From the NCBI RefSeq assembly GCF_035084215.1, contig NC_090362.1, positions 5,828,001 to 5,892,000 on the forward strand: 64,000 nucleotides of DNA, written 5' to 3'. The position numbers were made by a program, and so were the translations under genes. Below are positions 1 to 64,000 of this stretch, in pieces. Origin of the DNA: Heptranchias perlo. Its lineage: Eukaryota. A model generated the notes under the pieces. That model did not search any database, was not told the origin of the DNA, and saw only the letters and a program-made list of their open reading frames with translations. The first letter of the stretch is position 1. Each line of letters starts with the position of its first letter.

Positions 1-964
1 TTTATACCACTAAGCTAATCCCAATTGCCTGCACTTGGCCCATATCCCTCTATACCCATCTTACCCATGTAACTGTCCAAATGCTTTTTAAAAGACAAAA
101 TTGTACCCGCCTCTACTACTGCCTCTGGCAGCTCGTACCAGACACTCACCACCCTTTGAGTGAAAAAATTGCCCCTCTGGACCCTTTTGTATCTCTCCCC
201 TCTCACTTTAAATCTATGCCCCCTCGTTATAGACTCCCCTACCTTTGGGAAAAGATTTTGACTATCTACCTTATCTATGCCCCTCATTATTTTATAGACT
301 TCTATAAGATCACCCCTAAACCTCCTACTCTCCAGGGAAAAAAGCCGCAGTCTATCCAACCTCTCCCTATAAGTCAAACCATCAAGTCCCGGTAGCATCC
401 TAGTAAATCTTTTCTGCACTCTTTCTAGTTTAATAATATCCTTTCTATAATAGGGTGACCAGAACTGTACACAGTATTCCAAGTGTGGCCTTACTAATGT
501 CTTGTACAACTTCAACAAGACATCCCAACTCCTGTATTCAATGTTCTGACCAATGAAACCAAGCATGCTGAATGCCTTCTTCACCACCCTATCCACCTGT
601 GACTCCACTTTCAAGGAGCTATGAACCTGTACTCCTAGATCTCTTTGTTCTATAACTCTCCCCAACGCCCTACCATTAACAGAGTAGGTCCTGGCCCGAT
701 TCGATCTACCAAAATGCATCACCTCACATTTATCTAAATTAAACTCCATCTGCCATTCATCGGCCCACTGGCCCAATTTATCAAGATCCCGTTGCAATCC
801 TAGATAACCTTCTTCACTGTCCACAATGCCACCAATCTTGGTGTCATCTGCAAACTTACTAACCATGCCTCCTAAATTCTCATCTAAATCATTAATATAA
901 ATAACAAACAACAGCGGACCCAGCACCGATCCCTGAGGCACACCGCTGGTCACAGGCCTCCAGT
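1..964 (-). mobile_element. CR1-clade LINE, 5'-truncated (RT C-terminal part and 3' tail)
   Basis: ORF 15..1016 has [33 protein letters not shown] and FFTQRVV CR1 RT motifs with no stops. Homology to the other HYKK copy starts at ~965, so the LINE ends at ~964. Confidence 0.95.
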
Positions 965-1370
965 TTTGTTGTTCAGTGTAACTTACTTGGTCCCAGTGAG
1001 AGAAGGTGCCACCCATACAAAATGGCCCAGTCGGGAATGGAGTCTGAACCTTGGTGGTTTAGTGTCCTTTAATATATATCTATTTTCCATGCTGATGTTG
1101 GAGGGGCACATCTGTATCGAATCGCTGGCAGTGTAGAGTAAGTTTACCTCAGTTTTCCCTTAATCTGCAGTGCAGGGAGGTGTCCATCTTGGTCCGGCCT
1201 CATTGTTTCCTATCGTCTAGGTCAAAAATGAACTTTGTCAGTACCTGAACTTGGACCTTTTGAACCTGAATTGTACAGAATTCCATCACCAATCCATGGG
1301 AGTTATTGTTATCACACGGCACGATTGATGTATTGGTGGGGAGAAAGTAATGGATTTGTCCAATTGTTAG

Positions 1371-1554
1371 GAATTCCAGCACCCTACCCTGAAGAGTCTG
1401 CAGCGAGATGACTACCTCTGGAGCCTTTCAAATACTCACCTGCTGGTCAAGTACCTGTACGCAGTGGAGGAGGGCAGCAATCGCCGAGTTGTGGAGCAAA
1501 TTATTCAGCAATTCAAGGAAAAGATACTTCCAAATTTGAGCAGGTTTCGAAAAA
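1371..1554 (+). CDS. HYKK: HYKK copy 1, third coding exon ([25 protein letters not shown]...RFRK)
   Basis: ttgttAG acceptor, GTAAGT donor, 184 bp; near-identical to 15115..15298 on the - strand; resembles the HYKK FHHP..LHR...W.L segment. Confidence 0.9.
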
Positions 1555-1754
1555 GTAAGTTTCCACCTCTCTTGGCCCTGAAGCCTACGGGGTAGAGATT
1601 GCTCTTGGACGACAGTGCAAAACGGGTGGTATTACCTGGGCTGCCCATTATATGCCCTGATTGGTATTCAGATCCTCTGCAGTCAATGGAATTGAATATC
1701 AGACGGGCGTATCAATGGTGGCCGATACGATTCACCCCATTTTGTATTACTGCG

Positions 1755-1975
1755 TTCTCCCCTGTGTCCTGAGCAACATTTATCCCTCAACCAACATCAC
1801 TAAAACAGTTTGATTGGTAATTTTTCTCATTGCTGTTTGTGGGATTTTGCTGAGTGCAAATTTGCGGCTACGTTTCCTACATTACAAGAGTGACCACACT
1901 TCAAAAGTACTGAAATGGCTGTGTAGTGCTTTGGGGTGTCCTGAGTTTGTGAAAGGGGCTATATAAATGCAATTT
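1755..1975 (+). mobile_element. Deu-domain SINE (SacSINE1/AmnSINE1-like), 5' part missing
   Basis: gtcctgagcaacatttatccctcaaccaacatcac...gtgaaaggggctatataaatgca matches the fuller copies at 30620-31035 and 11195-11590. Confidence 0.75.
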
Positions 1976-2571
1976 CTCTCTTTCCCTCTTTCTCATTTAG
2001 CAAGCCACATTGTTGTCAGGACATCCAGGAATAGGCAATGATTATCTGGTTGGATTACAATTGAAGGTTATAAGGATATGAAGTCACTTAAATAGTCGAA
2101 GCTAGTGGTCCAATTGACCAAGCTTTTGGTCACCTGTCCTAATATCTCCTTATGTGACTAAGTGTCAAATTTTGTCTCAGAACACTCCTGCTAAGTGTCT
2201 TGGAATGTTTTACCTCGGTAAAGGCGCTATGTAAATGCAGATTGTTGTTGTTCGGCCCATTTTGAACAGGGTAGAAACCGAGCAGATCTGGGCTCTGCCC
2301 CAAATTGCACCCCCCCCTTCCTTCTCCAGTGCAGGGGTTCCACCTGGCATCTGCCCTGGCTCCCCATTGGAATATCAGGGCCAAGGCATTGCTCACAGTG
2401 AGTGAGACGATACGGTAAAGTGTGACGGATAATGTGTGATGAAGCAAGTGTGATGCTTAAAGAAGTGCCTGCTATATACAAGACTTTTAATAGAGCTACA
2501 TATTAAATTATAATTTAAGGGTTGTCCATCGTGTATATGATAAAATATTGCAACGTTTGTGTCTTTCACAG

Positions 2572-3041
2572 GCATTAATCACGGAGACTTCAGCCATTCC
2601 AACATTCTAGTGAAACCCGTTCATTCATCGGCTGATCACTCCAACCCGACTCTCCCGCACCAGGAGTTGGAAATTTCTGGTATTCTGGACTTCAGTGACA
2701 TGAGTTATGGTTATTGTGTATATGATGTGGCCATATCCATAATGTATATGATGCTCGAGAACAACAATCCCATAAGTGTTGGGGGCCATGTTCTTGCAGG
2801 CTTTGAGAGTGTGACCCCTTTACTCCCGGAGGAGCGAGACGCTGTGTTTTTGCTGGTTCTTTGCAGGTTTTCTCAATCGCTGGTTATGGCAAGATATAAT
2901 ATTCTGCTTTATCCAGAAAATGAAGAGTACCTTCTGACCACAGGAAGAACTGGCTGGAAGCGTTTACACCAACTGTGGGGGCTTGGGAAAGAGGCAGTAG
3001 AAAAGGTTTGGTTTGAGACAGCCAATTCCTACTGCACCTGA
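2572..3041 (+). CDS. HYKK: HYKK copy 1, last coding exon ([13 protein letters not shown]...ILDFSD...YPENEEYLL...)
   Basis: cacAG acceptor at 2570-2571; APH/choline-kinase HGDxxxxN and DF motifs; stop at 3039-3041; AATAAA at 3112 and 3967. Upstream exons would lie outside the window. Confidence 0.92.
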
Positions 3042-4096
3042 TATAGGACCCATTGGTTGTGTGTTGGCTTCTAGGATAACAATGCCACTTTTAAGAGAGG
3101 AATCATTAAAAAATAAATCAACTAATATATCTGTTATCTGGAATTATGTAAGTGCTTTAATTTACTAATTATTTAGATCAATTTTTAAACCATTTTTCAC
3201 TCCCTTTATGTCTGCCTTTCTGATACTTTTCGAACTTCAGAAATACGAGTGCAGCCTTAGACCTCTCCACAACCACTGTTAGTCTCACTCCAGAATTTCC
3301 CTTGTCTGATCCCAAATGGTGTGTGCAACCATTGTGAGGTGAGACACTTGGCAATTGGTCTTCCAAATCATGGGATTAATCTCCTCAGCATCTTCCCAAC
3401 CACATACAGTCCCGGTTTATAATATGGGTGATTTTGTGCCAGATTTGATTGTGTAGCTAATTTGTCCAAACATCGAAGCTACAAATGCTACAACATTAAT
3501 AGGTCTGAAATTCCACAAAAATCTCCTCCCCTCACATCCTGATTTGCAATCACTCTGTGACGGTTTGTTTGAGCAATTTACATTGTATAGTTCAACAATT
3601 GAATCCAGGATCCAAGAATCTGCTGTGAATAAATGCTGCCACCGTAAATCCAAGGTATCTCAAGACTCTTACACTGCAGAACAGTTACTGGAGATCCTTT
3701 TTCTATATTGCTGCGTTTCCTACATTACAACAGTGACTGTACTTCAAAAGTATTTCACTGGCTGTGAAGCACTTTGGGACATCTTGTGGTCATGAAAGGT
3801 GCTATAAAAATGCAATTCTTTCCTTCTTTCTTGTCTAAACAGATATGGAAAGATAAGCTGCTACTTGTGTTACTGTCTGAGCCGCTGAAAGAGGCCACAA
3901 TTTTAAATATTCCAAAACATGATCTATGTCTGAATTTTGTGCTGAAACGTTTGTTGACCAGTTTGTAATAAAACAAACAACAGTACGCAGCTATCAAAAG
4001 TCTTGATTATTTTTCTCTTATAAAATCGGTAAGGTGGTTCCTTCAGTTGATAATTACAGGAAAGCAGGTGAACAGTTTCTGAATGAAGAGTGGGAT

Positions 4097-4981
4097 TGTA
4101 AACATCAGCTCAGGTCCCAGGGATTTACAAACAGACATTTTGTGGCCTTTTGTGTTTTAAGATTTTTCTGCTGCAAGAAACAGCAGCCCGTTTGAAAAGT
4201 GGGTGTGGCCCAGGGGTGTGAAAAGGACAAGGGATTCTGACAAGATCCCTAAGCCAATTAAGGGAAATGTCCAAGCGGACAGAGTTTCTCTGGGAACACA
4301 ATGAGCCAGGAAGGGCAACGCTTACGGTAATTGGCAGGAGATGGAGACACCATTGTTAATCAATGTTAAACCACTTAACCCACTATCAGCCATTACCACC
4401 ATTGCCTCGATGAGGTAACCCTGAAGGGTGGGAAACCAATCAAAATCCCAGACTGGTTGGAAGCAAAAGGATATCACTGTAAGATTACTGACTACACAAA
4501 AACATCAGGGCTGTGAAAACAGCACTGCAGGAAAAAGGAACGTTTAATTATTTTGGCGCGAAGAAGTTTGGAACTTTGGGGGGTACAAGAGGAGGCAGTT
4601 TTGGGACTTTTCTCTCTCTTGCTTCCTCGCCTGCTCTCATCTTCACTTGTCCTCACCTTCACAACAAGAACCGAGCACTCCGCCTGGGGTGGAGAGAAGA
4701 AACCACCACGAGAAGCAGAGCCTCGTTCTCCAACTGTATGGACGGAGCTCAAACTGAGACTTGAATACTGCGTCGGCGGTACGGAATCAGGAGACACGTT
4801 TTCTACAAGGGGGAGCAGCGAGAAAGTCAAGGGACAATCGGGGTGAGCATTGTCCAAGTCCACATCTTTAAGACCACCGGTATTGTGTCCTTGAGTCAAT
4901 TCTGTTCACCGTAATTCAGGTCGTCTAGAACTGTGTAAGGGGTGGGGGAGTGATTCGAACCACCAAGGCAAGCCACTTACA
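4097..4981. mobile_element. Solo LTR (885 bp) with 4-bp TSD GGAT
   Basis: TGTAA...TTACA termini; GGAT at 4093-4096 and 4982-4985; empty site in the duplicated arm near 9325-9335. Confidence 0.9.
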
Positions 4982-5214
4982 GGATATCCTGATGGGTCCT
5001 CCAGGAGGAAAGTATCCTTTGAATAAACTTGGCCGCACTGCCTTTCCCCTCCAGAACCCCCACACGATCTGGGCTTTCCGTTTCTGTCTTTGGAGGAACT
5101 GACAACTTTATCTTTACGAAGGTGAGGAGTAACCACAGCCAGATTGTGTATTGATTTCTTTTGGCGGGTCACGCCCAGATGATTTACGTTCCTCACACTT
5201 GCTCTGACACTAGA

Positions 5215-5545
5215 AAGCGCAGTGGTTGTGTTACTGGACTAATAATCCAGAGAACGTGAGTTAAAATCTCACCATGGCAGCTTGAGTATTTTAATTCAGT
5301 TAAAAAACTCGGAAATAAAAAGCTGGTATCAGTAAAAATGACCACGAAGCTGTCGGATTGTCGTAAAAACCCAACTGGTTCACTAATGTCCTTACCCGGT
5401 CTGGCCTATAGGTGACTCCAGTCCCACCACAATGTGGTTGACTCTTAACTGCCCTCTGAAGTGGCCTAGCAAGCAACCCAGTTCAGGGCACTAGAGATGG
5501 GCATTAAGTGCCATCCTTGCCAGCGATGCCCTGAGAATTAATTTT
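5215..5545 (+). mobile_element. tRNA-derived SINE (inverted duplicate at ~8770-9125)
   Basis: A/B-box-like head (gcgcagtgg...gagttaaaatc); its 3' tail resembles the 3' end of the LINE at 59095-60000. Confidence 0.65.
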
Positions 5546-7124
5546 CAAAAATCTCGTCCTTTTCCCTGATCTCCTGGTTCGGGTTATCATAAAATGATAT
5601 TGTCAGTGTTATCCGTAATCTCCTGGGCGATGGTCTTACCCCCACCTCGTCTCCCCTTTCCAAACGGATCAAATGTGCCGCAGTATCAAATGCTCACTGG
5701 ACTGGCTGGTTGTTGCTTCTTCAAGATCATGATATTACCATTGACCATTGGGCCCAACCTTCCGTTTTGGATTAACTCCTTTTTGTACCAGGGAAACCCC
5801 ATGAGCAGCCCCAACCTACGTTCTACATGAACTCCCCTCTCCTTTTTGCCCCTGGTGATGGTAAAACAAGTTATTCTCCACTCCTTACTAGTTCATGTCG
5901 ATGGCTCAAGTCTTTCTGTCGAGGGCTAGCCCTGATCTGGGTTTGGCTTGTACTTGTTTGGAACAGTGTACCATCCGGGTATACTGACGAGTCTTGTTAT
6001 TCTGATGTGCCCCATTCTTCCCAAGACGCTGCAGGAGCCCGGGGTCTTTGAGCTAGTCCCCTCTGATCCAGTCGTTACTGTTTCCCACCCCATGTGGGTT
6101 TGCGATAGCCCCACAGGTTACTTGTCCTTTTGACTAAGGAATAATTTCCGTGCATCTGAAGCTTTCCCCAATTGCTCCTCGGGTAATGTTTTGTTAAACT
6201 ACATTGTCAGATAAAGGGACTCACCAGTGGTGCTGCGTAAAGTTAAGGGACGCAGTAAATCCCGACCCCATCACACTGAAAATGTAACGGTAGAATACTC
6301 GGCACGCAAGGTGCTCGAAGTGGGGAGGGTTGGAATTTGGCATTTTTCGTGGCAGTGGTAAATGAGCCAGTGCAAATTTCCCTCCCTCAGACTTTTGACC
6401 TTGAGCAGGCTCCAAACCAGGATCCTGAATAGCGAGCACTTCTGGGCACGCTCAGGAAAGGACAAATAATCTGCTCGGGTTCTCCATATTCCCAAATGAA
6501 AGGGAAGTAATATCGATGGTAAAGTGGCACTGAAGAAGGGGAATCGGGGAGGAAGTCCTGTTACACCGAGTTACATCGAGTCCAGAGCACAGAAACAGGC
6601 CATTCGGCCCCACTGGTCTATGCCGGCATTTATACTCCACACAAGCCTCCTCCAACCCCTCTTCATCTAATCCTAACAAAATATCCTTCTATTCTTTTCT
6701 CCCTTTTGTGCTTAACTAGCTTGTCCTTAAATGCGTCTATGCTATTCGCCTCAACTACTCCATGTGGTAGCACGTTACTCCTCGTGTGGCTTGTACCAGT
6801 TCAGCTCCACGAGGAGATGCTATGGATGGTCCAAGGTGCACAGACATGTGAGAGTCGGTAAAGGTGGGCAGGTGTGTGGAACAATTGAGTCAAAATTTGT
6901 GGGAGGTACATCTTTGGGTAGCCAATCAGCTTGGGCTCTCTGCACAGAGGTCCAAACTCCAATTTGATAAGGGAGTGTGAGAAAATGATTGGCAAGTGGG
7001 AGATCAGGTGATGGTGTTGAAATTCACTGATGGACAGCATAGATTGTCCAAGAGATAATTAGGACCTTATTGTATAATGGATAAAATAAGTTCTTCTGTG
7101 TATAAGGTCCAAAACTTTGGGGCC

Positions 7125-7610
7125 CGTATCCCAACTCGCACCAAGTCCCACTTACCCATCACCCTGTGCTCGTTGACCTTCATTGGCTCCTGGTCCACCA
7201 ATGCTCATCCTCGTGTTCAAATCCCACCATGGTCTCACCCCTCCCTATCTTTGTAACCTCCTCCAGCCCTACAACGCTCTGAGAACTACGCATTCCTCCA
7301 ACTCTGGCCTTTTGTGCATCCCCCACTCCCTTTGCCCCACCATTGGCGGCCGTGCCTTCACCCATCTAGGCCCTAAGCTTTCCCTTCCTAAACCTCACCA
7401 CCTCTCTCCCCTCCTTTAAGACCCTCCTTAAAACCATTTCTTTGAACGAGCCTTTAGTTCCCCGCACCGTGACCCCTCCCCCACCACCCCGCCCCACTAT
7501 CTCCTTCTTTGATGGTGTCAGTTTTTATCTGATTATACTCCCATGAAGTGCCTTGGGACATTTTCCTATGTTAAAGGCACTACATGAATGCAAGTAGTTG
7601 TTGTTGTATC
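7125..7610 (+). mobile_element. L2-clade LINE 3' fragment
   Basis: accaagtccc...cccatcaccctgtgctc...cattggctcc (HWLP region) and an aaatgcaag(ttg)n-like tail; same family at 29730-30215 and 38625-39075. Confidence 0.75.
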
Positions 7611-7959
7611 ACAGGCGGACGCTGATGAACAGAAAGGTACAACCATGCCAATCAGCTGAAGCTATTTAAGACTGGGTCAGACTCGTAAGAAGTGTGAAGT
7701 CTGTTATTCGATGTATTCCTTGGCTCGACCAGGATTGTGTTGAGCTGATGCAGATTTCCCGAATGGAGAAATGGATCTCCCAGTGGGATCATAGCCTAGA
7801 GGAATTAGCTGTAGAAGAGATATTTACTGCAGACTGTATGCAGGATATTGCTGATAATTTATTTAAAAGAGACAATAAAAGGGCTTGAGGTGTTTGGAAG
7901 GGAAGTCGATCTGGTGCTTGAACAGACTCTGAGAGAACTGGTTAATGGACCGAGAGGAA

Positions 7960-8515
7960 GGGGTGAAATGTGCCTTGGGCGATCGGGCATCAGCTGCCCG
8001 TTTTACACCCGCCTGATTTTCTATTGGCCGTTTTGCACCCTCCTGAATTTCTATTGGCCGTTTTACACCTGCCTGATTTTCTATTGGCCGTTTTACACCT
8101 GCCTGATTTTCTATTGGCCGTTTAACACCTGCCCGATTTTCTATTGGCCGTTTTACACCTGCCTGATTTTCTACTGGCCGTTTTGCACCCTCCTGAATTT
8201 CTATTGGCCGTTTTACACCTGCCTGATTTTCTATTGGCCGTTTTACACCTGCCTGATTTTCTATTGGCCGTTTAACACCTGCCCGATTTTCTATTGGCCG
8301 TTTTACACCTGCCTGATTTTCTATTGGCCGTTTTACACCTGCCTGATTTTCTATTGGCCGTTTAACACCTGCCCGATTTTCTATTGGCCGTTTTACACCT
8401 GCCCGATTTTCTATTGGCCATTTTACACCTGCCTGATTTTCTATTGGCCGTTTTACACCCGCCTGATTTTCTAGCGCTGATTTTGCGCTCTGCCGTCCCA
8501 GACAAATTTCACCCC
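7960..8515. mobile_element. MITE (GGGGTGAAAT...ATTTCACCCC TIRs) with internal 30-bp minisatellite expansion
   Basis: Terminal inverted repeats at 7960 and 8515 enclose the tandem array. Confidence 0.7.
7998..8473. repeat. Minisatellite, 30-bp unit CCGTTTTACACCTGCCTGATTTTCTATTGG, ~16 copies
   Basis: Direct tandem repeat with variant units; it produces the spurious ORFs 7848..8474 and 7863..8657. Confidence 0.97.
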
Positions 8516-10385
8516 CAACAAAAGTGTTTATTGGATGGCAAGTTTCCTCCAGGGCCCATAAACTCAGATGAAATGAAAAGATCATCTGGTAATATTCAGG
8601 GGAGGGGAAACTGGACGCAAGGAAGTGTACAAGGCAGAAGCAGGAAAATTGCACCACAAGCTGAATTCCAGCACCATCGCCCAGGAGATTACAGATAACA
8701 CTGATGATCTCATTTTACAATAACCTTAACCAGGAGATCAGGAAAAAGGACGAGTTTTTTGAAAATTATTTCTCAGGATGTGGGCAGCGCTGGCAAGGCG
8801 GGCATTTAATGCCCATCTCTAATGTCCTGAACTGGGTTGCTTGCTAGGCCACGTTAGAGGGCAGTTAAGAGTCAACCACATTGTTGTGGGACTGGAGTCA
8901 CCGAAAGGCCAGACCGGGTAAGGATGGCAAGTTTCCTTATCTAAAGGACATTAGTGAACCAGTTGGGTTTTTACGACAATCCGACAGCTTCATGGTCATT
9001 TTTACTGATACCAGCTTTTTATTTCTGAGTTTTTTAACTGAATTAAAATGCTCAAGCTGCCATGGTGAGATTTTAACTCACGTTCTCTGGATTATTAGTC
9101 CAGTAACACAACCACTGCGCTTTCTAGTGTCAGAGCAAGTGTGAGGAACGTAAATCACCTGGGCGTGACCCGCCAAAAGAAATCAATACACAATCTGGCT
9201 GTGGTTACTCCTCAGCCTCGTAAAGATAAAATTGTCAGTTCCTCCAAAGACAGAAACGGAAAGCCCAGATCATGTGGCGGCTAAGTTTATTCAAAGGATA
9301 GTTTCCTCCTGGAGGACTCATCGGGATATCTCACTCTTCATTCAGAAACTGTTCACCTGCTTTCCTGTAATTATCAACTGAAGGAACCACCTTACTGATT
9401 TTATAAGAGAAAAATAATCAAGACTTTTGATAGCTGCGTACTGTTGTTTGTTTTATTAGAAACAAGTCAACGAACGTTTCAGCACAAAATTCAGACATAG
9501 ATCATGTTTTGGAATATTTAAAATTGTGGCCTCTTTCAGCGGCTCAGACAGTAACACAAGTAGCAGCTTATCTTTCCATATCTGTTTGGACAATAAAGAA
9601 AGAAAGAATTACATTTTTATAGCACCTTTCACGACCACAGGATGTCCCAAAGTGCTTCACAGCCAGTGAAATACTTTTGAAGTACAGTCACTGTTGTAAT
9701 GTAGGAAATGCAGCAATATAGAAAAAGGATCTCCAGTAACTGTTCTGCAGTGTAAGAGTCTTGAGATACCTTGGATTTACGGTGGCAGCATTTATTCACA
9801 GCAGATTCTTGGATCCTGGATTCAATTGTTGAACTATACAATGTAAATTGCTCAAACAAACCATCACAGAGTGATTGCAAATCAGGATGTGAAGGGAGGG
9901 GATTTTTGTGGAATTTCAGACCTATTAATGTTGTAGCATTTGTAGCTTCGATGTTTGGACAAATTAGCTACACAATCAAATCTGGCACAAAATCACCCAT
10001 AATATAAACCAGAACTGTATGTGGTTGGGAAGATGCTGAGGAGATTAATCCCATGATTTGGAAGACCAATTGCCAAGTGTCTCACCTCACAATGGTTGCA
10101 CACACCATTTGGGATCAGACAAGGGAAATTCTGGAGTGAGACTAACAGTGGTTGTGGAGAGGTCTAAGGCTGCACTCGTATTTCAGCTGAAGTTCGAAAA
10201 GTATCAGAAAGGCAGACATAAAGGGAGTGAAAAATGGGTTAAAAATTGATCTAAATAATTAGTAAATTAAAGCACTTATATAATTCCAGATAGCAGATAT
10301 ATTAGTTGATTTATTTTTTAATGATTCCTCTCTTAAAAGTGGCATTGTTATCCTAGAAGCCAACACACAACCAATGGGTCCTATA

Positions 10386-10855
10386 TCAGGTGCAGTAGGA
10401 ATTGGCTGTCTCAAACCAAACCTTTTCTACTGCCTCTTTCCCAAGCCCCCACAGTTGGTGTAAACGCTTCCAGCCAGTTCTTCCTGTGGTCAGAAGGTAC
10501 TCTTCATTTTCTGGATAAAGCAGAATATTATATCTTGCCATCACCAGCGATTGAGAAAACCTGCAAAGAACCAGCAAAAACACAGCGTCTCGCTCCTCCG
10601 GGAGTAAAGGGGTCACACTCTCAAAGCCTGCAAGAACATGGCCCCCAACACTTATGGGATTGTTGCTCTCGAGCATCATATACATTATGGATATGGCCAC
10701 GTCATATACACAATAACCATAACTCATGTCACTGAAGTCCAGAATACCAGAAATTTCCAACTCCTGGTGCGGGAGAGTCGGGTTGGAGTGATCAGCCGAT
10801 GAATGAACGGGTTTCACTAGAATGTTGGAATGGCTGAAGTCTCCGTGATTAATGC
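10386..10855 (-). CDS. HYKK: HYKK copy 2, last coding exon
   Basis: 470 bp; one amino-acid difference (N/S) seen versus 2572..3041. Confidence 0.92.
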
Positions 10856-13800
10856 CTGTTAAAGATACAAATGTTGCAATATTTTATCGTACACACTATG
10901 GACAACCCTTAAATTATAATTTAATATGTAGCTCTATTAAAAGTCTTGTATATAGCAGGCACTTCTTTAAGCATCACACTTGCGTCGTCACACATTATCC
11001 GTCACACTTTACCGTATCGTCTCACTCACTGTGAGCAATGCCACGGGAGTTCGGCTGGAAATACATTGAAAACCTTGGCCCTGATATTCCAATGGGGAGC
11101 CAGGGCAGATGCCAGGGGAACTCCTGCACTGGAGGGGAATTGGGGACGGAGCCCAGATTTCTACCCTGTTCAAAATGGGCCGAACAACAACAAATTGCAT
11201 TTATATAGCCCCTTTCACAAACTCAGGACACCCCAAAGTACTTCACAGCCATTTAAGAACTTTTGAAGTGTAGTTCATGGCCGCAAATTTGTGCACAGCA
11301 AGATCCCACCATCAGCAATGAGAAAAATGACCAATTAAACTATTTTAGTGAAGTTAGTTGAGGGATAAATGTTGCTCAGAACACTAGGGAGAGCTCCCCT
11401 GCTCTTCTGGATGGGATCTTTGATGTCCACCTGAGAGGGCAGACAGGACCTTGGTTTAACGTCTCATCCGAAGGACTCCATCAGTACTGCACTGTCAGCT
11501 GAGATACTGCACTCAGGTCCTGGAGTGGGGGTTGAATCCATGACCTTGTTAGTCAGAGGGAAAAGCTCTACCACTGAGCTAAAGCTGATAGTGAGCTTGG
11601 ACTGGAGTCTTGGGTAGACCAGACCAGGTAGGGGTGACAGGCTCCCATCAGCTTTTCTGGTGCCATCCCATAAATGACCAGATTTATGCCATTTAATTGC
11701 ACAATTTGCCATGGTGGAGTTTGAACTGGTGACCTCGGTTACTCGGTCAGCTCCTTAACCATTGGTAACTGGCAGTCTGCTTCACCCCTCCCCTACTGTG
11801 TACGGAAAGAAATCTTTCTAATCTCAAGTCTTGCTTGATGTTTGTTAATTCCATATTTCTGTCCTCTAGTTATGTCCTCGCAGCCCAAAGTTAAATAAAC
11901 TGCTTGCATCTGAATTACCCATTCGATTTCCAGTTTCAAGAGCTGGATCATGTCTCCTCTTCATCTTTTGCCCAATGAAAATAAGCTCAGACATGCGGAA
12001 ACATTTTTTTAATGCAGCGAGTTATTACGATCGGGAATGTGCTGCCTGAAAGGGCGGTGGAAGCAGATTTAATAGTAACTTTCAAAAGAGTATTGGATAA
12101 ATACTTGAAGGGAAAAAATTTACAGGGCTACGGGGAAAGAGCAGGGGAATGGGACTATTGGATAGCTCTTTCAAAGAGCCAGCACAGGCACGATGGGCCG
12201 AATGATCTCCTTCTGTGTTGTAACATACTACGATACTACGTGCGGTGACTCCAGTCTGATGTAGATTCTTAGTCTTAATCGCAGACTCCAAAGTACTGTC
12301 ACAAAAATCAAATCAACAAACGAGACAGCAACATTTCTGAGAAGTGCAAAAATAATAGGGCAGTAATCATAGAGGATTTCAACTACCCGAATATTAACTG
12401 GGATACAATCAGTGTGAAGGGTATAGAGGGCACAGAATTCTTCAATTGCATTCAGGAGAACTTTTTTAGCCAGTATTTAGCAAGCCCAACAAGGGTGGGG
12501 GGGCAGTTCTGGATTTAGTTTTAGGGAATGAAGTTGGGCAGGTGGAAGGAGTATCAGTGGGAGAGCATTTTGGTGGTAATGATCACAATTCAGTTAGATT
12601 TAGCATAGTTATGGAAAAGGACAAAGATAGAACAGGAGTAAAAGTTCTCAATTGGGGAAAGACCAATTTTACGAAGCTGGGAGGTGATTTAGCAAAAGTG
12701 GACTGGAAGCAGCTACTTGAAGGTAGAGCAGTGGGAGGCATTCACGGAGGAGATACTGAGGGTTCAGAGCAAATATGTTCCCACAGAGAAAAAGGGAGGG
12801 ACTCCCAAATCTAGAGCCCCTGGATGTCAAGGAGCATACAGGGTAGGATAAGGCAAAAAAGGGAAGCTTATGTCAGACACCGAGAGCTCAATACTGCAGA
12901 AAGCCTAGAGGAGTATAGAAAGTGCAGGGGTGAAATTAAAAAGGAAATTAGGAAAGCAAAGAGAGGGCATGAAAAAATACTGGCAAGTAAAATCAAGGAA
13001 AACCCAAAAATGTTTTATAAATACATAAAGAGCAAGAGTATAACTAGGGAAAGAGTAGGGCCTATTAGAGACCAAAAAGCAAACTTATGGTGGAGGCAGA
13101 AGACATGGGTATGGTTCTTAATGAATACTTTGCATCTGTCTTCACAAAAGAGGGGGGTGCAGAGATTGTAGTTAAGGAGGAGGAGTGTGAAGTATTGGAT
13201 GGGATAAACATAGTGAGAGAGGAAGTATTAGGGGGTTTAGCATCTTTGAAAGTAGATAAACCGCCAGGCCCGGATGAAATGTATCCCAGGCTGCTAAGAG
13301 AAGCAAGAGAGGAAATAGCGGAGGCTCTGACCATCATTTTCCAATCCTTCCTACAGGCGTGATGCCGGAGGATTGGAGGACTGCTAAAGTTGTGTCGTTG
13401 TTTTAAAAAGGGAGAAAGAGATAGACCGAGTAATTATAGGCCAATCAGCCTGACCTCGGAGGTGGGCAAATTGTTGGAATCGATTCTGAGGGACAGCATA
13501 AATCGTCATTTAGAAAGGCACGGGTTAATCAAGGACAGTCAGCATGGATTTGTTAAGGGAACGTCGTGTCTGACTTACTTGACTGAATTTTTTGAGGAGG
13601 TAACAAGGAGGGTCGATGAGGGAAACGCATTTGATGTAGTGTATGTAGATTTTAGCAAGGCTATTGCCAGGGTCCCACATGGCAGACTGGTCAAAAAAGT
13701 AAAAGCCCATGGAATCCATGGGAAAGTGGCTAGTTGGATCCAAAATTGGCTCAGTGGCAGGAAGCAAAGGGTAATGGTTGACGGGTGTTTTTGCGAATGG

Positions 13801-16800
13801 AAGGCTGTTTCCAGTGGGGTCCCGTAAGGCACGGTATTGGTCCCTTGTTTTTTGTGGTAGATATTAATGATTTGGACTTGAATGCGGGGGGCTTGATCAA
13901 GAAGTTTGCAGATGATAGTGTGGTTGATAGTGAGGAGGAAAGCTGTGGACTGCAGGAAGATACCAATGGACTGGTCAGGTGGGCAGAAAAGTGGCAAGTG
14001 GAATTCAATCCAGAAAAGTGTGAGATAATGCATTTGGGGAGGGCAAACAAGGCAAGGGAATACACAATAAATGGGAGAATACTGAGAGCTGTAGAGGAAC
14101 AAAGGGACCTTGGAATGCATGTCCACAAATCCCTGAAGGAAGTAGGACAGGTAGATAAGGTGGTTAAAAAGACATATGGGATGCTTTCCTTTATTAGCTG
14201 AGGCATAGAATATAAGAGCTGGGAGGTTATGTTAGAATTGTATAAAACATTGGTTAGGCCACAGCTTGAGTACTGCGTACAGTTCTGGTCACCACATTAC
14301 AGGAAAGATGTGATTGCACTAGAGAGGGAACAGAGGAGATTTACGAGAATGTTGCCAGGGCTGGAGAATTTTAGCTATGAGAAAAGATTGGATAGGCTGG
14401 GGTTGTTTTCTTTGGAACAGAGGAGGCTGAGGGGGGATTTAATTGAGGTGCATAAAATTATGAGGGGCCTAGATAGAATGGATAGGGAGGACCTATTTCC
14501 CTTAGCAGAGGGGTCAGTGATCAGGGGGCATAGATTTAAAGTAATTGTTTGAAGGATTAGAGGCGAGCTGAGGAGAAATTTTTTCACCCAGAGGGTGGTG
14601 GGGGTCTGGAACTCACTGCCTGAAAGGGTGGTAGGGGCAGAAACCCTCAACTCATTTAAAAAGTACATGGATGCGCACTTGAAGTGCTGTAACCTACAGG
14701 GCTACGGACCAATTGCTGGAAAGTGGGTTTAGGCTATGTAGCTCTTTTACGGCCGGCACGGACACAATGGGCGAATGGCCACCTTTTGTGCCGTAACTTT
14801 CTATGATTCTAAGAAGAAACGAATGACAACTTGGGGACAGTGAAGATTCCCTCTTGCTTTCTCCTGGCCTCATGTGGAAAGTGTTAAGATCTGTAGGGGT
14901 AGAAATTAATATTGGACTGTAATACAAAATGGGCGGAATCGTATCGGCCACCATTGATACGCCCGTCTGATATTCAATTCCATTGACTGCAGAGGGTCTG
15001 AATACCAAGCGGGGCGTATAATGGGCGGCCCAGGTAATACCACCCGTTTTGCACTGTCGTCCAAGAGCAATCTCTACCCCGTAGGCTTCAGGGCCAAGAG
15101 AGGTGGAAACTTACTTTTACGAAACCTGCTCAAATTTGGAAGTATCTTTTCCTTGAATTGCTGAATAATTTGCTCCACAACTTGGCGATTGCTGCCCTCC
15201 TCCACTGCGTACAGGTACTTGACCAGCAGGTGAGTATTTGAAAGGCTCCAGAGGTAGTCATCTCGCTGCAGACTCTTCAGGGTAGGGTGCTGGAATTCCT
15301 AACAATTGGACAAATCCATTACTTTCTCCCCACCAATACATCAATCGTGCCGTGTGATAACAATAACTCCCATGGATTGGTGATGGAATTCTGTACAATT
15401 CAGGTTCAAAAGGTCCAAGTTCAGGTACTGACAAAGTTCATTTTTGACCTAGACGATAGGAAACAATGAGGCTGGACCAAGATGGACACCTCCCTGCACT
15501 GCAGATTAAGGGAAAACTGAGGTAAACTTACTCTACACTGCTAGCGATTCGATACAGATGTGCCCCTCCAACATCAGCATGGAAAATGGATATATATTAA
15601 AGGACACTAAACCACCAAGGTTCAGACTCCATTCCCGACTGGGCCATTTTGTATGGGTGGCACCTTCTCTCACTGGGACCAAGGAAGTTACATTGAACAA
15701 CAAAGAAGACACATCTTCCTTATTGCCAAAGCTCTGGTTATAATTGCCAAACGCAGCTGTAAAATAGAAGAAAACGGTGCATATGAGGGGCAACTGGTCA
15801 CTTTCCACATACGTTAGGTTTTAAAATAAAAACCAGCTAAATTCGCATTGACCAAAACTTTCCAAAATTCAGCTATTGGTGTATTAATCTGAAGGGACCC
15901 AACCTAGATTATCAGACTTTCTGTTGTTTCATGCTGGGTATGACTCCTGTGATGCCTACAGACCATATATAAGGAAAGCTTTTTAAAGAATCTTGCCGTA
16001 ATTTATTTGGTGTTGTCAGGCTAAAGAAGCTCCAAAGCAGGTCTGGTTTGTTACGATCGGGGGATCTACGATCTGGTCTACATGAACAGACTGATCACAC
16101 TGGATCCACTGGTGTGCCGTGCGAGACCCTTTTAAAGGATAATTCTTGAGGCAAATTACACCGACTTACTTCAAGAACCTTGTCCATTTGAGCAAGAGTT
16201 CGGCCAGCTTTGTATAAGATCTGTGGGCCTGGTGGGATTTTGGCTAATGGAATTCCTGGAAGGTAGTTCAGTAACCGGACCATGTGGGTCTTATATTCTT
16301 GCCCACAATCTGTAAAATATAAGAGCAAAGTATTCTTGTTAAATTAGTTAGCTTAATCTTTTGGAAGTTAAACGATGCCAATAGATACTGATTTCTAATT
16401 AGTTATAGTGTTTACAGGGTTTATGCAAATGTGGACATTTATAAAAAGGTGACTTACAAACTTTAATGAGTGTGTGACTGGAGTCAACCAGAACCTGAAC
16501 CCAATGTACAATAATCAATAAATGATACTCACCAATCGTCTCCAATGACATAATCTTGCCATCAACGGTCGGGATTGTTGTAGGCGAGGGAAAACCTTTC
16601 TTGTTCAAAAATGTCATGATTCGTGTTTGTGCTTCAACCAAATCGGCATCTTGACTATCGACAGTGTTCAGCACTTTGAGGATGTAGCCATTACTGTGAT
16701 CTCCGGTCCCCTTGGTCTCAGATACCAGGATGTGGAAGTTCTGGTCAATATAACTGGGCAATGGTTGGACACTGGAGACCTTTAGATCGTACAGCTGTCC

Positions 16801-16869
16801 AACCAACTCAACAGCCTGGGCTTCACTCAGTGAGGGTTTGATGAGAACTGTTTTCTCTGTGGAAGACAT
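10386..16869 (-). CDS. HYKK: Hydroxylysine kinase, copy 2, complete: complement(join(10386..10855,15115..15298,16170..16309,16533..16869)), 376 aa
   Basis: Exons of 337+140+184+470 = 1131 nt with compatible phases and GT/AG sites; [19 protein letters not shown]...[10 protein letters not shown]...YILKVLN...VRLLNYLPG...HGDFSHSN...LDFSD; next to PSMA4 as in the known HYKK-PSMA4 synteny. Confidence 0.93.
11195..11590 (-). mobile_element. Deu-domain SINE in HYKK intron
   Basis: Reverse complement of the ggatgagacgttaaacc...agatcccat Deu core and of the tail. Confidence 0.75.
11990..12235 (+). mobile_element. CR1 LINE 3' fragment
   Basis: [14 protein letters not shown]...FKR.LD.YL...[12 protein letters not shown]. 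Confidence 0.85.
12345..14810 (+). mobile_element. CR1 LINE, degenerate ORF2 (endonuclease C-terminus, tether, RT) and 3' UTR
   Basis: Frameshifted ORFs 12542..14552 with [41 protein letters not shown] and LVRPQLEYC. Confidence 0.95.
14896..15080. mobile_element. MITE with GGGGTAGA...TCTACCCC TIRs and 3-bp TSD GTA (Harbinger-like)
   Basis: gta|GGGGTAGAAATT ... AATCTCTACCCC|gta; truncated counterpart at 1589-1750. Confidence 0.75.
15115..15298 (-). CDS. HYKK: HYKK copy 2, third coding exon
   Basis: 184 bp with AG/GTAAGT; R/Q difference versus copy 1. Confidence 0.9.
16170..16309 (-). CDS. HYKK: HYKK copy 2, second coding exon ([18 protein letters not shown]...KVLE)
   Basis: 140 bp, phase 1 to 0, AG/GTAAGT. 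Confidence 0.9.
16533..16869 (-). CDS. HYKK: HYKK copy 2, first coding exon
   Basis: ATG directly after a ttttcAG acceptor; GTGAGT donor; 337 bp. Confidence 0.9.
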
Positions 16870-17580
16870 CTGAAAAACATCAAAATAATGAAACCGATGA
16901 AATTAGGGAATGTGATGTTCTGACAAATGCAACTTATTCTTAACTCGCTCATACATAATCACTGCGTATCATTTACTGGCTGGCAGGTCATTTATCAGGA
17001 CCTCAGCTGGAGGGTGTAAAAAAGGACGCCCAGATGCAGCAGTTACAACAGCACTTACAAAAAATGCAACTATCGGCAGCCTGAAATATGGGACATGCCC
17101 GAGTAGGCCCAATGGGCCAGAATCAGATCACCTCAGAAGGGTAAGAGATATTCAACCAAGTGATGGTCCACCTTAACAGGTATGAGGGAAAATGGAAACC
17201 AAAATTTGAATTTAAAAAGCTGCAGCATTTCTTACGTTTAAAAGCCTCTTCTTTAAAGAATCTGTCTGTATGATATTGTTTTCGTTGTCGGCTCCACCCT
17301 CTTTTTGGTGTCGGCGCCTCCCTCTTCTTTCCACAGAGGTAAAAGCAAGTTTAACCCTCTGTGGTCTTGTCTTTTATGACAGGATTTTAAAGCATCCTTG
17401 CTGTGAGCGTATAAAAGATGTTCATTTCAAATTAAATATAAGGAAAACTTTTGTGCTTTACATTGGCACAAAGCATCGTTTTATTAATTTGGTCATGGCA
17501 AGTCATATATTATGCACTTGTCATGTAAGTAAATAAATAATGATATCAGATATTCACCAAGAGCTTTCCAAGGTTGGATC

Positions 17581-19699
17581 ATGAACATATTGGTGGCCTG
17601 TCGTGATGGGATGTGTCTTGTTCCTCGGGGAAGCCAAACACCTTCGGAACAACTGGGACTGTTTTGTCACGAGTTATACCACCAATGACACCAGGCCGTG
17701 GTCAACACGGGACTCTTTGGCACATGTACCCGCAGGAAAAGAGCTTCGATTGACATGTACGGGTATCGGCGAGGGAAAAGAACCAGCTACCATCAAGTGG
17801 TATCGTCTGAGTGCGAACACCAGTAAGGACAGTGACTTGGTGCCTTTTGGCATGCTCTATCTATGGGGGACAGTAAGGATACCTTTGCGTTCCCTAATGG
17901 GACATGGACAACTACAAGCTCTCTCAATTTCCCTCAGGTCTGGAAGCGACATGCCGACTGCTACAGGTGCCCATCCAGAGGAGAAACCAGGAGGCTGTCA
18001 TCCTGGTCCTTCTGCTTTAATGTAATCGAGAATGCAAAGTTGTCAGATGCAACCGCCCATTCAGCCTCTACTGGGTGCCCGCTTACGGACAAAGGTATGT
18101 TTTTGAAAACCAATGGTTTATTGGTTTTCAAAAACATATCAGACCCTATAGAATGAGGTGAGATTTGACATCTTCCCTGTTCTGTTTGATTTTTCAAAAG
18201 TTGCTCTGTTACCAGGTTTGTGGAATGAAACTTATGAGAAATTCTACCAGCAGATGTTGTGCAAGAAACTTAGACAGTTTATGGAGAGAAACTCAGGTCG
18301 GGACATAGACAAAGTTCCAAGGAATAACCCCACACCCCCCAGTAGACAGGAAAGAAAACGGGAAGTGGCTGAATGGTTGGATATAGGGGTTATAACAGGA
18401 ACGGCCGCTCGGAACAGGATAGACATAGAGAGTATGTTGGAACATGATGAAGCCGTGCGAAAGCAATTAAAAGGCATTATGAAAGGGGAGAATAGGATAG
18501 TGACAGGGTCATTGTATGAACAGCAACAAGTTTTAGTGTCTTTAAAGGAGATGGTCGACAACTTTCGACAGACTCAGGAAAAGGTTAATACAATGGTCAG
18601 TGACATGAAGACATCTAAGATTCAGATCGCCAAAGGAAATACGTGCAGCATGTACTGGGCGTTTATGCTGTCTCAGGAGCAAAAGGGATTGGAAAACATT
18701 GAGAGAAATCACATCCCTTCTTTTATAACAGATGAACAGCGAGATAAATGGACCGGTGAGAATGGAGGAAACCACAGTAATATCAGGCGCCTGGGATCTT
18801 TATACCCAGTGAGACACTCCTGTGAAGACGGATCCATGCCTTTCACCTGATCAGAAGCCTTCAGAGGTCATTAAGGCGGTGACTATAGGCATCCTTGAAG
18901 GTGACATACATAAAGAATTTGTCAACTACCCAAAGGTATTGACAAAGGATGGTGAAACCTGGGTGGCACCAGATTTAACTTGCTGTACTCAGATCAAGGG
19001 GACATGGATGTGTCAGTGCGATGTCACCCAGAATAGTATCCTGGCTTGTGGTTTCACCCTAGATGAGCACTCTCCCAACTGTACTGTTAGTATTAGAAGA
19101 TGGAAATCGGGACAGGCAAAGCACGGATACATGGGAAGAGGTCGCTACTGTGTGATGACATCAGACTTGACTTATCGCCATGGGAAACAGGAGAGCCCTG
19201 TACTAACACCATCATTGTGCTTTGCCCCTGAATTAGGTACGAGAGTTGTGAGTTCTGTCCTGATCCCAGTGAACATTTATAATGTTACGGAAATTCAGAT
19301 GGAAATCAGTTTAAGGGAAGAAGCTCAGAAGGCAATTATACAATTTGGACATCCGATTCCACCACTGTCACTGAATCTTAAAACTCTACTCAACCGGACG
19401 GTCACATCAGGGCATCACCTATTGACCTACAACAACAAAATGTGGCCTTAGAAATCGATATTGGACAGCTAGAGGAATCTAAATGGTGGGAAATAGTATA
19501 TAACGTAGGACAACATCCTTGGGCCAGAATTCTCTCACAGGTTTTAATCCTTTCTCAGTTTGTTCTGATTATAATTGTTATAATGTTTTGTGTAGTATTT
19601 TCAATGTATAAAAAGCTGAATACACAAACTTCTCTGTCCATCCGTGGACAAGAATGGTGGTACAACTATTGGTTATTTTTCAATGTGTATTGTGATTAG
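17581..19699 (+). pseudogene. Frameshifted retroviral env-like gene (signal peptide, Ig domain, basic cleavage site, fusion-peptide/heptad region, Cys-rich ectodomain, TM)
   Basis: Consecutive overlapping ORFs at 17603, 17863, 18158, 18822 and 19442; RQERKR|EVAEWLDIGVITGTAARNRIDIE; coiled-coil; C-terminal hydrophobic VLILSQFVLIIIVIMFCVVF; followed by PPT and LTRs. Confidence 0.75.
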
Positions 19700-19947
19700 T
19701 AATTATTTGGTATCGGTTGGGCGGGTCCTTATTGACAAATTGAAGCAATGTGTATATATACGTCTATGTGTGTTTATGTGAACATGATGATGATAAAATG
19801 TAAACCCAAGGTGATGTTGGGTGTTTTGGGGTTATTCTCACCCTATTGATCAGAGCAGATATCTGGTCCCCGGTCTAGCCAAGGAACACTTATACCTCAC
19901 GGTTCGGGGGTTCAGGAAAACGGGACTTATGCTAACGCCCCCGGTGA

Positions 19948-20924
19948 TGGATCACGTAGCCGAATAGCACAGAGAACACACAAACTCGGTGTTTGAATTG
20001 AATTGGAATGTTGGTTTTATTATACCGTCAACGCGAAGAAAATAACGATAAAAACGGTCCTACACAGTACGTTGAGTTACACACACCCACTACAGTACTT
20101 TATCCCGATAAACTAAGAGGTTGGTGGGGACCCTGGAGACACCCATCACACACACACACACACGTATGGTCGAGGCTCACCAATCCTTTGCACTTGCAGG
20201 TCTGGATGACCGGTTCTCTCACGTGGGGTTCGTTGGTTTCGCTGGAAGCTGCTCTCCTCCCTGGAGAGCTCGGGTGAAAAAAAAAGACGAGCAGGAACTA
20301 AGAGGAAGAGAGAGAGAGAGAGAGAGCTGGAAAAGAGATAAGAGCTAAGAGCAAGAACCAGAGACAGCAAACAAGAGCAAGAGAGCAAAACAAGAGAGCA
20401 AAACAAGAGAGAGAGAGGTTTCGAGCTTCCACTTATATACCCCTCTCTTACAATAGTTTTCGTCACTTAAATGAGGCACTTCCATGCCTGTTTAAACGGT
20501 CCTTAAGAATCTTTGATGGCTTTTGATGGTCTCTCATCATGTTGCAATTGCTTCTCTCGATGGGCCGTTGTTCTACGAATTCATTCCGATGGTCGAGCAC
20601 TTTCCACACAAGGCTCCCTTTTCATCCCACGTCCTAGGTGTCGATTGGTTGTGCATCAGAGCTGAGGCATGGCCCCGCCATGTCTGGATCAGTTGCCTCT
20701 CTCAATGGCCGACTGCCTCTCGAATTAGTGCTGATTGTTGACCACCTGCTGTAGGTTTTGCATTAAAACAGAGACATGTCTGAAGCAGTAATTCTCCCAC
20801 ATTCCACTGTGTGTGTTGTTGATTCGTCTGGTGACCTCTCACCTATCCTTCCATCTTAGGATTTTGGTCAATGGCCAAAGTTTTACATCCTCAGGGAAAA
20901 GGTGGAATTCCCAGAATTCTTACA
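19948..20924 (-). mobile_element. Solo LTR (977 bp) with 4-bp TSD GTGA, nested in the env element's 3' region
   Basis: The - strand begins TGTAAGAAT and ends CA; GTGA at 19944-19947 and 20925-20928; TATATAA near 20432-20438 and AATAAA near 20017 on the - strand. Confidence 0.75.
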
Positions 20925-20958
20925 GTGATCGTAGGTAAATATGACCCAGAGTGGGGTC

Positions 20959-21676
20959 TGTGAGACAAAGGGAGCCAACATTCCACAGGAAATGATAAGT
21001 CTGACATCAGGCAAAGTGATTGGGAAGATTGCAGAGACAATAGAAATGTGAATCAGACACACTGAAGACTAATTGTCAGAAACAGATAACAGAAGTCCCA
21101 AGGCATAATCAAAGGCTCAGGACATCGACACAGAATAATCATGTTACGTTAATTGCAAGAGCTTTGTTCAGACAATCAGGTAACCTTTATGATTGGCGTA
21201 CACAGGATGAGTCATCTTAAATATCTGCAGCTGAACAATCCAAATTAAGATTGTGAAACAAAAACAGGACAGGCTGCAGCCTGCCCACACAGAAAGATAA
21301 GGGCATGTCCCTCCCCCATAAACTAGGTAGAATTGACAACAGTTAACCTCATAGAAAAGGTATCTGACAAACAGTTAACACCATAGAATCGATATTCAAA
21401 AGATGTCTGAAACAATGGGCACCCTGGGGGGAAGATGCCCAGGGCAGATGACATCATGGGGCTAATGTCATTAAATTACTAGAAGCAAATATGCTTCAGA
21501 ATGATATAAGAACTGGCGCATCGTCCTATTAAAAGTTAGAAGCTTCTTGGGACACCGGAGGTTCACATATCCTACGAACCAGGTCTGATCATCCTGACAT
21601 CTCCTAGGGACAAGCAGACTGTACAATACTTGTTTATTTGATATGACTGCACCAGATACTTGCTGTATTTCCAACA
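20959..21676 (+). mobile_element. Probable 3' LTR of the env-bearing element
   Basis: Purine tract agagtgggg(tc) then TGTGAG...CCAACA; TATA-like GATATAAG near 21503. Confidence 0.5.
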
Positions 21677-21822
21677 AGTATGTTTATATTATGTGTGCTT
21701 ATGTAAACCCAATGTTGATAAAATGCAAACTCAAATTGATCTTAGGCAAGACCAAGAAGAAAGTTGAGGGATAAAGTGAAAATTGAACCAGAGAGGTTTC
21801 ACTCAGGTTCAAGAGGAGGGAC

Positions 21823-22628
21823 TGTAAGAATATGGTTTAAAACTAGGAATAGTCAAGTATCCCATCTTACATAGCTCGCATAGGGCTACCAAACATCTTA
21901 GCAAGAGGGTGGATATTGGAAGGGGCGGAGTCGTGTCTCGGTGTGTGAACAAAGACACTTTGTATTAGACAGAGAGTGCTGAAACTTCAGAACTATAAAA
22001 CATACAAAGTAAAGAGATGGCCGTAATCACGAAGTTATAATGTCAGAAGGGGGTCTACACCAGAACAAGAGATGTGGTTGCTAAGAAACCAACATTGGTG
22101 GGGCCCTGCAAGGCCAAAAAGGGGGGCTGTACTTAGATAAGGAAGGCCACACATTCCTCAAAGGAAGAAACAGCCTGTAAACAGAGATGAAGGCTGAGGT
22201 CATTAACTACGTTACGTAAAATAGCTTATCTTGAGTTGCTAACATAGCGTCAACACGGTGGGATGACTTATGACCAGGAGATAAGACCAGAGATGCTTAC
22301 ATGCAAAACAATGTGCCAAATAGTATAAAGGCAGGGTATGTTCCCTCTCAAAGGTTAGAGCTCTCAAGAGGACAGTCAGAAGTCCACTGCCCCAGGCAGC
22401 CACAGAGGTCAGATCTGATCAATCTGAGTCCACAAGCAAACCAAGTTATATTAATTGCTTGCCATTTAATGTAATCTGACAACTGTATTGTAATTATTAT
22501 ACTGTTGTTAGTCAATATATTAAAGCTTCTTGTTTAATAACTATTCATGTCAGTAGCATGCGGAAGTTATTGTTGAAGGATTAACAACCCGTTTGTTGCG
22601 AGACAGTAACAGGAAAAATCCGCCAACA
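21823..22628 (+). mobile_element. LTR preceded by polypurine tract
   Basis: AAGAGGAGGG(ac) PPT at 21811-21820; TGTAAGAAT...CCAACA; TATAAA near 22324; ATTAAA near 22518. Confidence 0.75.
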
Positions 22629-22914
22629 GCATATGATATGTTCTAGTAAGCTGGAGTACAAGGGTTCTTTGTTTGACCCCTTGATCTCATTACATGTACC
22701 TGGGTATTGGTCAGGTACAGTCACTCTCTGGTTCATGGGGGCAGGTGAGTGACACTGAACCCAAGAAGAACATCGAGCATCAAACCCAAAAAAACCAAAT
22801 ATGCAATAAGAGAATCAGGGCCTCTTGGTTTTGTTGGATGTCAAGCCAGGGGAAACATCCTCCCTGCAACAAGTCTGTCTAGCCCTGTCAGAATCAATAA
22901 GAAACGTATAAAAT

Positions 22915-46745: not shown

Positions 46746-47874
46746 CTTTCCCAATGTATACAGGCCATACCCAAGAAGATCGACCTTTCATATTCATAGG
46801 GTACCTTTTACATCCATAGGATATCCTGAAGTGCTGCACAGGTAGTGAATTACTTTTTGAGGTGTAGGTAAATACGGCAGCCAATTTTCACACAGCAAGA
46901 TCTCACAAACAGCAAATGAGGTAAATGACCAGTTAATCTGTTTTGGTGGTGATTAAGGATGAATGTTGGTCAGGACAATTCTCTGCTCTTTTTCAAATTG
47001 TGACATGGGATCTTCTACATCCCCCTGGTTTAATCTCTCCACCAAATGACGTATCTCCAACAGTGCAGCATTCCCTCACTACTGTACTGAAATGTCAGCC
47101 TACATTATAGGCTCAAATTCTGGAGTGGGGCTTCCAAGTAAGATGACTGTTAACAACTGAGTCAAACTGACACAATGTAGAATGACTGTGGGCCACAATT
47201 TTTGTGTTCCTTAGATTTCAGGACAACCTCAATTACAGAGGCAGCCAAGAAGTTAGAGGATGTGTAGGTGAGAAGCTCATGGCTCATCATGATCTTCCTG
47301 GATAACTCTCAGGAACTGCAAAGGAAAGAGTTCAATTCAATGATATGAAGAAAGTTATGAAAAGGAAAGGTGAAATTTGACTGCATTACTAGAATATATC
47401 AATTTGGGACAACTGGTGTTAATTGAAGAGATTTGATCAAATTTACCCATGAGTGTGAAAATGCTCGGGGTCTCAGTAAATGTGATGATTTCAGTGTACA
47501 GCTGTATAGTCTGGACTAGGTTGGTTGTACCCCTACTGATCGGATACCTCTGCTGGTGGGCGGTTGTTTATAATTCTTATCACTAGTGCTAATTTTACTA
47601 TTTAGTGCACCCCAGACACAGCTTCACACATGGAAGCGCATTTCAGGAATTTGGCAGTGAGCACACCCAATTGGCAGCTCTATCGCTTATGTTGCTGTAC
47701 AGATCTTGCTGTCTCCGATGGTGGTTTCAGTGGCCTATGCCCCATGCTCTGGAATCCCCTCCTTAAACCTCTCTGCCTCTCCACCTCCCTCTCCTCCGTT
47801 AAGACTCTCTTTAAAACCCATTTCTTCGGCCAAACTTTTGGTCACCCCTCCTAATATCCTTAGTTAGCTTGAAC

Positions 47875-48395
47875 ATAATAGGAGCAGGAGTAGGCCAATC
47901 GGCCCCTCGAGCCTGCTCCGCCATTCAATAAGATCATGGCTGATCTGATCCTAACCTCAAATCTAAATTCATGTCCAATTTCCTGCCCGCTCCCCGTAAC
48001 CCCTAATTCCCTTCTAGGAAACTGTCTATTTCTGTTTTAAATTTATTTAATGATGTAGCTTCCACAGCTTCCTGGGGCAGCAAATTCCACAGACCTACTA
48101 CCCTCTGAGTGAAGAAGTTTCTCCTCATCTCAGTTTTGAAAGAGCAGCCCCTTATTCTAAGATTATGCCCCCTAGTTCTAGTTTCACCCATCCTTGGGAA
48201 CATCCTTACTGCATCCACCCGATCAAGCCCCTTCACAATCTTATATGTTTCAATAAGATCGCCTCTCATTCTTCTGAACTCCAATGAGTAGAGTCCCAAT
48301 CTACTCAACCTCTCCTCATATATCCACCCCCTCATCCCCAGGATTAACCGAGTGAACCTTCTTTGTACTGCCTCAAGAGCAAGCATGTCTTTATA
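47875..48395 (-). mobile_element. CR1 LINE 3' fragment, young
   Basis: ORF 48003..48398 ALEAVQRRFTRLI...[11 protein letters not shown]. Confidence 0.92.
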
Positions 48396-48649
48396 CATAC
48401 TTTGTGAAGCACCTTGGGTTGTTTTAGTACGTTAAATGTTAAGTTGTTGTATTTACTTAAGCTCATCACAGGCAACATCCCCAGGCCCCCATTCAGCTTG
48501 TAGCAGCCCAGAGTGGTCTCTTAATGTTACAGTGACCATACTGACTGTCAGAGGGGACGGATGTATACGCACAGAAGGCAACTTTGAAAAGCCGGTTCAA
48601 ATAATTCCGCATTTTAGACAAATTGATGTTTAGATTACTGGTAAAATGG

Positions 48650-49153
48650 ACATGCTGGGAATAGTTCAGTTTTTGTACCAGTTCCTCTTTTTTTTAGGAA
48701 GCTTGAAGCAGAGGAACAAATGAAAAAGAGGAAGTCTGCTGAATGTGATCAACAGATATCTAACTCGAGGTTTATTAGTTGCAGTTCCCCCACCCAAAGA
48801 AAGGTCCCACCAGCCTAGAAATTACTGTTGAGTGATTGGTAATGCCTTCTCGTGACGTTCTGCTGTCCTCAATTCCACACCAAGGCTCCACTGACTGCTT
48901 CCACTTTTCTGTAACCCACATTACCTCTCACATAGTGACCACCCCTCCCCACATCCCGGCAGAGCGAATCCCAACTAACTTTAAAGCAAAACAATACCTG
49001 AAAACTGTCACTGCAGATCGCACAATAAAAACGGGGCAATCATTAATCAGCAGGAATTCCCAAGACAGAGTCCATTTGTACATTCGGCTGAATCTCACAC
49101 CCACTTCTACACCCAACGAGCTGTAAATAGCCGAGCCTTTTACACTTGCTTCA
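48650..49153 (+). repeat. Direct repeat of 63493..63830
   Basis: Shared unique-looking sequence (gaggaacaaatgaaaaagaggaagtctgc...ttttacacttgcttcact); the right copy lacks ~170 bp. Confidence 0.85.
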
Positions 49154-51172
49154 CTGCCCAGTCATTAGAATTTCACAATCATCACACACTTCCTGCCACT
49201 ATGTATAGAGGAGGTTTAGCACTGAGTTAATTTGGATTCACTTCACTCCAGTGTGTGGTGTTCATATTGCAAATAATACACATTGTTTCAGAGTTAGGTG
49301 CTGAATCAAAGGTCTGGAAACTGGGGCAAATGGCAGTGTTATGAGGGTAAATTCACTGACCCTAACCCCCACCTCTGTCCCCGGCAGTGGCCACAGCACC
49401 AACCCCCAATCCCTGACCCCGACCCCCGCCCCCTGTTTGAGCATAGCTGCCCACAAGGAGCAAGGGTTTGGAGAATCTATCACAAAAGTCCTTTTATCTT
49501 ACTTATTGATGCCATGCATTGTTCAACATTTCCAACATTAAAATATAAACTTCTAATTTCAATGTAGTCGCACTGTTTTCTGCTTTTAAAAACACTGTTT
49601 AGAGACAGGCTGGAGGCAGACAATTAGTGACCAACTTTCCCGTCCACCATCCTGAATTTCCACCTCAATGTTCTCATAAATAGGGCCACCTACCCCTCTC
49701 CCCCTCCTCCCAGCGACCTCTCTCACTCTCCCCACTCCCCCTCACTCCCCTCCCCTCCCCATCTCACCTCTCCCCCTTCCCATCTCACCCGTTTTACCCT
49801 TCTCCACCTCCCGCTTCCCTCCCTCCTCACCACCTACTCCCCCTCTCCTCCTCCTCAATCCTCCCTCTCTCCCTCCTCACTCCGCTCCTCCTCCCCCCAC
49901 TCCCACTCCCCCCCCCCCCACACAATGGTGTCAAAACAGAGGAAATACATTATGCCACATAAGGGAAAGCTTTGGACAAAATAATTGCCTTTAACCAGCA
50001 GATCACCATGGTAACAGGAAGCACTCGGTAAGGGAGGGGCTATGAGAGAATCAGGACAATTCACTTCCCCTTTTGAAAGCATCTGTATTTGGTTTAAATT
50101 TCATCAGGTTTTCACCCCCAGTTTTCTTCTCCCTCCCTCTCCTCTTGAAGACTCTAATTCCCACTGGGAACTCGAGCCAAATGACAATTCTTCATGTGTG
50201 AGTGTCGGCTGTGACTCTTTGCCCGCTGTCTGATCTTGAGACCATCACAACTGGGGGCCTGATCTTGTTCTCATCCAATAGCCACACATGTGTTACAGGA
50301 TCCCTAGGGCACCAATCAGTGCTGGGATCCCTGGCCGAACTTTTTCTTCCCCAATCCTGGGGTACTGAGGCTGATTGTAGAGTCCCCGCTGAGATCCGTT
50401 CATTCATCGAATTAGTTTGGCATAAAATTCCTGCTCGACAAATAACACTGCTCATCATTTGTTATATTTTTCAAACATTGTTTATTGAATGACTTCTAAT
50501 CGCAATAAAGCTGCATTTTGCTTATCACACACCAGCAATGCGTTGTTCTATCTGAACAGAGTCCAAGGGGGTGAAATTGGTCTTCGCCAGTAGCGCAAAA
50601 CTCATATTGAATCGACCGCCTGTTTCACACCGCGCCACAGTTACCTTTCCGTCAAAATTAAAACTGACGAAGACTGATTTCAGTCCCGAGCGTTGAGCTG
50701 TTACATTCTTCAACTGCTGGTTCCCATCTCCCACATCCTGAGTCGGTGAGAGTGGAAACTCTCATTGAGTCTGTCGCCGTGTTTGTGTCGATCGCCACAA
50801 AACTTCCGACCAAAAGCCAAAGAGCTGCTGCCGGAAGTTTAATATCGTTTGCAGAACACTTTGAGAAGATTTATCCGCACACAATCCTGTGCTTCAAGGG
50901 GCTTCAATGTTACAATCTGTGGAAACACATTTGCGTTTGAGGGGGTCGTTTGCACATGCGACGTCCATGGTCCGTGTGGTCTCTGCCTAGATATTAAGAG
51001 AGGAGATCACGTTTGATGGGTTTCACTTGCAGTCGGGGAGAAATAATGAAAGGGAGAAATAATAAAGCTCCTGGACCTTAATCTCGTTACATGAGATTAA
51101 GGTCCAGGAGCTTTATAACAGGCACAGTATTGGCTGAGAGGATTATACTGAAAGATTGCAACTACTTACATT

Positions 51173-54100
51173 TCACTCCCTGGATTTCAGTTTCGCCTCC
51201 ATCACTAGGAAAACAGAAAATTAAACATGTGAGGAATGAGAAACATAAGATTCAATCGATATTAAACAGCTGTAAATGGGGATTTGTTTTTTTTTACCCC
51301 AGGTCATGGATTTGAATCCATCTCTCTCTCTCCGCTCTTCACTCTCACTCTATCCCCCTCTCCCTCTCCCCTTCTCGCTCTCTCCGGGCTCAAGTGGGCT
51401 GAAATGCAAAGGGGTAGAATTTATGTTCCAGTTGTGTAAAGTTTTGGTCAGACCGCATCTCAAGTACTGCATCAGTTCTGGGCACCGCACCTCAGGAAGG
51501 AGATATTGGCCTTGGAGGGGGTGCAACGCAGATTCACCAGAATGATACAGGGACTAAAAGGGTTAATTTATGAGGACAGGTTGCATAGACTAGGTTTGAG
51601 TAAAGAAGATCTAATTGAGGTGTTTAAGATGATTAAAGGAATTGATAATGTAGATAGAGAGAAACTATTTCCTCTGTTGGGAGAGTCCAGAACAAGGGGG
51701 CATAATCTTGAAATTAGAGCTGGGCTGTTCAGGGGTGAGGTCAGGAGGCACTTCTTCACACAAAGGGTAGTGGAAATCTGGAACTCTCTTCCCCAAAAAG
51801 CTGTTGAGACTGGAGGTCAATTGAACATTTCAAAATTGAGATTGATTTTTGTTAGGTAAGTATACTAAGGGTTATGGAACCAAGAAGGATAGATGGAGTT
51901 AAGATACAGATCAGCCATGATCTAATTGAATGGCAGAACAGGCTCGAGGGGCTGAAAGGCCTCCTCCTGTTCCCATGTCTCTATGTTCACAATACATGTG
52001 ATAAAATTAGAACTATGAATTTAAAAATCATTGTAATGAGTCTGTACTTAAATACAATTTTGTAGATTTAGATCAAACATTCTTGTTTACCTTTAGCAGA
52101 TTGTCTTTTCCTTCTGATTATGCAAATTGATACCCCATCAATGCAAATTATCACAAACAGGTACAGAACCAAAACATACATGCGTCTATCAGTGCATCTG
52201 GTGTAAGGATCTGCAGAGGAGAAGCAACATTAAGTTCAGTCTGTGCAATCCCGTGTTATGTGGGACAGCTGATTACACTGGTTACCTGGGATGAGGAACA
52301 TACTTTTCCGGTTGGAATCTGGAATAGCACAATAACGAAGGAAGGAAATGGAACCGACTTATAATGGGTGCAAACTGGATTCTCTCAGCTTGAATTATTT
52401 ATATTAAATGATCACATTATATTTTAGATTGTATCACTTACTTTCAGTATTTGCAGGGGTTATGCTGCTGTTCACTGAGGATATTCCAGATGTTGAGGTG
52501 GAGGTGTCTGAAGATTCTGCACTCGGCCCTGTCACAGCAAGGGAGACGTTTGCTGCAATCTTCCAGACAGGTTTCCCTGAATCCTGAACATTTACAGCAC
52601 AGAGATACCTCCCTGTGTCTACCCTGTGAGCTGAGTGTATAGTAAGGTTGTGAGACTGGCTTCTATCAGTCGGATTGTGTGAGCTTTGGTTGGAAATTCG
52701 TTGTTCCGATTTTCTATCCACACAGCAGCGTGTGTTAGAATGTGAATTATAATCCTCAATGTGAACAGAATGCAGACACTTGCTGATGTTTCCAGATGTG
52801 ATCCAAAACAGAGTGAAGGGCAGGCTTTTTCTATTCTCAAACTGACAGGGTAAAGTCACACTCTCTCCTTCTGATACTGTCATCGACAAGGAGTTTTCTT
52901 CGGTGAGAAATATTTCATCTGAATCTATAAACAACATTGAAAAGAATATTTGTTATTAATTATTTAGATGGGCCGATCCCAAATGTTATCCAGCTGTTCG
53001 ATGTAAGTCTGATTCTGTCCGTAACCAGCTGCATTATCAGGAGTGTATAAAGCATGCGTGGCGGAAGGGCAGACCTGTTTTATTTTTAACCTTTGTTTGA
53101 TTTGCCCAGCGTTACATTATATTAGTTTCATTCCCCAGTTAGAGGCAAATAGTATAAGATTAGGAGACACTCGGAGACTGAGGCCAAGACAGCACGTATA
53201 ATGAAAGATCAAACCCACAAAGGGGCAGACACTGAAGGACAGAGACAAGGGGGAAAGACTTCGAACTCTTCTCTTTATCCGGATACGTAGTAATTTCATC
53301 CTTAATAAAGATTCTAAAGTTTTCCCAATGACAGCTATTTCCCCAAAACCTTCCCTATGATCTCCCATAATATCTCGCCTTACATCGTCTCCAATATCTC
53401 AGAAATATTTCCCCTAATATCTCCTCAATAACTCACCTGATAGTTCCCCCGATACCTGCTCCGATAATTCCCCCGATTCTTCCACCGATACCTCCCCCGA
53501 TACCTCCCTGATACCTCCCCCGATACCTCCCCGATAATTCCCTGATACCTCCCCCGATAATTCGCCCGATACTTCCCCTGATGCATCTCCTGATACCTCC
53601 CCTGATATCGCCCCGGGACACGTACCACTTTGGATTATCACAAAGAATAAGTTGTGGTTTTCACATCCATCTCCTGTCAGTGTGACCCAGGACAGACAAT
53701 CCGATGATCCATTTCCTGTGGAATCCTGAGCCGTGCAGGTAAATACCATAGAGTTTGATGTCTTCACATCGAATGTCAGTGACTGAGACTCCATTCGATC
53801 TTCATTTGTTTTATGTTTTTTACACTCTGGCTGATTTTGTTTTTTGCTCTTCTGAGGATTGTTGTTTCCACAAGATTCAATTTTCATCCCTTTTTTCTTA
53901 CATTTTGTTTTGCCCATTTCTGTTCCGAGATCACTGGTACTCCACCAGGTTACTTTATTCCCAGCACCAGTGGGTACGTTGCATTGCAGAGTGGTGAAAT
54001 CCCCTGGTCCTCGAGAGAAGAGATAAGTGGATCCTACAGGGAAAGGGCAGAATCAGATAGAGATAAATAACATTCCATACAGGAAAGGTCATTAAACACT

Positions 54101-57100
54101 CAGTGTGAAACAAAGCCTCTCACAGTAAATGAAGGAATGGTATTTTTTAAAACTGCACAATGGCTTGTAATAGGCCAGTTTATTGTTGTTCTTTCACAAA
54201 ATTCTTTGCCACAGTCTCTAAATTAGCAAATCCACTTGGTGTTACAAATTACTTTTGTGTCAAATTACATTTTCCAAATTGTTTCATTGACGCTTGTTGA
54301 CAACGTCTTCATTATTTTTTTAGATCTACTAGATCACCCTGCAGGAAGCGGATGATTACAGACATCAGTTAATGTCAGGATTAGATCGGGCTGTGATGCC
54401 CCCCATAGTGTGCCAGTGGTGGATTGGACATTGAGCCTGGTGACAGAGAGGGATCCAGGTGGGAGAGCCCCACCCTGGGAGAGCTCAGTGTTAGTTATGG
54501 CATTTCTGCAGGATATTGAAATCAAATATTAATATTGCAGTGATTTTTTTTGTGACACAAATGATATCACCTCACTATGTGCCTGTGAACAAAGAACAAT
54601 TTCACGAGGTCGGTCTTTATTTTGTGCGATGGTGTAAAACGGGTGATAACGAATCGTCAGCCCGTTTTACATCAATCCCCATTTTTATTTCCATTGACTT
54701 CAAATCTGTCCTGAAGCAGTGTATCAATGGAAGGCAGGGAATGGTGGGGTCCACAATAACACATCAGGGGGAATTCACTGACCCTGCCCCTCTCCCCCGA
54801 CAGTGAGCTCTGCTTAAAGGAGATGCAATTGATTTGGGCCCATTCCCTGACCCCTGCCCCATGTTTGAGCATGGCTGTCCACTGGTGAATTTACCAGTGA
54901 TGTCCTTTTATGTTACTCAATGGCCCCATGCATTGTTCAACATTTCCAACAGCAAAATATAAACTTCTAATTTCAATGTAGTCACACTGTTTTCTGCTTT
55001 TAAAAACACTGTTTAGAGACAGGCTGGGGGCAGACAATTAGTGACGAACTTTCCCTTACACCATCGTGAATTTCCACCTCAGCGTCCTCATTAATAGGGC
55101 CACCTGCCCCTCTCCCCCTCCCCCTTCTCCCCACAGCAACCTCTCTCACTCTCCCCATTCCCCCTCACTCCCCTTCCTCCCCCTCTCCCCTCCAGGTTAC
55201 CTGGGACGAAGAACAAACTTTACCGGTTAGAATCTGGAATAGCACAATAACGAAGGAAAGAAATGGAACCAACTTATAATGGGTACAAACTGGTTTCTCT
55301 CAGCTTGAATTATTTATATTAAATGAGTCACATATTTTAGATTGTATCACTTACTTTCAGTATTTGCAGGGGTTATGCTGCTTTTCACTGAGGATATTCC
55401 AGATGTTGAGGTGGAGGTGTCTGAAGATTCTGCACTCGGCCCTGTCACAGCAAGGGAGACGTTTGCTGCAATCTTCCAGACAGGTTTCCCTGAATCCTGA
55501 ACATGTACAACACAGAGATACCTCCCTATGTCTACCCTGTGAGCTGAGTGTATAGTAAGGTTGTGAGACTGGCTTCTATCAGTAGGATTGTGTGAGTTTT
55601 GGTTGGAAATTCGTTGTTCCGATTTTCTATCCACACAGCAGTGTGTGTTAGAATGTGAATTATAATCCTCAATGTGAACAGAATGCAGACACTTGCTGAT
55701 GTTTCCAGATGTGATCCAAAACAGAGTGAAGGGCAGGCTTTTTCTATTCTCAAACTGACAGGGTAAAGTCACACTCTCTCCTTCTGACACTGTCATCAAC
55801 ATAGAGTTTTCTTTGGTGGGAAATATTTCATCTGAATCTATAAACAACATTGAAAAAAATATTTGTTAATATAATAATCTCCCCTAATAATCTCCAGTGT
55901 GGTACTTTGTCAAAAGATTTTCTAAAGTCCATGTACAACACATCCACTACACTTCACCATGTCTGATAGCTCCTCAAAGCTTGGTTAAGCATGTTCCTCT
56001 TGAAATCCGTGCTGGCTACTCCCCAATACCTCCCCTGTTACCTCCCCTGATACCTTCCCCGATACCTCCCTGATACCTCTCCTGATAGCTCCCCTGTTAC
56101 CTCCCCTGTACCTCCCCTGATACCTTCCCTGTACCTCCCCTGATACCTTCCCCAATACCTCCCTGATACCTCTCCTGATAGCTCCCCTGTTACCTCCCTG
56201 ATACCTCCCGAATGCCTTCCCCAATACCTCCCCAATACCTCTAATGACACCACCCCGTTACCTCCCCGATACTTCCCCTGATACCTCCCCGATAACCCCT
56301 GCTACCTCCCTGATATCTCCCCCAGTTACCTTCCCCTGATACATCTCTTGATACCTCCCGATATCGCCCCGGGACACGTACCACTTTGGATTATCACAAA
56401 GAATAAGTTGTGGTTTTCACATCCATCTCCTGTCAGTGTGACCAAGGACAGACAATCCGATGATCCATTTCCTGTGAAATCCTGAGCCGTGCAGGTAAAT
56501 ACCATAGAGTTTGATGTCTTCACATCGAATGTCAGTGACTGAGACTCCATTCGATCTTCATTTGTTTTATGTTTTTTACACTCTGGCTGATTTTGTTTTT
56601 TGCTCTTCTGAGGATTGTTGTTTCCACAAGATTCAATTTTCATCCCTTTTTTCTTACATTTTGTTTTGCCCATTTCTGTTCCGAGATCACTGGTACTCCA
56701 CCAGGTTACTTTATTCCCAGCACCAGTGGGTACGTTGCATTGCAGAGTGGTGAAATCCCCTGGTCCTCGAGAGAAGAGATAAGTGGATCCTACAGGGAAA
56801 GGGCAGAATCAGATAGAGATAAATAACATTCCATACAGGAAAGGTCATTAAACACTCAGTGTGAAACAAAGCCTCTCACAGTAAATGAAGGAATGGTATT
56901 TTTTAAAACTGCACAATGGCTTGTAATAGGCCAGTTTATTGTTGTTCCTTTCACAAAATTCTTTGCCACAGTCTCTAAATTAGCAAATCCACTTGGTGTT
57001 ACAAATTACTTTTGTGTCAAATTACATTTTCCAAATTGTTTCATTGACGCTTGTTGACAACGTCTTCATTATTTTTTGAGATCTACTAGATCACCCTGCA

Positions 57101-60100
57101 GGAAGCGGATGATTACAGACATCAGTTAATGTCAGGATTAGATCGGGCTGTGATGCCCCCCATGGTCCAGCAGCCTGCTGATTCTGACTGTCGAGACTTG
57201 TATATGAAGAATGGCCACTCGCACGAGGTGCTGGAGGGCGGCTGGCACCCGGGGAACAGTAATCCGGCACCTGGGCCTGGAATCGTGCTGATCAGGAAAG
57301 AGTTCAACTTATTGGTCAGTCTCCTGTAACGTTGCACATGGAGACTCAAGACTGGTGCAATCTTTAGTTGGGGCGGGGTTAAAAGGAGGGTGATAATTGG
57401 ACCAGGGTGCACCGTCATAATGCAGTCCTTGGCGTGTAATTGGCAAATAAATTTCAATATAGATAAGTGTGAGGTGGTACATTTTGGTAGGAAGAATAAG
57501 GAGGGCCACAAACTCCTTGGATAGTAGGAGTCCAAATGTGGCAGAGGAGCAGAGGGATCTGAGGGTACAGATACACAAATCACTAAAAGTAGTGACACAG
57601 GTTAATAAGGTCATAAAAAAGCAAACCAAGCACTGGGATTCATTTCTAGAGGGATAGAATTGAAAAGCAGAGAAGTTATGTTCAAATTGCATACAACCTT
57701 GGTTCGGCCACACCTGAAATACTGTGAACAGTTCTGGTCTCCATATTATAAAAATGATATAGAGGCACTGGAGAAAGTGCAAAAAAGATTTACTAGGATG
57801 ATACCAGAACTGAGAGGTTATACCTATCAGGAAAGATTGAACAGGCTGGGGCTCTTTTCTCTCGAAAAGAGAAGGCTGAGGGATGACCTGATAGAGGTCT
57901 ATAAAATTATGAAAGGGTTTGATAGGGTAGACGTAGAGAAGATGTTTCCACTTGTGGGTGAGACCAGAGCTAGGGGCCATAAATATAAGATAGTCACTAA
58001 TAAATCCAACAGGCAATTCAGGAGAAGTTTCTTTACCCAGAAGTGGTTAGAATTTAGAACTTGCTACCACAAGGAGTAGTTGAGGTAACTAGGCATAAAT
58101 GCATTTAAGGGGAAGCTGGATAAACACGTGAGGGAGAAAGGAATAGAAGGATATGTTGATGGGGTTAGATGAAGTAGGGAGGGAGGGGGCTCATGTGGCA
58201 TATAAACACAGACATGGACCTGTTGGGCTGAATGGCCTGTATCTGTGCTGCACATTCTATATATAATATACCTTGATTTCATATTACTATTTTTAGTAGG
58301 AAACGGGGCAGCCAATTTACTCCCAGCAAGATCCCACAAACAGCAATGTGATAATGACCACTTAACCCGTTAGTTATGCTGGTTGAGGGATAAATATTGA
58401 CCAGGTCACCAGGGAGAATTCCTCTGCTCTTCTTCGAAAAAGTGTCAGGGGATCTTTTACATCCACCTGAGAGGGTTGACGGAGCCTCACTTTCACGTCT
58501 CATCTGAAAGACGGCACCTCAGACAGTGAAAGAGGCCATTCAGCACATCTTTCCTGTGCCAGCTCTTTAAAAGAACTATCCAATTAATCTCACTCCCCTG
58601 CTCTTTCCCCATAGCCCTGAAAATTATCCAAATCCCTTTTGAAAGACACAATCGAATCTGCTTCCACCGTTCTTTCAGGCAGTACAATCCAGATTATAAT
58701 AACTCGCTGCGTAAAGATTGCTCCTCGTGTCGCCTCTTGTTCTTTTGCCAATTATCTTAAATCTGTGTCCTCTGGTCACCGACCCTCCTGCCAGTGGAAA
58801 CAGTTTCTCCTTATTTATTCCATCAAAACCATGCAAAATATTGAACACCTCTATTAAATCCCCCTGAACTTTCTCTGCTGTAAGTGACCCTCCTCCTCCA
58901 TTACACAGAGTCTGGATAGAGATCCCCCATTACACAGAGTCTGGATAGAGATCCCCCATTACACAGAGTCTGGATCGCGATCCCCCATTGCACAGAGTCT
59001 GGATAGAGATCCCCCATTACACAGAGTCTGGATAGAGATCCCCCATGACACAGAGTCTGGATAGAGATCCCCCATTACACAGCCGGGGGAGGATCATACA
59101 AAGGATGGTTGTGGTTGTTGGAGGTATATAAACTGAGTTCCAGGATATCACTGCCGGGCTTCTTCAGGGCAGCATCCTAGGCCCAACTATCTTCAGCTGC
59201 TTCGTCAATAACCTTCCCTCCATCATAAAGTAAGAAATGGGACTGTTTGTTGATGCTTTCAGTGTTCAGCTCCATTCTCAATTCCTCAGATAATGAAGCA
59301 GTCTGTGCCCGCATACAGCAAGACCTGGACAACATCCAGGCTTGGGCTGAGAAGTGACAAGTAACATTCACAACACATAAGTGTCAGGCAATGACCATCT
59401 CCAACAAGAGAGAGTCTAACCACCTCCACTTGGCATTCAATAGCGATACCATCACTGAGTCCCCCACCATCAACATCCTGGGGGATCACCATTGACCTGA
59501 AACTCGATGGGACCAGCCACATAAATGCTGTGGCTATTACAGCAGATGAGAAGCTGGTATTTTGCAGCAAGTGGCTCACCTCCTCACTCACCAAAGCCTC
59601 TCCAGCACCTACAAGGCATAAGTCAGAAGTGTGATGGAATTTGCTCTACTTGCCTGGATGGGAGCAGCTGGAAAAAAATTAAAGAAGCTCGACACCATCC
59701 AGGCCAAAGCTGTCTGCAGACCCATGACCTCCGCCACCGAGATGGACAAGGGCAGCAGGTGCTTGGGAAACCATCACCTGCAAGTTTACCTTCAACTCAC
59801 ACAACGTCCCGACTTGGACATATATTGCTGTTCCTTCATTGTTGCTGGGTCAAAATCCTGGAATTCCCTACAGAACTGCATTGTGGGAGCACGTTCACCA
59901 CATGGACTGCAGAAGAAGGCCCACCAGCACCTTCTCGAGGGCAATTAGGGATGGGCAACAAATGCCGGAATTGCCAGTGACGTCCACATCCCAAAGAATG
60001 ATAAAAATAAATATGAAGCAATCATCTACTTATTGAAGGAAATTAATTTAAAGATGTGCCATTCAATACTGGTTCCTAAGCTTTGGTGTGATTGTATTAA

Positions 60101-61576
60101 CTGATAATGGGTGCAAGGACATCAGTTAGTCCTGTAAACGGAAATATCTTTGTAAATATTGTCTTTTTAATTGGGGTTTCTGTAGGAGGAGGAAATTAGC
60201 TGGTGCTGAATGGTACAGAACCAAAGACAGACTCAAAATTACAGGGTATCACTTGGTGGAATAGCAATTTTTTGTAAATTATTGCTAAGATAATGAAGTA
60301 AGAGAGTTATATCGAACTCGTTAGTTCAATGGAAAAAGATCTCATTAGTCAGGAAACCAGCTTATTACCTACAGTTATCAATAAGAGATAATTTAAATAG
60401 ATTCTCCTTATATGGAGTTGTATTTTAACTTTTGGTATCATATTGTAACCATCACTAGTGATTGGACTAGCTTTTAAGTGCTTGTTAAGCATTATTGCAT
60501 GTACTGCACGCTTAATAAATCTATGAACACTTGTGCTCAATATTTCAAGAATCTTGTTGAATTTGAGGATTAGATAGAACATCTAATCATAAATAAAAAC
60601 CATCCTCTAACAGAGGATGAGACCGGAATGCTACCAGGAATGAGGGAATTCAGTTATGTGGAAAGACTGGAGAAGCTGGGATTGTTTTCCTTAGAACAGA
60701 GAAGGTTATGAGACGATTTAATAGAAGTGTTCAAAATTATGAAAGGTATTGATAGCGTAAATAAAGAGAAACTGTTTCCATTGGCAGGAAGGTCGGTAAC
60801 CAGAGGACACGGATTGAAGATAATTGGCAAACGAACCGGGGGATATGAGGAAAATAAATGTTTACACAGCGAGTTATTACGATCTGGAATGCACTGCCCG
60901 AGAGGGTGGGGGAAGCAGATTCAATAGTAACTTTCAAAAGGGAACTGGATATATTTTGGAAAAGGATAAATTTGCAGGTCAATTTGAAAGAGCAGGGGAG
61001 TGGGACTAATTGGATAGCCCTTTCAAAGAGCCGGCACAGGCACGATGGGCTGAATGGCCTCCTACTGTGCTGCATTAATCTATGAGAAGAAGACTTTTCA
61101 GCCCATTGTATCAGTGCTGGCTCTTTACCAGAACAATCTCATTGCCCCGCTCTCCCCACAGTCCTGTATCTTTCTCTGCTTCAAATGTTTATCCCATTCT
61201 CATTTAAAAGATGCAATGATCTCGGCCTCAACCAGTCCCTGTGGAAAACATTCCAAACTCCAACAACCCTCTGTGTAAAGACATTTCTCCAAACCTCTCT
61301 CCTCACTCTCTTAGTGACAATTTAAACTGACGACTCACGATTAAACCTTTAAACGGCACAGCAAGAACTGTGATACGAGCACATTAAACACCCGCAGGAG
61401 AACAGCACCGATGGGAATCGATATCTTTCAATCTTTATATTTCTCCATTGAGATACAGATCGACACTGAAATTTCCAGACAAGAAATATGTTGAAGATTA
61501 ACTGAAAGTATTAATCCTTACCTGTAGCATGTTGGAACAGAAGGAACAGACCCACAAACAAAGCACTGAGCATCAT
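51173..61576 (-). CDS. Uncharacterised Ig-superfamily type I membrane receptor: complement(join(51173..51204,52091..52210,52442..52924,53626..54033,55355..55837,56382..56789,61522..61576)), ~662 aa
   Basis: Leader exon, four phase-1 V-type Ig exons, TM exon and short tail exon, all GT/AG and in frame. The last exon assignment is less certain. Confidence 0.75.
51390..51990 (+). mobile_element. CR1 LINE 3' fragment (intronic, antisense to the receptor gene)
   Basis: ALEGVQRRFTRMI...FFTQRVVEIWN. Confidence 0.9.
52091..52210 (-). CDS. Transmembrane exon (PYTRCTDRR-MYVLVLYLFVIICIDGVSICII-RRKRQSAK)
   Basis: ctgcAG acceptor, GTAAAC donor, hydrophobic run followed by basic stop-transfer residues. 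Confidence 0.8.
52442..52924 (-). CDS. Ig V-set exon V2' with Ser/Thr stalk
   Basis: GESVTLPC, FW, LTI...DTGRYLC; 483 bp, phase 1-1. Confidence 0.9.
53340..53615. repeat. Degenerate GATACCTCCCC minisatellite (also 56020-56370)
   Basis: 11-12 bp units directly after the V1 exon donor in both duplicated units. Confidence 0.9.
53626..54033 (-). CDS. Divergent Ig exon V1'
   Basis: GDFTTLQC, KVTWW, SLTF...VFTC; 408 bp, phase 1-1. Confidence 0.8.
55355..55837 (-). CDS. Ig V-set exon V2 with Ser/Thr stalk
   Basis: Duplicate of 52442..52924 with several substitutions. Confidence 0.9.
56382..56789 (-). CDS. Divergent Ig exon V1
   Basis: Duplicate of 53626..54033 (S/F and W/L differences). Confidence 0.8.
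57430..58260 (+). mobile_element. CR1 LINE 3' fragment
   Basis: TLVRPHLKYCEQFWSPY...LEKVQKRFTRMIP. Confidence 0.9.
58525..58880 (-). mobile_element. CR1 LINE 3' fragment
   Basis: Reverse-complement CR1 3' region. Confidence 0.75.
58898..59082. repeat. Minisatellite, 29-bp unit CCCCCATTACACAGAGTCTGGATAGAGAT, ~6 copies
   Basis: Direct tandem repeat with period 29. Confidence 0.95.
59095..60000 (+). mobile_element. Second CR1/L2-superfamily LINE family, RT C-terminus and 3' tail
   Basis: cagggcagcatcctaggccc (QGSILGP), QQDLDNIQAWA, LDTIQAKA; same family on the - strand at 62355-63390 and 63830-64000. Confidence 0.85.
60625..61085 (+). mobile_element. CR1 LINE 3' fragment
   Basis: FTQRVITIWNALPER. 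Confidence 0.85.
61522..61576 (-). CDS. Signal-peptide exon MMLSALFVGLFLLFQHAT(G)
   Basis: 55-bp phase-1 leader with ACAG|GTAAGG donor. Confidence 0.8.
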
Positions 61577-62354
61577 TTCAGATTCTGAAATGGATTTTGC
61601 TCTTCAGAAGCTGGGCGGCTGTTTCACCATCGCGTTCTGATCTGTGAGAGAAAAAGAGAAGTGTAACTTTTAGAGGTGATGATGAGAAAAGAAACTTCCT
61701 GTTCGACCATCTCAGATGAAATGTGTGATCTGACGTTGAATTAATGGACCTGGGAACAGCAATTGGGCTGTTTGTTCAACCCTCCAACCAGAGAAGGGAC
61801 TGGAGAGGTGAATACAAAGTGCAAACTATGAGTGTGCCACTGTGCATCACAGTGATAGTGAGTAACACACCCAACAGATACGTTAACGGCCCCCTAGCAT
61901 GATGTAGATAATAACAGTCTGGAGTACAAGAGCTTTTAGTCAACAGTAACATCAGATCAACGCCCCCCAACCCACTCTCCCACTCTCCCCCACCCCACTG
62001 CTCCCCCCACTCTTCCCCCCCCCCCCCCACCTTGCAGAGGATTAACATGGGAGACAATTTAAATGTTGCGTCACAAGATCACAATATCAATACCGTTGAG
62101 AGAGTGTTAGCTCCACCCCCACGTGCCATCTAACTGGACCTTGGATAAATCGAAGGTCCCGCTCCTCATTACCTTACCAGCAACAACAGTCCCAGTGTTG
62201 ATCAGTCTTTGTGTGAAGAAATTCTTCCCGATGTCTGTTCAAATTTCATTCCACCAGTGTTAGCTCAAACCCCTTGTTCTAGTATCTTGCATTACCTTCA
62301 AGTGGATTCGATTTGCTGTATCCACACTGTTTAATATCATTTATTTGATCATTC

Positions 62355-63390
62355 TTCAGTATGTGGGCGTCGCTGACAATTCCGGCATTTATTGCCCATC
62401 CCTAGTTGCCCCTTGAAAAGGTGGTGATGGGACTTCTTCTTGAAATGCTGCAGTCCATGTGGTGAAGGTGTTCCCACAATGCTTTTAGGTCTGGAGTTCC
62501 AGTATTTTGACTCAGGGACACTGAAGAAACTGCTGGTGTATGTCCAAGCCGGAATGCTTTGTGACTTGGATGGGAACTTGGAGGTGAAGGTTTTCCCACG
62601 TACCTGCTGCCCTTGTCCATCTAGGTGCTGGAGGTCATGGGTTTAGGAAGTGTTGCCAAAGAAGCCTTGACGAGTTGTTTCAGTGCATCCTGTAGACAGT
62701 ACACACTGCAGCCATGTGCGCCGGTGGTGGAGGGAGTGGATGTTTCAGGTGGTAGATGAATGGGCTGCCCATTAAGGGGACTGCTTTGTCCTGGATGGTG
62801 TTGAGCTTCTTGAATGTTGTTGCAGCTGTACCCATCCAGGTAACTGGAGAGTATTCCATAACACTCCTGACATGTGCCTTGTAGGTGTTGGAGAAGCTTT
62901 GGGGAGTCGGGAGGTGAGCCACTCGCTGCAGAATACCCAGCCTCTGACCTGCTCTAGTAGCCATATCATTTATGTGGCTTATCTAGTTGAGTTTCTGGTC
63001 AATGCTGACCCCACGCCCCCCAAGGATGTTGACGGTGCGGGATTTGGTGATGGTTATACCACTGAATGTCAAGGGGAGGTTGTTAGGCTCTCTCTTGAAG
63101 ATGGTCATTGCCTGGCAAATATGGGGTGCAAATGTTACTTGCCACTGATCAGCCCAAGCCTGGATGTTGTCCAGGTCTTGCTGCATGCAGGCATGGACTG
63201 CTTCATTATCTGAGGAATTGCGAATGGAACTGAACACTGAAAAAATCAGTGACCTTATGAAGGAGGAAAGGTCATTGATGAAGCAGCTGAAGATAATTGG
63301 GATTGGATGACGCATGAGGAACTACTGCAGCGATGTCCCCCTGGGGATGAGGTGTTGGCCTCCAAAATCATCCACAACCATCTTCCTTTA
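62355..63390 (-). mobile_element. LINE fragment (same family as 59095-60000)
   Basis: FSCFINDLSS, QQDLDNIQAWADQWQVTF, YKAHVRSVMEYSP. Confidence 0.88.
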
Positions 63391-64000
63391 TGCCTGAAAA
63401 TCCACTTCATTGACCAAGCTTTTGGTCACACTTTCTATTACCTCTTTCTTTAGCTCAGATTCCAATGTTTGCTCACAGCTCTGTGGGACGGGCATGTTGG
63501 GAACAGTTTGGTTTTTGAACCAGTTCCTCTTTATCATCTTTTTACTTAGAAATCTTGAATCAGAGGAACAAATGAAAAAGAGGAAGTCTGCTTAATGTGA
63601 TCAACAGAAATCTAACTCGAGGTTTATTAGTTGCAGTTCCCCCACCCAAATAAAGGTCCCACCAGCCTAGAAATACCTGAAAACTGTTATTGCAGATCAC
63701 AATAAAAATGGGGCAATCATTAACCAGCAGCAATACCCAAGACAGAATCCATTTGTACATTCGGCTGAATCTCACACCCACTTCTACATCCAACGAGCTG
63801 TAAATAGCCGAGCCTTTTACACTTGCTTCACTTGAGAAGGTGGTGCTGGGCCTTCTTCTTGAACCGCTGCAGTCCGTGTGGTGAAGGTGCTCGCACAGAG
63901 CTATTAGGTCGGGAATTCCAGGATTTTGACCCAACAACAATGAAGGAGACGTGGCAATAGGAACAGTATGTGACTTGGAGGGGAGCTTAGAGATGATGGT

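Follow-up and report, generated by a model that had tools for sequence, protein, structure and literature searches.

The window, the whole 64,000-nucleotide stretch of DNA that was analysed, contains on its plus strand (17582 to ~19670) the broken env gene of a multi-copy endogenous retrovirus (ERV). The gene is split into five stop-to-stop pieces (17585-18025, 17836-18156, 18152-18850, 18813-19451, and 19382-19699), and its features and frame changes are collected in Table 1. All env peptides quoted in an earlier, sequence-only reading of this DNA are present. From its hydrophobicity and position, the start of env is taken to encode a signal peptide; the 'WWPV' quoted earlier from the signal-like stretch lies on the out-of-frame side, and other copies of the family show the in-frame start M-x-x-L-V-A-V-V-L-G-C. 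The RQERKR sequence is followed by EVAEWLDIGVITGTAARNRIDIE; having Glu at P4, it is polybasic but does not form a strict R-x-K/R-R site. A motif search of the five pieces found no CX6CC, CX5-7C, or ISD-like motif, in agreement with the reported absence of a gamma-type immunosuppressive domain (ISD) and CX6CC, and env lacks the features that define gamma-type Env (ISD, CX6CC in TM, CXXC in SU).

Left of 16977, no sequence is held in common with the 29 other copies of the env family compared. The window copy is without 5' LTR, gag, most of pol, and PPT, and is dead. On the 3' side, the sequence-only reading had a PPT and LTR following env. In this copy the element's own PPT is deleted, and the next feature is an unrelated solo LTR of 1110 nt, flanked by a 4-bp target duplication and carrying TATA and AATAAA on the minus strand; the family LTR starts only at ~20940. 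One further copy of the solo LTR (89.5% identity) lies in locus L047.

Table 1. Features of the truncated provirus and its 3' flank in the window
Feature	Position	Strand	Remarks
Remnant of integrase C-terminal region, 5' edge of truncated provirus	16977..17210	+	Common to 10-11 of 29 other copies, where it runs upstream into integrase
pol-env spacer	17211..17581	+	~390 nt less, at 17210/17211, than most other copies
Start codon and putative signal peptide	17582..17640	+	Frame change near start (near 17600); in-frame versions at 6 other loci
Probable Ig V-like domain	17720..18030	+	Pfam, PDB profile, profile-profile; frame change at ~17860
Predicted F2-like part of surface subunit (strand, long helix)	18075..18343	+	Broken at ~18150; aligns with intact sister residues ~200-290
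Polybasic cleavage site RQERKR (putative)	18344..18361	+	RKRR or RRRR at the same place in four intact proteins
Predicted fusion peptide and heptad repeat A	18362..18720	+	Aligns with residues 291-410 of intact protein
Cys-rich β-domains, predicted equivalents of F DI-DIII	18720..19330	+	50% identity to intact protein residues 472-664; frame changed, with a short deletion, at ~18840
Heptad repeat B, transmembrane helix (~19523-19610), short tail	19330..19670	+	Frame change at ~19420
Solo LTR of unrelated element, between env and family's own LTR	19815..20924	-	TG..CA, target duplication GTGA
ERV family's own 3' LTR	20940..21675	+	Matched by LTRs at both ends of other copies; PPT deleted just before
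Second, partial copy of pre-LTR region and LTR start	21690..21876	+	–

A DNA search identified at least 57 matches to the family in the genome, a lower bound since 40 of 278 candidates were scored; the long ones are ~77-89% identical. The gene is broken at all 30 loci compared, and at each of them the intact sister protein (described below) can be followed in frame for at most 60-295 aa. Upstream of env, other copies carry a 5' LTR, gag, protease, reverse transcriptase (RT), tether, second RNase H, and integrase, so that together with a primer-binding site (PBS) and PPT the Retroviridae set LTR-gag-pro-RT-tether-RNase H-IN-env-LTR is complete. Gag has a heptad-rich, coiled-coil N-terminus and one CCHC finger. 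The RT contains YVDD (Pfam RVT_1, E 2e-20), and Pfam matches in other copies cover the tether (RT_RNaseH, E 1.5e-13), RNase H (E 8e-13), and integrase (rve, E 2e-10). The PBS of other copies is complementary to tRNA-Asn of the same genome. At the gag-pro junction a TGA is found in four of seven copies and a sense codon in the other three, as could result from readthrough or CpG decay. LTR-LTR identities, measured in fragments, are 78-95% and show the age of the family.

A protein search with a natural env piece retrieved intact relatives from Chiloscyllium punctatum and Scyliorhinus torazame (44-45% identity), whose cluster also contains one from Heterodontus francisci. One of 81 matches in the present genome is full-length and free of stops (P0004, 759 aa, G000:C6:50325191-50327470), and the window env is 35-50% identical to this intact sister protein over its F-like part. 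The structural assignment is derived from a model of the sister protein and reaches the window copy by homology. The model has a mean pLDDT of 65, rising to 77-96 in the β-domains, and its closest PDB folds by Foldseek include post-fusion RSV F (E 3e-10) and foamy virus Env (E 2e-7), together with hPIV3, henipavirus, and hMPV F. Alignment to hMPV F gives a Z score of 11.0 and an rmsd of 5.8 over 281 residues (VIA, Z 10-11 over ~280). Many F-like viral glycoproteins, and no snakehead retrovirus (SnRV) entry, are among the best 50 BFVD matches. By query, the global TM-scores to F are 0.2-0.3; values this low are expected when a refolding trimer is modelled as a monomer.

The order of elements in the model is that of F: an F2 strand and helix (residues ~200-290, which superpose on F2 of hMPV, RSV, and measles F), cleavage site, fusion peptide, heptad repeat A (HRA) with long helices at 311-371 and 374-406, DI-DIII, HRB, and TM. 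Pfam Fusion_gly is not matched, and searches of PDB and Pfam sequences with the F-like part found nothing. On the strength of the predicted structure, the fusogen almost certainly has an F-like fold, and the earlier description of the envelope as non-gamma and F-protein-like is borne out at the level of the model.

The segment between the signal peptide and the F2-like part has the hallmarks of an immunoglobulin V-type domain: a B-strand Cys, a C-strand Trp 14 residues later, and an F strand H-A-D-C-Y-x-C holding the canonical x-x-C, the distance between the two Cys being ~70 residues in an unbroken copy and falling within V-set spacing (65-75 residues). The first env piece matches Pfam Ig_2, Ig_3, and ig at E 0.002, 0.003, and 0.04, all below the curated cut-offs; the other four pieces have no relevant Pfam match. 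Six of 26 natural pieces match Ig_3 at E ≤ 0.1 (best 8.5e-4, again below cut-off), and none of the four intact full-length proteins has a Pfam Ig match, the Chiloscyllium protein carrying the UniRef name 'Ig-like domain-containing'. Searched against PDB, a profile of the Ig pieces finds domain 3 of CSF1R first (E 0.03), and eight of its 10 matches are Ig domains. A 15-row profile that includes frog and skate heads matches 651 PDB sequences at E ≤ 1 (best 1.5e-4), of which the best 60 are all antibody, nanobody, or V-NAR V domains; three of the 15 members also match an unrelated DUF. In profile-profile comparison with 30 host I-set domains of this genome, three of four alignments score above all 40 column shuffles and their own reversals; the exception is the alignment of only the sister-family rows, whose score was reached by one of 40 shuffles. 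The heads of the two shark families are homologous (hhalign probability 96-97%), while the frog N-terminal domains gave no significant profile-profile alignment with the head of the window family. Folded alone, the head is an all-β model of seven strands at pLDDT 53 (~30 within the whole-protein model), with a best Z score of 5.7 to unrelated β-sandwiches and no Foldseek match under E 0.001. The lack of an Ig entry in this fold search is not evidence against an Ig domain. The Ig assignment made earlier is therefore upheld by profiles, at scores below the Pfam cut-offs, and not by the fold of the head model; from these sequence comparisons, the head is very probably an Ig V-type domain.

Capture of the head from a host Ig gene is plausible. 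A host donor gene was not found, CSF1R domain 3, at E 0.03, being the first match in the PDB profile search. The head could instead be an old viral β-sandwich that resembles Ig without being host-derived, for which speak the weak, sub-cut-off profile scores, the missing donor, the fold search without a clear match, and the existence in gamma-type Env of IgV-like receptor-binding domains (RBDs) of unknown origin (10.1101/2024.03.17.585361). This is a possible but rather doubtful reading. The head keeps the B-strand Cys, C-strand Trp, and F-strand x-x-C, unlike the gamma RBD-C, which is described as lacking the B-F disulfide (10.1101/2024.03.17.585361), and close relatives have another head or none at all, which fits repeated gain.

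Whatever its source, and in line with the sequence-only reading, the Ig-like segment is integral to env and not an insert. In 22 of the 29 other copies, the segment and all that follows up to the cleavage site fall within a single DNA alignment; among the remaining seven, three span the region from slightly inside or as two adjoining start pieces, two are split, and two are without the 5' part. Two natural frames join the B strand to the F2-like region without a break. That the segment is a separate insertion, or a chance motif pieced together across a frame change in one decayed copy, has a negligible probability given this co-linearity, which refutes an insertion, the single frame with F2 in natural copies, and the homology of the head to that of the intact proteins.

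Forty distant relatives were identified, the named ones from Pelodytes, Xenopus, Mantella, Bombina, Mustelus, and Rhinoraja, and the frog and other chondrichthyan relatives share the F-like core. In a TM-subunit tree of 20 rows, the proteins P0007 and P0008 are sisters (100/100); P0007 has a V-set-like head (Pfam E 0.045) and P0008 has none, and the Mustelus protein has a different head. The head therefore behaves as a swappable slot, which is how a receptor-binding module looks in gamma-type Env (10.1101/2024.03.17.585361). By this analogy, the Ig head may well be an attachment module, an interpretation that is moderately favored.

The intact sister gene belongs to a sister family and sits in a provirus that is otherwise decayed: there is no gag match, pol is split, the RT reads YVNN and not YVDD, and the 5' LTR is reduced to a 204-nt remnant. 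Its pol is 83-87% identical to the dead copies, and the LTR remnant is 89% identical to the 3' LTR. In each of ten sister copies (~87% DNA identity), the frame is interrupted by 2-7 stops and 0-14 frameshifting indels. Comparison of the intact copy with each dead one (10 pairs) gives dN/dS values of 0.24-0.41, against a median of 0.51 (range 0.31-0.84, 45 pairs) among dead copies; dN is lower in the former comparison (0.05-0.09 versus 0.08-0.13), and dS is not. The four intact shark proteins, from Heterodontus, Scyliorhinus, Chiloscyllium, and this genome, are 85-91% identical. Identity is 85% in the Ig region (77 of 103 columns invariant), 95% in heptad B, and 60% in the tail. Orthology of the four genes is judged by identity only. 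In ESM Atlas, the Chiloscyllium protein has one unnamed chordate cluster at 0.82, to be taken as a lead only, and no named match.

In another, related shark, contigs cover nearly the whole ORF at ~95%, two long pieces being free of indels inside the ORF. Of ~115 differences, a subset of 52 was listed, and 32 of these fall at third codon positions (p 3e-5). In a second run, the match of a contig to the provirus breaks off precisely at a CAG acceptor, 2 nt ahead of the ATG, and the contig of the first run stops two bases further, with 80 letters unaligned. Breaks of this kind are typical of an env mRNA that has been spliced to an exon upstream, here beyond 5.8 kb; no mapping of this exon was found within 5.8 kb upstream. 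The intact env is thus apparently spliced in the related shark, with the qualification that the runs were guessed to be RNA, none being recorded as such, and that the two junction runs come from one study. Two runs (X2 and X4) with short, low-depth, gapped pieces were left out.

The sister copy therefore combines an intact ORF, a dead provirus, and purifying selection, by which co-option is recognized, and it has probably been domesticated, likely in the ancestor of galeomorph sharks. An unlikely alternative is that the intact env is not a host gene, being either a chance survivor or part of a virus that recently spread among sharks. In favor of this, few annotated orthologs were found, related Mantella env genes exist as many intact copies, and retroviruses of the SnRV-like clade often switch hosts (PMC6001957). 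Against this stand the age and death of its provirus, apparent in the pol and LTR divergence and in YVNN, and the mostly third-position differences in the related shark. Sister copies average ~11 breaks, so that a break-free frame would arise by chance in ~1e-5 per copy (Poisson estimate). The protein collection yielded three annotated records, fewer than expected if every galeomorph had kept the gene; the accessions of the intact relatives are XP_067889054.1, XP_072333160.1, and GCC29952.1.

The lineage of the parent element was assessed from its RT. The best PDB match is foamy virus (65.9 bits; MLV 46, Ty3 34), and the nearest database relatives (45-58%) are frog and coelacanth pol proteins that carry either no name or the automatic name NYNRIN-like; IMG/VR yielded no relative of the RT. 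A hand count over 144 residues, made against the alignment in the supplement of PMC7947760 and not from a tree, gave ~69 identities to SnRV and ~40 to Loki-Str; from the PDB match, ~48 were counted to foamy virus (7ksf). The RT carries LPQGFHNS, the SnRV counterpart being LPQGFHAS. SnRV and SnRV-like ERVs (clade Huo, PMC6001957; CmiERV lineage I, PMC4422223), the latter known from elephant shark (PMC4422223), are closest by hand count. They share further features with the family, in that SnRV Gag likewise has one zinc finger and an N-terminal coiled coil (PMC2717909) and gag and pro of SnRV-like elements lie in one frame. From the RT sequence, the parent is probably a snakehead-retrovirus-like ERV. 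The class III/ERV-S-like or lokiretrovirus parentage offered earlier stands insofar as a snakehead-retrovirus-like element fits, and not for lokiretroviruses.

It is improbable that the element belongs to the lokiretroviruses, as their first chondrichthyan member, or to the shark/frog foamy-like clade. An F-like env, dual RNase H, and relatives auto-named NYNRIN-like would suit a lokiretrovirus, but the first two are not diagnostic, being shared by other retroviruses. Loki RTs in the supplement of PMC7947760 have the motif (C/M/L/T)PFG(Y/L)xN, and hand comparison did not find this PFG-Y-x-N signature in the RT of the family. The best PDB match of the RT and a tRNA-Asn PBS, as in NviFLERV (PMC5512871), point toward the foamy-like elements, and shark and frog FLERVs cluster together, with no env known for them in the available text of the same source. 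The CCHC finger and N-terminal coiled coil of Gag are unlike spumaviruses (PMC2717909), and the RT is closer to SnRV than to foamy virus in the comparison with SnRV, foamy virus (7ksf), and Loki-Str. The shark/frog foamy-like clade of PMC5512871, with CmiFLERV and XtrFLERV, could overlap with the group to which this snakehead-retrovirus-like ERV belongs.

Taken as a whole, it is likely that the window preserves an Ig-headed, F-type env of a snakehead-like ERV, dead at this locus, and that a copy from a sister family has been domesticated. In the working spike, the Ig domain after the signal peptide would have formed an exchangeable attachment module at the tip, followed by the F2-like strand and helix, polybasic site, fusion peptide, heptad A, Cys-rich β-domains, heptad B, and membrane anchor. 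The head may bind a cell-surface partner and, after cleavage at the polybasic site, receptor binding would trigger F-type refolding to a six-helix bundle. Such refolding is established for F proteins. The sister provirus would then have decayed around a 759-codon env frame that stayed intact, the domesticated copy keeping cleavage site, fusion peptide, heptads, anchor, and head. Its product would most likely act at the cell surface, either by blocking the receptor of related viruses or in cell fusion; the immune-decoy role raised in the sequence-only reading is also conceivable. It is tempting to generalize that snakehead-like retroviruses of sharks and frogs combine an F-type fusogen with swappable, host-derived Ig heads, and that galeomorphs domesticated one such env before their orders split, in a form invisible to syncytin-style screens; this wider proposal is given an even chance.

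If correct, these assignments add a third, widespread clade of retroviruses to the two in which F-type envelopes occur, the foamy viruses and lokiretroviruses, and support an F-like fusogen deep in retroviral history. An exchangeable Ig head would provide a route to cells that needs no separate attachment protein. For structural and receptor work, the intact sister gene provides an unbroken protein of natural origin, and it is a candidate domesticated env in sharks, egg-laying ones included. The window copy is one of many fossils, and its value lies in the architecture it records and in pointing to a likely domesticated, intact, and orthologous-looking gene.

Paramyxoviruses use a separate attachment protein and foamy virus Env has a large RBD of its own; F proteins are not known to carry an N-terminal Ig domain. 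The fold predicted for the F2/F1-like part is the same as that of foamy Env (8rm0, 8rm1) and of pneumovirus and paramyxovirus F (3rki, 7sem, 1ztm), with sequence identities of 8-16%. Lokiretrovirus Env is likewise F-like, with signal peptide, basic cleavage site, fusion peptide, coiled coil, and TM, and lokiretroviruses share the dual RNase H and differ in RT signature (PMC7947760). The main text of that paper mentions neither an Ig domain nor sharks, and Callorhinchus and Rhincodon, which were screened there, are not marked as Loki carriers in the material available from it.

The statement that no env with this architecture had been described can be kept in part. No Ig-headed F-type retroviral env, nor the shark gene, was found in the literature searched, which excluded the SnRV genome paper, subscription papers, the candidate lists of 10.64898/2026.05.06.723177, and the 3,891-gene table of PMC12813294. 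IgV-fold RBDs are known on gamma- and alpha-type Env. These are likewise N-terminal in SU and exchangeable between lineages, and the SIRP-like RBD of Env-Dbi and Env-Per was captured from a host gene, SIRP (10.1101/2024.03.17.585361). In contrast to the present case, where the fusogen is F-like, they sit on gamma- or alpha-type fusogens in mammals. A crocodilian ERV in which env is replaced by nectin3 has also been reported (PMC4299795).

As a probable host gene, the intact sister env resembles syncytins, percomORF/Percom-env (PMC12813294), and the shark syncytin-like candidates (10.64898/2026.05.06.723177), in being intact, apparently spliced, and under purifying selection within a provirus that has decayed. 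The 2026 chondrichthyan screens used gamma-type queries and filters for ISD/CKS17 and CX5-7C (10.64898/2026.05.06.723177; PMC12813294). As the intact sister env is without the usual ISD and CX5-7C, they would drop this gene, and their conclusions on env capture, as described in the parts of these sources available, cover gamma-type genes only. Avian Ovex1 ORF3, an env-like frame of 873/874 residues, is SnRV-related, conserved, and without ISD and CX6CC (PMC2717909), as is the sister env. The latter also differs from these co-opted genes in its conservation, which spans three named shark orders and this genome.

The intact env of the sister family retains an unbroken frame in the H. perlo genome (G000, contig C6, locus L051), although the provirus around it is dead (table below). 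It is 85–91% identical to proteins annotated as "uncharacterized" in three other sharks, and is a candidate host-domesticated gene. Among more distant relatives, env records of this kind are near-identical in Mantella aurantiaca (16, P0009 cluster) and Bombina bombina (3, P0037 cluster), which points to recent activity of the lineage in frogs. The head (N-terminal domain) of another relative, P0007, is V-set-like and lacks the usual cysteines, whereas that of its sister env, P0008, is absent altogether.

Features of the window and the sister env locus
Feature	Coordinates	Strand	Remarks
Intact sister-family env	L051:1477-3756 = G000:C6:50325191-50327470	-	759 codons unbroken
APH-family kinase gene exons	window 16399-16902 and 10386-10883	-	APH E 6e-6
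Large inverted duplication	window 965-5634 vs 8673-15704	inverted	97-98% identity
Tandem array	window 7905-8563		30-nt units, one open frame per strand
Solo LTR	window 19815-20924	-	different element from env's ERV

The window's kinase gene is presumably hydroxylysine kinase. Since its first coding exon starts at a splice acceptor, the ERV remnant probably lies antisense within the first intron. Part of this gene is included in the inverted duplication. The solo LTR behind env has one further copy, at locus L047 (89.5% identity). A tRNA-Asn 3′ pattern has 172 exact matches, on contig C23 and several unplaced contigs, many of them strung along a single contig.

The predicted structure of the sister env (md1d1159f0bbd) is matched in BFVD by Env models of the walleye epsilonretroviruses WEHV-1 and WDSV (E 5e-9 and 1e-8), a hint that further fish retroviruses may have F-like Env folds. 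An ESM Atlas search with P0001, an intact Chiloscyllium relative, returned a chordate cluster of 874 residues (match 0.82). Zebra finch Ovex1 ORF3 has this same length (PMC2717909), which is at most a lead.
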